Assembly (NCBI GenBank): GCA_022508345.1
Contig: JAFLVK010000001.1
Coordinates: 292,371 to 356,370, forward strand
Length of the DNA stretch: 64,000 bases
Source: Clostridiales bacterium
GTDB taxonomy: Bacteria; Bacillota; Clostridia; Christensenellales; CAG-314
Reading direction: 5' to 3'
Part shown: positions 1 through 64,000 of the stretch, piece after piece
Position numbering within the stretch: position 1 is the stretch's first letter
Layout: each line of letters starts with the position of its first letter
Program-made: the position numbers and the translations under genes
Notes under the pieces: model-generated
What the model was told of the DNA's origin: nothing
What the model saw: the letters and a program-made list of their open reading frames with translations, nothing else
Databases searched by the model: none

Positions 1-51
1 CTATCTTTAACACGTTTACTCACTATTTAGTATATTAAAACGGAGGCAACT

Positions 52-888
52 GTGGCTTGTAAGGTTATTGTAAACCGCGACAGCGGTAACTGCGCCAGCC
101 TTGATTTGGACAGGCTGTTAACGCTATTGGACTGCAAAGACGCGCAAATAGTAAACATAGACAAATGGACGGACTGGTCGGCAGAGGACTGCGATACGGT
201 GATAGTTTGCGGTGGAGACGGAACGCTACACAACGCAATTGAAAAGTATCCCGACAAGCAGCTTATTTACGCGCCATGCGGGACACTGAACGAAACATCC
301 ATGACGGACGACGTTGTAACAACCGTCGGCAAGGTTAACGACACACTGTTCAGCTACGTGTGCGCAACGGGCAGCTTTACCGAAATCGGCTACTCCGCCA
401 ATACCAAAAGCAAAAAGCGTTTCAAAAGCGTTGCCTACCTACCGCAGGTGCTACGGTTTTACAAAAGTCACCAGATACACGCCAAGCTCAATGTTGACGG
501 CAGCAATTACGAGGACGACTACACGCTACTAATGGTGCTCAAAAGCCACCGCTGTTTTGGGTTCAATTTTAATGCGGCATACAAGCAACACAAGGGGTTG
601 TATTTGCTTGCAATAAGGTCGTTCGGCAAGGACAGCCTTGTGAACCGAGCTAAAATGTTCTTCCCATTTTTCAAAGTGTTTTTTAGAGGTGCCAGCCCAA
701 GCGTCAACAAAAACTGGATGCTGTTGCCCTTTTCCGAGCTGACAATGGAGCTTGCCGAACAGCAGGACTTTTGCATGGATGGCGAGCAGCGCAGCTTTAC
801 AGGCACATTGCGTATTCACGAACAGCCACTGTCCAAGCACATCCCCATAATAAAAACTCCCACTTGCCGTCGCAAACACAGCAAGTGA
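52..888 (+). CDS. Lipid kinase, diacylglycerol-kinase catalytic-domain family (YegS/BmrU-like)
   Basis: 278-aa ORF. VIVCGGDGTLHN (GGDGT) motif and N-terminal KVIVNRDSG are typical of DAGK_cat lipid kinases. Confidence 0.7.
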   Translation: MACKVIVNRDSGNCASLDLDRLLTLLDCKDAQIVNIDKWTDWSAEDCDTVIVCGGDGTLHNAIEKYPDKQLIYAPCGTLNETSMTDDVVTTVGKVNDTLFSYVCATGSFTEIGYSANTKSKKRFKSVAYLPQVLRFYKSHQIHAKLNVDGSNYEDDYTLLMVLKSHRCFGFNFNAAYKQHKGLYLLAIRSFGKDSLVNRAKMFFPFFKVFFRGASPSVNKNWMLLPFSELTMELAEQQDFCMDGEQRSFTGTLRIHEQPLSKHIPIIKTPTCRRKHSK

Positions 889-979
889 CGTTAAAAGCCA
901 AAGCAAAATGAGTATTGATTTTGCCCAGAAAGTTTGATACAATACATGAAAAACTTGCTTTTAACTACGGGAGAAATTT

Positions 980-1993
980 ATGTCTAAGAAAAGAAAGATG
1001 AGTATTATTTGTTTATCGGCGGTGTTGTTGGTGATACTGTGCACCGTGGGCGTACTGGTAATCGTGGCAAACAGCCAAAACGACAACAGCGCACCGACAG
1101 AAGAGCTTTCGCAATGGATGAGCATGATAAAGGACGACACATTGCTGAAAAGCGTTGTGATACCCGGTGCGCACGATGCAGGAACCAAGGATCTGCCCTA
1201 CCTTGCGAAGACACAGGACAGGAGCACTGCCGACATGCTGGCTTGCGGAATACGCTACCTGGACTTGCGCGTTTCCAAAACTAAAAACGGAGAATTGAAA
1301 ATTTACCACGGACCATTCAAGGGCGTGACGTTAGACAGCGTACTGGGTGACATATCGCAATTTATGCAAAGTTATCCAACTGAGGCGCTTATTTTGGACT
1401 TTCAGCACTTTGACGGCGACGCCGAGCTTGACACACAGGCGGCAATAAAAAGCTCCGCCTTGAATGTCGTTACGGCGCAAGGTGACTTTGTGGAATTTGT
1501 AGACAGCTTGACGCTTGGCGAAGTGCGCGGCAAATGCCTTATTTTGTGGGGTGACGAATCGGCAGACGGCGAAGTATTTTTGCGCAGAAACAATGACGAG
1601 GGTACAATTGAGCACAGTGCGCTGCAATCGTACTACACGTCAAGCCTCAACAAAAAGAGCTCATCCTCCTACATAAAGGAAGCTTTGCCGCACTACATCG
1701 GCAGATACGAAACGGAGGGCAAGGGGCTGTTTGTGTTGCAAGGACAGCTTACAGACGGACTGTTTGTATTCGGTCCCCATTTCAGAGAGGCAACTCACAA
1801 CAAAAACATGAACCAATATGTTGAAAGCTTGAAAAACAGCGACGACTTGAGCATAATCAACATAATAATGCGCGATTTCGTATCGCCACACAAAAATTGC
1901 CTTGCGTTGCAACTCAATTTAACCAAGGGCAACGTGAAAACGGAACACATCACCGCTTTCCAAGGCATGATTGACGCAAACATTAAACCGTAA
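980..1993 (+). CDS. PI-PLC X-domain-like protein with N-terminal membrane anchor
   Basis: 337-aa ORF. Hydrophobic N-terminal helix (IICLSAVLLVILCTVGVLVIV). VIPGAHDAGT, IRYLDLRV and IYHGPF resemble the catalytic X-box of phosphatidylinositol-specific phospholipase C. Confidence 0.6.
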   Translation: MSKKRKMSIICLSAVLLVILCTVGVLVIVANSQNDNSAPTEELSQWMSMIKDDTLLKSVVIPGAHDAGTKDLPYLAKTQDRSTADMLACGIRYLDLRVSKTKNGELKIYHGPFKGVTLDSVLGDISQFMQSYPTEALILDFQHFDGDAELDTQAAIKSSALNVVTAQGDFVEFVDSLTLGEVRGKCLILWGDESADGEVFLRRNNDEGTIEHSALQSYYTSSLNKKSSSSYIKEALPHYIGRYETEGKGLFVLQGQLTDGLFVFGPHFREATHNKNMNQYVESLKNSDDLSIINIIMRDFVSPHKNCLALQLNLTKGNVKTEHITAFQGMIDANIKP

Positions 1994-2013
1994 GCACACG
2001 CATACAAAATATG

Positions 2014-2057
2014 AAAAGGCATTTTCAACCGTTATAGATTGAAAATGCCTTTTTTGT
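2014..2057 (+). terminator. Rho-independent terminator after the PI-PLC-like gene
   Basis: Stem aaggcattttcaa / ttgaaaatgcctt followed by a T-run. Confidence 0.75.
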
Positions 2058-2084
2058 GCGAAAAAATGTAATTCAAATATACTT

Positions 2085-2489
2085 TCATTTACTATCTTTG
2101 TTGTACAGCCTATTTTCTTGCACATCTGCATTGTTCGTTTGTAGCAAATATTTTAATTCGGCTTGATCGGCATTGGGTGGAAAAAGATATTTTACCACAA
2201 TACGAAAAGATGAAAATATCGAGCCCACAATACCGACTAAGCCTGTCAGTACCACCCCCAAATCAGCCAATGTACTTTCACTTTTTTGCGCAACAATAAT
2301 GATTGCTGCAACGCTGGCAATAGGCACAACCAAAAGAACCATGCAGACAATGACAAAGAAAATAATTCTGCAAATAAACTTTGCAATACGTTCTGCAAAC
2401 AGTAGCTTTTTTACGATGTTGCCTTTATCTTTTTTACTTATTTGTTTAGTTCTACTGTGTTTTACCTTATTTTTTCCGTTACTTTCCAT
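2085..2489 (-). CDS. Hypothetical small membrane protein
   Basis: ORF with two long hydrophobic segments. Start placed at MESNGKNK, which has an AAGGGGA Shine-Dalgarno upstream. Lies in the AT-rich islet. No recognisable family. Confidence 0.4.
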   Translation of the reverse strand: MESNGKNKVKHSRTKQISKKDKGNIVKKLLFAERIAKFICRIIFFVIVCMVLLVVPIASVAAIIIVAQKSESTLADLGVVLTGLVGIVGSIFSSFRIVVKYLFPPNADQAELKYLLQTNNADVQENRLYNKDSK

Positions 2490-2648
2490 ACTGCCTGTAT
2501 TCCCCTTACCAAAACTGTGAACAATTACTTCACCCAAACAGCCCAATTATGTTATTAAATTGCAGCACTGTGCATATAATTACAATGCTAAAACATATAT
2601 TGGCGTTATTTGCAATTTTTTGAAAGGCGAATACTTGCCGGATAAATT

Positions 2649-2675
2649 AAAAAAGCTGCCCACTACTAGGGCAGC
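2649..2675 (-). terminator. Orphan terminator-like hairpin
   Basis: gctgccc-N7-gggcagc preceded by an A-run on the plus strand, giving a U-run on the minus strand. No intact gene lies upstream. Confidence 0.45.
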
Positions 2676-2880
2676 AATCAACCGTGCTTGTAAACATCCA
2701 CAAAGATGCCGCCTTTGTCCAAAATAAAACCACTATCTTTTGTACAATATAAACATCTTTCGTGTGTTAAATTATTAACGTGAAATTATTATACCATATT
2801 TAGATTAAATTGTCAATATTTTTACTATTTTTTGGTTTTAACAAACTAAAATTCTTTTTTTGTCGATTTTGATAAGCTAC

Positions 2881-2915
2881 AAAAAACCGACCGCGGTGTG
2901 TTGTTCCGCAGTCGG
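2881..2915 (-). terminator. Terminator-like hairpin downstream of the XRE fragment
   Basis: ccgaccgcgg / ccgcagtcgg stem with one mismatch, preceded by aaaaaa on the plus strand. Confidence 0.5.
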
Positions 2916-2922
2916 ATGTTTA

Positions 2923-3063
2923 CTAATTTTCTATTCCGAAAAGTAAGTTTGGCTCAATGCCGAATTTTTCGTACAGCAAGGCAATGCTATCGTAGCCGGG
3001 CTTTTTGTTACCCAATAGCCACTGGCTTACTGTTGTTTGATTAACGCCCAATGCATCTGCAAT
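2923..3063 (-). pseudogene. 5'-truncated XRE-family helix-turn-helix gene remnant
   Basis: Hand translation gives IADALGVNQTTVSQWLLGNKKPGYDSIALLYEKFGIEPNLLFGIEN-stop, which is the recognition helix and C-terminus of an XRE HTH. An in-frame TAA lies immediately upstream and there is no start codon. The fragment abuts the stop of the methyltransferase gene. Confidence 0.55.
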
Positions 3064-3070
3064 TTAGCAA

Positions 3071-3874
3071 CTATAACATAGCTTTTGTGTTTTTTCTACA
3101 GATGTAAAGGAGATGACTGGCGCAACCCAGCAGCTCACGTTTCTCACAGTTGTGCAGGTGATATTCTGCGAACGCGTTGAAGTCTTCATCCGACATTGCA
3201 AAATCATTTCTGCCTTCAGCCAGTTCAAGAATGCTGTCTGTGCTAACAGTTGTAATCCATTTAACCGGTTTGTTTTCAAACAAGGCTTCGAACTCGTCAA
3301 CATTAAATCCCGTGAAAAGTTGTTCTGTAAAGTGCCTTACTTGATAATCTTGTGTAAAGTTTTCTTCAATTCCCGCACGCAAATCGCCCTGAAGATAGTT
3401 ATCAAACAAAATTGCGTGAACCGATATAAACGCCACCATAACGACACCGCCATCTTTTGTAATTCTGATCGCTTCGTCCAAAGCTTTTTGTTGGTCTTGT
3501 TTGTTGTAAAGATGATACAAAGGACCAAACACCAGCGTTAAATCGAAGGTATTGTCCTGAAATCGACTTAAATCAAGCGCATCACCTTGGTAAGATTTTA
3601 TATTCTTCAAACCTTTACTGTTTTGTTGCAAAAGCTTTAGATTGCTATCGGCAAGTTCGATTGCCGTTACGTCGTGTCCTTCTTTTGCTAATGCTATCGA
3701 ATATCTTCCTGTGCCTGCGCCAATTTCCACAATGCTGGCTTTTTTCGAAATAAATTGATGGATATATTTCATAGTTGTCAGATATTCAAGCTGTCCGTGT
3801 CTACTACGAGACACTCTTGTATCTTCGTCATATCCATTGTAAAACTGATTAATAATTTCTATTCTTTTATCCAT
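3071..3874 (-). CDS. Class I SAM-dependent methyltransferase (small-molecule type)
   Basis: VEIGAGTGRYSIALAKEGHDVTAIELAD is a glycine-rich SAM motif I plus acidic motif II. No DNA-methyltransferase DPPY/NPPY or PCQ motifs. Confidence 0.8.
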   Translation of the reverse strand: MDKRIEIINQFYNGYDEDTRVSRSRHGQLEYLTTMKYIHQFISKKASIVEIGAGTGRYSIALAKEGHDVTAIELADSNLKLLQQNSKGLKNIKSYQGDALDLSRFQDNTFDLTLVFGPLYHLYNKQDQQKALDEAIRITKDGGVVMVAFISVHAILFDNYLQGDLRAGIEENFTQDYQVRHFTEQLFTGFNVDEFEALFENKPVKWITTVSTDSILELAEGRNDFAMSDEDFNAFAEYHLHNCEKRELLGCASHLLYICRKNTKAML

Positions 3875-4047
3875 AGTTTTTCCTTCATAAATTACTGTTT
3901 TCGTTCAAGACAAACAATATTTTCCACCTGGCAAAAAACTACAAAAGGTCTTGATTGTTTCGTGCGCAAAAAGAGTATTGCTTACATAAGTTGTATCACA
4001 AATTTCCTTTTGTATTTCACTTATACATTTCCTTCATACATTGTGTC

Positions 4048-4767
4048 TCACCATTTATATGGGTCCTTAAAACACTCTTCGGCGTCATCTGTTCTAAGGT
4101 CACTATGATATCTACCATATGGAACGCGAAAACTATCATAAATTTTGTTATGCGGCGCAAATAACGACTGTTTCCAACATTGACCATTGCTATCTACTAA
4201 GCCAATGGAAAGATTTGCACTAATGGCACTACGTATTATGTGATCTTTGTGATAACAAATTTTAATCGTGATTGTTTCGCCAACTCGGACTTTTTTATCG
4301 CTTGATTCGGAATAATTCAAACATTTATGACTTAAATATCCAGAAGCAAAGTCGCTTTGAAAAATTACGTATGTGCGTTTGTGATTACATATTATATCAG
4401 TTACTGAAACATCTGTTTTCCCTACATTTTGAAAAGTATAAATTACGCAACACCATTCAGATTGATTAAAATCTTTTTCACAATAAAACGCTTCTACTCT
4501 GTCTTGCACCTCAACATCAACAATACTAGTCATAAAGATGTCTATATCACATTTTTGTTTTATACCGTACCCTGTCCGACTAGTATAATCTTTATAATCA
4601 ACAATCTTGTATTCGGGACGATTTTCAAATGCATATTTACTGTTTTGTTCTTGTTGTTCAGACTTCCTGTTTTTTTCTTTCCGTCTCTCGACAAATATAG
4701 TGGTCAACGCAGCTATTAGAGCAGCAACTATGGCACTGATTAATGAACTAATAATTGTTTCCATCAT
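4048..4767 (-). CDS. Hypothetical membrane-anchored protein with a Cys/His-rich C-terminal domain
   Basis: 239 aa. An N-terminal TM helix is followed by the basic stretch ERRKEKNRK, so the C-terminal domain is probably cytoplasmic. No recognisable family. Confidence 0.45.
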   Translation of the reverse strand: MMETIISSLISAIVAALIAALTTIFVERRKEKNRKSEQQEQNSKYAFENRPEYKIVDYKDYTSRTGYGIKQKCDIDIFMTSIVDVEVQDRVEAFYCEKDFNQSEWCCVIYTFQNVGKTDVSVTDIICNHKRTYVIFQSDFASGYLSHKCLNYSESSDKKVRVGETITIKICYHKDHIIRSAISANLSIGLVDSNGQCWKQSLFAPHNKIYDSFRVPYGRYHSDLRTDDAEECFKDPYKW

Positions 4768-4960
4768 ATGTAAATCCTCATAATTTAAGTAATTTTACAA
4801 TAAGTTTTAAGTTATACATTTGATTTTTTTATTTATTTTCAACCCTTGTCACATCTCATTAGCTTTCGTTCTTTAATTGAGCATCAATTGTTTCCTTTAT
4901 CTTTTCGTAACTACAACACTTGGCACCCAAAGAAATCAATTGTGGTAAACCTATTGTTTT

Positions 4961-5434
4961 CTATCCACCGCATTTTTCATTCAAAACTTCCGTAGGTAAA
5001 ACATAGAATTGCCATTGATTCATTGACAATAAATTAGCTTCCGAACGGTTTAAGCAAGTGAACACACAAAAAACATAAAAGTCCGAGCGGCGTATTAAAT
5101 CGCCAGCATATGTATTTTTGTCCCAATCATAAATCAACGCAGGAGCTATACTGAACCGTAATTTTGACAAGAATTTTTGCTCCCATGATTGTAGATATGC
5201 CGAACTTTTTACTTCAATTCGTATTTCGCCGTATTGCAAGTCATACGCTTCCCAATCAACTCGTGTTTTCTTTGTATCAATTCCTAATGCAGTCGCAACA
5301 ATAAATTCGGAAAGTGCGCCACGCAATATATTACTCAACAAATCCGAAGCATACCACGCCCAAAAATCGGTAACCGTTTTGTCTATTTCGCCTGCATCAG
5401 TGAAAAAATGTTCTGTGCCCTTCATCACATCCAT
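4961..5434 (-). CDS. PD-(D/E)xK nuclease-fold-like protein; reading frame continues past an in-frame TAG to 4859
   Basis: YDL...IRIEVKSSAY fits a D...E-x-K nuclease core. Start chosen at MDVMKG, 11 nt after AAAGGAG. The same frame stays open for 33 more codons after TAG at 4961-4963. Confidence 0.5.
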   Translation of the reverse strand: MDVMKGTEHFFTDAGEIDKTVTDFWAWYASDLLSNILRGALSEFIVATALGIDTKKTRVDWEAYDLQYGEIRIEVKSSAYLQSWEQKFLSKLRFSIAPALIYDWDKNTYAGDLIRRSDFYVFCVFTCLNRSEANLLSMNQWQFYVLPTEVLNEKCGG

Positions 5435-5533
5435 GAATAAAATTACTCCTTTGTAAAACAAACTTTTTATAGTCTAATCTTCTATTTTATTTTCGTTTAA
5501 CGATTAAATCAAAGAACCGAACCAAAGCAAATT

Positions 5534-6883
5534 CTAACAAGTTTCATTTCTTTCGAGACAGACGAGAGTTTCGACTTGGTCGGTGTTGGGGAACATGTCG
5601 TAGGGCTCTACGTAGGTGGGGGTGTATTGTTGCGTGAGCAGCGCTAGGTCACGGGCAAGCGTTGCCGAGTCGCAGGATATGTACACCAGGTTGTCGATGT
5701 TGGCGTCCAGTAGCGTTTTGCAAATTGTGTCTCCCAAGCCCTTGCGCGGTGGATCAACAACAAGCGTCAAGCGTTTGCCCGAATTTGCCTCTACAATTTT
5801 CGGTAGCTCCACTGTTACGTCGCCACAGATGTTTGTCGTGCGTGGGGTGTTGTTCAGCTCCACCATTTCGTTGGCATCGTGCACCGCCGACGGTTCAATC
5901 TCTATCGCGTAGGTGTCGTACTTGTCGCTTGCAAGAATGTTTGTCAATATCCCCACGCCAGAAAAGCAGTCCACCAGCACTTCCGTCTGCGACACGTCAA
6001 GCTGCTCCCTCACCTTGCTGTAGATTGCATCCTTAACGCCGTCGTTTACTTGGAAAAAGCTTGTCGGTCTGAGGCGGAATTTTACACCCAGGTGCGTGCC
6101 CTCGATGTATTGTAGCCCGTAAATGTGCTGTGTGTCCTTACCCAAGATTACGTTGTTGTGTTGCGTGTTGATATTTACAAAAAGCCCGTATCTGTCAAAA
6201 GCTGTAGAAAGCGCTGTCACCAAGGGCTGTAAATCGCGCTTGTACGCCCCGTTGGATACTATTGTAACAAGTAGCTGTCCGTCAACATAACGCGCCACCA
6301 GATGGCGCACTTCGCCCTTAAATGTTTTTTCGTCGTAGGGTATCACGCCGCAGTTGTTGCAGTACTCACGGAATAACGCAACCAGCCTCTTAGACCACTC
6401 GCCGCCAAGAGAGCAATCGTCTATATCCACAACGCTGTGGGAGCTGCGGCGATACATTCCAATCCTTACATCACCGCGCTTTCCCGAAACGGGCAAACTG
6501 AGCTTGTTGCGGTAAGCGGTGACTTGTTCCGAAGCAACACATGGCAAAACGTCCAAGTTTAGCTTGGCAATTTTGGAAATGTTGGTGGCAACCTTGTTGC
6601 GCTTGAATACCAACTGCTCGCTGTAATCCATGTGCGACAGCGTACATCCGCCACAGTTGCCAAAGTGTGCGCAAGCGGGCTGCACCCTGTGAGCAGAACT
6701 TACCAGCAGTTCCACCACGTCGCCGTACGCAACGGCACCTTTCACATAATTTATCCTGACGCGCGCAACCTCGCCCACAATCAACCGCGGCACAAAAACG
6801 GTATAGCCGTCCACTACGCCAACCGTTTCACAGTTGCCGTAGCTTTGCGCGGTGTATGTAATTGTGTCGTTTATCTTTAACAT
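5534..6883 (-). CDS. 23S rRNA (uracil-5-)-methyltransferase, RumA/RlmD family
   Basis: N-terminal TRAM-like domain, Cys cluster CAHFGNCGGCTLSH, and a C-terminal SAM fold (VLVDCFSGVGI ... VVDPPRKG). Confidence 0.85.
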   Translation of the reverse strand: MLKINDTITYTAQSYGNCETVGVVDGYTVFVPRLIVGEVARVRINYVKGAVAYGDVVELLVSSAHRVQPACAHFGNCGGCTLSHMDYSEQLVFKRNKVATNISKIAKLNLDVLPCVASEQVTAYRNKLSLPVSGKRGDVRIGMYRRSSHSVVDIDDCSLGGEWSKRLVALFREYCNNCGVIPYDEKTFKGEVRHLVARYVDGQLLVTIVSNGAYKRDLQPLVTALSTAFDRYGLFVNINTQHNNVILGKDTQHIYGLQYIEGTHLGVKFRLRPTSFFQVNDGVKDAIYSKVREQLDVSQTEVLVDCFSGVGILTNILASDKYDTYAIEIEPSAVHDANEMVELNNTPRTTNICGDVTVELPKIVEANSGKRLTLVVDPPRKGLGDTICKTLLDANIDNLVYISCDSATLARDLALLTQQYTPTYVEPYDMFPNTDQVETLVCLERNETC

Positions 6884-6934
6884 AGCAAAAAATTGGTTAT
6901 AAGCAATCCTCTTTTTAATAAATGTCGGCGACGC

Positions 6935-7969
6935 TTATACGCCCTTCAACAGTAATACGGTGAAGGTGCTGCCCTCACCAAGCTTACTGTCCACAAATAT
7001 TGTGCCGTCCAGCAGCTCCACAATTTTTTGAACAATGCTGAGACCCAAGCCGTTGCCGGGCGTAGTGTGCGACTTGTCCCCTTGGAAAAATTTGTTGAAA
7101 ATGTTAGCTTTGGTTTCTTCGTCCATGCCGCAGCCTGTGTCCTGCACTTCTATCACGGCATTTAGCCCCATGGAGCGGCATTTTACCGTTATTTTTCCGC
7201 CCTCATCAGTAAACTTTACAGCGTTGGACAGCAAATTTACAATTACCTGGCTTAGCAGCTTGTAGTTACTGTTGAGCTTGATTGGTTCCAGTTCAATGTC
7301 CAAATCAATGCCCTTGCTTTCGCACTGCTGCTGAAACATAAGCACACATTGGCGAATTTGCTCGTCCAACAGGTACTGCTCCTTGGTGATTTCCTGGCTG
7401 TCCAGCCTGTTTAGCAACAGCACGCTTTCGGACAGCTCGACAAGTCGGTTGGATTCGTCGATGATTACGTCAAGAAATTCGTTGCGCTGCTCGGGTGAGA
7501 GGCTGGGGTCCTTCAACAGCTTGGCAAAGCCGGATATGGAAACGATAGGCGTCTTGAACTCGTGTGAGAAATCGGACACAAAGTTTTCGCGCAAGGTTTC
7601 AACGCTGTCCAATTGGGAAACCATATGATTGAAGTTCTTGGCTAAGCCGAGATTGGCAAACACCTTGCTGTCCTCAATGCGGATGGAGAAGTCGCCCTCC
7701 GCCACCTTTTGCAGTGCGTTTAGGTAAGGTCTGCTTGCGCGCACTATTATTGCCGAATAGGCAAAGGACAGCGCCACACCCAATACGGTGCTTATGGCAA
7801 GGGTGATTACAGCAAACAGCAGAATGTTGTTTTCGGCAATGCCCGTTTCCGCTGCGATAAGTGATGACAGACCGAATGTAATGACCATAGTGAGGGTTAG
7901 CATCACAAACAGACACAGTACTACAATTAACGTGATTCGGCTAAAAATGTTTCTCTTTCTTTTACTCAT
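6935..7969 (-). CDS. Sensor histidine kinase (HAMP-HisKA-HATPase)
   Basis: Two N-terminal TM segments, H-box FVSDFSHEFKTPI, and G-boxes DTGCGM and GNGLGLSIV. Confidence 0.9.
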   Translation of the reverse strand: MSKRKRNIFSRITLIVVLCLFVMLTLTMVITFGLSSLIAAETGIAENNILLFAVITLAISTVLGVALSFAYSAIIVRASRPYLNALQKVAEGDFSIRIEDSKVFANLGLAKNFNHMVSQLDSVETLRENFVSDFSHEFKTPIVSISGFAKLLKDPSLSPEQRNEFLDVIIDESNRLVELSESVLLLNRLDSQEITKEQYLLDEQIRQCVLMFQQQCESKGIDLDIELEPIKLNSNYKLLSQVIVNLLSNAVKFTDEGGKITVKCRSMGLNAVIEVQDTGCGMDEETKANIFNKFFQGDKSHTTPGNGLGLSIVQKIVELLDGTIFVDSKLGEGSTFTVLLLKGV

Positions 7970-8645
7970 CGTGTCTTACCGCCTTGTAACCCAAACCGCG
8001 CGCCGTTACTATCTCAAAATCGGGCGTGTCAGCAAAACGCGTGCGCAGTCTGTTGATGTGAACATTTACCGTATGCTCGTCGCTTTCGGCATCCATACCC
8101 CAAATTTCGTCCATAAGCTGCAACCGCGTAAAAACGACGTTGGGATAGGAAAGCAGCTTGAACAACAACAAAAATTCCTTTTGCGGAAGCTGCTCGGAAA
8201 AGGTGGGTGTTGTAACCGTGTAGGAGTTGTAATCCAGCTCGACATTACCAACAGTAAGCTTGTTTTCCGTGACAATCTTGGAGCGCCTTAGTAGCGCCTT
8301 GATACGCAAAAGCAGCACGTCGAAATCAAACGGCTTGGTGAGGTAGTCGTCAATTCCTACCAAAAAGCCCTGCTTGATGTCCACCACGTTTTGCTTGGCG
8401 GACAGTATCAGTATGGGCAACTGGCTGCCGCCGTCCCTCAACGTCTTTGTCAGTTCAAAGCCGTCCATACGGGGCATCATGACGTCCAACACCATGAGGT
8501 CAACGTGATTGTGATCCAATACATCCAGCGCCTCTTCGCCGTTGGTCGCCTCAAGCGTGTTGTAGCCGTGATTTTTGAGTATCGTAGTTAACAGCTTACG
8601 CGTGTTTTTGTCGTCTTCTACTACCAAGATGTCAAACATGTGCAA
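7962..8645 (-). CDS. OmpR-family response regulator
   Basis: Receiver domain (ILVVEDD ... DLMVLDVMMP ... K) plus a winged-helix C-terminus (LTVGNVELD ... RGLGYK). Overlaps the kinase gene by 8 nt. Confidence 0.92.
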   Translation of the reverse strand: MHMFDILVVEDDKNTRKLLTTILKNHGYNTLEATNGEEALDVLDHNHVDLMVLDVMMPRMDGFELTKTLRDGGSQLPILILSAKQNVVDIKQGFLVGIDDYLTKPFDFDVLLLRIKALLRRSKIVTENKLTVGNVELDYNSYTVTTPTFSEQLPQKEFLLLFKLLSYPNVVFTRLQLMDEIWGMDAESDEHTVNVHINRLRTRFADTPDFEIVTARGLGYKAVRHDE

Positions 8646-8753
8646 CTCCCTTAGATAGATATGTACTTATAATATACCATAAAAGAGCAATGGAAATCAA
8701 CATTTTTAGTTTGTGCAAACCAAACTGTTCGTTACGCAACAATTTTAGCAACA

Positions 8754-8779
8754 AAATATTTCACAAAAGTGAAATATTT
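8754..8779. promoter_or_regulatory. Perfect 11-bp inverted repeat (candidate operator) in a divergent intergenic region
   Basis: aaatatttcac-aaaa-gtgaaatattt between the response-regulator start (8645) and the acyltransferase start (8813). Confidence 0.3.
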
Positions 8780-8812
8780 GCAGGTTACTTTAAGTCAGAG
8801 AGTGTAGAATAA

Positions 8813-9556
8813 ATGCAGAAAATAATAGAAGCTACAATAATGACTGAAAAGAATAAGAAAAACGGAATAAAACAACGCCAACCTGTGTGGAAATGCGTTG
8901 CGGGCGTGCTGAAGCTGTTTTTCAAAAAGCCGAAAATAATAAGCCTGTCGGGAGAGCTACCCAACAAAGCCATTTACCTGGCTAATCACAGCGCGATGTT
9001 CGGCCCGCTCATGTACAATTTGTACCTGCCTGCTGAAACTTCCGCATGGGGAGCATATCCCATGCTGGGCAATTACCGAGAGCGCTACCGTTATCTCAAA
9101 AACGTCTACTTTATCCAAAAAAGACACAAGTCCAGGTTTTCCGCGACAGTACTTGCCTTTTTTGAAGCGTTTTTTGCGCCATTCTTTTACAGGAACATGC
9201 GCGTGTTGCCCAGCTACAACGATACACGCTTCATTACTACGATACGGCAAAGTGTGCAAATGCTGGATAACGGTGTCAGCGTGATAATCTACCCCGAAGA
9301 CAGTAACGGCGGATACCACGAGCAGCTCACAAATTTTTTTGCGGGCTTTGTGGAGCTGGCAAAATACTACTACCGCAAGCACCGCGAGGATATACCCATT
9401 TACCCAGTGTACTACCACCCAAAGAAAAGAACAATGGTAATTGGGCAGCCTCAATACCTGCACGACTACCTCAACCAAGGGCTCAACCGCAAGCAAATTG
9501 CAAAGGAATTTTGCACACAGGTAAACAATCTGTTTTTGCACCACATTAAAGAGTGA
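8813..9556 (+). CDS. PlsC-like acyltransferase family protein
   Basis: LANHSAMFGP and IIYPEDSNGG resemble lysophospholipid acyltransferase blocks I and III. The canonical HxxxxD is imperfect. Confidence 0.5.
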   Translation: MQKIIEATIMTEKNKKNGIKQRQPVWKCVAGVLKLFFKKPKIISLSGELPNKAIYLANHSAMFGPLMYNLYLPAETSAWGAYPMLGNYRERYRYLKNVYFIQKRHKSRFSATVLAFFEAFFAPFFYRNMRVLPSYNDTRFITTIRQSVQMLDNGVSVIIYPEDSNGGYHEQLTNFFAGFVELAKYYYRKHREDIPIYPVYYHPKKRTMVIGQPQYLHDYLNQGLNRKQIAKEFCTQVNNLFLHHIKE

Positions 9557-9614
9557 GACGAGGGAGTGCCTCAAGATAGCTGTCAGCACAAAATATAAGA
9601 AAGAAATAAGGGCA

Positions 9615-9722
9615 CATTTTGAATCATTGTGTCAAAGAGAAATTGGTTTGGAAAATCTTTGTAAAATAGCCGATTATTTTGGAGAAGATTTAGATATTTT
9701 AACGGGAAGAAAAGAATATTAA
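9615..9722 (+). pseudogene. XRE-family HTH C-terminal remnant without a start codon
   Basis: Hand translation gives HFESLCQREIGLENLCKIADYFGEDLDILTGRKEY-stop, which is typical of the C-terminal half of Cro/C1 repressors. No ATG/GTG/TTG start in a sensible position. Confidence 0.4.
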
Positions 9723-9734
9723 ATAAAAATTCGT

Positions 9735-9792
9735 AAAAAATTGCACCCCAGGAGTTGAAAACAACTTTTGGGGTGCTTTTTTACAGGAGCCT
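9735..9792. terminator. Bidirectional rho-independent terminator
   Basis: gcacccca-N28-tggggtgc flanked by an A-run and a T-run. Lies between the XRE remnant (+) and the ABC exporter (-). Confidence 0.7.
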
Positions 9793-9834
9793 TTTTTTGC
9801 AAAGCGAAGCCGTTTTGGGCAGAATACCCGAGCC

Positions 9835-11790
9835 TTAACTTAACTCAAACATTCCAGTGTAAAGCTGATAATATTTACCGCGCTGTTTGATTAGGTCGTC
9901 GTGATTGCCGCGTTCGATAATTACACCGTGCTCCAGCACCATGATAGCATCACTGTTGCGAACGGTGGACAAACGGTGCGCGATAACAAATGTTGTGCGA
10001 CCCTCCATCAGCGCATCCATACCCTTTTCAATGAGCCATTCGGTACGGGTGTCGATGCTGCTTGTCGCTTCGTCGAGAATGAGTACCGGCGGATCGGCTA
10101 CCGCTGCGCGCGCAATTGCCAGCAGCTGACGTTGCCCCTGCGATAGGTTTTCACCGTCGCGTGTGAGCATGGTTTGGTAGCCCTCGGGCAAGTGCATGAT
10201 AAACTGGTGCGCATTTGCCGACTTAGCCGCTTCGATACATTCCTCGTCCGTTGCGTCAAGGCGCCCGTAACGAATGTTGTCCATGACGGTGCCCGTGAAC
10301 AGGTGCGTGTCCTGAAGCACCATTGCCAGCGACCTGCGCAAATCGGCTTTCTTGATTTTGTTGATGTTGATACCGTCGTAGCGAATCTTGCCGTCGGGTA
10401 CGTCGTAGAAACGGTTGATAAGGTTGGTAATTGTAGTTTTGCCTGCGCCCGTCGAACCGACGAAAGCAATCTTTTGCCCGGGGTGCGCAAAGAGCGACAC
10501 ATTGTGCAAAACCGTCTTGTTTTCCTCGTAGCCGAATGTCACATTTTCGAAACGCACATCGCCTTTCAGTTCGGTGTAGGTTACCGTGCCGTCAGTGTGC
10601 GGGTGCTTCCACGCCCAACGTCCTGTGCGCGTTTCGCTTTCCGTGATGTTGCCCTCCTCGTCGATGTTGGCGTAAACCAGCGTTACGTAACCATCGTCCA
10701 CCTCTACAGGGGTGTCCATGAGCGCAAATACGCGTTCGCCGCCTGCAACTGCCATGAACAGCAGGTTGATTTGCTGAGCAATTTGCTGAATGGGCATGGT
10801 AATGTTGCGGATATAAAGCAAAAATACGGCAATGATACCAACGTAATCTAACGGGTTTTTGCGCGTTGTTGTAACTGCGATAACCGCACCGATAACGGCA
10901 ATACCTGCGTAGAAGAAATGCGACAGGTTGTTCATTATCGGTCCCATGATGTTAGCGTAGCTGTTGGCGCGCGTTGACACTTCCTGCCAATGGGTGTTGA
11001 TTTTGGCAAATTCCGCGATAGATTTGTCTTCGTGATTGAATGCCTTTACAACCTTTTGCCCCTCGGTCATCTCTTCGATGTAGCCGTTGAGCTTACCCAC
11101 TGCTGCCTGTTGCGCTACAAAGTTTGTCTTGGAGCGGCCACCGATAAACTTCACTATCAAAAACATCAGTACAAGCATGCCAACCATTACAAGTGACAGT
11201 TCCCAGCTCTTTATAAACATGATTACGAACACGCCTGTGATGGTTATCGTACTGCTGATAAATTGCGGAATACAGCGCGCGATAAACTCGTTCATCATGT
11301 CGATGTCGTTGGTGTAGCGGGTCATCAGTTCGCCGTGCGTGGTTGTGTCGAACACCTTGATGGGCAGCTGTTGCATGTGTTGGAACAAATCGGTACGCAG
11401 CTTTTTCATTGTGGAGGTTGATATACCGATAAGTATGCGGTTGAGCGCGTAGTTGACTGCAAGCACAACAATGTAGATTGCCGCAATCAATGCCACCATT
11501 ATGAACAGGTAGCTCATTTTGTTGCCTATATCTGGGCTCAATGCAAGATTGTCCAACGCCGCAATGCCCGTCAAGCTTACGTCGCTATCTGCGGTTGCCG
11601 CCAAGCCTTTTAGCAGCGGGTCCAACAGTGACGTTGCAAAAATGTTGGCAATCGACTGGGTAATGATACACAGTATAACTGCAATCATCCTGCCCTTGTA
11701 GGGTTTGAGATAACTGATCAAACGGAACATTGTTCCCTTGAGATTTTTGGGTTTTTGCGCACCCATTGCTCTTCTGTTAGGTCCCGGCAT
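9835..11790 (-). CDS. ABC exporter, fused permease/ATPase (heterodimer partner 2)
   Basis: Six-TM domain, Walker A GSTGAGKTT, signature LSQGQRQ and Walker B ILILDEATS. Confidence 0.92.
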   Translation of the reverse strand: MPGPNRRAMGAQKPKNLKGTMFRLISYLKPYKGRMIAVILCIITQSIANIFATSLLDPLLKGLAATADSDVSLTGIAALDNLALSPDIGNKMSYLFIMVALIAAIYIVVLAVNYALNRILIGISTSTMKKLRTDLFQHMQQLPIKVFDTTTHGELMTRYTNDIDMMNEFIARCIPQFISSTITITGVFVIMFIKSWELSLVMVGMLVLMFLIVKFIGGRSKTNFVAQQAAVGKLNGYIEEMTEGQKVVKAFNHEDKSIAEFAKINTHWQEVSTRANSYANIMGPIMNNLSHFFYAGIAVIGAVIAVTTTRKNPLDYVGIIAVFLLYIRNITMPIQQIAQQINLLFMAVAGGERVFALMDTPVEVDDGYVTLVYANIDEEGNITESETRTGRWAWKHPHTDGTVTYTELKGDVRFENVTFGYEENKTVLHNVSLFAHPGQKIAFVGSTGAGKTTITNLINRFYDVPDGKIRYDGININKIKKADLRRSLAMVLQDTHLFTGTVMDNIRYGRLDATDEECIEAAKSANAHQFIMHLPEGYQTMLTRDGENLSQGQRQLLAIARAAVADPPVLILDEATSSIDTRTEWLIEKGMDALMEGRTTFVIAHRLSTVRNSDAIMVLEHGVIIERGNHDDLIKQRGKYYQLYTGMFELS

Positions 11791-13628
11791 TAGTTATCAC
11801 CTCCCTGTTCCACTGTACCCTTTTGTTGGGAGTTGTACACTTCCTGATAAATGGAGTTGGTCTTGAGTAGCTTTTCGTGGGTGCCGATGGCGTTGATTTT
11901 GCCGTTGTCCAACACGACGATTTTGTCGCAGTTTTCCACAGAGGATATACGCTGAGCAATGATGATGGTAGTCATATCCTTGCTAAGCTCCTTGAGCCCC
12001 TTGCGTATTTGCGCGTCCGTTGCGGTGTCTACTGCGCTGGTGGAGTCGTCCAGTATCATAATTTTGGGCTTTTTCAAAAGTGCCCTTGCAATGCACAGAC
12101 GTTGCTTTTGTCCACCTGATACGTTTACACCGCCCTGCCCAAGGTCCGTCTCGTAACCGTCGGGGAAAGAGGTGATAAAGTCGTGCGCGCAAGCTGCCTT
12201 GCATGCTGCTTCAATCTCCTCCTGGGTGGCATTTTCGTTACCCCACAGCAGGTTTTCGCGAATTGTACCGCTGAACAAAACATTCTTTTGCAGCACCATG
12301 GAAACGCCCTCGCGCAAATTGAACAACGAGTAGTCTCTCACGTCGGTGCCGTCGACAAGTATTTGCCCGTCATATACGTCGTAGAAACGGGGAATAAGCT
12401 GAACAAGACTGCTCTTGCCCACGCCCGTTCCTCCAATGATACCCACCGTTTCGCCCGAAGCTATGTGCAGGTCGATATTTTCCAGAGTTAAATTTTCGCC
12501 GTTGTTGGAGTAGGAGAAATCGACATTGACGAAATCGATGCTACCGCTACCGACAGTTTTGTCGTTTTGTCCGTCCTTGATGTCGGATTCCGTTTCCAAC
12601 ACCTCGTAGATACGGTCGATGGATGCTCTACTCATAACAAGCTGAACGGCGATAAAGCATATCATCATTACCGACATGAGAATCTGCGTGCAGTAGCTCA
12701 TCATGGCGGTGAGCGTACCGGACTGAATTTTTCCGTTGGCAATATCCGCGCCGCCGATAAGCAGCAATGCCACAATCGTGCCGTACATGATGCTGCTTGT
12801 GAGCGGGTTCATAAGTATCATGAGCTTTTCCGCCTTGAGCTGCGCCTGACGTACGTCTTCGGTGGCTTGGCGGTATTTATGCTCCTCGTAGTCCTCGCGC
12901 ACAAATGCCTTGACAACGCGGATAGCAACAAGGTCCTCCTGTACGCTGGCGTTCATTGCGTCGTACTTTTTGAACATAGACTTGAACAGCGGATGTACGC
13001 GCGTTGCAAGTAATCCCATTACAAGCCCCAACGCGGGGATAGCCACAATGAACACCCATGCCATATCCGGCTGATTGATAAACGCCATGATGGTTGAGAA
13101 TATCAGCATTGCCGGTGCGCGCACAACGGTACGGATAATCATCATGAAGGACTGTTGCGCGTAGTTGACGTCGGTTGTGGAACGCGTTACCAGGCTTGCT
13201 GTAGAGAATTTGTCCACGTTGGCAAAGGAAAAGCTTTGTATCTTTTCGAACAGGTAGCCGCGCATATTTTTGGAAAAGCCTGCGCCGGCAACTGCGCAAA
13301 GATGTCCTGCAAGCGCGCCGAACGTCAGCGACAATATTGCACTGATAATCATCAGTATGCCGTAGGTGTACACGGTGTTGAGCAATATTGCACTGTCCAC
13401 AAAGGCTGTGCCTGCAAGCTTGGTGACAATTTCCCCTGTTGAAAAATCAAGGTATATCAGGTTAGACGTTAGCGCCTCACCCGATGCAAACAATTGCATG
13501 GTGTTGAGAATACTGGACATGAACAGCGGCAAAAACACTTCCAGCGCCGTTTCCAGCATTACCAACACTACCGTAAAAATTGAGGGTACAGCGTACCCTT
13601 TTGCTCCTTTCAAAAGTTTTCTTATCAT
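11790..13628 (-). CDS. ABC exporter, fused permease/ATPase (heterodimer partner 1)
   Basis: Walker A GGTGVGKSS, signature VSGGQKQR and Walker B IMILDDSTS. TAATG overlap with the downstream partner. Confidence 0.92.
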   Translation of the reverse strand: MIRKLLKGAKGYAVPSIFTVVLVMLETALEVFLPLFMSSILNTMQLFASGEALTSNLIYLDFSTGEIVTKLAGTAFVDSAILLNTVYTYGILMIISAILSLTFGALAGHLCAVAGAGFSKNMRGYLFEKIQSFSFANVDKFSTASLVTRSTTDVNYAQQSFMMIIRTVVRAPAMLIFSTIMAFINQPDMAWVFIVAIPALGLVMGLLATRVHPLFKSMFKKYDAMNASVQEDLVAIRVVKAFVREDYEEHKYRQATEDVRQAQLKAEKLMILMNPLTSSIMYGTIVALLLIGGADIANGKIQSGTLTAMMSYCTQILMSVMMICFIAVQLVMSRASIDRIYEVLETESDIKDGQNDKTVGSGSIDFVNVDFSYSNNGENLTLENIDLHIASGETVGIIGGTGVGKSSLVQLIPRFYDVYDGQILVDGTDVRDYSLFNLREGVSMVLQKNVLFSGTIRENLLWGNENATQEEIEAACKAACAHDFITSFPDGYETDLGQGGVNVSGGQKQRLCIARALLKKPKIMILDDSTSAVDTATDAQIRKGLKELSKDMTTIIIAQRISSVENCDKIVVLDNGKINAIGTHEKLLKTNSIYQEVYNSQQKGTVEQGGDN

Positions 13629-13724
13629 TTTCCAATTCTTCTTTTATTTACTTTAGACTATATTATATACTATTTTAAACTTTATGGAAACTGAATTTTT
13701 GCCGTTTTTTAACTATTTAGGACC

Positions 13725-13765
13725 GCTGTCTGTTAATGCAGACAGCTCCCCTTATACAGAGGAGC
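13725..13765 (-). other. Two adjacent hairpins in the dnaE 3' region
   Basis: gctgtctg-N6-cagacagc is perfect. gctcccc-N7-gaggagc gives a U-G pair only if read on the minus strand. No U-tract follows. Confidence 0.4.
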
Positions 13766-13807
13766 CGTCAATTATAAAAGCCAAATCAACATCACACATT
13801 ATCTACT

Positions 13808-13929
13808 AGTGAGGGGTTAGAAGCGAGCAAGACGAGGCAAACGAGCATTTCCAAGGGAGCGTACTAGGCGTACGTGACCGCAGGAAAGCGGAGTTTAACA
13901 AAGTATTGCGACGCTTATAAGCCATCACT
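13808..13929. repeat. Structured repeat, copy A (overlaps the dnaE stop codon)
   Basis: Shares the blocks TTAGA, GGAGYGTACTA, GCGTACRTGAC and AACAAAGYAT with copies B and C. Terminal arms AGTGAGGGGTTA / TAAGCCATCACT. Confidence 0.8.
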
Positions 13930-16900
13930 TCTCGAAGAAGATTACGTTCTTTTCGCCCAGTATTCCTGCCAGTTCGTACTCGATACCGGGGCACTTGCGC
14001 ACACGTCTTTCCAGTTCGTAGTTTTTACCCTCAATGCGAATTTTGACGGGAATTTCGCCCTCATAAGAGCGAAGCGTGTCCATGACCTTTTCGTATTTTT
14101 CGTCGTCACGCTCATCCATCTTGAGCCACAGGGTAATGTTTTTTGTGGGCTGTTCCGCAGTGGGCTCGGGAACCTTGCTGCTTTCCGTGCGCGGGTTTAT
14201 CAGCTCGCGGACGTTAATTTTGTAGGCGTCGCGCGATTCCGTTATCATTCCCTTGACAACTACAAATGCGTCTTCGGCAAAAAGGTTTTTGTATTTTTCG
14301 TACGTCGGGCCGTACAAGCTGATTTCAATTGTGTCGTACTTGTCTTCCAACACACCAAACGCCATGCGCTGGTTGTCCCGCCCTACGGCTACACGGATGT
14401 CGCGCAGTATGCCACCTGTGGTAACAAAACGCTTGGCAACCTCGGGGCGCACAGGTTCGCCGTCCTCCGACCCGTCGGGTACGTATGCCATTGTCTCCGA
14501 CGTGTTGAAGTCAAACAAAAACCGCTTGGCAATGTCGTCGTAGTCGTCCAGCGGAGAGCCGGTCATATACACGCCCAGCACCTCGTTTTCAAAGCTGTAC
14601 AGCACCTGCTTGGGAAATTCCTTTACCTGTTCGCGCTGAGTTCTCGTTGTTGTTTTAATTTCCGGCACAAGGTCGAAAATGGAGATTTGCCCAGTTGCGT
14701 GCTTCTTGTTGCTTTCCGACACTTCGTTGAGCTCCTCAACGTACCATTGCAGCATATCGGCACGGGTACGGTTGAAGCAATCGAACGCGCCGCCCTTGAT
14801 AAGGTTTTCCACCATGCGCTTGTTTATGAAACTGAAGCACCGTTCAAACAGGTCCGTCATGTCCTTAAATTCGCCGTTAGCTTCGCGTTCGTCCACAATC
14901 TGCTTGACAATGCCAACACCAATGTTGCGGATACCGCCCAGCCCGAAACGTATTGCGCCGTTCTCCACGCGGAACTCGTCGCGGCTCCTGTTGATGTCGG
15001 GGGGAAGCACCTCAATGCCCTGCGACTTGGCGTAAGCCATGTACTTCTTTATTTGCGATATATCGCTGATACGGTTGTTCAAAAGCGCGCAAATAAATTC
15101 AACCGGGTAGTATTTTTTGAGGTACGCCGTTTGGTACGTTACGTACGCGTAGCAGGTTGCGTGCGACTTGTTAAATGCGTACTGCGAAAAGTCGTCAAGC
15201 TGCTTGTATATTTCCAGCGCTACGTCCTCGGGGATACCGTTCTTCACGCAACCTGGTACCGTTTCGCCGTTGGTCCACGTTCCGCCGTGTACGAACAGCT
15301 CGCCAAGGTCCTTCATCATTTGCGCTTTCTTTTTGCTCATGGCGTAGCGCACGTTGTCCGCAAGAGCCATGGAAAAGCCCGCAAGCTTTTGCACAAGCTG
15401 CATAACCTGCTCCTGGTAAACGATACAGCCGTTGGTTACGGCAAGTATGGATTCCATAGATGGGTGCAGATATTTTATCTTGGATTTGTCGAACTTGCAA
15501 TCTATGTAGTCGCCGATGTACTGCATAGGTCCAGGACGGTACAGGCTGATTCCTGCAATAATTTCTTCCAAGTGGGTGGGCTTCATCTTGCGCATAAGCT
15601 CGCACATGCCGCCACTTTCCAGCTGGAAGATACACATCGTGTCGCCGGAGCTGATAAGCTCGAATACCTTTTGATCGTCGTAGTTGTCCTGCGCAAAGTC
15701 TATCCTTACGCCGTGGTCCTCGTAAACGTAGTCGCAGGCTTTCTTGATGTCGGTGAGGGTTCTCAGCCCCAAGAAGTCCATCTTGAGTAGCCCCAGCTCC
15801 TCCACCTCTATCATGTTGTACTGGGTTGTAACAATGCCGCCCTTAGCTAGGCTACCGCCGTTTGTCTGCAAAGGAACGTGGTCGGACACCTTTTCACGGC
15901 AGATAACTACGCCCGCCGCGTGCATGCCCGTTTGCCTGGGTGAGCCCTCAAGGCGCATTGCAATGTCAATGAGCTTGTGCGTAGCAGGGTCGTTGTAGGC
16001 GGCAACAAGCTCTTCGGAAATGTAAGTGTCCGCTTCTTTTTTGTATTTTTTGAGCCCCAGTAGATGTTTTAATGTGTATTTGAAATTGTCGGGCACCATC
16101 TTTGCAAGACGGTTGGATTCCGCAATGGGCACACGCAGTACGCGCGCCACGTCGCGAATGGCGTTCTTGGCTGCCATGGTGCCGAATGTGACAATCTGAC
16201 ACACGTTGTCGTTGCCGTACTTGTCGTGAACGTAATCGATGACCTCGCCGCGCCTGTCCATGCAGAAGTCCACGTCGAAGTCGGGCATGGATTTACGCTC
16301 GGGGTTTAAGAAACGCTCGAACATAAGGTTGAAACGGAAGGGCTCCACCTCGGTGATACCGATGAGGTAGGCGATTACACTGCCCGCGCCACTTCCGCGC
16401 CCAGGACCTACCGGGATACCGTTGGTCTTGGCGTAGTTGATGAAGTCCCACACGATGAGGTAGTAATCGACAAAGCCCATGTCGCAAATTACCTTGTATT
16501 CGTAGTCGATCCTGTCCAAGATTTCTTGGCTTGCATTGGGATATTTCTTTTTCAGCCCCTCATCTACCAGGTAACGGAGGTACTCGGGTGAGGACATGTT
16601 GTTGGGCGGAGTGTACAACGGCAGCAGCTTTTCCTTGCCGAAATCCACGTTGCACTTGTCGGCAATTTCAAGGGTTGTATCCATTGCGTCGGGCAACTTG
16701 GGGAACAAAAGCGCCATTTCGTCGTAGCTTTTGAGGTAGAACTCTTCGCCTTGGAATTTCATTCTGTCCGTGTCGTCAAGGTATTTGCCCATCTGTACGC
16801 ACATCATGACGTCCTGTATTTCCGCGTCCTCTCTGTTTAGGTAGTGAACGTCGTTTGTAACAACAATCTTTATGTTGAGCTTGCGTGCCAATTCCACAAG

Positions 16901-17458
16901 CTGCGGCATTACCGCATCTTCCTCTTCTATGCCGTGGCGCTGAATTTCGATGTAGTAGTCCTCGCCGAACAGTGCCTTGTACTGCAGGGCAAGCTCCTCC
17001 GCTTCCTCAGGACGGTCGGCAAGCAACAGGCGTGGCAACTGTCCCGCGATACATGCGGAGAGGCATATTAGCCCCTCGGAATACTTTTGCAATGTTTCGA
17101 AGTCGATACGCGGCTTGTAGTAAAAGCCGTCCACAAAGGCAATGGAATTGAGCTTGCACAGATTGTAGTAGCCTGTGTTGTTTTTCGCCAAAAGCACCAG
17201 GTGGAAATATTCCTTGTTGTCGAACCCCACGCTGTGCAAGTTTTCGCACATGTAAAATTCACATCCGATAATGGGCTTGATTCCCGCAGCATTGGCAGCC
17301 TTCAAAAATTTCCATGCACAGTACATGTTACCGTGGTCGGTAACGGCAACGGCAGGCATGTTTAGCTCCTTGCAGCGAGCAAGCATATCGTCGATACGCG
17401 TTGCGCCGTCAAGGAGACTGTATTCCGTGTGAACATGTAAATGTACGAACTGTTTCAT
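13925..17458 (-). CDS. dnaE: DNA polymerase III alpha subunit (DnaE type)
   Basis: 1177 aa. PHP domain HLHVHTEYSLLDG, polymerase core and OB-fold C-terminus. Confidence 0.95.
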   Translation of the reverse strand: MKQFVHLHVHTEYSLLDGATRIDDMLARCKELNMPAVAVTDHGNMYCAWKFLKAANAAGIKPIIGCEFYMCENLHSVGFDNKEYFHLVLLAKNNTGYYNLCKLNSIAFVDGFYYKPRIDFETLQKYSEGLICLSACIAGQLPRLLLADRPEEAEELALQYKALFGEDYYIEIQRHGIEEEDAVMPQLVELARKLNIKIVVTNDVHYLNREDAEIQDVMMCVQMGKYLDDTDRMKFQGEEFYLKSYDEMALLFPKLPDAMDTTLEIADKCNVDFGKEKLLPLYTPPNNMSSPEYLRYLVDEGLKKKYPNASQEILDRIDYEYKVICDMGFVDYYLIVWDFINYAKTNGIPVGPGRGSGAGSVIAYLIGITEVEPFRFNLMFERFLNPERKSMPDFDVDFCMDRRGEVIDYVHDKYGNDNVCQIVTFGTMAAKNAIRDVARVLRVPIAESNRLAKMVPDNFKYTLKHLLGLKKYKKEADTYISEELVAAYNDPATHKLIDIAMRLEGSPRQTGMHAAGVVICREKVSDHVPLQTNGGSLAKGGIVTTQYNMIEVEELGLLKMDFLGLRTLTDIKKACDYVYEDHGVRIDFAQDNYDDQKVFELISSGDTMCIFQLESGGMCELMRKMKPTHLEEIIAGISLYRPGPMQYIGDYIDCKFDKSKIKYLHPSMESILAVTNGCIVYQEQVMQLVQKLAGFSMALADNVRYAMSKKKAQMMKDLGELFVHGGTWTNGETVPGCVKNGIPEDVALEIYKQLDDFSQYAFNKSHATCYAYVTYQTAYLKKYYPVEFICALLNNRISDISQIKKYMAYAKSQGIEVLPPDINRSRDEFRVENGAIRFGLGGIRNIGVGIVKQIVDEREANGEFKDMTDLFERCFSFINKRMVENLIKGGAFDCFNRTRADMLQWYVEELNEVSESNKKHATGQISIFDLVPEIKTTTRTQREQVKEFPKQVLYSFENEVLGVYMTGSPLDDYDDIAKRFLFDFNTSETMAYVPDGSEDGEPVRPEVAKRFVTTGGILRDIRVAVGRDNQRMAFGVLEDKYDTIEISLYGPTYEKYKNLFAEDAFVVVKGMITESRDAYKINVRELINPRTESSKVPEPTAEQPTKNITLWLKMDERDDEKYEKVMDTLRSYEGEIPVKIRIEGKNYELERRVRKCPGIEYELAGILGEKNVIFFEK

Positions 17459-17464
17459 TTGTGT

Positions 17465-18403
17465 TTACCTTCTTGCAATGTCTATAAGCTTGGCGAAACG
17501 GTGGTTTGCCCCACTCTTGGAGATGCTGAGCATGTCGGCAATTTCGTCCAGGTTTGCCTCGGGATATTTTTCGCGTAGTTGCGCTATTTCTTTCAGGCTG
17601 TCGGGCAGTCCGTCAAACAAGCCCTTTTGTTTGATTGCGGCAATGGCATCAAGCTGTCGGGCTGCTGCGGCAACCGTTTTGCCGATGTTTGCCACGGTGC
17701 AGTTGGTTTGCCTGTTCAAATTGTTGCGGAGGCTACGTGCTGCAATCACGTTTTCCAGCCTGAGCTTGGCTGACATGGCGTTGACGTACACCAAGAAGTC
17801 GGCAACGCTTTCGCTATCCTTCAAATAAAGCACAACGTGGTTTTTGCGCTGCGTAACGCGGAATTTCAATTCGGGATACTGCTCGTTTACCTTTTCCGCA
17901 AAGGCGTTATCCGTCAGGCGAAGCTCCAAGTGGTATTTGGCATTGTCTGCCACGTCGCTATCCAGGTCGTCATTTTGCGGAATAACAACCGAACCGCCCG
18001 CAACAAACAACCCCTGTAAAAATGCCCGTCTGCAACAGGGCTTTTCTGGGAAAATCGACTGCATTTGTCCAAAAATCAACGCGCCGTCTTCGTCGCGCGC
18101 AATGAGCGTTAGCTTTTCGCCAAGCGACTTGTCGAAAGTGCAGCTGTATATGGGCACACCCTTTTTGTTGTTGCCCTCCGCTTCAATATCCGCCTGTACG
18201 CCAAGCTCACCCAGTGCAAGGCTTTGACATATTGTCAGGAAATCAACATTGTCGCTTTCCAAAGTAAACGAAAAACCGTTGAGCCCCAGCGTCAAGGAGC
18301 CGGCACTTTTCAAAACAGCAGTCAAAAAGGAGGTGGCGCAGCACCCCTTTAAGTTTCTGACAGTTTTCAATATTTCGTTTTTAACACTTTGCGAAAAGGT
18401 CAT
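17465..18403 (-). CDS. whiA: DNA-binding protein WhiA
   Basis: 312 aa. MTFSQSVKNEI start, LAGLIDADG-like core and a C-terminal HTH (LDEIADMLSISKSGANHR). Confidence 0.9.
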   Translation of the reverse strand: MTFSQSVKNEILKTVRNLKGCCATSFLTAVLKSAGSLTLGLNGFSFTLESDNVDFLTICQSLALGELGVQADIEAEGNNKKGVPIYSCTFDKSLGEKLTLIARDEDGALIFGQMQSIFPEKPCCRRAFLQGLFVAGGSVVIPQNDDLDSDVADNAKYHLELRLTDNAFAEKVNEQYPELKFRVTQRKNHVVLYLKDSESVADFLVYVNAMSAKLRLENVIAARSLRNNLNRQTNCTVANIGKTVAAAARQLDAIAAIKQKGLFDGLPDSLKEIAQLREKYPEANLDEIADMLSISKSGANHRFAKLIDIARR

Positions 18404-19340
18404 AGTCTTCCTGTGTAAAATTGATTAGACACACTTCACGGCGAGCTTGCACTCCGAAGCGTTCGGCAATGGTTCGCTCCACGTGTTGCATAACTAAGTA
18501 TATATCTTTTGAGCTGGCTTTGTCAATGTTTAAAATAAAGCCTGCGTGTTTGTCCGACACCTGTGCACCGCCAACTGTGTACCCCTTTAGCCCTGCCTGG
18601 TCCGTCAGTCGGGATATGCTTACGCTGTCGTGGTACAGCATACACCCTGCCGAACGGAAGTTGAGCGGTTGTGCTTGCGCTTTCTGCCTGCGCATTTGTA
18701 CAGAGCGCTGCTTTACTTCCTCAGGCGTACTGCGCGCGCACTTGAGCGTGACTGCCAGCACCGTGTAGCTGTCATCTTGCTTGAAAATGCTGTTGCGCTT
18801 GGACAGCTTGCACTGCTCAGCGGACAGCTTGCGTATTTTGCCCTTGTGCAATACGGTAACGCTATGCAATATGCCCTTTACATCCTGATTGTAGCACCCT
18901 GCGTTAGTAACTGTTGCTCCGCCAATGGTAGCAGGTAGACAGGACAGAAATTCTCCGCCCGTCAAGCCCCACTTTTCCGTTTCCTTGTACAGTTTCAGCG
19001 TAGATGTGCCTGCTAAAGCGTAAATTTTCACCCCATGTACACTAATTTTCGACATTTTGGTAGTTACAATCACTACTCCGTCGAAATTGCTGTCCGACGC
19101 CAGCACGTTACTGCCCTTGCCTAGAATGCAATGCTTGACGTTGAGCTTGCACAGCAGTCGCACAGCCTTTACAAGCTTGCGTACCGTGTCGGGATATACG
19201 GTAATCTTGATTGTACCCCCTGCGCCCAAAGTTGTCAACTCACTGAACGTCTTGTCCAGGTAAGTTTCCACGCAATATTTTTTCATTTTTGCAAGCACTT
19301 GCTCGTAAATTTTTTCACTCATATTGACTGTTGACATCAC
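18381..19340 (-). CDS. murB: UDP-N-acetylenolpyruvoylglucosamine reductase
   Basis: FAD-binding TLGAGGT ... ILGKGSNVL and C-terminal MurB domain (GGAQVSDKHAGFILN). Confidence 0.9.
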   Translation of the reverse strand: MMSTVNMSEKIYEQVLAKMKKYCVETYLDKTFSELTTLGAGGTIKITVYPDTVRKLVKAVRLLCKLNVKHCILGKGSNVLASDSNFDGVVIVTTKMSKISVHGVKIYALAGTSTLKLYKETEKWGLTGGEFLSCLPATIGGATVTNAGCYNQDVKGILHSVTVLHKGKIRKLSAEQCKLSKRNSIFKQDDSYTVLAVTLKCARSTPEEVKQRSVQMRRQKAQAQPLNFRSAGCMLYHDSVSISRLTDQAGLKGYTVGGAQVSDKHAGFILNIDKASSKDIYLVMQHVERTIAERFGVQARREVCLINFTQEDYDLFAKC

Positions 19341-20497
19341 ATGTTTAGCGTTGCGCGAGCCATTTCACGTTGACGGGTGATTGCACTGGCATCTCCGAAC
19401 ACATTGGGGACATACGCCGTAGCTAGCAATTGTTCGCACTCTCTGTATCTATCCGAGGTGTAGAATGTTGTTTCAAGCACGGAAAACATGGACAGGTTGC
19501 ACAGAGTGGACTGCGTTGACTCGGACAAGAGGTAACTGATGTATTCCTCACATGCCGTTGCCTTATCGCCTGCTGTTGTCGATACGCCGATGTACTGCAC
19601 CAAATCGGTGTAGCCACCAAGCGCCGCAAAACCCAGCTGTTCAATCTTGCCATTGCTTTCCTTTTGCGACAGACGGTAAATGTCGCGTTGCGTTCCAAGT
19701 AGCGTTACCGCCGTGCGGTTAGCTACAAACTTTTCGTACGCCTGGTACTGTGTGGTGCTTTCCGCTATTCCGCTGACCTTGCCCTTTCCACCCGACATCG
19801 CCAGCGCCGACAGCGGACTGTTGTACGGAGTAAAACCGCACACAAGGGGTTGCAATTCCACTGTGGTTTTGCCCACCTTGCGCGTGTAGGTTTGTGTCAG
19901 TGCGTTAGTTAGCAGTTGCTCGGCGGATAGCTGCTCAACACGGGCAAACAGACAGTACGCGCCGGAATACAGTGGCATGGCGTATTGCTTGCCGTCCATT
20001 TGCGCAGAAAGAAGAAAGTTCTCCATGACAAAGCCCATATTTTTCGAAATGGGCGCTAGCCTTTCCTGAATTACACTACCTGCCCCGCGTGAAAAGCATA
20101 TCAAGTCGAACTGTTCGTCATTCAGTAGCTTTGTTTGGAGCTGCTCAACGGTTAGCGTAGTGACGTGAACAAATAGCCCAGCGTTTGCTTGCTCGAACTT
20201 CGCCGCTTTGTTAATCAGCCACGCCTCACGGCTGCCAATGCCCCCTTCAAACGTCTCCACGTTCCACAGCTCCAACACACCCTTGTAGCCAACGGGTGCT
20301 TGCTGCTGCGGAGTTACGGGAAGCTGTGGCAATGCCCAAACAAGTGCAACCGCACACACCAGTACAACCAGCACAATGGGCAAAATTACAATTTTTTTGC
20401 GTTTTTTTACCCCGGTTTCACCCGCTTGCATTGTTGAGGCGTTGGTTTCGACCTTGTTGTCTTTTTTGCGCTGTTTGATTATCTTCAATTTCTTCAT
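19337..20497 (-). CDS. Membrane-anchored solute-binding-protein-like hypothetical
   Basis: N-terminal basic region plus a TM helix. The remainder looks like a type-2 periplasmic-binding fold (LELWNVETFEGG ... FDLICFSRGAG). 4-nt overlap with the murB start. Confidence 0.4.
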   Translation of the reverse strand: MKKLKIIKQRKKDNKVETNASTMQAGETGVKKRKKIVILPIVLVVLVCAVALVWALPQLPVTPQQQAPVGYKGVLELWNVETFEGGIGSREAWLINKAAKFEQANAGLFVHVTTLTVEQLQTKLLNDEQFDLICFSRGAGSVIQERLAPISKNMGFVMENFLLSAQMDGKQYAMPLYSGAYCLFARVEQLSAEQLLTNALTQTYTRKVGKTTVELQPLVCGFTPYNSPLSALAMSGGKGKVSGIAESTTQYQAYEKFVANRTAVTLLGTQRDIYRLSQKESNGKIEQLGFAALGGYTDLVQYIGVSTTAGDKATACEEYISYLLSESTQSTLCNLSMFSVLETTFYTSDRYRECEQLLATAYVPNVFGDASAITRQREMARATLNM

Positions 20498-20559
20498 TGC
20501 TTTTGCTCCTTACATTGTTAACAGTAAATTGTACAAAAGCAAAAAGGCAAAATTGCATA

Positions 20560-20588
20560 TTTACAAAGCACTTTTTTTCATATATAAT
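20560..20588 (+). promoter_or_regulatory. Sigma-A-type promoter for the MFS gene
   Basis: TTTACA, 17-nt spacer, TATAAT. Confidence 0.55.
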
Positions 20589-20607
20589 GTAAAAAAAGGA
20601 GAAAAAT

Positions 20608-22362
20608 ATGAAATTAAACTACAAACGCACATTGCTTGTAGGCTTCGCTTTCTTTTTGATAAGCGCATTCTGGCAGGCATACGACACTATCATTCCCCTT
20701 ATGCTTACCAACAGGTTCGGTCTGGACCAAACTTGGTCGGGCGTAATCATGTCGTTGGACAACATCTTGGCGCTGTTTATGCTACCGCTGTTTGGGGCGC
20801 TTTCCGACAAAAAGGACACACGCTTCGGCAAGCGCACACCATTCATTGTAATTGGCGCGGTTGCAGCCATTGTGTGCTTTGTTGGATTGACCTTTGCCGA
20901 CAACGCGCAACTTAACAAGGTGATGGCAAGCGGCGCAGATACCTACTGGGAACAAAACTACGAGGTGGAAAACAGAGAATACAACAGCATCACCAACAAT
21001 GGCGTTGAACAGAAATACACCGTGCGCGACTACGCTGCAAAGGTAAAATACAACAAGCTGTACGACGAGCTTACTGCAAACGAAAAGACAGAGCTTGAAG
21101 CTTGGTACAAGGACAACCTGGATGCCAACACCACTTACGTTTACACAAAACCCGACAAGGACAAGGGCATTGAGGAAAGTTATAAGCTGGTAACTGTCGA
21201 TGCAGAGGGCAACAAGGTATTTGCCGATAGCGGAGATGCAATTGGCAAGGCGCTTACCACCAACGCGTATTCGTCGCTTGTGTCCGACGCTAGGGCGCAA
21301 TTTGCAAAGACGGTTACCGCAACCAACTGGTGGGTGCTGCTAATCTTTATCGTAGTGCTATTGATGGTGCTTATATCCATGGCGACATTCCGCTCACCCG
21401 CTGTGGCTCTGATGCCTGACGTAACAGTAAAGCCGCTGCGTAGCAAGGGTAACGCGATTATCAATTTGATGGGTACTGCAGGTGGAATTTTGGTACTGCT
21501 ACTTGGCATGATATTCGACACCAGCGCAGTGAAAAACCAAATGATGAGCTACACTTGGTTTGTGTTTGCAGTGTGCGGCATCATGCTGGCTGCGCTTATC
21601 GTATTTATATTTACCGTAAAGGAAAAGAAATGGAATGCCGAAATGCTTGAGGCTCAGGCTATCCTGGACGAAGAGGAAAATGCAAAGGAACAGGACGTTT
21701 CAACGGATGCTGAAGCGGACAAGCCCAAGGCTAAGGACAAATTGCCCAAGGACAAGCTTGTATCACTCATATTGATATTGGCATCTGTAGCATTGTGGTT
21801 TACGGGTTACAACGCTATTACCAGCAAATACAGTGTGTATTCGTTGAACGTACTGAACAAGAGCTACAACACCACTCTGTTAATTGCTCAGGCGGCAGCA
21901 GTAATTTCCTACATTCCCGTTGGTATCATTGCCAGCAAAATCGGACGTAAGAAGTCCATACTTATTGGCGTAGGACTGTTAACCGTTGCATTTGGCGGTG
22001 CAATATTTATCAATGCTTCCACCCCGGGTTGGATAATGTACATACTGTTTGCATTGGCTGGCATTGCTTGGGCAACGATAAACGTCAACAGCTTCCCGAT
22101 GGTTGTGGAACTGAGCAAGGGTGGCAACGTAGGACAATACACAGGCTACTACTACACCGCAAGCATGGCGGCGCAGGTTATTACACCTATTCTGTCCGGT
22201 GCGTTGATGGATGCATTCGGATCGATGTCTGTGCTGTTCCCCTACGCATCGATATTTGTTGCAATGTCGTTTGTGACCATGCTATTTGTAAAGCACGGCG
22301 ACAGCAAGCCCGAAGCACCCAAGGATAAGATGGAGATGCTTGCCGGCGCCGATGACGACTAA
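20608..22362 (+). CDS. MFS/GPH-like transporter with a large loop insertion
   Basis: MFS signature GALSDKKDTRFGKRTPF after TM2 and about 12 hydrophobic segments. A hydrophilic block of about 145 aa spans aa 97-240. Confidence 0.8.
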   Translation: MKLNYKRTLLVGFAFFLISAFWQAYDTIIPLMLTNRFGLDQTWSGVIMSLDNILALFMLPLFGALSDKKDTRFGKRTPFIVIGAVAAIVCFVGLTFADNAQLNKVMASGADTYWEQNYEVENREYNSITNNGVEQKYTVRDYAAKVKYNKLYDELTANEKTELEAWYKDNLDANTTYVYTKPDKDKGIEESYKLVTVDAEGNKVFADSGDAIGKALTTNAYSSLVSDARAQFAKTVTATNWWVLLIFIVVLLMVLISMATFRSPAVALMPDVTVKPLRSKGNAIINLMGTAGGILVLLLGMIFDTSAVKNQMMSYTWFVFAVCGIMLAALIVFIFTVKEKKWNAEMLEAQAILDEEENAKEQDVSTDAEADKPKAKDKLPKDKLVSLILILASVALWFTGYNAITSKYSVYSLNVLNKSYNTTLLIAQAAAVISYIPVGIIASKIGRKKSILIGVGLLTVAFGGAIFINASTPGWIMYILFALAGIAWATINVNSFPMVVELSKGGNVGQYTGYYYTASMAAQVITPILSGALMDAFGSMSVLFPYASIFVAMSFVTMLFVKHGDSKPEAPKDKMEMLAGADDD

Positions 22363-22389
22363 TTTGAGCCCATTATAAACAACTAACAC

Positions 22390-22425
22390 AAAAAAGACTC
22401 TCATGTATTGTGAGAGTCTTTTTTC
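22390..22425. terminator. Bidirectional terminator between convergent genes
   Basis: agactctca-N7-tgagagtct flanked by an A-run and a T-run. Confidence 0.75.
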
Positions 22426-22438
22426 TTAATAAGCCTAA

Positions 22439-23257
22439 TTACAGCAAGTTCAACACGCGCGCGAATTCGATGCCGAAGCGGCGGTCGGTGCAGGAGGTTG
22501 TGCGCGCGGCTTTTTCTACAAAGTTTGCCGCTACCTGGGTTGAGGCAAGCAGGCTGTGTCCGTTGAGCAGTTCGCCCAGCACTACCGAGCTGAACACGTC
22601 GCCTGTACCCGAATAGGTAACTTCTACACGCTCGTTTGTGACAAAGTAACGGTTGGTGCCGTCAAGCACGATGTTGCCTATTAGCTTGCCACATTCAATA
22701 CCCGTGATAACTGCGCTTTTTGCGCCCGTTTTTGCAAGAAAATCGCCAAATATCTCACCGCAGGTTGCCAAGAACGTCGGTTCGTGCTTGTGGCTCACCA
22801 ACTGTTGATAGTCGATATCCGCAAGCAGGCACGCCTCGGTAAGATTGGGTGTGATACAGTGCGCATGCGGTACAAGGCGTTTCATGTTGTTTAAATACTC
22901 ACCGTCAAATACGGGGTACAGTGCGCCATTGTCGCCCATAATGGGGTCAACAAACAAATAGACGTCTTTGCTTGCAAATTCGCTCACAATGCCCGTCAAA
23001 GCCGTCAAAATACCGTTGTCGTTGCCGAATCCTACATATATTGCATCGGGCGTTCTGTTAGCAATCAATCGGTTGCAAAACTCCGCCACGCTGTCATTGC
23101 GTTGCGCCAAGAAATTACCAAAGCCCGTCTGAGACGAATAGCTTGCCGTCACCACCGGCATGCAGTAATGCCCCAGCTTGGTAAATATGGGCAGGTTCGC
23201 CGCCATTGAGCAATTACCCAACCCCGATATATCATTAAATATAAGTATATTTTTCAT
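22439..23257 (-). CDS. pdxK: Pyridoxal/pyridoxamine kinase (ribokinase superfamily)
   Basis: N-terminus ILIFNDISGLGNCSMAANLPIF and C-terminal GTGDVFSS anion-hole motif. Confidence 0.7.
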   Translation of the reverse strand: MKNILIFNDISGLGNCSMAANLPIFTKLGHYCMPVVTASYSSQTGFGNFLAQRNDSVAEFCNRLIANRTPDAIYVGFGNDNGILTALTGIVSEFASKDVYLFVDPIMGDNGALYPVFDGEYLNNMKRLVPHAHCITPNLTEACLLADIDYQQLVSHKHEPTFLATCGEIFGDFLAKTGAKSAVITGIECGKLIGNIVLDGTNRYFVTNERVEVTYSGTGDVFSSVVLGELLNGHSLLASTQVAANFVEKAARTTSCTDRRFGIEFARVLNLL

Positions 23258-23278
23258 AATTATTATTTTTCTTAACGC

Positions 23279-23836
23279 TTATTCCGTCTCAAGTTGGTCT
23301 GCTACGCCCACAAATATCCGCGTGGGAACAGCGCGCAGTATGAACCACACGGCAAAGCCGACAATTATACCTGCAACAACGCCCAGCAATGCAAGCCAGG
23401 GCATATAGGAAAACATTTCCGGCGTGTTACTGACAAGGCAGAACACAATGTTTTGCGTGAGGTTGTGCATAACAGCCGCCACCACCGAAATGGCAACAAT
23501 GCTTACCTTGGGGTAAATAAACTCCACCAATATTACCGATACAACAACGCTCACAAGCCCTGCTGTCAGGCTGTACATAATCGTGGATATGTTACCGGTA
23601 AATATGCTACCCAGCGTTGTGCGGATAACCACCAAAATTATCGCCTCGGTGGGTCCCAGCACGAAAAGCGTCAACAGCGAAAAGATGTTACTGAGCCCCA
23701 TTTTTGCACCGGGCAAAAACAATGGCGGAAACAGGCTTTCTACCATAAACATGATAAGCCCCATGGCGGTAAGCACGGCTAGCGTTGCCACCCGTCTTGC
23801 GGAAAAATATGAAGTTTTTTTGCGTAAATTTTTCAT
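23279..23836 (-). CDS. Gx transporter family membrane protein (heptaprenyl-diphosphate-synthase component I-like)
   Basis: 185 aa, five TM segments. LPGAKMGLSNIFSL ... VIRTTLGSIFTGN is typical of this family. Confidence 0.7.
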   Translation of the reverse strand: MKNLRKKTSYFSARRVATLAVLTAMGLIMFMVESLFPPLFLPGAKMGLSNIFSLLTLFVLGPTEAIILVVIRTTLGSIFTGNISTIMYSLTAGLVSVVVSVILVEFIYPKVSIVAISVVAAVMHNLTQNIVFCLVSNTPEMFSYMPWLALLGVVAGIIVGFAVWFILRAVPTRIFVGVADQLETE

Positions 23837-23837
23837 A

Positions 23838-25898
23838 CTACTCCGTTACAATCTTTAAGCGATTGGGGCTACACACTATTGCGCCGCCCGAGCGTGTAAT
23901 TGACGGGAAGTTGCGTACGCAATCCTTGTGGAAGCCGCAGATAGAGTCAATCATTTGCACTGACGGATTTCTTCCGCGCACAATCTTCATTTTGTTGAAA
24001 TGCTCTTCACCTTTAATTTCCCGTGTTAGCGTTATTTCCACGCCGTTATCCTTGTTCTCCACTTGTATGGTCCAGCCGTTGCTGTTAGCATCATTAACGG
24101 AATATTCGCCCCTGGTTACGTTGTACACCACAAGTGTTTCGCCCGTTTCGTCGTCGATGACATTTACTATCTGCAGTTGCGTGCTGTCCGTATCGAAAAC
24201 AAACACCGCAAACAGCACAAGTATCAACAGTACCACAATGAGATACACCATTACGTCCAGCACCTTGAAGGGCTTGTCCTTCTTGGCATTTTGTACGTTG
24301 CTAACAACACGCTTTTTGCCGCGCACAAAGTGATACACCACCAGCGCAATTGCCGCCGCACCCAATACTGAGCCCAACACTATCAATAGCACAGTGTACA
24401 CGTCAACGGGGTTGTCGAACTTGGCATTTGCGTCGTAATAAAACTTGCCGTTGCCGTCCTGCTTCAATGCCCAGCCAAACTCACTGTAGCTGTCGGACGC
24501 ACCCTGAACTTCGCCCTCGCTGTAGTTGGAAAGTAGCTGCTTTCTGCCGTCCAGCGTTTCGTACTGCACAACAATCTTGATACCCTTTCCCTGCAAATAA
24601 CCGTTTACAAAGTCCACTATCCTGTCACGCCCCATGACGGTGAGCGCGGTTGTAAGACAGTCTCCTTTAGTCGCCCAAAATTCGCCTGCTTCCTCGGGCA
24701 CAACCACCATAACGGAGCGCACACCCGTTTGTGCGGGCGCACCTGTTACGCCGTCCAGTATGTGCGCGTATTCAACGCCGTCCACGGTGTATTGGCGGAT
24801 ATTCTGTCCGCTTGTGGATATGCTTGCCTTGCCCACCTTTACATCGAACAGGGGCGTGGGAAACACCGCCGAAAGCGGGTCAAATGCGTTGGACATACTG
24901 AGCGTTGTTTCCTTGCCGTCGTACCCCCAGCCGAATGCCATGCTGCTGCTTCCCGCGTCTACGTTGAAGCAGTCGATGCCGTAATCGCGGTAATTGGCAA
25001 TCATTTGGCGTGCAATGTCTACGGCATACCCCTTGGCAATGCCGCCAAGGTCTATCCACTGCTCGTAAAGCTCGTCACCGTTGTCGCCTTGCACAACAGC
25101 AGGGGCTACGTTTTTGGTAACGTAATATTTGTCGTTGATTTGCTCTAACGTAACCGACTTTTGCGAAAAATCTGTAAAAGCGGGGTTAGAAAATGCATCA
25201 ATATACTTTTCATCGGGCAAAGGGTAACCGTTTCCGAAAAATTCGTCCGCCGTCACTACCCTGTCGTATTTCAAGCCGAAATTACCCTGCGAATAGATAC
25301 GAGAGGAAAATCCCCACAAGTCCACCAAGCGGTAAACGGCAGGATTGAATGCGCCGCCAGTTACGTCGTACATTTCGCGTGCTAAGCTTAGCATTTGGTA
25401 GGTATCTTGCGATATTTCCATTGTGTCGCCATGCTTTGCCTGGTTGTAACGGTACACGTCCGACGTCGGATAGGTGTAGTCGCCCACCGTCCTGCCGTCG
25501 TAAGTTGTGTTTGCGTAGCCGTCCACTCTGTCTATCATTTGGCTGATATCGGAAAAAAGCTCAACAAGGTCTTTGCGCGTTTCAATTTGCTCTTTGCTCA
25601 ATTTGCTTTCGTCTTCGCCGATGCTGAAATCTATTGCAAGCTTACCCGACGAATACACGTCCGCCATTACCGGTATGCCGCTTTCGCCAAAGTAGTAGCC
25701 GCTAAACCGCACGCCGACCACATTGCCATGTCCGTCTGTGATAGACACCAATGTTACCGTTCGGTTGCCTGCGTCAAAGCTGTAGCTCATTTTCCCCGTT
25801 TCGGCATGTGCAAAATTGCCGTTTGAAAAACTCAAACAGCCTACTGCTACGCTTAACAGCAAAGCTACTATCACAATGGCTCCAAATAGTCGTTTCAT
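23838..25898 (-). CDS. Lipoprotein ApbE-type FAD:protein FMN transferase fused via two TM helices to a NusG domain II
   Basis: Lipobox LSVAVGC; ApbE motifs GGAFNPAVYRLVDLWGF and GIAKGYAVD; two TM helices; C-terminal NusG_II-like domain (IVRGRN ... CSPNRLKIV). Start set at MKRLFG, so the upstream TTG extension in the track is doubtful. Confidence 0.8.
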   Translation of the reverse strand: MKRLFGAIVIVALLLSVAVGCLSFSNGNFAHAETGKMSYSFDAGNRTVTLVSITDGHGNVVGVRFSGYYFGESGIPVMADVYSSGKLAIDFSIGEDESKLSKEQIETRKDLVELFSDISQMIDRVDGYANTTYDGRTVGDYTYPTSDVYRYNQAKHGDTMEISQDTYQMLSLAREMYDVTGGAFNPAVYRLVDLWGFSSRIYSQGNFGLKYDRVVTADEFFGNGYPLPDEKYIDAFSNPAFTDFSQKSVTLEQINDKYYVTKNVAPAVVQGDNGDELYEQWIDLGGIAKGYAVDIARQMIANYRDYGIDCFNVDAGSSSMAFGWGYDGKETTLSMSNAFDPLSAVFPTPLFDVKVGKASISTSGQNIRQYTVDGVEYAHILDGVTGAPAQTGVRSVMVVVPEEAGEFWATKGDCLTTALTVMGRDRIVDFVNGYLQGKGIKIVVQYETLDGRKQLLSNYSEGEVQGASDSYSEFGWALKQDGNGKFYYDANAKFDNPVDVYTVLLIVLGSVLGAAAIALVVYHFVRGKKRVVSNVQNAKKDKPFKVLDVMVYLIVVLLILVLFAVFVFDTDSTQLQIVNVIDDETGETLVVYNVTRGEYSVNDANSNGWTIQVENKDNGVEITLTREIKGEEHFNKMKIVRGRNPSVQMIDSICGFHKDCVRNFPSITRSGGAIVCSPNRLKIVTE

Positions 25899-26058
25899 AA
25901 CTAACAAATATTTTACTATATTTGTTGGTTTTTGGCAACACATCGCAAGTGAGGCAATTATTTTTATTTGCAAAGAAATTGTAACTATCCTTTCGGTTGA
26001 TAAATATGTAAATTTGCGTTATAATTTACACAAGACTAAACACAAAGGAGAATATTTT

Positions 26059-27036
26059 ATGTCTAAGTTCAAGGACGGAATAAAACAAGACACCGAAAAC
26101 CTCAAACGCAAGGTAAAAGCGATAAAACCGTCGCGCTGGATAATACTGTCAATTTTGCTGGTGGTAACGGTACTGTCTTACGTTTTCTACGGCTATATCT
26201 TTGGCGAAACAACGGACAAAAACGCTTGGTGCCACACTCCCAATACGGGCGTTGCACTGCTGGACCAGGTTTGCACCTATGTACCGGATGTTGTTAAATG
26301 CATACAGTCCGTTACAATACTGCTAATCATTGTAACTGCACTGTCACTTATTGCGTACAAAATATTTGGCAATACACAACGCGGCACCACAATCTACAGC
26401 TTGATAAAGAGCTTGTTGAACTGGGTAACGGCATTGGTAACAATAGTACTGATACTGGCAATCTTCGGCGTGGACACCACCGCACTGATTACAGGCGCAG
26501 GGGTTGTAACACTGGTTATCGGTCTTGGTATGCAATCACTCATTGCCGACATCGTTGCAGGCCTGTTCATTGTGTTTGAAAACTCCTTTAACGTAGGCGA
26601 CATCATTACCGTTGACGGATTCCGCGGCGAGGTTGTTGAAATAGGCATACGCACCACCAAGCTCAAAGCCGCAGGCAACGTGAAGATATTTAACAACAAC
26701 GCTATCCAAGGCGTACTGAATCAAAGCCTGGAGCCGTCACTTGTAAAAACGCTGATTGACGTGGAATACGGCGAAAAGCTGCCCGAAGTGGAACGCATAA
26801 TAAAGCAACACGTAGGCGACTTGAAAATTGCAGGCGCTGTTGACGCTGTCAGCTACGACGGAGTTGCATCGCTTGGTGCAAGCGGCGTAACGCTGCAATT
26901 TACATGCCACTGCAATGAGCCTGATATATTTGCAGTAAGCAGAGAATTGAACGCAGCAGTGAAAAACATGTTTGACGAAAACGGAATAGGTATCCCCTTC
27001 CCGCAAATTGTTGTTCACAATGGCGACAAAAAATAA
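26059..27036 (+). CDS. Mechanosensitive ion channel (MscS family)
   Basis: GAGVVTLVIGLGMQSLIADIVAGLFIVFENSFNVGDII is the pore-helix/beta-domain signature. Start at ATG 26059 follows AAAGGAG. Confidence 0.85.
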   Translation: MSKFKDGIKQDTENLKRKVKAIKPSRWIILSILLVVTVLSYVFYGYIFGETTDKNAWCHTPNTGVALLDQVCTYVPDVVKCIQSVTILLIIVTALSLIAYKIFGNTQRGTTIYSLIKSLLNWVTALVTIVLILAIFGVDTTALITGAGVVTLVIGLGMQSLIADIVAGLFIVFENSFNVGDIITVDGFRGEVVEIGIRTTKLKAAGNVKIFNNNAIQGVLNQSLEPSLVKTLIDVEYGEKLPEVERIIKQHVGDLKIAGAVDAVSYDGVASLGASGVTLQFTCHCNEPDIFAVSRELNAAVKNMFDENGIGIPFPQIVVHNGDKK

Positions 27037-27047
27037 TTGCAAAGACA

Positions 27048-27083
27048 CAAAAAAATCTCACTCGAATTCGAGTGAGATTTTTA
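27048..27083. terminator. Bidirectional terminator
   Basis: atctcactcg-N4-cgagtgagat flanked by an A-run and a T-run. Confidence 0.8.
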
Positions 27084-27108
27084 TTTAATCAATTGTTATT
27101 CGCTTCAA

Positions 27109-27627
27109 TTATGCGGGGATCTTGCTAAGAGCGTTTTGAACTGCAGCAATGATACGAGCGGCAGATTGTGTAGCGCCTGCAATAGCCCAGTTTGCTTTGT
27201 CAGCAACAGTTACTGTGTAGGAAGCTTCAGCTGTGTTGTCTGTTCCGGAAATCATTGTGATTTTGATAGCCTTTACTTCTTCAACAGTCTTACCTTCGAA
27301 CTTCGTAAGGAAATCGGGATAAGCAGCTTCTGTCTTTTCGTAACCAAGCATGAAACCAGCTTCGCCGGGTTTACCAGCTGCCCAGTCGGGATCGCGTTTT
27401 GTTGTACGAGTCCATGCGTCATAATCAACAAGTTCAACCTTGGTGATTACACCGTTATTAACGGTAACCTTAACTTTTACACCGTACATACTGGGATCGC
27501 CATTAGGATTGTACTTTACACCGTAGCTGCATTCGCCTTCGTATGTTTCGCCGCCGCAAGCAGCAAGAACAAGAACGAGAGACAAAGCCATTACTACTGC
27601 AAGAGCAATAACAATAAGTTTTTTCAT
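27109..27627 (-). CDS. FMN-binding-domain lipoprotein (probable ApbE substrate)
   Basis: Lipobox LVLAAC. GVKVKVTVNNGVITKVELVD and the flavinylation-type motif AIAGATQSA. Start at ATG 27627 follows AAGGAG. Confidence 0.7.
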   Translation of the reverse strand: MKKLIVIALAVVMALSLVLVLAACGGETYEGECSYGVKYNPNGDPSMYGVKVKVTVNNGVITKVELVDYDAWTRTTKRDPDWAAGKPGEAGFMLGYEKTEAAYPDFLTKFEGKTVEEVKAIKITMISGTDNTAEASYTVTVADKANWAIAGATQSAARIIAAVQNALSKIPA

Positions 27628-27827
27628 GTTTCTTTTCTCCTTCAAAAAATATATTTTTTGTTTTTAGAAATTTAGTTCACAAATTTCTGAGCGTATTATA
27701 TCACACAAAAATTATTTAGCCAACTTTTTTAATAGCATAGTTAAATAAATTTTTTGTAATAATTATATAAAATTTTTCTATATCTTATTTTTTCCATATT
27801 TTATGCAGCTTATAACGTGTTGGTGAC

Positions 27828-27855
27828 AAAAAAGCTCCCCCTTTTACAGGGGAGC
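27828..27855 (-). terminator. Terminator after proS
   Basis: gctcccc-N8-ggggagc with a U-run on the minus strand. Confidence 0.75.
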
Positions 27856-27867
27856 CTTGAATTTTTC

Positions 27868-29307
27868 TCAGTATGCTCTTGCAACCAGCGTAACTACCAG
27901 ATTGTCGCTCTTTTTGCCGTCCACTGTGCAAACATCTTGGAAGGGCTTTTCCTCCTCCAGCATGACGCGCACGGTTGCTTGGAACTTCTCCTTGATTAGC
28001 GCTTCGCAAGCGGGGTCTTGGTCCCACATGATCTTGGCAAAGCACTTGCTGTCCAGAATTTCACCCAGCTCTTGCATGTTGTGCGCCACCTTGACGTGGC
28101 TGTCGCGGAAAGCAAGGCTTTTTTCGTACATGTTGCTTTGAATTGTGCTCAGCATCTTCTTTACCTGCTTTGCAATGCCGTCAAGGGTCATTGTGAACTT
28201 TTCGCAGGTGTCGCGGCGAGACACTGTTGCAACACCCTGTTCGATGTCGCGAGGACCGATTTCAAGGCGCAGAGGCACGCCCTTCATTTCCCACTCGTTG
28301 AACTTCCAACCGGGTGATTGGTCGCGCGTGTCCAATTCAACACGCAACCCTGCCTTTTTGAGCAGTTTTGCAACTTCCGTTGCTTTGTCCGTTACGCCCT
28401 CCTTGTGAGCGGCAACGGGAATGATAACAACCTGAATGGGTGCAACCTTGGGCGGCAACACAAGGCCGCGTTGGTCGCCGTGCGCCATAATCAGACCGCC
28501 GATAAGGCGTGTGGATACGCCCCAGCTGGACTGCCACACATACTTGTGCGTGCTGTCCTTGTCCAGGAACTGAATGTCGTAGGCCTTGCTGAACTTTTGC
28601 CCGAAGTGGTGAGTTGTGCCTGCCTGCAAGCTTTTGCCGTCCAGCATCATTGCTTCCATGCCGTAGGTAGCTTCCGCACCGGCGAACTTCTCCTTTTCGC
28701 TCTTTCTGCCGATAAAGGTGGGCATTGCAAGTACGTCTCGCGCAAAGTCGTGATACAGCTTGAGCATGTCGATTGTTTCCGCCATGGATTCCTCACGCGT
28801 GGCATGGATTGTGTGACCCTCCTGCCACAGAAATTCCGACGTTCTTAGGAAAGGGCGCGTTGTCTTTTCCCAACGGACGACGTTTGCCCACTGATTGAGC
28901 TTCAAGGGAAGGTCGCGGTAGCTGTTTATCCACTTGGAATACATGTTGCAAATTATCGTCTCACTGGTGGGACGTATAACGATGGGTTCGGCAAGCTTTT
29001 CACCGCCGGCAACGTCTACAACAGCAACCTCGGGAGCAAAGCCCTCCACGTGCTCCGCTTCCTTTTGAAGTAGACTTTGCGGAATGAGCATGGGGAAATA
29101 AGCGTTTTGGTGTCCTGTTGCCTTAAAACGCGCGTCAAGCTCCTTTTGGATGTTTTCCCAAATTGCGTAGCCGTATGGGCGAATAACCATTGTGCCCTTG
29201 ACGGGACCGTAGTCTACAAGCTGAGTTTTCAGCACTACGTCTGTGTACCATTGGGGAAAATCAAGTGTTATGTCTGCAATTTCCTTTACAAACTGTTTGT
29301 CTGCCAT
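27868..29307 (-). CDS. proS: Prolyl-tRNA synthetase (archaeal/eukaryote-like type, no editing insertion)
   Basis: 479 aa. Class II motifs, WYTDVVLKTQLVDYGPVKG N-terminus and C-terminal zinc-type domain. Confidence 0.95.
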   Translation of the reverse strand: MADKQFVKEIADITLDFPQWYTDVVLKTQLVDYGPVKGTMVIRPYGYAIWENIQKELDARFKATGHQNAYFPMLIPQSLLQKEAEHVEGFAPEVAVVDVAGGEKLAEPIVIRPTSETIICNMYSKWINSYRDLPLKLNQWANVVRWEKTTRPFLRTSEFLWQEGHTIHATREESMAETIDMLKLYHDFARDVLAMPTFIGRKSEKEKFAGAEATYGMEAMMLDGKSLQAGTTHHFGQKFSKAYDIQFLDKDSTHKYVWQSSWGVSTRLIGGLIMAHGDQRGLVLPPKVAPIQVVIIPVAAHKEGVTDKATEVAKLLKKAGLRVELDTRDQSPGWKFNEWEMKGVPLRLEIGPRDIEQGVATVSRRDTCEKFTMTLDGIAKQVKKMLSTIQSNMYEKSLAFRDSHVKVAHNMQELGEILDSKCFAKIMWDQDPACEALIKEKFQATVRVMLEEEKPFQDVCTVDGKKSDNLVVTLVARAY

Positions 29308-29345
29308 CGTAAATACTCCTTTTTTCCAGTATAATTGAAGTTTAT

Positions 29346-29921
29346 TTAGTTGTCAAATGATATGCGAAGCTTTGCCCTGCGGTTGAGTACAACCAGTGGC
29401 AAAAACGCCACCGCAAACAGTACAACATTGCACACTATCTGTGTGATGTAGAAGCTGCCTCCGCTAACGTACATCACGGCAAAGCGGTGGAAGTAGTTGT
29501 CCAAGTCAACAAAGAAGCCCTTGCCTGTGTAGCCCACAAGCGTATCCACGGCGGACGTTACCACGCCGAACAATGTTGTGAGCACTGCCGCGGTGAGCGT
29601 GGCTACTGTTATCTCCACGCCCTTGTGCTTGAAGCAAGCTTTGCCCAGCAGCCAAAAGGCAAGCGCAACCGTGTTCCAGTGAATGAGGTAGGATATAACC
29701 CAAGTGTTTACACCCCATATAGCCACGTCCACTACAATAAATACGTTGACGGCAGGGAACACCACCACAGCCCCCCACACATATGCGCACAAGGCTATCA
29801 GTAGCGTTACCACTTCGATGTTGGGCAGTACCGCAAGCGCTTGCTTTCCGCCGACAATGAGAGCAGCGTACATTGCGCTAACGGCAATGAGCAAAGCGTT
29901 GTATTTAGTTTTTTGTTTCAT
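29346..29921 (-). CDS. Small polytopic membrane protein, ECF S-component-like (CbrT-like candidate)
   Basis: 191 aa, about 6 TM. 1-nt overlap (TAATG) with the upstream DUF4430 gene. Lies downstream of a cobalamin riboswitch. Confidence 0.45.
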   Translation of the reverse strand: MKQKTKYNALLIAVSAMYAALIVGGKQALAVLPNIEVVTLLIALCAYVWGAVVVFPAVNVFIVVDVAIWGVNTWVISYLIHWNTVALAFWLLGKACFKHKGVEITVATLTAAVLTTLFGVVTSAVDTLVGYTGKGFFVDLDNYFHRFAVMYVSGGSFYITQIVCNVVLFAVAFLPLVVLNRRAKLRISFDN

Positions 29922-30430
29922 TACCAGGTTTGAATTTCGAAGTAAATGATTGCGCCGTTTTCAACGGACATTCCGCTAACGCCGTACTGTGAGTAACCTA
30001 CGGTAACGTCGCCAATCAAATAAGCGGTTGCACTAGCACCCACGCCTTGGTCCTTTTCCACACTGGTGTAAACAGCTACGTATTCGTGTGCGTCAGCGTT
30101 CGGCTGAAGTCCGCCGATGTCGTTGAGCCACTTGCCCGTGTCGCTGTCCGTCCAATCGACAGTTAGCATATCCTGTTGTACAAGGTAGCTGATTACTCCC
30201 TCCACCGTGGTCGCATCCGTGCCGCTACCACCCAGCGTAACTATGTGCGCCGTGTAGGTGTTGTTTCTGTTTTTGATTATGACAGCCATTTGATTGTCCT
30301 TCATTTCGGGAAGCGTTAACTCGGTTAACTCCACCGTCTGAGGCTTGTCAACACATGCGACAAGAGCAACAGTTGAAACAACCAACACAGCTACCAAAAT
30401 CCACGTCAGTAGTCTTTTTGTGTTTTTCAT
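29921..30430 (-). CDS. DUF4430-type lipoprotein (transcobalamin beta-domain-like)
   Basis: Lipobox ALVAC. GVISYLVQQDMLTVDWTDSDTGKWLNDIGGL resembles DUF4430. Confidence 0.65.
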   Translation of the reverse strand: MKNTKRLLTWILVAVLVVSTVALVACVDKPQTVELTELTLPEMKDNQMAVIIKNRNNTYTAHIVTLGGSGTDATTVEGVISYLVQQDMLTVDWTDSDTGKWLNDIGGLQPNADAHEYVAVYTSVEKDQGVGASATAYLIGDVTVGYSQYGVSGMSVENGAIIYFEIQTW

Positions 30431-30490
30431 GTTTTGTCTCCTTTTGTTTTTTTAACTGCAACACAACTTAACAAAAGCAAAATCACTCTT

Positions 30491-30619
30491 GTTTGAGACG
30501 ATTAGAAACGAGATAGGCGCGACGCGCAAGGCTTTTGCGAGGGAGTGTACTAAAGCGTACATGACCGAGCAAAATACGAAGCGCAACAAAGCATATCGAT
30601 GTTTATAACCGTCTCAAAC
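30491..30619. repeat. Structured repeat, copy B (inside the riboswitch leader)
   Basis: Perfect arms GTTTGAGACG / CGTCTCAAAC. Internal blocks TTAGA, GGAGTGTACTA, GCGTACATGAC and AACAAAGCAT. Confidence 0.8.
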
Positions 30620-30750
30620 GGTTGGGCGTTCGGACTTGTTCCTCACCTTGGCAACAGGCAAGGCTTTACCGTAGCGGGACTGTCAATGAATTTCACATTG
30701 TTTCCCCGTAAATGCGCACTGCTTGCGCAACCCGTAGTTATATGCGGTTG
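30618..30750 (-). promoter_or_regulatory. Cobalamin (B12) riboswitch aptamer
   Basis: The minus strand reads GGGGAAACAAUGUGAAAUUCAUUGACAGUCCCGCUACGGUAAAG (conserved core) and AAGUCCGAACGCCC (B12-box-like). Confidence 0.75.
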
Positions 30751-30757
30751 TGAATAT

Positions 30758-30786
30758 ATTTTACAACAGAATCTTGTTGTTGACAA
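30758..30786 (-). promoter_or_regulatory. Promoter of the riboswitch-controlled operon
   Basis: TTGTCA, 17-nt spacer, TAAAAT on the minus strand. Confidence 0.5.
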
Positions 30787-30812
30787 CAAAAAACCCCGCA
30801 CTGAATGCGGGG
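30787..30812 (-). terminator. Terminator after the DUF5050-like lipoprotein gene
   Basis: ccccgca-N5-tgcgggg with a U-run on the minus strand. Confidence 0.8.
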
Positions 30813-30830
30813 TTTAATAGTTGCAAATTG

Positions 30831-32354
30831 TTAGTCCTCGTCGGGAGCAGCTGTCAACGTCAACGAAACGGAAACTGTGCTTGCCTTGAGATCTTCTGCA
30901 TCGAACTTGGTGATAGTAACCGAGTCCGTACCTGCAGTGATAATGTAATGAATTACACCGTCTTCTGTAACAATATTGAGGAAATCGGGAGCTGCCCAAC
31001 CTGTTGTTGAACCGATGTTCTTGCCGCGCGCTTCACCCTCGAGGTACTCGCCTTCTGCTAATTTCTCAGCCTTGGTAAGGTCAAGCACGTAGGAAATGCC
31101 GTCTGCTGTGTAGTACAGGTTGTCGCCTTCAATCTTGTTGATAGTTATGCTACTGTCGTTTTCGCCGTACTCAAGTATGGGCTTGGATTCGTACGTTTTG
31201 CCGTCAACAATGCAGATTGAATAGAATGTTTTGTTTCCTGATTTGTAGGAATCGGTAACAATCAATTTGTCCTCTTTCCATGCGTTTACGCTTACGCTGT
31301 TGGTGGGAAGAGCCGTGAAACGATTGTTTTCAGCATCTGTAGCCCAGTACAGCACTACGTTATCAGGAGTAACACCCGTTGCCATTGTGTAGTAAACCAT
31401 GCCATTGTTTACAAACTTGATTGTGTAGGTTGTGTCGCCTGCTTCAATCTGTTTTTCGCCGTCATGGTCGTGAACACTGTAGTCGGTGTTCTTTACAATT
31501 TCCTGGTATTTGGTTTCGCCAACAACCAGCTTGCAAACAGAACCGAACTTGTCAAGGAAGTAAACAGCCTCGCTACCCTTGGTTGTGTCCCAGTTTACAC
31601 TGCTTACTGTGTTTTTAATCTCGGGATTGGGGTCGTTTTCCAATGAAACAATTGTATCCTTGCCACTTTCAACGTCCAAGGTGTGCAAGATGCTGTCCAT
31701 CACGTAGGTTGCAATGACCTTGTTGTTTTTGTTAGTGAGCCAAATTTGAGCGCTGTTGCTGGTGAACGTGTAGTGAGATTGAGGGTCGCTACCGTCCAGC
31801 TTGAAGCTCATGAGCACCAGTTGATTGGTCAAAGGATCGCCGTTAGGTGTCAGCTCGTCGCTGGGGGTTGTAACGTAAATACGCTTGTTAAAGATGTAAA
31901 TACCGGTAAATTGCGTTGTTGTAGCGTTGCCCGAATAGTAAATCTTGGGAATTACCGTTTCAGCTCCAACGATTGCCAAATCTTCCTTTTCGTCGCCACG
32001 AACTGCAGAAGCAATTTTCTTGCTCTTGTCAGTTGAGGACAGATCCTTGTCGTCGTTGATTTCAAACAGCTTTTCAATATCCGACAGCCTGATACGAACT
32101 ACCGAACCGATACGGGGTGCATCCTTAACGTCATCGGTGTAGGTGTTGTCGGCAGAAACATTGGATGTGTAGCCGTTGACATAATACAGCCATTCGCCAT
32201 ATCTAACTGCAATACCGCCATTGCTGTCTACATCGCCGTCAGCAGGGGGCTCGACAGGCGTAAATACAGCCTTACCGCATGCCGCAAAAACCACTGCCAA
32301 GCACATGAGCATTGCAACAAGCAGAATAATAAATTTTTTCACAGATTTAGTCAT
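30831..32354 (-). CDS. Lipoprotein, DUF5050/beta-propeller-like
   Basis: Lipobox VVFAAC. Recurrent motifs of the WLYYVNG / NLYYTADG / MVYYTMA type. Confidence 0.6.
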   Translation of the reverse strand: MTKSVKKFIILLVAMLMCLAVVFAACGKAVFTPVEPPADGDVDSNGGIAVRYGEWLYYVNGYTSNVSADNTYTDDVKDAPRIGSVVRIRLSDIEKLFEINDDKDLSSTDKSKKIASAVRGDEKEDLAIVGAETVIPKIYYSGNATTTQFTGIYIFNKRIYVTTPSDELTPNGDPLTNQLVLMSFKLDGSDPQSHYTFTSNSAQIWLTNKNNKVIATYVMDSILHTLDVESGKDTIVSLENDPNPEIKNTVSSVNWDTTKGSEAVYFLDKFGSVCKLVVGETKYQEIVKNTDYSVHDHDGEKQIEAGDTTYTIKFVNNGMVYYTMATGVTPDNVVLYWATDAENNRFTALPTNSVSVNAWKEDKLIVTDSYKSGNKTFYSICIVDGKTYESKPILEYGENDSSITINKIEGDNLYYTADGISYVLDLTKAEKLAEGEYLEGEARGKNIGSTTGWAAPDFLNIVTEDGVIHYIITAGTDSVTITKFDAEDLKASTVSVSLTLTAAPDED

Positions 32355-32475
32355 TATATATACTACTCCTTATGTAGATACTACATACGGACTTTATTAT
32401 ATCCTATAATTCCTAAAAAAGCAACAATTTTGCGGTAATCTGTTGTTGCGCACTGTACAAAAATCAAGAAATAAA

Positions 32476-33330
32476 TTAAACAAGGTCATTTAATGCCGAT
32501 ATTTGCCCTGTCGTTGCGTCCTGAAACAACATCCAAAATGACACGGGAGAATTGTCGACGTAGACGAAATCCTTGTCGGAAATTGACTCTTTTTCGGCGG
32601 GCAAGCCGTAGCATATGTAGCGAATTTGCCCCTTGCTTTGCAACACGCCCAGTACAAAGTACTTGTCCGACGACGGGAAATCGATGCGTACGAAAAAGGA
32701 CTCGTTGTACTTGCGTATCAGGGGAAAATAGGGCGGGAACTGCACAAACACACGGCTGATTTCCGTCTTGACACTCTCGTAGTAATCGGCACTGCCACCC
32801 GCGGCGTAGAACCGCTCGAAGGCGTTGCTGTACTCGGACACGCTCTTGTAGCGTTCGTCCGCCTGCACCTTTAGCTTGTGGACGTCCATTCCGTCGTAGA
32901 AATTTTCGGTGGAGGCAACAAACTGCTCGTAGGCGCTGGAGTCCGATTCGAATGTGGCGGACTTCACCAACGCTTCCATTTGACGGGACAAGATGTCGCA
33001 CACGTTTTCGCCGATGTAGGCGCGCGCGGCTTCGTAGCACCTGTCCTCGCGCTTGATTAGCAAGCAGCTCACCCTGTCCAGGCTTTGCTGCGGCAAGCTG
33101 AACAAACCGTTGTTGAGCGTATCAAGCTTTCGCGCATAATAGTTGCGACCAAAGCCAAGTACCACCCACCACTCGCCCAGCATTTGAATATCTGCATTGG
33201 TGACAAACACCGTGACGTCAGTTGTTTCGGTGCTGTTGTTGATAAGCTTGACCAAACCGCACAGTTCCTTGTTGCGCTCGGCAAAGCGATGGTTAGTTTG
33301 CTGTAATATCAAAATACGCTTGCAGTACAT
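32476..33330 (-). CDS. Conserved hypothetical protein
   Basis: 284 aa. C-terminus KYFVLGVLQSKGQIRYICYGLP ... FWMLFQDATTGQI resembles an uncharacterised Clostridia family I have seen before. No assignable function. Confidence 0.45.
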   Translation of the reverse strand: MYCKRILILQQTNHRFAERNKELCGLVKLINNSTETTDVTVFVTNADIQMLGEWWVVLGFGRNYYARKLDTLNNGLFSLPQQSLDRVSCLLIKREDRCYEAARAYIGENVCDILSRQMEALVKSATFESDSSAYEQFVASTENFYDGMDVHKLKVQADERYKSVSEYSNAFERFYAAGGSADYYESVKTEISRVFVQFPPYFPLIRKYNESFFVRIDFPSSDKYFVLGVLQSKGQIRYICYGLPAEKESISDKDFVYVDNSPVSFWMLFQDATTGQISALNDLV

Positions 33331-33449
33331 ACGTCATCTCCCTTTTGGGAAATTGTAACGCACTTGCAAGCGTGTATAAGTAGTTTATATGTAAAATTTT
33401 GTCACTATATGGGGCAATCAAGTAAAAACAGGCAGCTCACCCTATTTAC

Positions 33450-34298
33450 CTATTCGCCACTGTGGCGAGCAGCGTTGTAGCTGTGTTCAGATAGCTTTTT
33501 AAAGCGTTGCTTTGCCTTGATTTTTTGGAAGATTGCCTTCATGGCAATGTCCATTTCGGAGTCCTCGGTGTAGTCGCTGTGGACATAGAAGTCTACGCGG
33601 TCCTCATTGACAAGGTAGGTTGCATCCTCCGGGTTGCGGTAAACACCAATTGCGTAGCCACCGCGCGTACGGGTCAACTTCATGCTGGGTACGTCGGTCA
33701 GTCCGTCGCCGATGTATATCATGTTTTCAAAGGGAACTGCGCGTTCGCTTTGAGGCATGTACATGTTCAGGCGCTTGTGTTCGCCGGCATCCTCTACGCC
33801 CTTGTTGATACGGTACAGGAATTGTGTTTTGCTGGTGTAGTTGATTGCCACCGACGGCCACACTATTTTCCCCTTGCTGTCGTAAAGGTAGTCGCACGCA
33901 AACACGTTGTAAAATTCGTGTCCGATTGGGCAGCCCTCAATCATGTGCTTGAGTCCGCAGGAAATGATGTAGTGACGCACTTCAAAGCCAAGCCGCGCGC
34001 CGTATTTGTTGATACGTTGAAACCATGTTTCCACACCGTCGAAAAATTCAACATCCTTGCCCATTGCACGCAGAGATTCGCGCGACAAGTCGATGCCCTT
34101 TTCCTTGGCTTTTTGCGCCATGAGGTACATGTATGCCAGGATGTGATCCATGCTGTTTTCACGGGCAAGCTCGTCGCACTTTGCCCAGAACTCCGTTGAC
34201 GACATGCCAAGTGCGGGAATGAATGTAAATTCCTGCATGTCGTGGGTGGACAGGGTGTTGTCGAAGTCGTAAATGAGAGCAATTATCGGTTTGTTCAT
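33450..34298 (-). CDS. HAD-superfamily hydrolase
   Basis: Motif I IYDFDNTLS and motif IV YIGDGLTDVP. Confidence 0.75.
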   Translation of the reverse strand: MNKPIIALIYDFDNTLSTHDMQEFTFIPALGMSSTEFWAKCDELARENSMDHILAYMYLMAQKAKEKGIDLSRESLRAMGKDVEFFDGVETWFQRINKYGARLGFEVRHYIISCGLKHMIEGCPIGHEFYNVFACDYLYDSKGKIVWPSVAINYTSKTQFLYRINKGVEDAGEHKRLNMYMPQSERAVPFENMIYIGDGLTDVPSMKLTRTRGGYAIGVYRNPEDATYLVNEDRVDFYVHSDYTEDSEMDIAMKAIFQKIKAKQRFKKLSEHSYNAARHSGE

Positions 34299-34314
34299 AA
34301 TATCACCTTATTTA

Positions 34315-35868
34315 TTATTTGAGTTTGAAGATTACTGCCGTTTGCGGGGCAAGTATCGTTGTGTTGCCGTCAGTTGTTGCTTTGCCAATTTCCAGCAGCT
34401 TGTCGCCCATTGTCAAAGGCAGCGTGCGCTGTTCGTCGGTGGGGTTGAATACCACACCAATATTGCCACCGCGTTGATAGCACAGCACGCTGTCACTTGA
34501 ACAGTGCAGCACCTTTAATTGAGCGTCGGACTGCAAATCGACGTGCGATTGACGGATGCCGTTGAGGGTGCGCACCAAGTTCCACAGTGAGGACGGGTCC
34601 TCCATTTGTTGCTTGGCACAGGGTGCATCGTCCAAGCGGTCTACGTCAAGGTACAGCTTGCGCCTTTCCGCAGTTGAGAAGCCCAGGTTTTGTTGAGTTT
34701 TGTCCCATTGCATGGGCGTACGCGTGCCTGTACGGTGGAAGCCACCCTCCTTGCTGGGTTGCGGAATGTAGCGCATTGCTATTTCGTCGCCGTAGTAGAA
34801 GAACGGAACACCGGGTAACGTCAGCAACAAGGTGTACGCCAAGCGCAGCTCGCTTTCGTCAAGCGTATAGGAAATGCGCTCCGTGTCGTGGTTGCCGCTT
34901 ATTAAGGATATGTAGCCGTTGCCTTCCGTTTGCTTTAGCTCGTCCAGATATTTTTCCAGCATGTCCTTGGCGGACACGTGTGAAGTTTTGCAAAAGTAGC
35001 TTTTGTTTACGCCCTTGTCGTCTACGTAGCGGAAAGCATAATGACCCAGCTTGTACCAGTGGTTAAGGATAAAGTCGCAGTGGAAGCCCGCCTTGTTGAT
35101 GGAACGGGGCGCGTTGCACCACTCGGAAACAATAACTGCTTCGGGATACTCCTCATCCAACATTGTGCGTACCTTGCGCCACAGTGACGCAGTTGCCGTC
35201 TTGTCCTCGTCGTTTTTTACAAGGCTGTCCGCCATATCCACGCGGAAGCCGTCCACACCGCGGTCAAGCCAGTAGCGCATGACATTCATCATTTCGTTGA
35301 GGGTGCCCTGTACGCGCTCGTCTGTGTACGACATTTGCCACGATGCATCGGTTATCTCATTGAAGCCGTAGTTCAGCGCAGGCTGACTGTTAAAGAAATT
35401 GAGCATGTAACAGCCGTCGCGATCTGCTCCTCCTGCTACCCAGCTGTAACCCTGGGGTCTATCCCAAACGCACTTTGACCAAATGTAGCGGTCGCTATAG
35501 ACATTGCGCGTTGGCTTGCAGCTTTGACGGAACCACTTGCATTTGTCCGACGTGTGCCCGGGCACAAGGTCCAGTATCACGTGCATGTCGCGAGCGTGCG
35601 CCTCGGATACAAGGCGGTACATGTCTTCGTTTGTGCCGTAACGCGGTGCGATTTTGTAGTAGTCTGCCACGTCGTAGCCTGCGTCCTTAAAGGGAGAAAC
35701 AAAGCATGGGTTCAACCAAAGCGCGTTGAAGCCCAGCTGCTTGACGTAATCAAGCTTAGCGGTTATACCGTTGAGGTCGCCGATACCGTCACCGTTAGTG
35801 TCGTAAAAGCTTTGCGGATATATTTCGTAAAATCTAGCGTTAGACAGCCATTTGGGCATATTTGACAT
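34315..35868 (-). CDS. GH13 alpha-glucosidase / oligo-1,6-glucosidase-like
   Basis: FYEIYPQSFYDTNGDGIGDLNG, GFRVDMA, and HVILDLVPGHTS. Start at MSNMPKW follows GGGGAG. Confidence 0.85.
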   Translation of the reverse strand: MSNMPKWLSNARFYEIYPQSFYDTNGDGIGDLNGITAKLDYVKQLGFNALWLNPCFVSPFKDAGYDVADYYKIAPRYGTNEDMYRLVSEAHARDMHVILDLVPGHTSDKCKWFRQSCKPTRNVYSDRYIWSKCVWDRPQGYSWVAGGADRDGCYMLNFFNSQPALNYGFNEITDASWQMSYTDERVQGTLNEMMNVMRYWLDRGVDGFRVDMADSLVKNDEDKTATASLWRKVRTMLDEEYPEAVIVSEWCNAPRSINKAGFHCDFILNHWYKLGHYAFRYVDDKGVNKSYFCKTSHVSAKDMLEKYLDELKQTEGNGYISLISGNHDTERISYTLDESELRLAYTLLLTLPGVPFFYYGDEIAMRYIPQPSKEGGFHRTGTRTPMQWDKTQQNLGFSTAERRKLYLDVDRLDDAPCAKQQMEDPSSLWNLVRTLNGIRQSHVDLQSDAQLKVLHCSSDSVLCYQRGGNIGVVFNPTDEQRTLPLTMGDKLLEIGKATTDGNTTILAPQTAVIFKLK

Positions 35869-36091
35869 AAATAAAACTCCCCACACGCAGCGTTAACTTG
35901 TAAAAAATCCTAGCTGCGCAAGTAAATATATTTAATGTAATATTACTATATAAAGACAATTTTATCAATGCGATTTTGTAAATTTATACTACAAATCTAC
36001 AAAAAAACTCCAAAAAACACACTTTTAGTGCCTATTTATACACTTAAACGGCAGGAGATTGACCCCTGCCGTTTGTTTGGTATTTCATTGT

Positions 36092-39000
36092 CTATTGGTT
36101 TTCCACTGTGTCGGAAGTTGCCACGTCCGACTTTACAACTTTGCCTTTGCTGTTGAACTTTATGCGCTTGACAATGCAGTAGAAGCAGGGAATGAGCACT
36201 AGCGTTACCAGTGTACCCAGTAGCAAGCCACCAAGCACCACTATACCCATGGGCTGCATTAGCTCTCCGCCACGTCCCAGCCCCAATGCTAAGGGAACAA
36301 GCGCAAGTATGGTTGTGAGGGTGGTCATGAGAATGGGACGTAAACGAGACTTGCAACCCTCAACCACTGCCTGTTGCGGCTCCATGCCCTCTTCAATTAG
36401 CATGTTTATCTTGTCAATCATTACAATTGCGCCGTTGACGATAACGCCCATTAACATTATCAAGCCCACAAATGACACGACGTTTAGCGTCATGCCTGTG
36501 ATTGCCAGTGCCAAAAATCCGCCAGTGAAGCTGAATGGTATGGACATAATTACGATAAACGGCTTGGTGAGCGATTCGAATTGGCAAGCCATTACGCTGT
36601 ACAGCAACACGAATGCAGCAATTAGCGATATTACCAACCCGGTGAACGCATCGTTGAGGTAGCTTGCTACGCCACCCTCACGGTATTCCACCCCGTCGAA
36701 TTCAGCAAGCGTTTCCTTTACAACCTTGCTGATTGTCTTGCCTATTGTGCCGGAATCGATTCCGTAAATTTCCAAATCGATGGAGGTGAAATATTTGCCG
36801 TCCTTTTTGTGGATGGTGTTTGCAACCTCCTCCGTTGTGTACAGCTTGCCGTCGTCTGCTTTTACCAGCACGTCGCAAAGTAATATCGCCCCGTCGGCAT
36901 CGAAGCCCACTACTATATTTGTCAGTGCATCCAGGTTGTCCTTTGTCGCGTCCACAAACTGTACCGAAACGTCGCAGCTTTCGCCGTCAATGTTGACGTT
37001 GGCAGCTGAGTAGCCCGACATACCCACGCGCAGCAGCATAACTGCCGTTTGGTAGTCCACGCCGCGTTCGGCGCACAGCATACGGTCGAACGTAAAGGAT
37101 ATTTGCGTGGTCAGCTCGGGTGTGTTGTCCACTGCCGATACGATATGGCTGGGGTCTGCTACAAGCAGCTTTTCCCTAACCTTAGCCGCAGCAGCGCGCA
37201 GCGTGTCCATATCGTCGCCGAGTAGCGACACCGATTGCCCCGACATTCCGCCCGTAACTTCGGCAATTACGCCGTCCATTTCGCGTACCGTTACGCTCTT
37301 GGCGGACACTCCCTCTTGCTTTATCAGTTGGCGAATTTCCTGGACGGTTTCGCTTGTCTTGAGCTGGGCTGTATCTATCTGAATGCGTATTACTCCGCTG
37401 TTGGCTGTTGCAAGTATGCCCTGTTTACCAACAGTCATGGCAAGGTATTCCAGCTTGTTGCCGTAGTGCGCGGAAACTGTATCGGCAATGTGCTTGCTTG
37501 TATCCTGTGCCTGCTCCAGCGTAACAGACGTATCAAATTCCACGTTTATTTCAATAATGCCCTTGTCCACGCCCGGCATAAATTCCGTACCGGTGGTAAA
37601 CACAAGCGCGATACTTGCACCAAACAACACCAACGCCACAACACATACAATCACCCGCTTGGTCAGCACCTTGGTCAAGATGTTGCCGTAGGCGTTTTCC
37701 ATTCTGTTGATGGATATCCTGTGCAGCCTGCTCTTTATACGCTTGTTGCGGGCTTGTCGTTTAGCAATGCGTTGCGCCTTTTTGTCGGTGTTGTTGCTGC
37801 GCGGTTCGTTGGCTTCGAAAGCGTGTCTTTTGCGCAGCGGGTTTTTGTAAATGAGGTGGTACAGCGACGGTATGACTGTAACTGCCACCAACAGCGACAT
37901 CACTATCGAAAACAGTACCGCCCACACCAAGTCGTAGAAAATTTCCCTTGTCAAGCCACGGGCAAACAGTATGGGGAAGAACACGCACACGTTTGTTAGC
38001 GTTGATGCAAGCAGCGACCCTGCCACCTCGCGTGTGCCGTGCAAGCAGCTGTCCGCTACGTTTTCACCTGCGTCGCGCCGTTTGGTGATGCTTTCCAACA
38101 CTACGATACTGTTGTCCACCAGCATACCGATACCTACGGCAAGTCCACCAAGCGAAACAAGATTCAAGGATATGTTCATAACCCACAGTCCAACAAGTGC
38201 AACCAGCACGGACAGCGGCATGGTTATGGACACAATCAACGACGAACCAATCTTGCGCACAAACAGATAGATAACAAGCACGGCAAGCACACCGCCGATA
38301 ACTATCGATGTAAGCACGTTGCTGATACTGTCGTTGATAAATCCCGCCTTGTCGTCCAACAGCTTCACCACGCTGTCGCTTTCGAAATTTGCCAGCACCT
38401 TTTTCACTGCGTTGACAACGTCCGTGGTGTTTGCATCGGATACGGCGTACACTTCAATGGTTACGGACAGCAGCCCGTTGTACTGCGCGTATGCATCGTT
38501 GTTTTCGTAAAAGGCTATGTGACCTATATATGAGAGGGGAACCAAAAGCTTATCCGAGCCGCTATCGAACTGGCATATGCGCGCAAAGCGCACCACGTCA
38601 GTCGTCGGCGTAATTCCGAAATCCAGCCCCAGGTTGAGCTTTTGATAAAGTTCCACAAGTTCCGTGTCGCTGTACACGACGTATTCGCCGTAGCTGTAGT
38701 AGTTAGCGGCAATCTCATCGTCGGTGAGATGGACAATGTTGCCGTTTTTGTCAACAATACTGTTGTTGGAATCAACCAAACGTCCGAAGCTATTTACAAA
38801 CAAGTATTCCGTGCCGTTGAGCTCTACTATCTGCTTGCCGTCGTCATTTAGCGTTATTTCCGCACCGTTTGCGTAAATGGGGTTGCCTTTTTCATTTACA
38901 CGCGCAGTTTTGTATGAGGTAAGTACGCTTACAATGCAGCTGTCGTCGTCTTCGACGTAGAAGTTGTCGGAACGGATAACGTGTATCACCTGTGGAGACA

Positions 39001-40450
39001 TTAGCGCGGCAAAGCCGTTAGCGGGAGATACGCTTGCAAACAATGCGGCAAATTGCGCATCGGTAATTTCCTCACCATTGCGCACGGTTTGCACAATGTC
39101 AGCGTATGCAACGGTGTTCACCTTGTCGGCAAATGTGCAAATGTCTACCGCCTCGTCGTGGGAGTATTCGTCTGAGTGCAAGATGTCCAGCCCGTCAAAG
39201 TGTTGCTGTTGATTTACGTCAAGATATCCGCCATCTTGAAACAGATCGGCGAAGTTGTCGTAGGTTATTTCGTAGCTTGTATCTTCAAGCTTGTTTTTGT
39301 CGTCCACCAACGCGCGGAACGCCACAATTTTGTCCCAATCCTGCTTGACCGTTTCCCCGTCAGTGTCGCGCAACCATTTGAGCGCATCTACCGACACTCC
39401 GTACTGGTCGGCAAGCGCTTGCAAATCGTCGTCGGACATGCTTTTGAAGTCCTCGTTGGAGATGATACGTTCAATTGTCGGCCACATCAAGCGTAGAGAG
39501 GGCGCAGAATTGGTGCGCACAAGTGTCATTAACGACTTGACTGCGACAAGTCCATGCTGCTGCTCTTCCAGTTCGGAAGCTTGCTTGCCCTCAATATCCT
39601 CAATTACACTTTTGGCGTCCAATGCGCTGTCGATATAGCTGTTAAATTCCTCCAGCGTGCACGTTAGGTACTCCATCACTACGCGCTTGAGCAAGGCAAA
39701 GCTGTTGATTACCGACGAACCGAGGTTGAGCTCAGCGGGTAACCGCATGATATCAAGCAGGCTTGTTGCATCCGTTGCGTTTCGTATGGATACAGTCGTT
39801 CCGTCCTGCATGATTGTGCCAAGCGGTATGTTCAAGTTTTCGCCGGACAGTGACTGAACAATGAGTAGCGCCGTTATGTCCAAACCTTCTAGCGCGGTAA
39901 TGCGCACCTGCCTTTCCGCCGTGCCCATTACCTCCACCGAGCCAACGCCCTCAATACCGTTGAGCTTTGCCGCAAGGTTTTTCGCGTCGCGCGTAAGTGC
40001 GTCAACGTCGCCCTGGGCATTGTACACGGATATCGTTGCCGTTGCGGTGCCGTTCATGTCAATCTTTATGTAACTGGGCTCGTAACAACCGTCGGGAAAT
40101 GTGAACGCCTTGAATGCGTCCTGTATCACGGAGATTTTTTCGTCGATGTCCGTGCCGTAGTCGAAGGTCAACACCGCAACCGAAGCGTTGTCGTAGGACA
40201 TTGTTTCCAGCTCCTTTATTCCCGGCACTGTTTGCAACGCCTTGTCAATCTTGCTGGTTACACCCTCCTCAACGCTAGTAGCGCTTGCCCCGGGATACAC
40301 CACCGATATGCCAAGCATGGGTAGCTTGATGTTCGGCAGCAGGTTTGTGGACATGTCCATTGTTGCAAGCACACCCGCAGCCAGCAGCACTACTACCAGC
40401 ACGCACACCGTTACGGAGCGTTTAATTGATGCTTTGATAATTCTGTTCAT
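36092..40450 (-). CDS. RND-superfamily efflux permease with a ~390-aa insertion, no adjacent adaptor
   Basis: 1452 aa. AcrB-like N-terminus and two six-TM bundles (GMLVDNSIVVLES, GVIVNGAIVMID). TM2 starts near aa 712, versus about aa 340 in AcrB or SwrC. Confidence 0.85.
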   Translation of the reverse strand: MNRIIKASIKRSVTVCVLVVVLLAAGVLATMDMSTNLLPNIKLPMLGISVVYPGASATSVEEGVTSKIDKALQTVPGIKELETMSYDNASVAVLTFDYGTDIDEKISVIQDAFKAFTFPDGCYEPSYIKIDMNGTATATISVYNAQGDVDALTRDAKNLAAKLNGIEGVGSVEVMGTAERQVRITALEGLDITALLIVQSLSGENLNIPLGTIMQDGTTVSIRNATDATSLLDIMRLPAELNLGSSVINSFALLKRVVMEYLTCTLEEFNSYIDSALDAKSVIEDIEGKQASELEEQQHGLVAVKSLMTLVRTNSAPSLRLMWPTIERIISNEDFKSMSDDDLQALADQYGVSVDALKWLRDTDGETVKQDWDKIVAFRALVDDKNKLEDTSYEITYDNFADLFQDGGYLDVNQQQHFDGLDILHSDEYSHDEAVDICTFADKVNTVAYADIVQTVRNGEEITDAQFAALFASVSPANGFAALMSPQVIHVIRSDNFYVEDDDSCIVSVLTSYKTARVNEKGNPIYANGAEITLNDDGKQIVELNGTEYLFVNSFGRLVDSNNSIVDKNGNIVHLTDDEIAANYYSYGEYVVYSDTELVELYQKLNLGLDFGITPTTDVVRFARICQFDSGSDKLLVPLSYIGHIAFYENNDAYAQYNGLLSVTIEVYAVSDANTTDVVNAVKKVLANFESDSVVKLLDDKAGFINDSISNVLTSIVIGGVLAVLVIYLFVRKIGSSLIVSITMPLSVLVALVGLWVMNISLNLVSLGGLAVGIGMLVDNSIVVLESITKRRDAGENVADSCLHGTREVAGSLLASTLTNVCVFFPILFARGLTREIFYDLVWAVLFSIVMSLLVAVTVIPSLYHLIYKNPLRKRHAFEANEPRSNNTDKKAQRIAKRQARNKRIKSRLHRISINRMENAYGNILTKVLTKRVIVCVVALVLFGASIALVFTTGTEFMPGVDKGIIEINVEFDTSVTLEQAQDTSKHIADTVSAHYGNKLEYLAMTVGKQGILATANSGVIRIQIDTAQLKTSETVQEIRQLIKQEGVSAKSVTVREMDGVIAEVTGGMSGQSVSLLGDDMDTLRAAAAKVREKLLVADPSHIVSAVDNTPELTTQISFTFDRMLCAERGVDYQTAVMLLRVGMSGYSAANVNIDGESCDVSVQFVDATKDNLDALTNIVVGFDADGAILLCDVLVKADDGKLYTTEEVANTIHKKDGKYFTSIDLEIYGIDSGTIGKTISKVVKETLAEFDGVEYREGGVASYLNDAFTGLVISLIAAFVLLYSVMACQFESLTKPFIVIMSIPFSFTGGFLALAITGMTLNVVSFVGLIMLMGVIVNGAIVMIDKINMLIEEGMEPQQAVVEGCKSRLRPILMTTLTTILALVPLALGLGRGGELMQPMGIVVLGGLLLGTLVTLVLIPCFYCIVKRIKFNSKGKVVKSDVATSDTVENQ

Positions 40451-40550
40451 TGTTACCTCAAATTGTATATATCATTGTAGCATATACAAATTAAATATGA
40501 TACAAATTATAGGAAAACAAACATAAATTTTTGTTCGCGATTGAACACAA

Positions 40551-40583
40551 CAAGACCCCCGCAACAACGTGCGGGGGTCTTGT
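40551..40583 (-). terminator. GC-rich hairpin after hsp20
   Basis: aagacccccgca / tgcgggggtctt 12-bp stem. The downstream U-tract is weak (UUGUGUU). Confidence 0.5.
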
Positions 40584-40613
40584 TACAATAAATAAGGAGG
40601 AAATGCTATTGAA

Positions 40614-41018
40614 TTAGTCAATAACTATATTGTGACGACTTTCTTCCGGCTTGTCTTTGGGTACGGTAACGGTCAAAACGCCGTTTTCGTACTTTGCCTT
40701 GATTTGCTTTTCGTCTACGTCGCCCATGTAGTAGCTACGCGAAAAGCTGCTTGCGCGTTCTCTGCGAATGTAACGGCCGTCGTCGCTTGTTGCCTCTTTC
40801 TTGGCGGAAATGGTAACGTAGCCGCTTTCAAACTTCAAAGAGATGTCTTTTTTGTCAAAACCGGGCATTTCTACGTCCATAATGTAGCTTTTGTCCGTTT
40901 CCTTGATGTCTGTTTTCATAAAGCTGCTTTCACTGTCCACATAGAAGGGACGGAAAAAGCTTTCGAATGCCTCGTCAAATAAATCGTTGTTTCTGCGTGT
41001 AGTCATATAGTTTTTCAT
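40614..41018 (-). CDS. Small heat-shock protein (Hsp20/alpha-crystallin)
   Basis: 134 aa. DIKETDKSYIMDVEMPGF ... YENGVLTVTVPK. Confidence 0.92.
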   Translation of the reverse strand: MKNYMTTRRNNDLFDEAFESFFRPFYVDSESSFMKTDIKETDKSYIMDVEMPGFDKKDISLKFESGYVTISAKKEATSDDGRYIRRERASSFSRSYYMGDVDEKQIKAKYENGVLTVTVPKDKPEESRHNIVID

Positions 41019-41080
41019 GGTAATATCTCCTTGTTGAATTATAGTTGAAGAGTTAGTTTAGCAATCTTTGTGATTGATTG

Positions 41081-41107
41081 TTAGCACTCTTGTGTATCGA
41101 CTGCTAA
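41081..41107. promoter_or_regulatory. CIRCE (HrcA) operator, one mismatch
   Basis: TTAGCACTC-N9-GACTGCTAA against the consensus TTAGCACTC-N9-GAGTGCTAA. Sits immediately downstream of the -10 box. Confidence 0.75.
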
Positions 41108-41108
41108 T

Positions 41109-41136
41109 ATTGTAACACATCTAGCCGATTTGTCAA
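41109..41136 (-). promoter_or_regulatory. hsp20 promoter
   Basis: TTGACA, 16-nt spacer, TACAAT on the minus strand. Confidence 0.6.
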
Positions 41137-41208
41137 CACTTTTTTTACAATTTTTGGAAATTTTTTTGAAAAATATACTAAATGCCTATATTTGAGTGTA
41201 AAAAATGC

Positions 41209-41237
41209 AAAAAAAACCTCCCTTGTGTAAAGGGAGG
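41209..41237 (-). terminator. Terminator after the C-S lyase gene
   Basis: cctccctt-N5-aagggagg with a U-run on the minus strand. Confidence 0.75.
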
Positions 41238-41252
41238 TGGATTGGGAGCCTT

Positions 41253-42419
41253 TTATTTACTCTTTATATAGTTTTCTATGCCCACTTTCAACCGCTTGAG
41301 CCCGTCAAGAAGAGTTTTCTTGGGGCAGGCGACGTTTAGGCGAATGAAAAACCTGCCGTTTCCGCGGTATTTAGTTCCGCAGTTGAGGTACAGCCCCGTT
41401 TGTTCACGGATAAAGTCGCAAAGCGCTTCCGAGTCGTCCGTTACTGCCGAGCAGTCAACCCACAGCAGATATGTCGCGTCCTGTGCGATTAGCTTGAGTT
41501 GGGGCAGATTGTTTGTCAGGTATTCCCCAACAATCTTGCGGTTTTGCGAAATATACTCACGAAGCTCGTCCAACCACTGTCCACCTTGGTTAAATGCGGC
41601 AATTGTAGCCTCGCACGCAAAGGCGTTTGGCTCGGCAACCTCGTCGGAATTGAGCCCACGCACCACAATATTGCGCAGGTGCTCGTTGGCAACAAATACC
41701 GCTGCCGATTGAAGCCCCGCAATACTGAATGCCTTGCTTGCGGATATTGCCGTAACAGAAATGTCGCGACAGGTAGCCGAAACGGAAGCAAACGGAACGT
41801 AATGTGTGCCAGGCTCGGTCAAATCGCAATGTATCTCGTCGGACAGCACCGTCACGCCGTGCTTCAAACACAGTTCACCTACAGCAGCAAGCTCCTGCTT
41901 GCTCCACACTTTTCCAACGGGGTTGTGTGGGTTGCACAGTATCAGCAGGGTGGAGTTCTCGTGAGATAGCTTCAACTCCAAGTCCGAAAAGTCAATGCTG
42001 TAGCGTGCACCGTCGTAGGCAAGTGGGCACTCGAGAGTGTGCCTGCCTGTGTTTTCTATCGAGTGGAAGAAAATGTCGTACACAGGGGTCAACACTACCA
42101 CGTTGTCGCCAATGTTTGTGAGGCGCTTGACACTGCTGGTAATTGCCGGCACCACACCCGTGGTAAAGCACAGCCAGTCCCTTTCGATTGTTAGGTTGTG
42201 ACGGGTGCGCCACCAGTTGATAATTGCACTGTACCATTCGTCGGGGACAATCTGGTAGCCGAACACACCGCTTTTCGCCTTGCGCAGTACTGCCTCTGTT
42301 ACGCAGGGCGCGGTGGGGAAGTCCATATCCGCAACCCACATGGGCAGTTCGTTTTCCGCTACGTCCCACTTCAGCGACCCCGTTCCCCTGCGGTTTACCA
42401 CTTTGTTAAAATCAGTCAT
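41253..42419 (-). CDS. PLP-dependent C-S lyase (MalY/PatB-type aminotransferase class I/II)
   Basis: N-terminus FNKVVNRRGTGSLKWD and SASKAFSIAG (PLP lysine). Confidence 0.85.
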   Translation of the reverse strand: MTDFNKVVNRRGTGSLKWDVAENELPMWVADMDFPTAPCVTEAVLRKAKSGVFGYQIVPDEWYSAIINWWRTRHNLTIERDWLCFTTGVVPAITSSVKRLTNIGDNVVVLTPVYDIFFHSIENTGRHTLECPLAYDGARYSIDFSDLELKLSHENSTLLILCNPHNPVGKVWSKQELAAVGELCLKHGVTVLSDEIHCDLTEPGTHYVPFASVSATCRDISVTAISASKAFSIAGLQSAAVFVANEHLRNIVVRGLNSDEVAEPNAFACEATIAAFNQGGQWLDELREYISQNRKIVGEYLTNNLPQLKLIAQDATYLLWVDCSAVTDDSEALCDFIREQTGLYLNCGTKYRGNGRFFIRLNVACPKKTLLDGLKRLKVGIENYIKSK

Positions 42420-43261
42420 TACTTCTTCCTCAATTCTACAGTAGTTTTGCTTGGGTCGATGTAGCTGTCGTCCAAAACAAGCTCGCCGATGCTGTCGGCA
42501 ACGATACGTCCGCTTGTGGGGTTGACAATGCTGTCCACATGCCCAACAATTTCCGCATCAACGGTGGAATACTCAAACGAACGTGTTGTGTTGATAAGCT
42601 TGCAATTGACAAGCTTCAAGTTCTTGACGTAGCACAGCCCCTGCAGGCTTTCTATCGTGCAGTTTACAAAGGTTACGTTTTCCGCATTCCAGGCAAGGTA
42701 CTCGCCGGAGATAAAGCTGTCGTAAACGGTGACGTTTTTGCAATTCCAAAAGCTGTCCTTACTAAGCAGCTTTGCACGCCTGATAGTTACGTTTTCCGCA
42801 CTGTCGAAGCAGTAATCTCCCGTGAGAACAAAGTCCTCGCAGGTGATGTTTTTGCACCCCATGGCAAAATATGTACCCTGCGCCTGAACGCTCTTGAGCG
42901 AAACATGCTCACAGTTCCACAGCGTTTCGCTGGCATTGGGAATGACGACGTTGTTGAGCGTTACTCGCGTTGCTCGGCGGAAAGACTTGACCGCTTCTAT
43001 CACGCAGTTGTTAAATGTGATGTTATCGGTGTACCATATACCTGCTCGCGCCGTATCAAACAGCGTGCAGTTGTTGAGCACAATGTCCTTGCTGTACCAA
43101 AGAGGATACTTCCACTTGAACAGACAGTTGTCCAGCAGTAAATTGCTGCTTTCCTTCAATGGCGATTCGCCTGCGTCAAAGGTGCACTCCTGTAGGTGCA
43201 TGTCCTTGACGGCAAACAGTGCGCGCTCACCCGTGTAAAACTTGCGTACTTCTTTTTTCAT
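42419..43261 (-). CDS. DUF3737-family beta-helix protein
   Basis: 280 aa. Repetitive NC(T/V)(L/I)-type beta-helix rungs. N-terminus KFYTGERALF. Confidence 0.7.
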   Translation of the reverse strand: MKKEVRKFYTGERALFAVKDMHLQECTFDAGESPLKESSNLLLDNCLFKWKYPLWYSKDIVLNNCTLFDTARAGIWYTDNITFNNCVIEAVKSFRRATRVTLNNVVIPNASETLWNCEHVSLKSVQAQGTYFAMGCKNITCEDFVLTGDYCFDSAENVTIRRAKLLSKDSFWNCKNVTVYDSFISGEYLAWNAENVTFVNCTIESLQGLCYVKNLKLVNCKLINTTRSFEYSTVDAEIVGHVDSIVNPTSGRIVADSIGELVLDDSYIDPSKTTVELRKK

Positions 43262-43310
43262 TATTCTTCCTGTTAGATGTTTTTTATTAACAATTTAAAT
43301 ATACCGAAAT

Positions 43311-43435
43311 ATTGAGGTGGTTAGATGCGAGCAAGACGAGGCGCGCGAGGAAAACTCGAAGGAGTGTACTAAGCGTACATGACTGAAAGTTGCCACAGCG
43401 CAACAAAGTATTGCGACGCATATCACCGCCTCAAT
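43311..43435. repeat. Structured repeat, copy C (overlaps the prfB stop codon)
   Basis: Arms ATTGAGGTGGT / ACCGCCTCAAT. Internal blocks as in copies A and B. Confidence 0.8.
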
Positions 43436-44525
43436 AAAGTTTCTGTAGGTAATCTTCGATAAAGGGCTGAATATTGCCGTCCATGACGTCTTCGACGTTG
43501 GAGTTTTCAAAGCCCGTGCGGTGATCCTTGACAAGCGTGTAGGGACAGAACACGTAGGAGCGAATTTGGCTACCCCATTCTATCTTTTTTATCTCGCCCT
43601 TCAACGACATCGCTTCTTCCATTTGTTCGCGCTCCTTGAGCTCCGCCAGCTTGCCGCGCAGCATGTTCATTGCCTGTTCGCGGTTTTGTATTTGACTGCG
43701 TTCGTTTTGGCAGGCAACCACAATACCTGTGGGCAGGTGCGTAATGCGAATTGCGCTTTCCGTCTTGTTGACGTGCTGTCCGCCTGCACCGCTACTACGA
43801 TAGGTGTCGATTTTCAAGTCCTTGTCTTCAATTACAATTTCGTTGTCCTGTACCAATTCCGGCATAACCTCAAGGGAGGCAAAGCTGGTGTGCCTGCGCT
43901 TGTTGGAGTCGAACGGAGAAATACGCACCAAACGGTGAACGCCCTTTTCCGCTTTCAAGTAGCCGTAGGCGTTGGTGCCGTTCACCTGGAAGGTTACCGA
44001 CTTGATACCTGCCTCTTCGCCGTCAAGATAGTCCAGCACAGCAAGCTTGTAACCGCGACGTTCGCAGTAGCGCGTGTACATTCGGTAAAGCATTGACACC
44101 CAGTCCTGCGCTTCCGTACCGCCTGCACCCGCATGTAGGGTAAGTATTGCGTTATTTGCATCGAACTTGCCGGACAGCAGGGTTGCGATACGCATTTCGT
44201 TTACCTGGGCGCTGATTTGTGCAAGCTCCGATGCCGTTTCCTCCAGCATGGCTTCGTCACCGTCGCACATAGCAAACAGCTCGGTAACGTCATTTAAGCG
44301 CTTGCTGAGCTTGGCGTAGCTGTTGATCTTGTCCTCGATGTTGCTGGCGCGCTGGCTTACCTGTTGGGCGTTTTTCACGTCATCCCAAAAATCGGGCTTG
44401 TGCTGCTGTTCAACAAGGGCTTGTAACTCGCTTTGCAGCTTTGGAATGTTAAGGCTTTCACCAATACCCGCAAGCTTGGTTTGCAAATCCTTAATATTTA
44501 GTTTTAGTTCCTCAATTTGTATCAT
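43431..44525 (-). CDS. prfB: Peptide chain release factor 2 (single ORF, no frameshift)
   Basis: 364 aa. SPF tripeptide in RISPFDS, GGQ in SGAGGQHVN. The N-terminus is continuous through the usual frameshift position. Confidence 0.95.
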   Translation of the reverse strand: MIQIEELKLNIKDLQTKLAGIGESLNIPKLQSELQALVEQQHKPDFWDDVKNAQQVSQRASNIEDKINSYAKLSKRLNDVTELFAMCDGDEAMLEETASELAQISAQVNEMRIATLLSGKFDANNAILTLHAGAGGTEAQDWVSMLYRMYTRYCERRGYKLAVLDYLDGEEAGIKSVTFQVNGTNAYGYLKAEKGVHRLVRISPFDSNKRRHTSFASLEVMPELVQDNEIVIEDKDLKIDTYRSSGAGGQHVNKTESAIRITHLPTGIVVACQNERSQIQNREQAMNMLRGKLAELKEREQMEEAMSLKGEIKKIEWGSQIRSYVFCPYTLVKDHRTGFENSNVEDVMDGNIQPFIEDYLQKLY

Positions 44526-47317
44526 TTCTTGTTCTTTTCTAATTTTCTTTGTTGACGCTTCAAGGCGTATTCTTCCTGTTTGGTCAGCGGTCTGTCGCCC
44601 TGTGCTTGCTCATTAGCAGCTGATTGCTCACCCTGCTTCTCTTGGTCTTTCGCGTAGCAACAGTTTTTGTATTTCTTTCCGCTACCGCAGGGGCAAGGTC
44701 CGTTTAACTTCTTTTCGGTGTTGATGGGTTCGTCGGGAGCAGTGTTGACCTTCAAGGTGTGAACGATACGCGCAAACGTCAGCATGCGCAAGGTTTGTAC
44801 CTTGATTTGCTCGTTGAGGTTTTCGAACATGTCGTAAGCTTCCTTTTTGTAAACGATGATGGGATCATGCTGACCTATTGCCTGCAAGCCAACGCCCTTG
44901 CGCAAATCGTCCAAAGCGTCGATGTGATCCATCCAAAGGTTGTCCAAAGTGCGCAGCAGTACGAAACGCTCCGCTTCACGGAAGGGAACCACACTGCCTG
45001 TAGGGTCCTCCGCAACTCTCTCGTCGAAGTACTCCTTTGCACGCTCGGACAGCATATCGCACACCTGGCGTGCGCTTTTTACGTTGTCCTCGGTCAATAT
45101 CGGTTGCTCAAAGGTAAAGTATTCGCCAAGCTTTTTGTTAACCTTGTCAAGGTTCCATTCGTCCACGTTTTCGTTGCTGTCGCATGCCTCGGCAAGAGCG
45201 TAGCGCGCGTAGTCGTCCACCATTGCAATGATGTCGGTGTGAACGTCCTCGTTGTCCAGTATTCTGTCACGTTCCTTGTAGATAACCTTGCGTTGCTGGT
45301 TGTTTACGTCGTCGTATTGCAGCACGTTTTTACGGCTGGAGAAATGCAAGCTTTCGATACGCTTTTGCGCCGTTTCGATAACCTTGGAGAGCACTTTGCC
45401 TTCCATTGGCGTGTCCTCGTCCACATTCATAAACATCATGGCGCGTTGCAGCATATCCTTGCCGAATACGCGCACCATGTCGTCATCTGCGGATATGAAG
45501 AACATGCTGCAGCCCGGGTCACCCTGTCTGCCTGCACGTCCGCGCAACTGATTGTCGATACGGCGTGAATCGTGCCTTTCGGTACCTATTACGCACAGTC
45601 CGCCTGCGGCAAGCACCTTTTCCTTTTCGGCGTCCGTTTCCTTTTTGAAAGCCTGAACATGGGTTTTGAAAATTTGTTGCAGCTTCTCTATTTCGGGGTC
45701 GCCCGTGACAAAGCTTGTGGAAGCCTCGATTTGTTCGTCGTCGTAGCCGTCACGTGCCATTGCTTGCTTTGCCAAAAATTCGGGGTTACCGCCCAACAAA
45801 ATATCCGTACCGCGGCCTGCCATGTTGGTGGCAATTGTTACCGCGCCGAAACGTCCTGCCTGAGCGACAATTTCCGCCTCGCGCTTGTGGTACTTGGCGT
45901 TGAGCACCTGGTGCTTGACCCCGGCAAGCTTCAGCAGCTTGCTCAGTTCTTCGCTCTTTTCCACTGTGATGGTGCCGACAAGTACAGGCTGACCTACCTT
46001 GTTGCGTTCTACAATTTCCTCCACTATTGCCTTGAGCTTGCCCTGCCTGTTGAGGTAAATGATGTCGGGCATGTCGTTCCTTATCATGGGAAGATTTGTG
46101 GGGATAACAACAACGTCAATGTTGTAAATTGTGTTAAATTCCTGTTCTTCCGTTTTGGCAGTACCTGTCATACCGCTGAGCTTGTGATACAGGCGGAAAT
46201 AGTTTTGGAAAGTAATTGTTGCAAGGGTTTTGTTTTCTTCCTTAATGGTGACGTGTTCCTTTGCTTCAATTGCCTGGTGCAGTCCCGCACTAAAACGGCG
46301 ACCTTCCATTTTACGTCCCGTGAAGGAATCGACAATGAGGATTTGCCCCTTTTCCACGATGTAGTCGTCGTCGCGGTGCATGATAGCGTGCGCTTTCAAC
46401 GCATTGTTAATGTAGTGGTTGAGCTCGGTGTTTTCGGGTGAGGACAGGTTGTCCAGCTTGAAGAACCGCTCCGCCTTGACAACACCCTTGTCGGACAGGC
46501 GCACCGATTTGTGCTTTTGGTCCACGATGTAGTCGCCGTCCGGTTCATCGTCGTTTTCCGTCTTGCCCTCTTCATCCACATTGGTGGAGTTGCGAAGTGT
46601 GCATACAAAGGTGTTTGCGGTGATGTACATATCGCTGGATTTGCCGCTGGGTCCCGAAATAATCAAGGGTGTGCGCGCTTCGTCGATAAGAATGCTGTCC
46701 ACCTCGTCGATAATGGCGAAGTTGAGCTCGCGCTGCACGCGACTTGCCCTGCTTGTTGCCATGTTGTCACGCAGGTAGTCGAAGCCGAATTCGTTGTTGG
46801 TACCGTAGGTGATGTCGCAAGCATATGCCTGGCGTTTTTCCTTGGCTGATTGCTTGTTGAGCGTAACGCCGACGGTAAGCCCCAGGAAGCGGAATATCTT
46901 GCCCATCCACTCCATATCACGGGTTGCAAGATATTCGTTGACGGTGACGATGTGTACGCCCTTGCCCGTCAAAGCGTTGAGGTAAGCCGGCAGCGTTTCG
47001 GTAAGAGTTTTACCCTCACCTGTTGCCATCTGGCATATACGCCCTTGGTGAAGAGCAATACCGCCCATTACCTGAACGTCGAAGTGGCGTTGGTTCAACA
47101 CACGCTTGCCCGCTTCACGGCACACCGCAAAGGCATCGGGAAGCAGCTCGTCCAGTGTTTCGCCGTTAGCGTACCTGTCGCGGAGAACCTGCGTCTGTTC
47201 GCGCAGCTCCTCGTCGGACATAACGGAATACTTCGGCTCTTTGTCCGAAACCAGCTTGGCTATTTTACTTAGTTTCTTAACTTGGCGAGCATTTGCTCTA
47301 CCGTAGTTTTCTTTCAT
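44522..47317 (-). CDS. secA: Preprotein translocase ATPase SecA
   Basis: 931 aa. MATGEGKTL Walker A, DEVDSILIDEARTPLIISG, and C-terminal zinc motif CPCGSGKKYKNCC. Confidence 0.97.
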   Translation of the reverse strand: MKENYGRANARQVKKLSKIAKLVSDKEPKYSVMSDEELREQTQVLRDRYANGETLDELLPDAFAVCREAGKRVLNQRHFDVQVMGGIALHQGRICQMATGEGKTLTETLPAYLNALTGKGVHIVTVNEYLATRDMEWMGKIFRFLGLTVGVTLNKQSAKEKRQAYACDITYGTNNEFGFDYLRDNMATSRASRVQRELNFAIIDEVDSILIDEARTPLIISGPSGKSSDMYITANTFVCTLRNSTNVDEEGKTENDDEPDGDYIVDQKHKSVRLSDKGVVKAERFFKLDNLSSPENTELNHYINNALKAHAIMHRDDDYIVEKGQILIVDSFTGRKMEGRRFSAGLHQAIEAKEHVTIKEENKTLATITFQNYFRLYHKLSGMTGTAKTEEQEFNTIYNIDVVVIPTNLPMIRNDMPDIIYLNRQGKLKAIVEEIVERNKVGQPVLVGTITVEKSEELSKLLKLAGVKHQVLNAKYHKREAEIVAQAGRFGAVTIATNMAGRGTDILLGGNPEFLAKQAMARDGYDDEQIEASTSFVTGDPEIEKLQQIFKTHVQAFKKETDAEKEKVLAAGGLCVIGTERHDSRRIDNQLRGRAGRQGDPGCSMFFISADDDMVRVFGKDMLQRAMMFMNVDEDTPMEGKVLSKVIETAQKRIESLHFSSRKNVLQYDDVNNQQRKVIYKERDRILDNEDVHTDIIAMVDDYARYALAEACDSNENVDEWNLDKVNKKLGEYFTFEQPILTEDNVKSARQVCDMLSERAKEYFDERVAEDPTGSVVPFREAERFVLLRTLDNLWMDHIDALDDLRKGVGLQAIGQHDPIIVYKKEAYDMFENLNEQIKVQTLRMLTFARIVHTLKVNTAPDEPINTEKKLNGPCPCGSGKKYKNCCYAKDQEKQGEQSAANEQAQGDRPLTKQEEYALKRQQRKLEKNKK

Positions 47318-47332
47318 AGTTCACCCGTTAAT

Positions 47333-49657
47333 TTAAATTTCTTCGTCAAAATTTGGTTCGTCTGTTTCGTCATTTGCACAATTTTGCGCCCCATTTCCGA
47401 AAAACCGCTGATACTTGGCGTTTTCCTCCTGCAAAAATCTGCACAGGTTGGTAGTGCGCGCTGCAATGTAGTTGTTGTGCACCATGAGTGCAAGTATCTT
47501 TTTGCTACCCACAAGCACCACCGCGGTTTTGGCGCGCGTGATAGCTGTGTACAGTAGATTTTTGTTGATTATCGTCGGCGGTCCGTTTACAAGGGGCACA
47601 ACCACCACCTCGAACTCGCTGCCTTGACTTTTGTGTATCGTAATTGCGTACGCCAGCTGCAAATCGGACAATTCCTGCTCGGTGTAGTTTGCCAGGCGGT
47701 TGTCGTCGAACAGCACCTCCATGATACCGTTTGCGCGGTCAATGCGCCTAACCACGCCAATGTCGCCGTTGAATACACCCCGTCCGTCCACAAGAGTGCC
47801 GTCCGCGTAAAAGCGGGTAAAGGGCAATTCGTAGTTGTTTACCGTCTGCATTACCCTGTCGCCCTCGCGTATTATGGTTTTGCCCACGACGTATTCGCTT
47901 TTGCCAAACACGCGCGGATTCAATGCCTGTTGAAGTCGGTTGTTGAGATTTTCCACCCCTGCAACGCCGCTTTTTAGCGCCCCAAGTACCTGAATCTCCG
48001 AACAGGGCAAGCCCGTAAACTTAGGAAGCCTGGTTGTGACCAATTCCACAACCGTATCTGACACCTGTTGGAAATCGGTGTAGTTCATCACAAAGAAATC
48101 CTTGCTTTGATTGTTGATTTCCGGCATGTGCCCCTTGTTTATCAGGTGGGCGTTGCTTACAATCAAGCTGTCTTCCGACTGACGGTAGATGTGCGTGAGA
48201 TACCGTATTTCGATAACGCCGCTGCGAATGATGTCCGCAAGCACGTTTCCTGCGCCAACGCTGGGCAACTGATCCTTGTCGCCCACAAGCACCAACCGTG
48301 TGCCGTCCTCAAGCGCAGCAAGCAAGCTGAACATGACGGAAACGTCCACCATCGACAGCTCGTCCACGATAACTACGTCGCAGGGCAGCTTGTTGTTGCG
48401 GTTGTATTTAAACGCCATTTTGTCGCCGTGAAGCTCGTAGCCGAGAAGTCGGTGAATGGTCTTGGCATCCGCCCCGGTGGATTGCGACAGACGTTTAGCC
48501 GCTCTACCGGTGGGCGCGCAAAATTCCAACCTCAGACCGTGCGAACCGAGAATTTCCGCAATGCACTTGATTATGGTGGTTTTGCCCGTACCGGGTCCGC
48601 CTGTGATGACGGTAACGCCGTTAATCAGTGCCGACTTCACTGCACCCAGCTGGCTTGCGTGAAATTTAATTTTGTTGACCGTTTCGAAGTGAGATATTTG
48701 GCTGTCCGCGTCAATCATTATGCGGCGCGCGTCGTGGTTTAGCATGATTAGCCGCATGGCAATTGCCTTTTCCAGCCTGTAGTACTTGATTAGCGAAATG
48801 CAGCGCTGCCCTTCCACTTCGAACACGGTGACGGTGGGCTCAAGTACAAGCTTGGTAACTGTGTCCTCAACAAGCTGACCGTGTTCTGTCAGGTCAATGC
48901 CCAGTAGCGTTGAACACGCCGTCATCAGCTCGTCGAACACAAGGTAGGTGTTGCCCTGTTTTTCCGCTGCCTCTTTCAGTTCATATACAATTGCCGCCCG
49001 CACACGAAAATCGCTCACAGGTTCAATTCCCATGCTTTGTGCAATCTTGTCCGCGGTTAAAAAACCTACCCCGTCTACGTCGTCGATAAGACGGTAGGGG
49101 TTGGCAAGCACAAGGCTTTTTGTTTCCGACTTGTATATGTTGTAAATCTTGACGGACAAATTAACCGATATACCGTAGCTTTGCAAAAACATAATCTGTT
49201 CCTGCATTATCTTCAAGGAAGCCACGGCGTTGGCGATATCCATTGCCTTTTTCTTGGATATGCCCTTTACCTTGGAAAGCAACATGGGGTTGTTTTCTAT
49301 CACGCCAAAGGTGTCGTCGCCAAACATTGCGTAGATGTTGTTTGCCGTCACCTCGCCCACACCCTTGATAAGTCCGCTGCTGAGGTACTTGACAATACCC
49401 GCCTTGGACGTGGGGTCACACACGGTGTAGCTTTCCACTGTCAACTGCTCGCCGTAACGGTTGTGCATCGTTGCCTTGCCTGTAACGCTAAGCACTGCGC
49501 CAACAGAAAGCGTGGCAAAACTACCCACACAGGTGATGGTATCACCGTCGGTTGTTTCGAGGCTAAGTACGGTGTAGCCGTTTTCCTCATTTCGAAATAT
49601 TATCCCGCTAACGGTGCCTTTTGCTGTAATTTCTTCGTTCATCTTAGATAAAGCCAC
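47333..49657 (-). CDS. recD2: RecD2-type SF1 helicase (RecD/TraA family)
   Basis: ITGGPGTGKTT Walker A, VIVDELSMV, C-terminal AITIHKSQGSEF. The exact start is uncertain (GTG 49657 or ATG 49642). Confidence 0.88.
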   Translation of the reverse strand: MALSKMNEEITAKGTVSGIIFRNEENGYTVLSLETTDGDTITCVGSFATLSVGAVLSVTGKATMHNRYGEQLTVESYTVCDPTSKAGIVKYLSSGLIKGVGEVTANNIYAMFGDDTFGVIENNPMLLSKVKGISKKKAMDIANAVASLKIMQEQIMFLQSYGISVNLSVKIYNIYKSETKSLVLANPYRLIDDVDGVGFLTADKIAQSMGIEPVSDFRVRAAIVYELKEAAEKQGNTYLVFDELMTACSTLLGIDLTEHGQLVEDTVTKLVLEPTVTVFEVEGQRCISLIKYYRLEKAIAMRLIMLNHDARRIMIDADSQISHFETVNKIKFHASQLGAVKSALINGVTVITGGPGTGKTTIIKCIAEILGSHGLRLEFCAPTGRAAKRLSQSTGADAKTIHRLLGYELHGDKMAFKYNRNNKLPCDVVIVDELSMVDVSVMFSLLAALEDGTRLVLVGDKDQLPSVGAGNVLADIIRSGVIEIRYLTHIYRQSEDSLIVSNAHLINKGHMPEINNQSKDFFVMNYTDFQQVSDTVVELVTTRLPKFTGLPCSEIQVLGALKSGVAGVENLNNRLQQALNPRVFGKSEYVVGKTIIREGDRVMQTVNNYELPFTRFYADGTLVDGRGVFNGDIGVVRRIDRANGIMEVLFDDNRLANYTEQELSDLQLAYAITIHKSQGSEFEVVVVPLVNGPPTIINKNLLYTAITRAKTAVVLVGSKKILALMVHNNYIAARTTNLCRFLQEENAKYQRFFGNGAQNCANDETDEPNFDEEI

Positions 49658-49671
49658 ACAGGGGCTGTCAG

Positions 49672-50856
49672 TTACCGAGCGTACTTTTTAAGGTCGTCTA
49701 CCTTGTCCAGCTGCTCCCAGGCAAATTCGTTCCTGCCAAAGTGACCGTAGCTTGCCGTTGCCTTGTATATGGGCTCCTGCATGTGGAATTTGGTGATGAT
49801 TGCGCGTGGACGGAGGTCGAACTCCTCGCCGATAATTTCAGATAATGAGGCGTCGCTCACCTTGCCCGTGCCGTAGGTGTTCACGTCGATAGATACGGGC
49901 TTGCTACGTCCGATTGCGTAGCTGACCTGCAGCTGAATTTTGTCCGCTAAGCCTGCGGCAACAATATTTTTGCAAATGTAGCGCGCCATATATGCTGCCG
50001 AACGGTCCACCTTGGTTGCATCCTTTCCGGAGAATGCTCCACCGCCGTGCGCGCAGTAGCCGCCGTAGGTGTCAACGATAATTTTACGCCCAGTAAGTCC
50101 GCTGTCCGCAGCAGGGCCGCCAATTTCAAAACGTCCCGTGGGGTTGATGTAATATTTGGTCTGCTCGTCCAGTAGATTGAGGGGCACCACCGCGCGTATA
50201 ACGTGGTTTATCATGTCGTGAGCGATTGTGGCACTGTCTACATTTGCGCCGTGCTGTGTGGACAGCACGATTGTATCCACGCGACATGGGTGGTCCTTTT
50301 CGTCGTATTCCACCGTTACCTGACACTTGCCGTCGGGGCGGAGGTAGTCCACAATGCCCTCCTTGCGAACCTGAGCAAGGCGTTGACTTATCTTTTGCGC
50401 AAGGGTAATAGCCATGGGCATATATTCCGGCGTTTCGTTGCAAGCGTAGCCAAACATCATGCCTTGGTCGCCTGCGCCGTACATGTCGAGAATTTCTCCA
50501 CGGTCGCGATATTCACCCGAGCGGTCCACACCGAGAGCAATGTCGGGGGACTGCTTGTCCAGCGAAATGATAACCCCGCAGCTGTCGGCATCAAAGCCGT
50601 ACTTTGCGCGGGTGTAGCCGATTTCGCGTACGGTGTCGCGCACAATCTTGGGGTAATCTACTACCGCCGTGGTAGAAATTTGCCCCATTACAAATACCGT
50701 ACCCGTGCATACAACCGTTTCACACGCAACGCGTGCGTCGGGGTCCTTGGCTAGTATTGCGTCCAGTATCGCATCGGATATCTGGTCGCACATCTTGTCG
50801 GGATGCCCTTCCGTTACGCTTTCCGAAGTAAAAAATCTGTGCTTTTTGTTCTTCAT
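49672..50856 (-). CDS. metK: S-adenosylmethionine synthase
   Basis: [34 protein letters not shown]. Start at ATG 50856 follows AAGGAGA. Confidence 0.95.
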
Positions 50857-50941
50857 ATGTTCTCCTTTCACCTCGCCGGTGAGGCAACTAATTTTGTAGG
50901 CGATGTTAACAGTGATTATATCCTGTTGGGGGTTTTGACAC

Positions 50942-51105
50942 AATAAAAGCGTCCTGCCCTATGACAAGACGCAAAATCTTCCTTTCGCAGTCCCATCTGT
51001 CGGCGCTCGCCGTGCAGGCGATTGCCGCGGAATTTAGCACCTAATAAAAGATTTTTAGGTTGCTGTGGCGTCATCAAGTCCGTCTCTCGACCACTCTCGA
51101 TAGGG
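50942..51105 (-). promoter_or_regulatory. SAM-I (S-box) riboswitch with terminator
   Basis: The minus strand reads UAUCGAGAGUGGUCGAGAGACGGACUUGAUGACGCCACAGCAACC ... AGGUGCUAAAUUCC ... CAGAUGGGA. This is followed by the hairpin GCGUCUUGUC/GGCAGGACGC plus UUUUAUU. Confidence 0.88.
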
Positions 51106-51114
51106 TTACGGCTA

Positions 51115-51142
51115 TTGTAACACCGCGCGATACATTTGTCAA
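51115..51142 (-). promoter_or_regulatory. Promoter upstream of the S-box leader
   Basis: TTGACA, 17-nt spacer, TACAAT on the minus strand. Confidence 0.65.
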
Positions 51143-51170
51143 TGATATATAAATAATTGAGTAAATATAT

Positions 51171-51203
51171 AAAAAAGAAAGCGCTGCCGATAGCAGCGCT
51201 TTC
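51171..51203 (-). terminator. Terminator after araA
   Basis: gaaagcgctgc-N5-gcagcgctttc with a U-run on the minus strand. Confidence 0.8.
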
Positions 51204-51234
51204 TATTACAGCATTTAAGCTTGCTGACTGTACA

Positions 51235-52632
51235 CTACCCAATAAGTGTCAGCGACGTTGACGTCAACTTTGCAAACAGAGCCACGTCCTCCTCGGTAAG
51301 CGCGGTAGTAACAACCGAATGGTGTCCTGCACCGCTTTCAAGCCACGCTTTAACTCCGCTTTTGAAATTGGGCTTTATCTTCCACATAACGCGAGCTACT
51401 GGTAAACGCGGCATAGGTTTGGGTTGCTTTACCAGTTCGATTTGCGCCGATACCAAGCGGAAATCGCACCCCTCGTCTAACATGCTTACTTGCAAGCCGT
51501 TACCCGTTACTCCGTCAAATACCAATCGCGCGGGATCGCTCTTGCCGCCTATGCCTAACGGATGAACTTCGATTTTGGGTTTTGTTGCGGCGAAAGATGG
51601 AGACACCTCCAACATATGTGAACCCAGCACCACTTCCTGACCTTCACTTAAATCGTAGGTGTAGTCCTCCATGAAGCCGGTGGAGCCCTTTACGCCCTCG
51701 GACATTTTCATAAACACAGCTGAAAGTGCAGCCGTTTTGTAATCGCCCTCAGCGGCAAATCCAATTCCGTCACCCATAAGGTTTTGTACGGCAAGCCCGG
51801 GTAATTGATTCAGTCCGCGCAAATCCTGGAACGTATCGCAAAATGCGTTAGCGCCCGTAGCGGACAAAAACTTTCTCAACGCCACTTCGTACCTAGCCTG
51901 TTCCTTGACGGCTTCTACATTGTCTGTTGCAATGTCGTACTTTTGTGCGTACTCTGCCATTTTGTCCGATACTTCCTTGTCCGTTACCTGCGATACAAGT
52001 TCAACCAAATCTCCTATGCCGTAGTAGTTAACTTCCCAGCCGTATTTGATTTGACTTTCAACACGGTCACCGTCGGTAACGGCAACCTCCCTCATGTTGC
52101 TGCCGAACATTGCAACCTTTAGTGAGCGGGAATAATCTATCGCCTTGGCTACACGACAAAAACGCGCGATTGCTTCGATTGTCTGCTTGTGCTTGTAGTA
52201 ACCGACAACTATATCGTGAGCAATATTCAGCCTTTTCAGAATAAAGCCGAATTCCCTGTCGCCATGCGCAGATTGGTTGATGTTCATGTAATCCATGTCG
52301 ATTGCGTCATATGGAATTTTTTCGTTGTATTGCGTGTGCAGGTGCAACAAAGGTTTTGTAAGCCGTTGCAAACCCTTGATCCACATTTTTGCGGGAGAAA
52401 AGGTGCGCATCCAGGCAATAACGCCAACGCAGTTACTGTCGACGGAAGCACGTTGACAAACGTCGATAATTGCCTCGCTGTTAATGGCGGGGGCAACGTA
52501 CTTCAGCTTTATTGTATCCTTCAGTTTATTTTGCAAAAAAGCAACGATTTCCTTACTGTCGGAGGCAACCCTTGTAAGCACCTCCTCACCGTATAAATCT
52601 TGACTGCCTGTGATAAAGTAAATAGTTTTCAC
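51235..52632 (-). CDS. araA: L-arabinose isomerase
   Basis: KTIYFITGSQDLYGEEVL N-terminus. Start assigned to the GTG overlapping the araD stop (GTGA), preceded by AAGGAGAAG. The longer track ORF would overlap araD by 180 nt. Confidence 0.9.
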   Translation of the reverse strand: MKTIYFITGSQDLYGEEVLTRVASDSKEIVAFLQNKLKDTIKLKYVAPAINSEAIIDVCQRASVDSNCVGVIAWMRTFSPAKMWIKGLQRLTKPLLHLHTQYNEKIPYDAIDMDYMNINQSAHGDREFGFILKRLNIAHDIVVGYYKHKQTIEAIARFCRVAKAIDYSRSLKVAMFGSNMREVAVTDGDRVESQIKYGWEVNYYGIGDLVELVSQVTDKEVSDKMAEYAQKYDIATDNVEAVKEQARYEVALRKFLSATGANAFCDTFQDLRGLNQLPGLAVQNLMGDGIGFAAEGDYKTAALSAVFMKMSEGVKGSTGFMEDYTYDLSEGQEVVLGSHMLEVSPSFAATKPKIEVHPLGIGGKSDPARLVFDGVTGNGLQVSMLDEGCDFRLVSAQIELVKQPKPMPRLPVARVMWKIKPNFKSGVKAWLESGAGHHSVVTTALTEEDVALFAKLTSTSLTLIG

Positions 52633-53327
52633 TTGTCTTCTCCTTGTCCGTAAGTAGCGTTTTTGCCGTGCTTGCGCAGATAGTGCCTGTCCAGTAGATA
52701 TTGACTGACCGGTGACAAATCGGGATTGATACCGCGCGACAAATACGCCATTTTGGCGCATTGCTCCACTACGGTAGCGTTGTAAACTGCCTTGTGCGCG
52801 TTGACTCCCCAAGCAAAAACGCCATGCTTGTCCACCAAAGCGGCGGGGATTGCATTGTAATCCAGCTTGGCAAAAGTTTTCACGATAACCTTGCCTGTGT
52901 TACGCTCGTACTCGCCGTCTACCTCTTTCTTAGTCAAAGCGCGAGCGCAGGGAATGGCTCCGTAAAAGTAATCTGCATGCGTAGTGCCGTAGGGCTCTAT
53001 TGGCTTGCCCGCTTGCGCGTAAGCCGTCGCAAAAGTACTATGAGTATGCACTACCGCCCCTATTTTGTCAAACGATTTGTACAGTTCAATGTGGGTGTAC
53101 AAATCGACGGACGGCTTTCTGTTGCCCTCGACAACTTCACCGTCCAAATTGACTACAACCATGTCCTCTTCCGTCATGACGTCGTAGTCCATTCCGCTAG
53201 GCTTGATTACAATCAATCCGCTAGCCCTGTCTATTGCCGACACGTTTCCCCACGTAAAAATTACAAGTCCGTTTGTAACTAATTCTCTGTTGGCGCGCAA
53301 CACGTCGCGTTTCAGTTGTTCAAGCAT
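52629..53327 (-). CDS. araD: L-ribulose-5-phosphate 4-epimerase
   Basis: 232 aa class II aldolase fold. GNVSAIDR ... VVHTHSTFAT. Confidence 0.9.
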   Translation of the reverse strand: MLEQLKRDVLRANRELVTNGLVIFTWGNVSAIDRASGLIVIKPSGMDYDVMTEEDMVVVNLDGEVVEGNRKPSVDLYTHIELYKSFDKIGAVVHTHSTFATAYAQAGKPIEPYGTTHADYFYGAIPCARALTKKEVDGEYERNTGKVIVKTFAKLDYNAIPAALVDKHGVFAWGVNAHKAVYNATVVEQCAKMAYLSRGINPDLSPVSQYLLDRHYLRKHGKNATYGQGEDK

Positions 53328-54919
53328 TATCTGAGCCTCCTTACAGCTTCCCTTTCAACCTCCAAACAGTCGAGAAACCGTTGATAATAGCGGTCAAAAC
53401 CCGTCATTCCGTCGGAAGAGGGATTGCAGCAATCTCCCTTTTGTTGGCAAAATACCTTGTCGTCAAGATATTTGTCAAAAGGTAAATTGTCCTTTTCAAA
53501 CATATACGCCGCAAGCAGCGCCATGCCCCATGCTCCGCCTTCACCGGCCGTGTCGCGCACGACTATCGGCGTTTTCAACGCGTCGGACAAAAATTGCTGA
53601 GCCACGTTTTTCACCTTGAACAAACCGCCCTGCGCCACTATCTTGTCAATCTTGACGTTTTCTTCCTTGTACAAAATATCCAAGCCGTATCTCAGCACGC
53701 AAAAAGCGGAGTACAGGTTTGTTTTTACAAGGTTGGCAAGAGTAAGCTTGCTCTTGGGTCCGCGCACCAAAATGGGTCGCCCTTCCGTCAATTCCACAAT
53801 GTGTTCGCCCGAATAAAAGTTGTACGACACCATTTCGGAACAGTCGCCGTCGCCCTTTAGCGCCTCGGTAAACAGCAGGTTAAACAATTGGCTCCTGCTT
53901 AAGTTCAGCCCGAGGGAGGTTGCAAACTGTTCGAACACGTCCACCCAAGCGTTAATGTCGCTTGTGCAGTTGTTGCAGTGGACCATTGCCACTTGGTTGC
54001 CGACGGGCGTAGTAACCACGTCGATTTCACGGTAATATTTTCTCAGCGGTTTGTCAAGCGTTAGCATTGCAAAAATCGACGTCCCGGCAGAAATATTGCC
54101 TGTCTTGGGCTTTACGCTGTTGGTTGCGGTCATGCCCGTTTGTGCGTCTCCTTCGGGCGGGCAGAACGGTGCTCCCTGTTGCAGATTACCCGATACGTCC
54201 AGCAGCTTTGCTCCCTCTGCCGTGAGATAGCCGGCATTTTCACCCGCAGGTAGTATCTCGGGCAGAATGTCGCTAAGCTTCCACGGCATTTTCGCAACCG
54301 ACGCAATGCTTTCAAAACGCTTCACCATTTCAGTGTTATATGTTTTCCCGTCGCTGTCAAGCGGAATGATGCCCGAAGCCTCGCCTACACCCACCGCTTT
54401 TCGACCGGTTAATTGCCAATGAACGTAGCCTGCCAGCGTAGTGAGATAACGTATGCTTTTGATGTGAGGCTCGTTGTTTAGCACCGCCTGATACAAATGC
54501 GCGATACTCCACCTTTGCGGAATGTTGAACTTGAACAATTCCGAAAGCTGGGCGGAGGCGACTGCAGTTGTAGAATTGCGCCAGGTTCTAAACGGAACAA
54601 GTAAATTACCCTTGTTGTCAAATGGCATGTAACCGTGCATCATTGCGGAAATGCCTATTGCCTTGAGCTTTGTTATCTTTACGCCGTAACGCTCGTGCAC
54701 GTCCTCGCACAGTTTTGCGTAGCTGTCCTGTAGTCCGCGCCAAATAGCATCCAGCGAATACGTCCAATAGCCGTCGATAAGTTTGTTTTCCCACTCGTGC
54801 GACCCCGACGCCAGTACGCTTTTGTCGCTGCCAATCAACACCGCCTTGATGCGCGTGGAGCCGAACTCGACGCCCAACACGGCGTTGCCGTTTAATATGT
54901 AATCTGCAAGTTGTTTCAT
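53327..54919 (-). CDS. araB: FGGY-family ribulokinase
   Basis: 530 aa. LGVEFGSTRIKAV N-terminus and C-terminal AQGGLFK. 1-nt overlap with araD. Confidence 0.8.
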   Translation of the reverse strand: MKQLADYILNGNAVLGVEFGSTRIKAVLIGSDKSVLASGSHEWENKLIDGYWTYSLDAIWRGLQDSYAKLCEDVHERYGVKITKLKAIGISAMMHGYMPFDNKGNLLVPFRTWRNSTTAVASAQLSELFKFNIPQRWSIAHLYQAVLNNEPHIKSIRYLTTLAGYVHWQLTGRKAVGVGEASGIIPLDSDGKTYNTEMVKRFESIASVAKMPWKLSDILPEILPAGENAGYLTAEGAKLLDVSGNLQQGAPFCPPEGDAQTGMTATNSVKPKTGNISAGTSIFAMLTLDKPLRKYYREIDVVTTPVGNQVAMVHCNNCTSDINAWVDVFEQFATSLGLNLSRSQLFNLLFTEALKGDGDCSEMVSYNFYSGEHIVELTEGRPILVRGPKSKLTLANLVKTNLYSAFCVLRYGLDILYKEENVKIDKIVAQGGLFKVKNVAQQFLSDALKTPIVVRDTAGEGGAWGMALLAAYMFEKDNLPFDKYLDDKVFCQQKGDCCNPSSDGMTGFDRYYQRFLDCLEVEREAVRRLR

Positions 54920-55028
54920 TATTTCACCCCGTTAAACGCTTTAGCAAACGGCCTCTTATTTAACACGCAGGCTAATAAAAGTAGCCTGCGTGTATGACTA
55001 TACCATAAACTGCTTATTTTGTCGATTC

Positions 55029-56984
55029 TTAGAAGAAGAATGCGAAATCAGAAGTATGTCTTGTAATTGTTGTTGCCATGAGCGTCAAGATTGTCGCACT
55101 GATAATTGCTCCTGCCCAAATGTTACCGGTCTTTCTGTAGAAGTATCTGTTTAACGGAGCTATGAGAACCAACGGTGCAAACAAAGTCCACGTGTAGATG
55201 GAAGGATCGCCTGTTGTGTACAACGGCAAGCCCGTCTTAGCCAAATGTCCGTAGTTTACTGCTGTAAGTATTACGATAGGCAGTACGTTTGCCAAAGCAA
55301 CAAACAGTGTGGATGCCCATTCGGGTACTTCCTTAAATCTAGCCTTGACGTTGAGCATTGCGTTAGGAATTAGGAATGCAAGCCACATAGGCAGATACTT
55401 GAACAGAACTTCAGGCAACCATCTGAGTCTGGGTAAGCCGACAACGTAAATTGAAATGCCGAACGTCATGTCAAATACGTAGTAGCCGATAAATACGGGA
55501 ATGTACATCAGCACAATCAGCTCTACGCAGAACAGCACTGTGTTAAGGAATTGCTTTACACCGCCGTTAAGCTTTGCGCTAACAAGCAGACTTTCCACCT
55601 GTACATTGTCCTTGATGTAGCACAGTCTCTTAATAAGATAGTTCACACCTATCAAAGCAAACAGAACAAGACCGCTTGCCAAAGTGTACCAAGCCACACC
55701 GCTAACCACAGGCGTAATATTGTTGGACTGTATTATGCCTGCGCCTGCATCGAAGCATGGGAAGTACATAAAGTAAGCCAAAATAGCCAAAGGAATAAAC
55801 GTCAACAGCAAGGGAACGATTTCCTTCCAACTCTTGATGGAGGGAAGCATATCTCCAACAGGAGCGTCTTGGTTGACAAGGCTTGCAAATCTCTTGCGCT
55901 TGAGTAATGCTGCACCAAACACAAATATTGAAGCAAAGAATGCCAACAATCCCAAAAGCTGGAATACTACGCCCACAACCCAAGTTTGGTTGCCTGTAGC
56001 AAGCAGTTTAGCTCCCGTAGGAACACCGAATGCTGCGTAGAAGAACTCTATCGTCATTGAGGTAACTTCAACGGACATTACTGCACCGGGGTGAGTAACA
56101 TTTGCCTCGTGAATAATGATTGCCGAATCGGTACCGATTTTTTGACCGAACTCAGGAGTTTCAACTTTACCTTCTGCATTGTGCCATTCGCCGAAAGGAA
56201 CGCCCTCTTCAGGTGCTAAATCATGCGCGAAACCGGTAAATGCCACTCTTAACCAAGAGGACATATCACCCATTTCTTCGTTTTTACCTGCGATGACATC
56301 GATAAGCAAACCTTCACTTACGTGAGTGCCTTCACCAAAGAATGAGTCCTTGTTGCCCATACCGAGAATGAATGCTGACAAAGCTCCTGCCGAGCAGCAG
56401 TATGCCGATACGTGCTTTTTGGAGCCTTCTTTGTTGAGCTTAAGTATTGTGTTACCAATTGCCAAGTCGCCCGCGCTGTGTCCTACTGCGCCAACCTTTG
56501 TTTCGTCAACGTAGGGAAGGCTCATTGCGTATTCCGTAGCGGCAAGTACGCAATTGTCGTCGCCAATTGACGCGTCACTACGACCGTGACCTGCAAGGTC
56601 TACTGCAACTACAACAAAACCACGTCTGCTCAATTCAACAAAGTTTTGAATTTGCATTTCCTTGGAGTTGTTCCAGCCGTGTGCGCTAACAATAGCAGGC
56701 GCAGGTGTTTCCGACGTCGCGTTTTTGGGAATATAAGTTGTCAGGCTTATTTGTCCCGTCAATTGCGACATACCTGAGCCGGCGCAGGTAGCTGGTTCTA
56801 GGTCCTTGCCTGCCGCTTCGATATTGTTGTTGATAGTTTCAGCTAATTCGTTAATTGGACAAATCGTTACTTCCTGCTTAACAGTGAAAAAACTGGTTTG
56901 TACAAGATAACTACCAACCATGCTGAGTAACAAAACCGCAACTACGCAGATAACCGCAATCCAGGTCTTTGTTAATTTTTTCAT
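55029..56984 (-). CDS. Alpha/beta-hydrolase domain fused to a polytopic membrane domain
   Basis: N-terminal TM. HGWNNSKE ... VVAVDLAGHGRSD and nucleophile elbow GHSAGD. The C-terminal ~300 aa carry about 8 hydrophobic helices. Confidence 0.6.
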   Translation of the reverse strand: MKKLTKTWIAVICVVAVLLLSMVGSYLVQTSFFTVKQEVTICPINELAETINNNIEAAGKDLEPATCAGSGMSQLTGQISLTTYIPKNATSETPAPAIVSAHGWNNSKEMQIQNFVELSRRGFVVVAVDLAGHGRSDASIGDDNCVLAATEYAMSLPYVDETKVGAVGHSAGDLAIGNTILKLNKEGSKKHVSAYCCSAGALSAFILGMGNKDSFFGEGTHVSEGLLIDVIAGKNEEMGDMSSWLRVAFTGFAHDLAPEEGVPFGEWHNAEGKVETPEFGQKIGTDSAIIIHEANVTHPGAVMSVEVTSMTIEFFYAAFGVPTGAKLLATGNQTWVVGVVFQLLGLLAFFASIFVFGAALLKRKRFASLVNQDAPVGDMLPSIKSWKEIVPLLLTFIPLAILAYFMYFPCFDAGAGIIQSNNITPVVSGVAWYTLASGLVLFALIGVNYLIKRLCYIKDNVQVESLLVSAKLNGGVKQFLNTVLFCVELIVLMYIPVFIGYYVFDMTFGISIYVVGLPRLRWLPEVLFKYLPMWLAFLIPNAMLNVKARFKEVPEWASTLFVALANVLPIVILTAVNYGHLAKTGLPLYTTGDPSIYTWTLFAPLVLIAPLNRYFYRKTGNIWAGAIISATILTLMATTITRHTSDFAFFF

Positions 56985-57031
56985 GTTTCTTCCTCCTTAT
57001 TAGATATATGTTTTTTCCGACAACGTGTCGG

Positions 57032-58306
57032 CTATATCTCATTTATTAGCAAGCTTAGTCTGTTAAACGTCAATCTGTTGCGTATGTAAGGACTCAACTT
57101 GATGACAAGCGACTTTTTGCTTTCCTCTACTCCTATATCGCTCAAGCTGTTTTTCATACCCAGTTTACTGTACATCGATTTAAGTTCCTCAACAGATGGA
57201 ATGTCCAGCAGTACTTGCTTTATCTCTTGCCAGTTGTCTTGCAACGACTGAGCGTTCACTGCCGCCAAGCAGTCGTTTTCATTTTCTTTGTAAAGCATAT
57301 CGGCAAGCGTATCGAAATTGCGACGGTAAAAAGCTATGTTTTTAATGCGCTTTTTTTGCCGTATGACGGCAACCGTTTTTTCAATTTGCTGCGCAAGGCT
57401 GTCGTCCATTTGAAGCTCCGTTGCAAGCTTGCGGTAATGTTCCGCTATCGCCAGCGTGCCTACGCCTACGCTTTCGCCGTGAAGCGCGTCTGTGTGAATA
57501 CCCAACGTCGGTGGCGCAATGGTCAACAGGTGGGAAAAGTGATGCTCCGCGCCCGACGCTGGACGCGACGACCCCACTAGCTGCATTGCCAAGCCCGACA
57601 GTAACAGCGCGTAGGTGATTTGCAGATAAAAGTCATCTCCCTGCAAAATATCATTGTTAACCAAGTCGGTAACGGCATTTAGCGCGTCTTTTACCAGCTT
57701 AACTGTTTTCTCACAGTAAAACTCTCCCGTAACGAGATGCGCCACTTTCCAGTCCGCAAGGGAAACGTATTTGCCCAGTATATCTCCCAGTCCGCTTTTT
57801 ACCAGTCTGTCGGGAGCATTTTTAATTACCGCCAAGTCTGCAATGACAATTTTGGGTGCTATTGCGGGAACGGTAACCTTTGTATGATTGAAAGTCATGG
57901 CGCAAACGGACGAACAGAAGCCGTCTACGCTTGCCGCTGTAGGACAGCACACCAATATAAGATTTTTTAACTTAGCGCAGTAACGCGCAATATCTGTGAC
58001 AGTACCGGAACCGAATGCTGCTATTACCTTGACATCTTCACGCAATTGCAACAACGTCGAACGCACCGCCGCTTCGTCTGCATGCAAGTTGTTGGCGTTC
58101 AACACAATCATTTGATCGATAGCGGGTACGTGCATGCCTACGGCGCGCACCGTGTTGGTATCGAACAGTCCAACTATTGCGCCGTCAACTCCACATTGGC
58201 GCAATATATCGTTAAACCTGTGCAAACAGCCTTCTTCAATGACGATACATTCTGTTTCTATACGACGGTCATCGCCGTGCAACAAATTGTTTGCATTTAT
58301 CAACAT
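57032..58306 (-). CDS. AraM-like glycerol-1-phosphate dehydrogenase / iron-containing ADH superfamily
   Basis: AFGSGTVTDIARY glycine-rich NAD motif, GDILGKY, and His-rich SGAEHHFSH metal site. Confidence 0.7.
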   Translation of the reverse strand: MLINANNLLHGDDRRIETECIVIEEGCLHRFNDILRQCGVDGAIVGLFDTNTVRAVGMHVPAIDQMIVLNANNLHADEAAVRSTLLQLREDVKVIAAFGSGTVTDIARYCAKLKNLILVCCPTAASVDGFCSSVCAMTFNHTKVTVPAIAPKIVIADLAVIKNAPDRLVKSGLGDILGKYVSLADWKVAHLVTGEFYCEKTVKLVKDALNAVTDLVNNDILQGDDFYLQITYALLLSGLAMQLVGSSRPASGAEHHFSHLLTIAPPTLGIHTDALHGESVGVGTLAIAEHYRKLATELQMDDSLAQQIEKTVAVIRQKKRIKNIAFYRRNFDTLADMLYKENENDCLAAVNAQSLQDNWQEIKQVLLDIPSVEELKSMYSKLGMKNSLSDIGVEESKKSLVIKLSPYIRNRLTFNRLSLLINEI

Positions 58307-58437
58307 AATTCGAGTTTCCTTACAAACATACTAGCATGTATTGAGGCGTTATTAAAGAAGAATATTAGCCAATACTGGACATTTATTAGTTTTTGTGCTA
58401 TTATTTGCTTGCAAAATCAAGTTGAGGGAGCAAAATC

Positions 58438-59322
58438 ATGTTAAGCCGACACGAGAAAAGAAATTACATCGGGAATGAAAAAATTTGGGTGGGAACTTAC
58501 GAAAATTTGCACAATTTGAGCCATTGGCACATGGATAACGAGATTATTTTTGTCACAAAAGGCAATGCCAAGGTTTCTCTTAACGGTGAAACAAGATACG
58601 TCGAGCAAGGACAGGCAGTATTTTGTCAAAGTGGCACGTTGCATTACATAAATGGCGAAAAAGACAGCCTGATAGACATTTTTTTGTTTGATAATAATCT
58701 CGTTGAAGACATAACTTCGCGTTACGTCCTTGCCGACCCTGTTTTGAAGGGAAATTACAATTTGGATTATTTCTTCGACTTGATAAAAAATGAACTTGCA
58801 AACAGAGAAGATTTTTACGAAAGCAGGACCAACGCACTGATAATTTACTTGATTTCGGACATTTTCCGCCGTGAGCACACGCAACAGTTAACCGACAGCA
58901 CGGAAAAACTGAACAAATCGGAAGGAAAAACCATTTCCGGCTACAAGGAATTGCTAAACCACATCGACCAAAGCTACGAATATTTAACATTCAAAGATGC
59001 GGCAACGTATATGGGACTTAGTGAAACGTATTTCAGCAAGCTGTTTAAAAACCTGTGCGGAATGACATTTTCACAATACCTAAATGTTGTTCGCATAGAA
59101 AAGGCAATAGAACTGCTTTCTTCGAAAAATTCCTACTCAATGACGGAAATCGCCTCAACATGCGGATACTCCTCAATACGCCACTTTAACAGAAGTTTTT
59201 TGCAGATTACCGGCTACTCCCCCAGCGCGTTACCCTCCGATTACCAGCTTGACTTCAAGCAATTTAAAACGGTAACTGATTCCTTTAACCCCACGTTGGA
59301 CGAAAGCAAGCTTATTACCTGA
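58438..59322 (+). CDS. AraC-family transcriptional regulator (cupin plus HTH_18)
   Basis: N-terminal cupin (HWHMDNEIIFV). C-terminus FKDAATYMGLSETYFSKLFK ... IASTCGYSSIRHFNRSF. Confidence 0.9.
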   Translation: MLSRHEKRNYIGNEKIWVGTYENLHNLSHWHMDNEIIFVTKGNAKVSLNGETRYVEQGQAVFCQSGTLHYINGEKDSLIDIFLFDNNLVEDITSRYVLADPVLKGNYNLDYFFDLIKNELANREDFYESRTNALIIYLISDIFRREHTQQLTDSTEKLNKSEGKTISGYKELLNHIDQSYEYLTFKDAATYMGLSETYFSKLFKNLCGMTFSQYLNVVRIEKAIELLSSKNSYSMTEIASTCGYSSIRHFNRSFLQITGYSPSALPSDYQLDFKQFKTVTDSFNPTLDESKLIT

Positions 59323-59410
59323 TAATGTAAAATCAACAAAAAATAGGGCACCGTGTTCTAACACACTGTGCCCTTATTTTTCAATTTACAAATGTAATAC
59401 AACCGATACG

Positions 59411-61249
59411 CTAATTCGAATCAGTATCTTCTGTAGCGGCCTTGCGACTGTTGATTTCTTCCATCATCATGTCGTAATACTTTTCGTCTATTACAAACTT
59501 TTTGTGCTGGATGATAAGCGCCGCAAACAGGAACAGCATTGGTACCACCGTTACCGCAGCGCGTATCCACAGGCGCATTGACATTGTGCTTTGCTCCTTG
59601 AAGTGAATGTTGGCTACGTTAAATGCTACACCGTCTATTTCACCCGACAGCAGGAAGATGTACGTCTTGCCCTCCACTAGGTCGCCACTCTTGTAGTCGT
59701 TGACAAAGGCTACAAATATGTTGCCGTCTTCCGTCTTTTCCATGATGGCAACGTCACCGATTGCAAACAGATATTCCGCGGAAATTTGACGCCCCTTGAG
59801 CACCGGGTCGTTTGAAAGCCTCTCGTTCAGTTCGTCGAAATTCACCATGCATGTTGTAGTCACTTGCACTTCGCCTGTTTCGGGGTCTTCCATTACAACA
59901 TCGTCGTACATGTGAAGATAACGGTTCACTGCATCAAGATATTCCACCTGTTCGGCAACCGTCATGCGGTCGAAGTAACCCTTTTGCGCCTCAACGGTTG
60001 AGATGTTTTGCGACAGTCCGTACACGGCGGAAACAATCAGCACCAACGTGATGATACCGTATTTCATTGCATCGGCGAACTTTGCCATCAAGGGGCGCAG
60101 CGTTGACACTACCGCTTCGTTGCGTTCACCGCGCTTGTACTCGTTGTACTCCACGCAGTTGGTCATGTTGATTATGCTTGCCATGTAGAACAGCGCTTGC
60201 CCCACGAATACAAGTATACCGAATATGCTAAGCGTAATTAGGTTAAAGGGTAAAATACTCGTCCAACCTATGAGCGCAATACCAAGGTATCCCACGCATG
60301 CAACAATTATCGATACTATTTGCAGCTTGCGTCTGCCCAGCCAATTTGCCAACTTGGGGTAGAAAACTTGCGCCAGGATGTTGAATACGCCGAATATTGC
60401 AATGAACACGATTGCGTTTCCGTCGTAGCCGATTTCCAGATAATACAGGTTGTACGCAAGTCCGACCAACAGTGAGCTACCGATGTTGTAGAACAGCATT
60501 GACAGCGTCATCCACAGTATTTGGTCGTTTTTCCTGATTGTCTGCCACATCTGACGGAAGGAAACTTTTTCGTTTACCTCCATGAGCGAACGCGGACGTT
60601 CCCTGATAAACACCACCATCACAACCTGCATTGCCATGAATATCACTGCAATGCCAATGGAAATCCAGCGGAAAGCCTGAAGCACGTTACCGGGATACAG
60701 GAATGATATACCGCCCTGCCCGATAAATGCGCCCAGCCCGGCAAATACAACGGTGAGCATGGTTGCGGAGTTACGTTGCTCCTTTTTGCTACTGAGGCTT
60801 GCCAGCATGGACCAGTAACCGATGTCGTTCATGGTGAATGCACTTTCCCACAGCAGGTACATGATTACCATGTACACCACAAAGCCCCAGCCTGTAAACA
60901 CCGTCTGTATGTTGAACATGAGGATAATTATCGTGCCTGTCAACAGGGCGCCGATCAGTATCCACGGACGGAACTTGCCGAACTTCATGTGCGTGCCTTC
61001 GATTATCGCGCCCATCATCGGGTCGTTGATTGCATCCCATATGCGACCCGCAATACCAATAAGCAAGCTTATCGTGGTAAATTGCGCGATGGTCAGCGTC
61101 ATGCCGAACTGTATGTAGGTGAGCAGGAAGGATGCAATAAGCTGGTAAGACATGTCGCGTCCGATTCCGCTTACGCTAAACAGCCACTTGTTGCGGTTAA
61201 ACTGCCTGTCTTCGGCAGATAGCTCTGTTTTTAGCGCTTTCGTCGCCAT
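59411..61249 (-). CDS. GPH-family glycoside/pentoside:cation symporter with a ~145-aa loop insertion
   Basis: DAINDPMMGAIIEGTHMKFGKFRPW GPH signature. Start at ATG 61249 follows AAAGGAG. The insertion lies before the last TM. Confidence 0.8.
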   Translation of the reverse strand: MATKALKTELSAEDRQFNRNKWLFSVSGIGRDMSYQLIASFLLTYIQFGMTLTIAQFTTISLLIGIAGRIWDAINDPMMGAIIEGTHMKFGKFRPWILIGALLTGTIIILMFNIQTVFTGWGFVVYMVIMYLLWESAFTMNDIGYWSMLASLSSKKEQRNSATMLTVVFAGLGAFIGQGGISFLYPGNVLQAFRWISIGIAVIFMAMQVVMVVFIRERPRSLMEVNEKVSFRQMWQTIRKNDQILWMTLSMLFYNIGSSLLVGLAYNLYYLEIGYDGNAIVFIAIFGVFNILAQVFYPKLANWLGRRKLQIVSIIVACVGYLGIALIGWTSILPFNLITLSIFGILVFVGQALFYMASIINMTNCVEYNEYKRGERNEAVVSTLRPLMAKFADAMKYGIITLVLIVSAVYGLSQNISTVEAQKGYFDRMTVAEQVEYLDAVNRYLHMYDDVVMEDPETGEVQVTTTCMVNFDELNERLSNDPVLKGRQISAEYLFAIGDVAIMEKTEDGNIFVAFVNDYKSGDLVEGKTYIFLLSGEIDGVAFNVANIHFKEQSTMSMRLWIRAAVTVVPMLFLFAALIIQHKKFVIDEKYYDMMMEEINSRKAATEDTDSN

Positions 61250-61426
61250 AACAATCTCCTTTTTCTTGTTGTAACATAATATGCGGCGCAATTTGTCTCT
61301 AGTTTTACCAAAATGCACCGTTTCTTGCTTGTATTGTATCACACCGCGCGCGCATAATAAATAAAAATGAAAATTTAATGATTTTTTTTACATATAAACA
61401 ACTGCGCAAAAACCGCGTGAAATTTG

Positions 61427-61455
61427 TTGACAACATTCAATTTGTTTGTTACAAT
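61427..61455 (+). promoter_or_regulatory. Promoter of the tRNA operon
   Basis: TTGACA, 17-nt spacer, TACAAT. Confidence 0.65.
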
Positions 61456-61496
61456 AAGTAGGCTTTTGACAGTAGCGAATGTCGGAAGAGCAATAT

Positions 61497-61573
61497 GGCG
61501 GCGTAGCTTAGATGGTTATAGCGGCCGGTTCATACCCGGCAGGTCGTTGGTTCGAATCCGACCGCCGCTACCA
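61497..61573 (+). tRNA. tRNA with CAU anticodon (Met elongator or Ile2), CCA encoded
   Basis: Hand-folded cloverleaf. Acceptor GGCGGCG/CGCCGCT, anticodon arm GCCGG-TTCATAC-CCGGC, T arm GTTGG-TTCGAAT-CCGAC. Confidence 0.85.
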
Positions 61574-61578
61574 AACAC

Positions 61579-61653
61579 GGCTCCTTGGTCAAGCGGTCAA
61601 GACATCGCCCTTTCACGGCGGTAACACGGGTTCGATTCCCGTAGGAGTCACCA
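61579..61653 (+). tRNA. tRNA-Glu (UUC), CCA encoded
   Basis: Acceptor GGCTCCT/AGGAGTC, anticodon loop CTTTCAC, T arm ACGGG-TTCGATT-CCCGT. Confidence 0.88.
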
Positions 61654-61656
61654 TAT

Positions 61657-61732
61657 GGGGAGTTAGCTCAGTTGGGAGAGCATCTGCCTTACAAGCAGGG
61701 GGTCACAGGTTCGAGCCCTGTACTCCCCACCA
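61657..61732 (+). tRNA. tRNA-Val (UAC), CCA encoded
   Basis: Acceptor GGGGAGT/ACTCCCC, D arm GCTC-AGTTGGGA-GAGC, anticodon loop CTTACAA, T arm ACAGG-TTCGAGC-CCTGT. Confidence 0.9.
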
Positions 61733-61739
61733 TACGATA

Positions 61740-61766
61740 CCCAGTCGAAGTGTCGACTGGGTTTTT
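61740..61766 (+). terminator. Terminator of the tRNA operon
   Basis: cccagtcga-N4-tcgactggg followed by ttttt. Confidence 0.8.
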
Positions 61767-61874
61767 CAGTAGGATTAGGACGGATTTAATTTTTTGCCAA
61801 GGACAGGCGGAAGATTTCAAAGGTATTACACAAAAAGATTAAAAAAGAAAAAAGCTCATGCTCACTAGAAAACG

Positions 61875-61903
61875 AAAAAAACGCCTTAAACGGGCGTTTT
61901 TTT
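61875..61903. terminator. Bidirectional terminator (serves the surface-protein gene on the minus strand)
   Basis: aacgcc-N7-ggcgtt flanked by an A-run and a T-run. Confidence 0.6.
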
Positions 61904-61956
61904 GTTGTTTTTTGATACTTTTTTCTATTTTGTCTTTATTTGAAGTTTTTCGATAA

Positions 61957-64000
61957 TTATTTTATATGCTTTCTTTTCTTTAGAATAAAGAATGCAACTG
62001 CACCACCTATTGATAAACTTCCACCAACGGAGCCAACGACAATACCGACGGTTGCGGCCGTCGTGTCGCTTGGTTCGGTGGGTTCACTCGGCTCGGTAGG
62101 TTCGCTTGGTTCAGTAGGTTCACTCGGCTCAGTGGGATCGGTCGGGGTAGACGGATCAACGTAAACGGTTACCGCTTGGAAGATCATGTTACTTGTTACA
62201 GTTACCTCTTGACCAAGCGCGTATTTGGTATCACCCACTTTCCAACCCGTAAGCCTGTAGCCCTCTGCAAGTTGAATGAAGCTTGGTAGCGTTATTACCG
62301 CGCCATACTCAACAGTGATGCTGTCAATAAACTCACTACCGTTGTAATACGCAACTGTCAACTTGATTTTTTCAATCCTTGCAACAAACGTCATTGCCTT
62401 GGTGACGGATACTGTTTCACCCACTCCGTAGCACACGTCGTCGGCGTACCAACCCAAAAATTCATACCCTTGTTCAATTTGAGACAAAGACGGCATGGTG
62501 ATTGTTCCATCGTAATCCACGTACGTGACGGCAACCAAGTCACTGCCAACGCGGAACTCCACTCTTAGCGAACCTTCCTTGATGGGCAAGATTACGATAT
62601 CCTCGGCAACGTCTATTTCGTCACCCACGTCATAATAACTGCCGTTGTACTCCCACTTGATGATATTTCCGTCCACCGCACTTGATGTCGATGGGAACAC
62701 GAATGTTTCGCCCGGAGTAACGTAGATATACTCTTCTTCGTCGCCATAACGGATTGTAATTTTGTACTTTTGCCCCACTACCACTTGAATGACCGTCATG
62801 TCGTCAATAGCAATGGAGTCGCCAACGTGGTAAGTGACGCCGTTCACAACAAAAGAGATAATATACTTGTCGGGATGTGTTGCTTCAAAGTCATCTGCCG
62901 TGAAGGTGTAGGTGGAACCGTTTTCAACCAAGAAGGATTCCGCACCTATTTCATCGCCGTAATCCAGCGTCACTTTGACGCGTTTGGGCACATAGCAAAT
63001 GGTATTTCCTCTTATCTCGATGCGTCCCCTGCTTTCGTCTAAATTTAAGAAAGAAATTTCCATATCCTCAAGCGCATTCGCTGGAATGTCAAAATCTGCA
63101 GTGAAAATTACCTTTACGTAATCGAAGTCATAGCTATCAAGCGTGATATGGAAAGAGGTGTACGTTTGAGGCTGCATGGTGCCCCAATCTATCGGCCCGT
63201 AAAACGGTTGTACGGTAAACATGGCTGTAGTCAGGTGGACGGTAGCGTTTTGCGATAAGAAAATATCTCTCGTTAGTTCCGCATCGATTTTTTTACCGGT
63301 ACCGGTAGCTCCTGCAATAACGACGTTTCCGCTGTTGACGTAAAGAGAATACTTCATTTCATCTTCCGTCGGCATTGTTGCCTTAGACGCGTAATTGAAG
63401 AAGAAGTTGACGGCGAGCAGCTGCAAATTGCCACTTTCCATGTACAGTTCGTAACCTACCGGGGCGGAGTCGTTGTACAATTGAGGCCTGCCGCTAATGC
63501 TTTCCGAAGTAAATTTCAGTTCGGAATTGGCATCACCCTTGTAATAAATACCTCCACCAAGCTGCGATGCTGTGTTCAACGTAATCATAATATCTTCATG
63601 AAGTAAAGCGCTACCCTCTATAAACATTGCGGCGCCGTAGTTCGCATTGTTGTATCTTAGCGTTACATTTTGCATTTTTGTTAGTTTGGCTCCGCCAATT
63701 AATGCAATAGCCCCGCCGTATTGCGCCGTATTGTATTCCATCATCATGCGCTGGGTAAAGGATGTATTTGTATCTCCGATAATGTGCGTAATCGTTCCCT
63801 CGCATGCGATAGCCCCACCGTAAATTGAGGAAGTATTGTTCGATAGCGTTGAAAAATTGTTTATTGATGCCGACGAGGTAGTGTCGATAAATATTCCACC
63901 ACCGTTGTTCGTTGCCGTGTTGTAGTTTATTGTTGATTTGGTAAAGGTCAGCGTTGATGTATCGGCAGCATATATTCCACCGCCGTCTACCGCCGAGCAA
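61957..64000 (-). CDS. Large surface protein, 5'-partial: PMP-type repeats, Listeria-Bacteroides-type repeat domains, TEPS linker, C-terminal TM anchor
   Basis: I verified by hand that the frame stays open from 63747 to the window edge (…GGGIYAADTSTL…NNGGGIFID…IYGGAIACEG…YGGAIALIGG). GYEFLGWY and GYRLTGWK repeat domains. C-terminal hydrophobic helix plus KKRKHIK. Confidence 0.75.
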   Translation of the reverse strand, partial: CSAVDGGGIYAADTSTLTFTKSTINYNTATNNGGGIFIDTTSSASINNFSTLSNNTSSIYGGAIACEGTITHIIGDTNTSFTQRMMMEYNTAQYGGAIALIGGAKLTKMQNVTLRYNNANYGAAMFIEGSALLHEDIMITLNTASQLGGGIYYKGDANSELKFTSESISGRPQLYNDSAPVGYELYMESGNLQLLAVNFFFNYASKATMPTEDEMKYSLYVNSGNVVIAGATGTGKKIDAELTRDIFLSQNATVHLTTAMFTVQPFYGPIDWGTMQPQTYTSFHITLDSYDFDYVKVIFTADFDIPANALEDMEISFLNLDESRGRIEIRGNTICYVPKRVKVTLDYGDEIGAESFLVENGSTYTFTADDFEATHPDKYIISFVVNGVTYHVGDSIAIDDMTVIQVVVGQKYKITIRYGDEEEYIYVTPGETFVFPSTSSAVDGNIIKWEYNGSYYDVGDEIDVAEDIVILPIKEGSLRVEFRVGSDLVAVTYVDYDGTITMPSLSQIEQGYEFLGWYADDVCYGVGETVSVTKAMTFVARIEKIKLTVAYYNGSEFIDSITVEYGAVITLPSFIQLAEGYRLTGWKVGDTKYALGQEVTVTSNMIFQAVTVYVDPSTPTDPTEPSEPTEPSEPTEPSEPTEPSDTTAATVGIVVGSVGGSLSIGGAVAFFILKKRKHIK
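62068..62145 (-). repeat. Tandem 18-bp (9-bp sub-period) repeat encoding the (TEPSEP)n linker
   Basis: ggttcactcggctcggtaggttcgcttggttcagtaggttcactcggctcagtggg encodes PTDPTEPSEPTEPSEPTEPSEPTEPS. Confidence 0.85.

Follow-up and report, generated by a model that had tools for sequence, protein, structure and literature searches.

The window analysed here, a 64,000-nt stretch of DNA, contains three similar imperfect palindromes of ~125 nt (copies A, B and C), and the question they raise is whether their pairing is kept for the sake of an RNA or of a mobile DNA. The original prediction had described them as a three-member family that could not be named, and had read their structure as a selected fold rather than as the trace of a MITE. 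Our analysis leads to a different answer. With a probability of about 0.8, copies A, B and C represent an ERIC/IRU-type MITE, a palindromic mobile DNA element that is non-autonomous and is found here in uncultured gut Clostridia. The ERIC-like finding is that of a known kind of element in an unexpected bacterial group, and not that of a new RNA class.

Three copies in the window and their fold

All three copies were found on the plus strand, in the common orientation that had been predicted. Copy A (positions 13808-13929, +; covariance-model extent 13805-13933, 118.2 bits) has dnaE on one side and an ABC-exporter gene pair on the other, both encoded on the minus strand. The dnaE stop codon, a TGA at 13925-13927 (-), lies inside the outer 3' arm of the copy, and the DnaE C-terminus (...FFEK) is the same as in homologues. 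Copy B (30491-30619, +; model extent 30490-30621, 117.2 bits) falls, in the gene sense, within the 5' leader of a 169-aa ORF, straight after an AdoCbl-II riboswitch aptamer. Copy C (43311-43435, +; model extent 43309-43438, 121 bits) is flanked by prfB and a DUF3737 gene, each encoded on the minus strand; the prfB stop codon, TGA at 43431-43433 (-), is made at the element boundary, where the empty orthologue has TAT TAA. The copies are spaced 13-17 kb apart among housekeeping genes such as dnaE and prfB. A 20-base core pattern, GGAGNGTACTAN{1,2}GCGTACNTGAC, matched three times in the window versus 0 times in 100 shuffles, and covariance model R1 (described below), run with filters off, returned copies A, B and C as its sole matches in the window, at 117-121 bits.

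Several further features of the window were observed in passing. The AdoCbl-II aptamer (30616-30724, -; 42.6 bits) overlaps copy B by 4 nt, and the 169-aa ORF starts at 30430, ~190 nt downstream of the aptamer, with copy B between the aptamer and the RBS/ATG. Copy B may have displaced, or joined, the expression platform of this riboswitch. A promoter scan placed a sigma-70-like site, TTGAGA-16-TATGCT (9/12), inside copy B at 30617-30590 (-), in gene orientation. Its -35 box is the element's outer arm, and related arms of other copies could give similar weak promoters. Elsewhere, a SAM (S-box) riboswitch (50990-51106, -; 63.5 bits) precedes a minus-strand gene, and three tRNA genes (Met-CAT, Glu-TTC and Val-TAC) are clustered at 61497-61732 (+), on the strand opposite to most genes of the window.

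An alignment of the three copies contains the four conserved blocks that had been noted, together with terminal arms that differ between copies and are self-complementary. Both covarying steps, AAGCG/CGCTT versus ATGCG/CGCAT and GCGTAC..GTACGT versus GTGTAC..GTACAT, are present as well. Each copy, 122-129 nt in length, folds into one long hairpin, or rod. Plus-strand folds of the window copies reach -47 to -52 kcal/mol, with z values of -6.3 to -7.8 relative to shuffles, and minus-strand folds reach -36 to -47 kcal/mol. Peripheral hairpins had been drawn as separate structures, but both the minimum-free-energy folds and the family consensus pair those segments with the opposite arm, so that a single rod results.

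The tip of this rod is nearly invariant. It consists of a 2-3 bp stem, a tandem G.A/A.G step and a 6-bp stem closed by G.U, with a UA(N)GC loop, so that the order of motifs along the strand is stem, GA, G[C/T]GTAC, loop, GTAC[G/A]T, GA, stem. In copy A the apical core (13856-13878, +) reads GG-GA-GCGTAC-TAGGC-GTACGT-GA-CC, including the tandem G.A/A.G step and the 6-bp stem closed by G.U; the cores of copy B (30542-30565, +) and copy C (43361-43383, +) both carry the T-A variant of a covarying pair. While the tip is the invariant portion of the element, the terminal arms, which read T(T)RRRY...RYYY(A)A, are its least conserved portion. A K-turn was considered for the tandem G.A step and rejected on reading the sequence, the step being without an adjoining 3-nt bulge.

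The two strands are not equivalent. With the invariant apical G.U left out, the plus strand shows 181 G.U/U.G cells versus 60 A.C/C.A cells, and 129 G.A/A.G cells versus 17 C.U/U.C cells. It is the more stable strand in 121 of 125 Clostridial copies (mean of -56.5 versus -45.4 kcal/mol) and is purine-rich (A+G 58%), and open frames lie chiefly on the reverse complement in 90 of the 125. The preference for the plus strand as the better folder, proposed for the three window copies, therefore extends to the family. This better-folding strand is antisense to the gene that the element abuts, which points to an intermediate at the DNA level or to selection against hairpins of excessive stability in mRNA.

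A family of repeats at gene ends in gut Clostridia

The family proved far larger than the three members first proposed. When one genome per species was searched with the exact core, matches at more than 114 loci were listed, spread over dozens of MAGs of uncultured gut Clostridia; two single MAGs held no fewer than 15 and 11 of the listed copies, respectively. The hosts listed were Christensenellales/Christensenellaceae, Pumilibacteraceae, Ca. Stercoripulliclostridium, Ca. Scatosoma and Ca. Alloclostridium, and all listed records but one were labelled uncultured Clostridia. One copy was found in a MAG labelled Rickettsiales (L057, JAISGI010000013.1); it represents either a mis-binned contig or a sign of wider host range.

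Covariation is evident at the tip and along the rod. Among 125 core matches the covarying apical pair was C-G in 84, T-A in 41 and any other combination in 0. A MAFFT seed alignment of 31 window-like copies gave a consensus of 34 pairs, 24 of them with compensatory changes. Covariance model R1 was built from this Clostridial seed alignment alone and identified 158 copies in 776 kb of loci. In a 150-sequence alignment, which is fitted to the model and so favours structure, 93.4% of pairing cells were paired, compared with 62% in shuffles and 28-42% when partners were slid; the unfitted MAFFT seed alignment agrees. The covariation score was 0.677, versus 0.177 for shuffles and at most 0.14 for slid partners, and double changes were seen in 30 of the 34 pairs. 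These values bear out the earlier proposal of a selected single-strand fold with covariation. In the window-like subfamily, conservation ends with the hairpin.

A Ca. Stercoripulliclostridium MAG (JAZNIY; L024, L027, L040, L070, L072, L080 and L088) carries near-identical recent copies, tandem arrays and chimeras of two subfamilies. Its copies have an extra conserved tail of ~20 nt on the gene-distal side, GAGGTCTAGGAAAAGTAAGAG in gene orientation, and its intergenic regions are packed with further repeats.

No copy matched an Rfam 15 family when the whole window was searched at gathering scores, and a relaxed search around copy A, with E values up to 10, gave nothing but noise. BLAST of copy C gave no match in phage or plasmid collections, the core pattern had 0 matches in viral contigs, and we found no literature description of such a repeat in Clostridia.

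Placement relative to genes was counted from simple ORF calls for 138 full-length copies. In 117 of these, a convergent ORF of at least 100 aa ends within 600 nt of the element's 3' end, and for ~66 of the 138 the distance from the last paired base to the convergent stop codon is -4 to +8 nt. The mirror image, in which a gene on the same strand stops at the element's 5' end, was seen in ~4 cases. Between convergent genes, the element is always tight against the gene that is antisense to the plus strand. The stop codons at the junction (TAA in 47, TAG in 18 and TGA in 17 cases) are often built from the first bases of the outer arm. The abutted genes are mutually unrelated; a common function for them was rejected, 74 of 82 being singletons. 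The possibility that the element is an intrinsic terminator was likewise rejected, given that most copies are without a T-run after the hairpin on either strand, and no conserved promoter or terminator was found flanking the copies. The repeats occupy 3'UTRs, operon spacers and, once, a riboswitch leader, and will mislead the prediction of ncRNAs and terminators in MAGs of this kind.

Filled and empty sites

Three orthologous sites were found in both a filled and an empty state. At the prfB-DUF3737 site the window is filled (…TAT TGA GGCGG…CCACCTCAA TATT…), L118 is empty (…TAT TAA CGATATTAC TATG), L119 is also empty, and L116 and L117 hold decayed stubs comprising only the first 20-30 nt of the element. 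The dnaE-ABC exporter site is filled in the window and in L121 and empty in L120, L122 and L123, and DnaE ends …FFEK in all of them. The third site is empty in the window (22363-22438), and the orthologous spacer in MAG HAN102 (L049) is filled by a copy that begins at the stop codon (GAT GAT TGA GTTGG…). A canonical terminator is located downstream of the insertion point both in L049 and at this empty window site.

Two observations belong with these sites. The L121 copy (L121:5035-5230) has a mutated core, GGATTGTAC..ACGTACAT, and, beside its apical hairpin, an insertion of ~40 nt; it is a decaying copy. At 22385-22422 of the window, between convergent genes and downstream of the HAN102 insertion position, a symmetrical A-run/T-run hairpin, AAAAAAGACTCTCA...TGAGAGTCTTTTTT, looks, as judged from its sequence, like a bidirectional intrinsic terminator.

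Other comparisons extended this picture. Between L008 and L039, the last codons of the gene are replaced. The orthologous filled sites L077 and L099 have arms in common and differ in their interiors, and the Stercoripulliclostridium loci contain tandem, nested and chimeric copies. Copies arrive, decay and recombine, and thus behave as a selfish non-autonomous element and not as a conserved host RNA gene. The claim that the structure points to a fold rather than to a MITE is not supported by these observations, since filled and empty orthologous sites, stubs, arrays and chimeras are all MITE behaviour. Covariation, too, is expected if only foldable copies propagate.

With respect to the target, two clean filled/empty comparisons fit insertion between the T and the AA of a TAA stop codon in a TTAA context, with the GA of the element remaking TGA. 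No TA target duplication was seen in those two comparisons; some subfamilies end in TA...TA, for example TAGACC...GGTCTA. A general model of insertion into stop codons at T^RR was rejected, as the 14 of 32 reconstructions that fitted it are at chance level. We also rejected insertion into a pre-existing terminator hairpin and copying of the outer arms from the target, because empty sites are without arm sequence. Clustering of 643 flanking ORFs revealed no recurring transposase-like family near the copies. The clusters were common families such as ABC ATPases and leucine-rich surface proteins, as judged by reading sequences and not by a domain scan. At L025:4101-4702, two inverted copies lie ~450 nt apart between long ORFs that look phage-structural on reading of their translations only; this inverted pair encloses no transposase.

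These data bear on two readings in which the hairpin acts primarily as RNA. A host-selected cis-regulatory RNA, in which the host keeps a gene-sense hairpin at the stop codon for its control of mRNA stability, termination or operon polarity, with mobility as a secondary property, would fit the sharp, orientation-specific placement at stop codons and the position of elements upstream of canonical terminators where these could be located, and ERIC provides a precedent for orientation-dependent effects on mRNA (PMC2229807, PMC3049150). However, copies are absent or decayed to 20-30-nt stubs in close relatives, the abutted genes are functionally unrelated, and it is the antisense strand that folds better, so that we regard such a role as decidedly unlikely. 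An independently transcribed family of plus-strand small RNAs, antisense to gene 3' ends, would be in keeping with a fold that is better by ~11 kcal/mol on average, and with G.U and G.A mismatches being tolerated, and loops being purine-rich, on that strand. We consider it very improbable: the copies have no conserved flanking promoter or terminator, conservation stops at the hairpin in the window-like subfamily, copies are polymorphic and decaying, and the same strand asymmetry is found in ERIC, which is co-transcribed with flanking genes (PMC2229807). The free-standing plus-strand antisense RNA that had been weakly favoured at the outset is unsupported. At the two sites with a recognisable canonical terminator, L049 and the empty window site, this terminator is downstream of the insertion point, and a gene-sense transcript is thus expected there.

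We favour a mobile ERIC-type element, which could work as follows. Copies with a locatable terminator lie upstream of it and would be co-transcribed in the gene sense, as part of a 3'UTR or an operon spacer. Pairing would be kept since only hairpin-forming copies would be propagated by a trans-acting enzyme. The propagated form is probably plus-strand single-stranded DNA, which would be recognised at the conserved tip. After insertion, a weaker gene-sense RNA hairpin would begin at the stop codon, and terminating ribosomes would have to melt its base. Such melting could alter mRNA decay or the relative expression of operon genes, an effect on mRNA of the kind already proposed for ERIC in Yersinia.

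[quoted passage not shown] Their central inverted repeat, CCCCAG-GA-GCTTAC-ATAA-GTAAGT-GA-CTGGGG, familiar from the ERIC-PCR primers, has the same architecture as the Clostridial core. The string GGAG-C(G/T)TAC-loop-GTA(C/A)G-TGAC is near-identical in the two, and both have the tandem G.A step and the G.U-closed stem. The third stem pair differs, being G-C in the Clostridial family and T-A in ERIC; U-A occupies this position in 21 Clostridial copies. As a check of the 44-nt ERIC core, sites of 100% identity were found in 5424 of 5426 E. coli genomes.

Covariance models matched in both directions. R1 matched the ERIC copy in nine of 10 enterobacterial loci, on the GGAG…TGAC strand and across the whole model, with scores of 9.4-23.1 bits (six with E<0.003). 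Model R2, built from ERIC copies alone, gave 31 matches with E<1 in the Clostridial loci, 13 of them with E<0.01, the best at 34.4 bits (E 3.6e-5). The R2 matches that were compared coincide with R1 copies on the same strand, except for L032:3122-3231, which is absent from the R1 list. Over the whole window the top two R2 matches were copies B (15.5 bits, E 0.17) and A (14.7 bits, E 0.28), which singly are non-significant, yet have the right strand and ends and rank top in a search space of 128 kb; copy C was not listed. A sequence-only profile scored 12.6 bits and its match was confined to the core, which indicates that the relationship to ERIC is distant and is carried largely by structure plus core. 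By these reciprocal searches, the family for which no name could be offered is related to ERIC/IRU. In the plasmid collection, the ERIC consensus matched Enterobacterales only.

The resemblance extends beyond the core. ERIC (127 bp) and the Clostridial element (~122-129 nt) are both single long imperfect hairpins in which the centre is most conserved. The ERIC consensus adopts the same rod fold, with a plus-strand stability advantage in 12 of 12 ERIC sequences, and open frames lie chiefly on the reverse complement in 11 of 12, as they do in 90 of 125 Clostridial copies (compare PMC2759123). Placement is alike as well: in six of 10 annotated ERIC loci a convergent CDS, among them potI, ybhI and ABC permeases, stops 0-11 nt beyond the 3' end. 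De Gregorio et al. in 2005 reportedly found that ERICs overlapping or adjoining stop codons have one common orientation. Both families are multi-copy and intergenic, with presence/absence polymorphism. ERIC is described as a 127-bp MITE with TA termini and a TA duplication that is co-transcribed (PMC2229807, PMC2759123, PMC3184786, PMC10969869, PMC3049150) and acts on the mRNA upstream of it in a manner that depends on its orientation, with ribosomes needed to unmask an RNase E site (PMC2229807, PMC3184786, PMC10969869, PMC3049150). The two families also differ. There is little primary-sequence identity between them outside the core; the ERIC termini are a 7-bp TATACCC repeat, whereas the Clostridial terminal arms are highly variable; and the TA duplication of ERIC was not seen at the two clean filled/empty sites of the Clostridial family, which look like T^AA insertion. 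ERIC hosts are Gammaproteobacteria, while those of the Clostridial family belong to the phylum Bacillota (Clostridia).

Could the resemblance be convergent, with an unrelated Clostridial palindromic repeat carrying a short apical motif by chance? Such an origin would agree with a sequence-only match limited to the core, with a TA duplication that is not confirmed and with hosts in different phyla, the ERIC range being given as Enterobacteriaceae and Vibrionaceae (PMC10969869). This range describes where ERIC was found and is not a structural criterion. Convergence is harder to reconcile with reciprocal covariance-model matches that span the whole model on the correct strand, or with the length, rod architecture, strand asymmetry, open-frame asymmetry and stop-codon placement that the two families have in common, and we hold it to be rather unlikely. 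Integron attC sites have a folded strand that is antisense to the upstream gene and a hairpin that abuts its stop codon. The Clostridial element has both properties and, like attC, keeps structure more than sequence, which is what would favour structure-specific recombination sites, of the attC or another type, as substrates of an integrase. The box sequences led us to reject this reading, which we find hardly credible. Whereas attC sites have RYYYAAC...GTTRRRY boxes, a variable tip and cassette arrays near intI, the Clostridial arms read TTRRRY...RYYYAA, and the conserved part is the tip, not the base. In addition, the window copies are 13-17 kb apart between housekeeping genes, and we saw neither cassette arrays nor an integrase recurring nearby.

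An ERIC-type mobile element in these hosts matters for ERIC itself. ERIC repeats have been used for decades in strain typing, and the reviews consulted name no established transposase for them. A related and diverse family in gut Clostridia extends the ERIC range to another phylum. That the apical hairpin, the strand asymmetry and the stop-codon placement survive such a distance suggests that these features are the ones most likely to be mechanistically essential. A search for genes common to ERIC-bearing lineages also becomes possible and may yield candidates for the mobilising enzyme. We judge the significance to be moderate, its basis being that the ERIC architecture reaches across phyla and that this offers a handle on the mechanism of ERIC mobilisation. 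Much more tentatively, and with some doubt, we propose a cross-phylum ERIC-type superfamily in which the invariant, strand-specific apical hairpin (the tandem G.A and the G.U-closed 6-bp stem) might be the recognition site of the mobilisation machinery, and in which elements might always enter in one orientation, either within a stop codon or immediately behind it (at T^AA in the window subfamily), with the stop regenerated. If this were true, the Clostridial branch would supply the comparison required for identifying the ERIC-moving enzyme.

Other palindromic repeats share some of these properties. REP/REPIN sequences, mobilised by RAYT, are likewise structure-dependent, non-autonomous palindromic repeats that are kept foldable by selection for mobilisation, and they too are often found near stop codons in 3'UTRs, forming clusters. 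However, REPs are palindromes of 20-40 nt headed by GTAG or CGTC and set in inverted doublets, with the RAYT gene flanked by REPs, and in REPINs conservation lies at the ends, whereas the Clostridial element is a single 125-nt rod conserved at its tip. Assignment to REP/REPIN was rejected, as there is no GTAG head and, across 115 loci, no RAYT-like gene or recurrent small transposase-like ORF. Correia (CREE/NEMIS), RUP and other TIR-type MITEs resemble the Clostridial element in being ~100-160 bp long, intergenic and co-transcribed, and in forming RNA hairpins that affect mRNA processing (PMC2229807, PMC10969869). Correia- and RUP-type MITEs are distinguished by conserved terminal inverted repeats and a TA duplication, whereas the Clostridial element is least conserved at its ends and invariant at its tip.

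Follow-up and report, generated by a model that had tools for sequence, protein, structure and literature searches.

Class-II cobalamin riboswitches of the env8 type reportedly combine a kissing-loop contact between L5 and L13 with an expression platform acting at the ribosome binding site (RBS). The IS200/IS605 insertion sequences and their MITE derivatives (PATEs) are said to transpose as single strands, with two separate subterminal hairpins and a conserved target of 4–5 nt located 5′ of the left end. A structured interspersed repeat has been described within a riboswitch leader in Streptococcus pneumoniae, where a BOX repeat is situated between two T-box riboswitches upstream of the trp operon and regulation is retained (Croucher et al. 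2011, PMC3049150).

The window analysed here is a 64,000-nt stretch of a contig assigned to an uncultured Clostridiales bacterium. One copy of a rod-like hairpin element within it (copy B; 30491–30618 on the plus strand, with ends accurate to about 2 nt) is delimited by covariance model R1 (113.9 bits) and by comparison of filled and empty sites. The initial annotation had placed this repeat between a cobalamin aptamer and the open reading frame that it regulates, and the Rfam match, model R1 and the coordinates bear this out. Copy B is very probably an autonomous rod that inserted beside the P1 helix of the aptamer and is tolerated there, a passenger rather than the output domain of the switch.

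The riboswitch operon is transcribed leftwards. An intrinsic terminator of the upstream 507-aa gene (30791–30815, minus strand; an 11-bp stem followed by a T-run) marks it as a transcription unit of its own, and a promoter-like site identified by sequence match (TTGTCA-17-TAAAAT; 30758–30786, minus strand) lies between the terminator and the aptamer. Equivalent promoter-like sites are present in orthologous loci, with TTGTCA-17-TA(C/A)AAT in L120, L121 and L125 and TTGTCA-17-TATAAT in L127.

The aptamer including P1 spans 30619–30735 on the minus strand, and positions 30616–30724 match Rfam family RF01689 (AdoCbl-II, clan CL00101) at 42.6 bits, the gathering threshold being 36.5 (E = 7e-9 in a local search). 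P1 is formed by 30735–30728 paired with 30624–30619(18) and P2 is the hairpin 30727–30715; L5 is GUGAAAUUC and the B12-box region is AAGUCCGAACGCC. Compensatory changes are found among six equally long orthologous leaders at two pairs of P1 (CG5/UA1 and GC4/AU2) and two pairs of P2 (GC4/AU2 and AU2/GC2/UA2), and 94.8% of the cells in the two helices are paired, as compared with at most 38% after sliding the partners. The P1 register used by Rfam (AAGCAG/CCGUUU) is probably an artefact of a model that does not contain P2. With a score above the gathering threshold, covarying helices and B12-related genes downstream, the aptamer is predicted from sequence to be a member of the AdoCbl-II family. 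The minus-strand text ...AAGUCCGAACGCCCAACCGUUUGAGACGGUUAUAAAC agrees with its earlier quotation, and the P1 pairing read from it, ACGG[G]UUG with CAACCGU, is upheld by the compensatory changes in the orthologs. Its 5′ strand had been put at 30733–30740, which is about 5 nt off; the strand (ACGGGUUG) is at 30728–30735. The base G30619, counted in the initial annotation as part of the element, where it would be the first base, is also present in leaders that contain no element (CAACCG followed by C in L124, CAACTG followed by A in L122) and therefore belongs to the native P1; since, in addition, the pair using U30618 is retained in only three of the six leaders, the true overlap between P1 and the rod is 1–2 nt.

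Directly after the rod there is a 9-bp hairpin, AACAAGAGU-GAUUUU-GCUUUUGUU (30470–30493, minus strand), that is predicted in all leader folds. Its loop, as read from the sequence, is complementary to L5 (GAAAUU) with two G.U pairs, and the hairpin is a candidate for a P13-like component of the original platform; no covariation was found among the orthologs for the L5–L13 kissing-loop pairing. Further downstream, AACAAAAG and the Shine-Dalgarno (SD) motif GGAGA occupy 30437–30448 (minus strand). The RBS AAAGGAGA is at 30444–30437, 47 nt after the element where about 45 nt had been estimated, and the ATG is at 30430. The segment AACAAAAG may pair with CUUUUGUU (30477–30470), possibly forming an alternative helix close to the RBS that uses the 3′ arm of the hairpin, and the hairpin (30493–30470) with this alternative pairing is plausibly the remnant of an RBS-level platform of class-II type. 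As the initial annotation had noted, no U-tract follows the element; there is no T-run of five or more between the aptamer and the ATG of the window leader.

The first regulated gene (29921–30430, minus strand) encodes a 169-aa lipoprotein for which Pfam, NCBIfam and PDB sequence searches give no match. An AlphaFold (AF2) model built from 47 homologs (pLDDT 89.3) has a fold like the transcobalamin beta-domain; in Foldseek it matches the cobalamin-binding beta-domains of transcobalamin, haptocorrin and intrinsic factor (E = 9e-5 to 3e-3), and also a chain from Ruminococcus gnavus, 3u7z, which was deposited under the label of putative metal-binding protein. The second regulated gene (29346–29921, minus strand) encodes a 191-aa multi-pass membrane protein that is syntenic in the orthologous loci and has no match in Pfam, NCBIfam or PDB sequence searches or by the structure route. 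The pair of lipoprotein and membrane-protein genes, followed by proS, is syntenic in all relatives examined whose sequence extends that far. The resemblance of the lipoprotein fold to cobalamin-binding domains, together with this synteny, means that a cobalamin riboswitch makes biological sense here, and the operon, with its transcobalamin-like lipoprotein and membrane protein, is predicted to function in B12 uptake. The lipoprotein would define a bacterial family of transcobalamin-like proteins that has so far gone unannotated and whose members probably bind B12.

On the transcript (minus) strand, copy B (~129 nt) is predicted to form an extended, imperfect hairpin (−46.7 kcal/mol, z = −6.9), and its plus strand, which is antisense to the operon, folds better (−51.6 kcal/mol). 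Its ends, GTTTGAGACG...CGTCTCAAAC, spanning 30491–30619, have one match in the window against 0.00 expected. Comparison with the family identifies a near-invariant apex, GGAGUGUACUAAAGCGUACAUGAC (30542–30565, plus strand), in which tandem G.A/A.G and G.U pairs flank a 5-bp stem. Model R1 finds exactly three copies in the window, all in the same orientation (13803–13932, 30488–30620 and 43307–43437), with scores of 110–115 bits where the next-best window match has 11.6 bits; the copies are 13–17 kb apart and beside housekeeping genes. The terminus of copy A (13803–13932, plus strand) holds the TGA stop codon (13925–13927) of the minus-strand dnaE gene, and that of copy C (43307–43437, plus strand; delimited by model R1 and by filled and empty sites) holds the TGA stop codon (43431–43433) of the minus-strand prfB gene.

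Within copy B, the sequence TTGAGA-16-TATGCT (30617–30590, minus strand) matches a promoter at 9 of 12 positions, and transcripts starting from it would be without the aptamer and bypass the riboswitch. Such an internal promoter is exceedingly improbable, as the match is weak and buried in a very stable hairpin, and sites of this kind occur in 1% of family copies as compared with 3% of shuffled sequences and are not a property of the element; the same frequencies reject an internal promoter as a family-wide trait.

A scan with the apex pattern, using one genome per species, identifies at least 118 loci, and with model R1 there are more than 140 copies in sampled genomes other than the window (140 in 100 loci). 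Most of the apex-pattern loci listed are from uncultured gut Clostridia/Christensenellales with several copies per metagenome-assembled genome (MAG), and some are in MAGs that are labelled, with taxonomy taken as labelled only, Rikenellaceae/Alistipes, Alphaproteobacteria/Holosporales and Thermodesulfobacteriota. Copies B and C have no match in Rfam 15 in a permissive search (E up to 5); a literature search for the apex sequence returned nothing relevant, and no paper describing the element family was found.

Complete copies are 118–135 nt long. RNAalifold applied to all subfamilies together recovers only the apical hairpin, with the arms misaligned by MAFFT, and the alignment was therefore seeded on one subfamily and realigned with the covariance model. 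In the canonical subfamily 19 of 29 pairs have compensatory changes. Among 140 model-aligned copies 94.7% of cells are paired (66% in shuffles and at most 43% when slid), and there are 961 double-change cells as compared with about 253 in shuffles. The most conserved part of the element is the 24-nt apex GGAG-YGUAC-U-NNN-GC-GUACR-UGAC, which is almost invariant; its 5-bp stem covaries (CGUAC/GUACG, CAUAC/GUAUG and UUUAC/GUAAA), and among the 42 copies found independently of the search pattern, 35 keep the flanking G.U. The arms alone fold like shuffled sequences (−0.18 versus −0.17 kcal/mol per nt), with −0.44 for the whole rod. The strand reading GGAG...UGAC folds better in 106 of 116 copies, by a mean of 10 kcal/mol, and is also favoured by the wobble pairs (120:56).

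The position of the element relative to genes depends on its orientation. Of 82 copies, 45 have the end of an opposite-strand ORF of 100 codons or more at their 3′ terminus, and only 5 have the end of a same-strand ORF at their 5′ terminus, the better-folding strand being antisense to the abutting gene. The first three bases of the terminal helix form the stop codon, with TAA in 33 copies, TGA in 21 and TAG in 11. Both termini carry a stop-type triplet equally often, and so the orientation rule is not explained by this triplet.

Insertion polymorphism is found at two sites, the riboswitch leader and prfB. The prfB product RF2 is 364 aa in nearly all relatives; at the empty site (L130, 89% identity) TAC TAA is followed by a 13-nt spacer and no element, and at the filled site in the window and in L129 (91%) TAT TGA G... 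leads into a full element. There is no sign of a target-site duplication (TSD), as flanking direct matches are no different from mismatched-pair controls except at tandem copies. Neither a recurrent neighbouring protein nor a transposase accompanies the element, and all-against-all clustering of ORFs around the 118 listed loci yields housekeeping orthologs only. The single Y1 gene seen near copies is a frameshifted IS200 remnant in L128, with which tblastn finds nothing else; no parent autonomous IS with the same termini is present in ~0.9 Mb of flanking DNA, and the viral contigs and phage and plasmid collections searched contain no match to the element. In 31 of the 34 loci with several copies, these share one orientation, and the folded strand is on the strand of negative GC skew in 68 of 82 loci. 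There is about an even chance that the family is a strand-specific element acting at the single-strand level and mobilised in trans, with a REPIN-like or IS200/IS605-like lifestyle, and that its stop-triplet termini let it sit exactly at the ends of ORFs; the location of the folded strand, opposite to the chromosome strand expected under the IS608 paradigm, and the lack of any mobilising enzyme among the neighbouring genes speak against this. It is possible, if rather doubtful, that the family is no junk palindrome but a new class of strand-specific structured element that homes to, or is selected at, stop codons, with the near-invariant apex bound by a partner of wide conservation whose substrate is single-stranded DNA or an antisense RNA, and the terminal triplet and its complement setting the position at ORF ends; at copy B a helix end, that of P1, would then substitute for the end of an ORF as a landing site.

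Ten orthologous leaders were compared, consisting of the window and nine found via homologs of the lipoprotein; a metagenome scan with the lipoprotein gave one distant relative, and the orthologs were taken from exact-protein look-ups. With model R1 the element is recovered from L119 (99% protein identity, 113.9 bits), L120 (82%, 75.4 bits) and L128 (79%, 70.7 bits), and there is no hit in L121 (77%), L122 (69%), L124 (64%), L125 (61%), L126 (64%) or L127 (50%); an alignment of the leaders agrees with this distribution. The aptamer is present in all six of these element-free leaders, and its core is nearly identical between the window and the orthologs. At filled junctions CCCAAC(C/T)G is followed by the element, (T/G)TTGAG...CTCAA(A/C), and the empty site reads CCCAACTGACGTTAG..., such that the insertion point is directly after P1. 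This series of filled and empty sites supports the first of two options offered in the initial annotation, that a repeat had inserted into a riboswitch leader and is tolerated.

The expression platforms vary among the same leaders. Downstream of the aptamer, four of the element-free leaders (L121, L125, L126 and L127) contain a hairpin (−9 to −15 kcal/mol) that runs directly into T5–T8, and L120 and L128, which contain the element, have the same kind of hairpin and U-tract downstream of it. The window, L119, L122 and L124 are without this terminator platform. As the latter two are also without the element, loss of the terminator is not linked to its presence. The window and L119 additionally lack a conserved post-aptamer box. 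In L120 the apex of the element carries mutations (GUUUAC...GUAAUG), and in L128 it has been deleted. The L128 copy has an interior like that of copy A and a P1-proximal end like that of copy B, and the same locus may thus carry different element subfamilies in different genomes; this mosaic suggests gene conversion. L128 also has a C to U change in the P1 3′ strand that coincides with a G to A change in the adjoining arm of the element, preserving a small hairpin that spans the junction; as a single event, this could have arisen by chance.

The small hairpin, AACCGUU-UGA-GACGGUU (30607–30623, minus strand; −5.9 kcal/mol), had been recognised in the initial annotation and can be formed as described. 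It was the centre of the second option offered there, in which the element would serve as a co-opted expression platform, with closure of P1 competing with the small hairpin and the outer helix of the element and passing a signal to the RBS. Some nucleotides are indeed shared by the 3′ strand of P1, the small hairpin and the outer helix, and it is literally true that P1, the hairpin and the closing helix cannot all be present at once; the conflict, however, is energetically trivial, involving 1–2 nt, as G30619 is native to P1, and setting −46.7 against −5.9 kcal/mol. The full leader (30745–30405) was folded with P1 free, forced or forbidden, at the level of secondary structure, which leaves out co-transcriptional kinetics and the tertiary kissing-loop contacts used by class-II cobalamin switches. 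Pairs 4–14 of the outer helix of the rod have p ≥ 0.9 in all three P1 states, and only the outer 2–3 pairs vary; the mean probability of the SD being unpaired is 0.90, 0.91 and 0.91, respectively (range given as 0.90–0.92). The small hairpin is in none of the constrained or free ensemble structures of the full leader. At best it would exist briefly, until transcription reaches the 3′ arm of the rod, and once the rod is zipped the end state is predicted to be the same with or without ligand.

Co-option is thus very unlikely. The absence of the relatives' terminator platform from the window and L119, and the coincident change in L128 that preserves the small hairpin, are consistent with it, but an expression platform should overlap P1 substantially at comparable stability, be conserved with its aptamer, and end in a U-tract or include the RBS. 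Copy B overlaps P1 by 1–2 nt at a very different stability; the element is absent from 6 of 10 leaders and its apex has decayed in two of four carriers at this riboswitch locus; and a T-run of five or more is lacking, with the RBS outside the rod and 47 nt downstream of it. L120 and L128 keep a conventional platform 3′ of the element, L122 and L124 have lost the terminator though they are element-free, and in the constrained folds the rod and the predicted accessibility of the SD are indifferent to the state of P1. The comparison of orthologous leaders that the initial annotation had proposed thus counts against its co-option option, with L121, L125, L126 and L127 having a conventional hairpin and U-tract and no element.

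The preferred reading, that copy B is a tolerated passenger, would have the element inserted immediately 3′ of P1 in the ancestor of a small clade of uncultured Clostridia. By folding on itself into a closed hairpin it would bring its two ends together, and the aptamer and the downstream leader would stay adjacent in a three-way junction of P1, the rod and the downstream hairpin. We infer that the switch can keep working around the insertion because the closed rod keeps this adjacency. The native output in most relatives would be the hairpin and U-tract, lost in the window lineage and, independently, in two element-free relatives; with the terminator lost in the window lineage, any remaining control there must act at the RBS through the ~60 nt after the element. 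Several points stand against the passenger reading. The leader of the window and L119 has been remodelled, with loss of the post-aptamer box and the terminator, and a new role for the rod in it is conceivable; the coincident change in L128 preserves the small hairpin; the folds are confined to secondary structure; and the element has been kept at its site across ~20% protein divergence and not deleted.

The remodelling also bears on whether the switch of the window lineage is weakened or dead, the insertion together with the loss of box and terminator having uncoupled the aptamer and left the leader as a regulatory relic. We consider this unlikely. The window and L119 are indeed without both the terminator and the conserved box, and the predicted accessibility of the SD is ~0.9 in all states, which counts in its favour. 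The aptamer, however, scores above the Rfam gathering threshold with a core near-identical to that of its orthologs, the hairpin with a loop complementary to L5 is located right after the rod, and the element-free L122 and L124 are also short and terminator-less, which suggests a working variant that acts at the RBS.

Copy B as a passenger constitutes a natural experiment in which a 129-nt autonomous hairpin placed right after the P1 of a cobalamin switch persists across ~20% protein divergence. For engineers and annotators, it indicates that a closed helix can bridge the distance from aptamer to platform and that a long leader need not be platform. The platform of a single riboswitch orthogroup is also changeable, with at least three losses of the terminator. 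Traits that have not been described together are combined in the repeat family, which is uncatalogued: strong structural covariation, a 24-nt apex shared across phylum labels, exact placement at the stop codons of core genes such as dnaE and prfB in one orientation, selection for folding of the antisense strand and no TSD. A partner enzyme or RNA of the family, if found, could reveal a new mechanism of mobilisation or of 3′-end formation.

Among the described classes of chromosomal repeat, the REPIN/RAYT system (Bertels and Rainey 2011; bioRxiv 10.1101/2022.05.22.493013) resembles the family in having many copies of ~100-nt hairpin repeats, in populations that are specific to a lineage or genome and mostly vertically inherited, located after genes and without a neighbouring transposase. 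A REPIN consists of two REP hairpins in inverted orientation, conserved at the ends and variable in between, whereas the arms of the element do not fold alone and the apex is its most conserved part. Identity with REPINs is rejected on the lack of REP sub-hairpins and on a conservation peak at the apex and not the ends; no GTAG/CGTC tag is seen by eye at the termini. The element shares with IS200/IS605 the lack of target duplication, the dependence on a hairpin, and an orientation linked to replication and the chromosome strand, with neighbouring copies co-oriented (31 of 34 loci). It differs in being one continuous rod and in that its better-folding strand is on the C-rich strand, opposite to the IS608 prediction; no conserved 4–5-nt motif upstream of the stop triplet is apparent by eye in the copies listed.

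The ERIC, Correia/NEMIS and RUP MITEs (PMC10969869) are similarly imperfect palindromes, of 100–160 bp, that are transcribed from intergenic regions, often at gene ends, and can form long RNA hairpins. Their terminal inverted repeats are conserved, they have target duplications (e.g. TA), are found in either orientation and do not extend beyond a genus or family. The element has the many copies, terminal inverted repeats and insertion polymorphism of a MITE; in contrast to bacterial MITEs, it has no TSD, its orientation is fixed, and its apex recurs in MAGs whose labels span several phyla. Integron attC sites and bacterial SECIS elements were considered for the stop-codon position and are ruled out by how the termini read, by the occurrence of all three stop codons, by the spacing of the copies and by the strand that folds; in the case of attC, the RYYYAAC...GTTRRRY core sites are missing, the termini being (T)TGAG.../...CTCA(A) and similar, and the copies are 13–17 kb apart beside housekeeping genes. 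The element is thus a structured palindromic repeat that lacks a defining feature of each of REPIN, IS200/IS605, MITE and attC.

As a riboswitch leader, the window resembles the env8 type in its AdoCbl-II match, the post-P1 hairpin with a loop complementary to L5, the nearby RBS and the lack of a terminator. It departs from that type in having a 129-nt rod in the linker between P1 and P13 and a kissing loop that is predicted from complementarity, and most of the orthologs use a terminator. The BOX repeat (PMC3049150) differs from the element in that it is modular (boxA, boxB and boxC), specific to streptococci and unrelated in sequence, and it sits between two complete riboswitches, whereas copy B sits between an aptamer and its platform. 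It is nonetheless like copy B in being a structured interspersed repeat in a riboswitch leader that is co-transcribed and independently folded, with regulation intact in the BOX case.

Judged from sequence, the expression platform is changeable within the riboswitch orthogroup. The ten leaders compared are the AdoCbl-II leader at 30431–30760 in the window and its orthologs, including L120, L121, L122 and L124–L128. A hairpin with a U-tract is present in six of them and absent from four, the window among these. All ten contain G(C/T)(A/G)GTTGAAT ~15 nt upstream of the Shine-Dalgarno sequence, and most also have a hairpin-forming box, AGAGCATTTCTTCGATGTAAAGATAG. Other structured RNAs in the window, unconnected with the copy B finding, are a SAM (S-box) riboswitch (50990–51106, minus strand; 63.5 bits) and three clustered tRNA genes (61497–61729, plus strand).

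Copy B, located between P1 of the riboswitch and the regulated lipoprotein gene, contains a promoter-like match (TTGAGA—16—TATGCT; 30590–30617, minus strand) oriented with the operon and agreeing at 9 of 12 positions. Because an internal promoter is not a trait of the family, being found in 1% of copies versus 3% of shuffled sequences, this match is probably due to chance.

The other two copies in the window begin precisely on the stop codons of opposite-strand core genes, copy A (13803–13932) on the TGA of dnaE (13925–13927) and copy C (43307–43437) on the TGA of prfB (43431–43433). Among the matches listed, 45 of 82 family copies start in this way, with the same end of the element at the stop codon each time. 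In one prfB ortholog locus (L131, 2293–2400; 92% identity) the spacer following the stop codon opens with TAT TGA GAC, resembling an element terminus, and the covariance model identifies no element there; the sequence may be a copy that has decayed or the footprint of an excision.

Several loci have 3–5 copies inside 8 kb, nearly always co-oriented among the matches listed. Tandem triplets repeating every ~136 nt occur, and some copies are nested or truncated (apex-scan loci L064, 2487–2891; L031, about 7420–7640; and L099, 6912–7124). Different genomes carry different subfamilies at the same locus, both at the riboswitch (ortholog L128, 1212–1330, versus window copies A and B) and at prfB (ortholog L129, 2288–2419, versus copy C), and the L128 copy is chimeric, with a copy A-like interior and a copy B-like P1-proximal end. 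These sequence relationships suggest that copies have undergone gene conversion with one another or that insertion has occurred more than once at the very same sites. The only transposase-like sequence near any copy in the loci examined is a frameshifted remnant of an IS200-type Y1 (HUH) transposase (L128, 617–936), immediately upstream of the riboswitch promoter in this 79% ortholog. The 24-nt apex also caps rods with wholly different arm sequences in MAGs whose bin labels, taken as given, are Alistipes/Rikenellaceae, Alphaproteobacteria/Holosporales and Thermodesulfobacteriota ( L007, L021, L030, L037, L049, L057, L063, L067, L068 and others).

In the regulated operon, the 191-aa membrane protein (29346–29921) has no match whatever, and the adjoining riboswitch-controlled 169-aa lipoprotein (29921–30430, minus strand) has no sequence-family match in Pfam, NCBIfam or PDB sequence searches. 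The lipoprotein probably represents a family of B12-binding lipoproteins in bacteria that is so far unannotated, as its confident AF2 model matches the beta-domain with which transcobalamin, haptocorrin and intrinsic factor bind cobalamin.

Follow-up and report, generated by a model that had tools for sequence, protein, structure and literature searches.

The window, the whole 64-kb stretch of DNA that was analysed, carries three copies of a long hairpin repeat, all found in one orientation with an nhmmer profile built from the repeat. Two of the copies run into the 3' ends of dnaE and prfB; the identities of DnaE and RF2 were upheld by NCBIfam models, which also define the genes for WhiA and SecA. 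The features concerned are as follows.

6903-6952, + strand: decayed remnant of a fourth copy, with the gene-proximal ~45 nt alone retained
13808-13929, + strand: hairpin repeat copy A; outer-helix arms 13808-13818 and 13919-13929; covariance model score 109 bits
13925-13927, - strand: UGA stop of dnaE; plus-strand tca in the copy A 3' arm AAGCCATCACT (13919-13929), in the outermost helix
13925-17458, - strand: dnaE (1177 aa), the gene contacted by copy A
17465-18403, - strand: WhiA gene (NCBIfam model)
30491-30619, + strand: hairpin repeat copy B; covariance model score 114.1 bits; contacts no stop codon
43310-43436, + strand: hairpin repeat copy C; outer-helix arms 43310-43322 and 43424-43436; covariance model score 110.6 bits
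43431-43433, - strand: UGA stop of prfB; plus-strand tca in the copy C 3' arm CACCGCCTCAA (43424-43434), in the outermost helix
43431-44525, - strand: prfB (RF2, 364 aa, without frameshift), the gene contacted by copy C
44522-47317, - strand: SecA gene (NCBIfam model)

When the 64-kb window was searched with the covariance model, nothing real was found besides copies A, B and C (each 109-114 bits), which are 70-76% identical in pairwise comparison. On the + strand the copies form long imperfect hairpins with fold z-scores of -6 to -7.7 (for copy C, an RNA fold of -53.3 kcal/mol, z -6.8), and their mRNA-sense strands fold at -37 to -48 kcal/mol. A preliminary description had placed the UGA codons of dnaE and prfB in the outer stem of the repeat, and this proved correct, as both lie in the 3' arm of an 11-bp outer helix. 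It had also stated that neither gene is followed by a canonical stem plus U-tract terminator. A terminator scan agreed, finding none after prfB or dnaE; the sole terminator-consensus match there, at 43429-43413, is a local stem within copy C. Promoter and terminator scans round all three copies revealed no + strand promoter-like site and no real terminator after the copies on the + strand. A small + strand ORF in copy C was discarded as a candidate, being not conserved in the other copies. Across the window, TGA terminates only 10 of 42 long ORFs. The secA and prfB genes overlap in an ATGA at 44522-44525, which suggests translational coupling.

Unlike A and C, copy B does not mark the 3' end of a gene. 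It occupies the space between an AdoCbl-II riboswitch aptamer (30616-30724, minus strand, 42.6 bits), the 3' end of which it abuts, and the ORF at 30430; upstream of it are a canonical terminator and a promoter-like site. The copy puts ~190 nt between the aptamer and the RBS and ATG at 30430, and no expression-platform terminator is visible in this leader. The ORFs downstream (29921-30430 and 29346-29921) had no Pfam or NCBIfam match.

The DNA 3' of prfB was compared in seven relatives. Each line gives the source, the identity of its RF2 to that of the window, the sequence at the gene end and the state of the site.

Window: 100%, TAT TGA, filled
L070: 91%, TAT TGA, filled
L077: 92%, TAT TGA G, without element, likely a remnant (only TATTGAG kept)
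L078: 89%, TAC TAA, empty
L079: 86%, TAC TAA, empty
L071: 84%, CTT TGA, empty
L073: 80%, TAG, empty
L075: 75%, TAA, empty

The RF2 C-terminus (...EDYLQK[AL][FLY]) and the length of 364 aa are conserved in more than 100 relatives, and all 120 closest RF2 relatives are about 364 aa. In the window the RF2 ORF is uninterrupted and spans TIGR00020 end to end, so that no frameshift is needed; the missing prfB frameshift is clade-wide and unrelated to the element. The repeat had been described as starting at the end of the last gene of an operon. It does start at the ends of dnaE and prfB, but prfB is not the last gene, as in relatives without the element the next gene (DUF3737) begins 13-33 nt past the prfB stop. 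Judged from this gene order, copy C was inserted inside a prfB-DUF3737 operon.

The dnaE site was compared in the same manner, with identities given for DnaE.

Window: 100%, AAG TGA, filled
L108: 92%, AAG TGA, filled
L107: 94%, AAA TAG, empty
L109: 91%, AAG TAA, empty
HAN102 (L067): 91%, AAA TAA, empty
L110: 89%, AAA TAA, empty

Here four of five relatives are without the element, and their codon at this position is TAA or TAG. More than 100 relatives share the conserved DnaE C-terminus (...VFFEK). Given the conserved C-termini of RF2 and DnaE, the stop position is native and the protein has the same length whether the site is filled or empty. Comparison with element-free relatives, which the preliminary description had proposed, thus revealed a different stop codon (mostly TAA or TAG, 8/9) at the end of an unchanged C-terminus. 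With prfB and dnaE pooled, TGA is found at 4/4 filled and 1/9 empty sites (Fisher p about 0.007, the genomes being related). At both genes there are two filled lineages, with different subtypes, and a closer relative that is empty. Different subtypes at one site would be accounted for either by repeated insertion on the same stop or by one old insertion followed by conversion and loss. A native intrinsic terminator after dnaE is found downstream of the element in L108 and without the element in HAN102, and is absent from the window. The dnaE-associated copy in L108 (6534-6683) has an extra ~40 nt in its apical region and is followed by this terminator.

A UGA followed by a hairpin is also the hallmark of the bacterial SECIS, in which the selenoprotein ORF runs on in frame to a conserved C-terminal extension. 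This candidate was rejected: RF2 and DnaE keep their native, conserved C-termini whether or not the element is present, and the stop is UAA in other clades.

Further copies were sought by scanning one genome per species for the pattern of invariant bases, which gave 68 loci, about 60 of them genuine. The carriers are about 25 MAGs labelled Clostridia, Clostridiales, Christensenellaceae, Candidatus Gallimonas or Candidatus Scatosoma, obtained from gut samples of sheep, goat, deer, rabbit and chicken or from further gut metagenomes. A metagenome scan found copies only in the same clades, and the viral contigs, plasmids and phages scanned had none. No description of this repeat family was found in literature searches, and no Rfam 15 family matched the element on either strand, whether the whole window was searched at the gathering score or the segment 43250-43500 at E up to 10.

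Copies can be very similar within a genome. MAG SIG397 has four copies at unrelated loci that are 95-99% identical, and another MAG has two subfamilies with 89-95% identity within each and about 74% between them. For each window copy, the nearest match (83-90%) lies not in the window but in another genome, at a different locus; copy C is 90% identical to a HAN102 copy behind a histidine kinase gene, a non-orthologous locus, and orthologous flanking DNA is about 80% identical. Some copies form arrays of two to four units, with a complete unit beside the gene and degenerate units farther out. Since the duplications include the spacers as well as the units, arrays were attributed to tandem duplication, and an origin by repeated insertion at one stop was rejected. 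In about 0.5 Mb of flanking DNA there was no transposase or recurrent protein family near copies. The genes beside them are ordinary housekeeping genes, and the recurring 760-aa neighbours are HTH-cupin-AMP-binding enzymes.

The repeat unit is an imperfect hairpin of ~125 nt, composed of a terminal helix of 11-12 bp, three short inner helices and a variable apical stem. The inner helices are set apart by invariant purine bulges or mismatches (TTAGA, CGAG, AG, CG and AACAAAG). While the stems are free to vary, the invariant part consists mostly of unpaired purines together with a palindromic TTATAA box. In an alignment of 61 copies, compensatory changes were found in 23 of 30 predicted pairs; pairing holds in 90.3% of cells, as compared with 65% in shuffles and 30-40% in slid-partner controls, and the covariation score is 0.60 against 0.18. 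Pairing in the terminal helix is 94-98% at positions 6-10, falls to 55% at position 11 and is random further out. This abrupt end identifies the repeat as a unit with defined ends and not a helix growing into neighbouring sequence. An outer helix extending into coding sequence, hinted at by L004 and L067, was therefore not accepted as a general feature. No flanking motif conserved beyond the terminal helix was found, and the flanks contain no consistent direct repeat that would represent a target-site duplication (TA or longer); where TA occurs, it is one-sided and part of the stop codon. A U-tract or U-rich 3' flank is absent in most clades.

The terminal pentamers differ by clade (TTTAA, AATAA, TTGAG, GTGAG and others). 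In the clade of the window the gene-proximal arm holds its stop triplet, TGA, within TTGAGG or GTGAGG, and in lower-GC clades the triplet is TAA, within TTTTAAG, AAATAAG or TTTAAAG. The TTATAA box, ten bases inward of this arm, offers a stop in a second frame.

The two strands of the element are not equivalent. The + strand folds better, with a mean of -48.3 kcal/mol versus -37.8 kcal/mol for the mRNA-sense strand, and it is the more stable strand in 73/76 copies. Mismatches are biased in the same sense (G.U 87 vs A.C 22; G.A 56 vs C.U 23), and the conserved unpaired bases are purines on the + strand. The better-folding strand is hence the one antisense to the contacted gene, which no model considered predicts. 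The bias looks like selection on the + strand fold, since deamination of the sense strand would skew the counts the opposite way.

Such a bias would suit a multicopy gene for a + strand small RNA, antisense to gene 3' ends and overlapping the stop region of its target; the mismatch counts, the greater stability of the + strand and its conserved unpaired purines are all as expected of an RNA made from that strand. However, the window copies are preceded by no promoter-like site and followed by no terminator on the + strand, and conservation does not extend to a motif past the helix. The genes contacted are unrelated housekeeping genes, presence varies among close relatives, and Rfam holds no matching family. 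A small RNA is consequently regarded as improbable.

The position of the repeat relative to genes was assessed with ORFs called mechanically in all loci, a contact being scored when the array end lay -25 to +5 nt from a stop codon. Of 73 single copies or arrays, 45 contact the stop of a gene on the opposite strand, always with the same end (the 3' end in the + orientation of the window), and none contacts a stop with the other end or contacts a start codon. Among the 55 arrays with both flanking ORFs called, 36 contact a stop, as compared with 4.1 expected for random placement and orientation inside the same intergenic space (P about 3e-27). The preliminary description had raised the question of whether copies are enriched at stop codons, and this survey answers it in the affirmative. 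Its suggestion of an element that prefers gene 3' ends for insertion, there providing or preserving the stop, is supported by the 73 arrays, by the filled and empty sites and by the switch from TAA or TAG to TGA. On the mRNA of the contacted gene, the element is the reverse complement of the window + strand and begins at the stop codon.

The distance from the AACAAAG landmark to the first base of the stop is 11, 14, 20-22 or 25-28 nt in 43 of about 66 copies, which is a spread of 17 nt (11-28 nt). In 30 of these 43 the terminal helix or the TTATAA box of the element contains the stop, and in 13 the stop is at the edge of the element; the remaining copies are mostly inner members of arrays.

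With these numbers, chance overlap, or a regulatory device specific for RF2 and UGA, is scarcely credible. Either could be entertained from the window, which shows two cases only, one of them in the gene of the factor that reads UGA. The strength of the enrichment speaks against chance, and the embedded stop is UAA in most clades, the contacted genes are diverse and the frameshift-free RF2 of 364 aa is equally found in element-free relatives. The preliminary description had found it curious that the element sits on a prfB gene lacking the usual frameshift; the lack of a frameshift is real, but its link to the element is coincidental, as dozens of unrelated genes are contacted, with UAA elsewhere, and element-free RF2 is the same. 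RF2 autoregulation via UGA, an attractive but false lead, is thereby removed.

The polarity tracks the gene and, as judged by a crude proxy for replication direction, not the locally dominant coding strand: 32/36 contacted genes are on the majority strand, against a baseline of 91%. A replication-strand cause of the polarity was examined with this crude proxy and is unsupported, contacted genes being on the minority strand about as often as others. Nor does the supply of a stop alone explain strict polarity, because the reversed element also has T(A/G)A in its outer arm. Two loci, L013:33-346 and L061:3577-3704, are exceptions to the polarity, with the + strand as sense and no stop contacted; the element there precedes the RBS of nrdD and that of an aldo/keto reductase gene by 10-20 nt.

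The placement might instead reflect a function for the host, with the repeat acting in cis as a 3'-UTR hairpin anchored on the stop, whether by blocking 3'-exonucleases, by terminating transcription in an unconventional way or by being opened by the terminating ribosome, so that the distribution follows from the function. The repeat is necessarily co-transcribed with the gene it contacts, its mRNA-sense strand still folds strongly (the mean of -37.8 kcal/mol given above), and the window is without the intrinsic terminator that follows dnaE in HAN102 and L108. REPs, moreover, are known mRNA stabilisers, and translation is reportedly modulated by those lying about 15 nt or less from a stop. Several observations oppose this explanation. 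The antisense strand is the better-folding, wobble-tolerant one, the stop offset spans 17 nt, arrays of decaying units exist, close relatives do without the element at the same genes, and most clades have no U-tract. The preliminary description had offered an unconventional terminator as one option; this conflicts with the presence of copy C inside an operon and of copy B between an aptamer and its ORF, two sites at which termination would do harm, and with the retention of the native terminator downstream of the element in L108. Another option, remodelling of the outer helix by a terminating ribosome, is allowed by the geometry if the mRNA folds, but the offset of 11-28 nt and the better antisense fold argue against a tuned device. 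Overall, a cis-acting role in mRNA as the cause of the distribution is judged unlikely.

The geometry also resembles that of an integron-type attC, or of a different recombination site formed by a folded single strand, attached to gene ends. Such sites are imperfect hairpins of 57-141 nt that start from an ORF stop, with the structured strand antisense to the ORF and conserved extrahelical bases through which they are recognised; their stems vary freely and their copies are homogeneous within a genome. The details do not agree. The 7-bp box of the repeat, next to its outer helix, 5'-GTTAGAA...TTATAAC-3', has the reverse polarity of the attC consensus 5'-RYYYAAC...GTTRRRY-3', so the R-box consensus is lacking, and the box is itself enclosed by a further helix of 9 bp. 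No array of cassettes is present: copies in the window are 13-17 kb apart, the 'cassettes' would consist of essential chromosomal genes, and tandem units have no ORF between them. No integrase gene (intI) was seen near copies. A site of this type is accordingly held to be very improbable.

Some sites record what the element leaves behind. The remnant at 6903-6952 supplies the codons for the C-terminal residues LKGV and the TAA stop of the histidine kinase gene 6935-7969(-); MAG HAN102 carries an intact copy at its orthologous locus (L056:5557-5682). L004 has three element-encoded codons and TAA in place of the five terminal codons of the empty orthologous site (L019). A further site lies past the ABC-transporter gene 9835-11790(-), where the window has a canonical terminator hairpin (9735-9845) and HAN102 a two-unit array (L067:419-703). 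The gene ends in GAG TTA AGT TAA GG in the window and in GAA TTG AGT TGA GG in HAN102, again with TAA replaced by TGA where the site is filled, and a doubled TTRAG pentamer is present in both ends.

The closest precedent is provided by REP elements, which are found between ORFs that are unidirectional or convergent, at most 20 bp from the 3' end of the upstream ORF and at a variable distance from the next gene, and the termini of which can provide a stop codon (PMC3733652). Both the gene-end placement and the stop supply described there were found in the present repeat. As with REP, BIME and REPIN sequences, it is an interspersed hairpin repeat, such repeats occurring in tens of copies per genome, with genome-specific families and compensatory changes at paired positions. 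However, REPs are 20-40 bp long (a REPIN being a two-REP doublet) and bear a GTAG or CGTC tag, whereas this repeat is a single hairpin of ~125 nt without a tag. REPs also occur in both orientations and as inverted dimers, in contrast to the 45 to 0 polarity, the asymmetric conserved bulges and the Clostridia hosts found here. Finally, REPs are linked to a RAYT gene, a single-copy gene for a Y1 transposase flanked by REP repeats, and the roughly 0.5 Mb of loci inspected revealed no RAYT.

ERIC/IRU (127-bp imperfect palindromes of enterobacteria), and the Correia, RUP, BOX and EFAR miniature insertion sequences are comparable in size, in being long imperfect palindromes, in co-transcription and in having subfamilies. 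They differ in having TA or other target duplications and both orientations, as opposed to no duplication and strict orientation, and no sequence similarity to any of them was found. MIRU repeats (mycobacterial interspersed repetitive units) share one orientation relative to flanking genes, tandem copies in operons and overlap of the upstream stop, but they are direct repeats of 46-101 bp with small ORFs that couple stop and start, not hairpins. Rho-independent terminators likewise place a stable stem directly past a gene, but the repeat has no U-tract in most clades, occurs inside operons and in a 5' leader, and stands beside a genuine terminator in L108. As in MITEs (reviewed in PMC10969869), there are terminal inverted repeats, namely the terminal helix of 11-12 bp with its sharp boundary; unlike in MITEs, there is no target-site duplication, one orientation prevails (45 to 0) and the loci contain no longer element with the same ends.

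Taken together, the data favour, with a probability of about 0.6, a family of discrete, non-autonomous, proliferating DNA repeats of the REP/REPIN/MITE kind, located at gene stops in uncultured gut Clostridia. The family is new, and its size, bulged architecture and strict polarity mark it off within a known kind of bacterial repeat. Its anatomy, position and polarity, its presence or absence at orthologous sites, the change of stop codon and a remnant that encodes a C-terminus were observed directly. As neither a target-site duplication nor, in about 0.5 Mb of flanking DNA, a transposase or recurrent neighbour family was found, mobility is deduced from the distribution and not from a mechanism. 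The element would move as a unit and become fixed at, or a few bases from, the stop of an ORF in one polarity relative to that ORF. Its gene-proximal terminal-helix arm carries the stop triplet, TGA in the clade of the window and TAA in lower-GC clades, and if insertion took place on or just before the native stop, the protein would end at or very near its native end; the UGA codons of dnaE and prfB would thus be 'supplied' by the element. Once inserted, it is co-transcribed as a 3'-UTR or intercistronic hairpin. It can then multiply in tandem, or decay from the distal end with the gene-proximal, stop-carrying piece retained. By analogy with the REP/RAYT, IS200/IS605 and attC systems, the conserved bulges may guide recognition of the folded single-stranded form by an enzyme whose gene lies elsewhere. 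Such single-strand recognition is favoured because the + strand fold seems to be selected and yet has no + strand promoter-like site. Against the repeat family as the explanation stands the precision of its placement, a stop triplet being by itself too short for a DNA target.

A more specific version, in which a recombinase or HUH enzyme reads the bulges of folded single-stranded DNA and integrates the hairpin strand-specifically on ORF stops, with the polarity set by the gene and not by replication, is doubtful. Were homing to take place, the two lineages hit at dnaE and the two at prfB, with different subtypes, would represent real repeated targeting, and the repeat would offer a living model for how attC-like hairpins are welded to ordinary gene 3' ends, a matter that bears on the unsolved origin of integron cassettes.

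For the repeat family as such, the consequence would be that a selfish repeat writes the stops of essential genes, and at times their final few residues, in poorly known gut Clostridia. This would affect the annotation of gene ends, the prediction of operons and terminators and the comparison of MAGs. How palindromic repeats reach gene ends is a question still open for REPs, and a family this clean, with a single polarity, about two thirds of arrays on a stop and a bulged architecture without Rfam match, should be a good system in which to address it.

Other features of the window were recorded in passing. A SAM (S-box) riboswitch is located at 50990-51106 (63.5 bits), upstream of a metK homologue. 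Nearly all protein genes of the window are on the - strand, and a cluster of tRNA-Met, tRNA-Glu and tRNA-Val genes at 61497-61732 is on the + strand. Within the ORF 61957-63747(-), the product of which has a Listeria-Bacteroides repeat domain, the segment 62048-62146 shows a 9-nt periodic repeat with at least 7 registers of TCGGTGGGT-like units, which probably encodes a Pro/Thr/Glu-rich linker.
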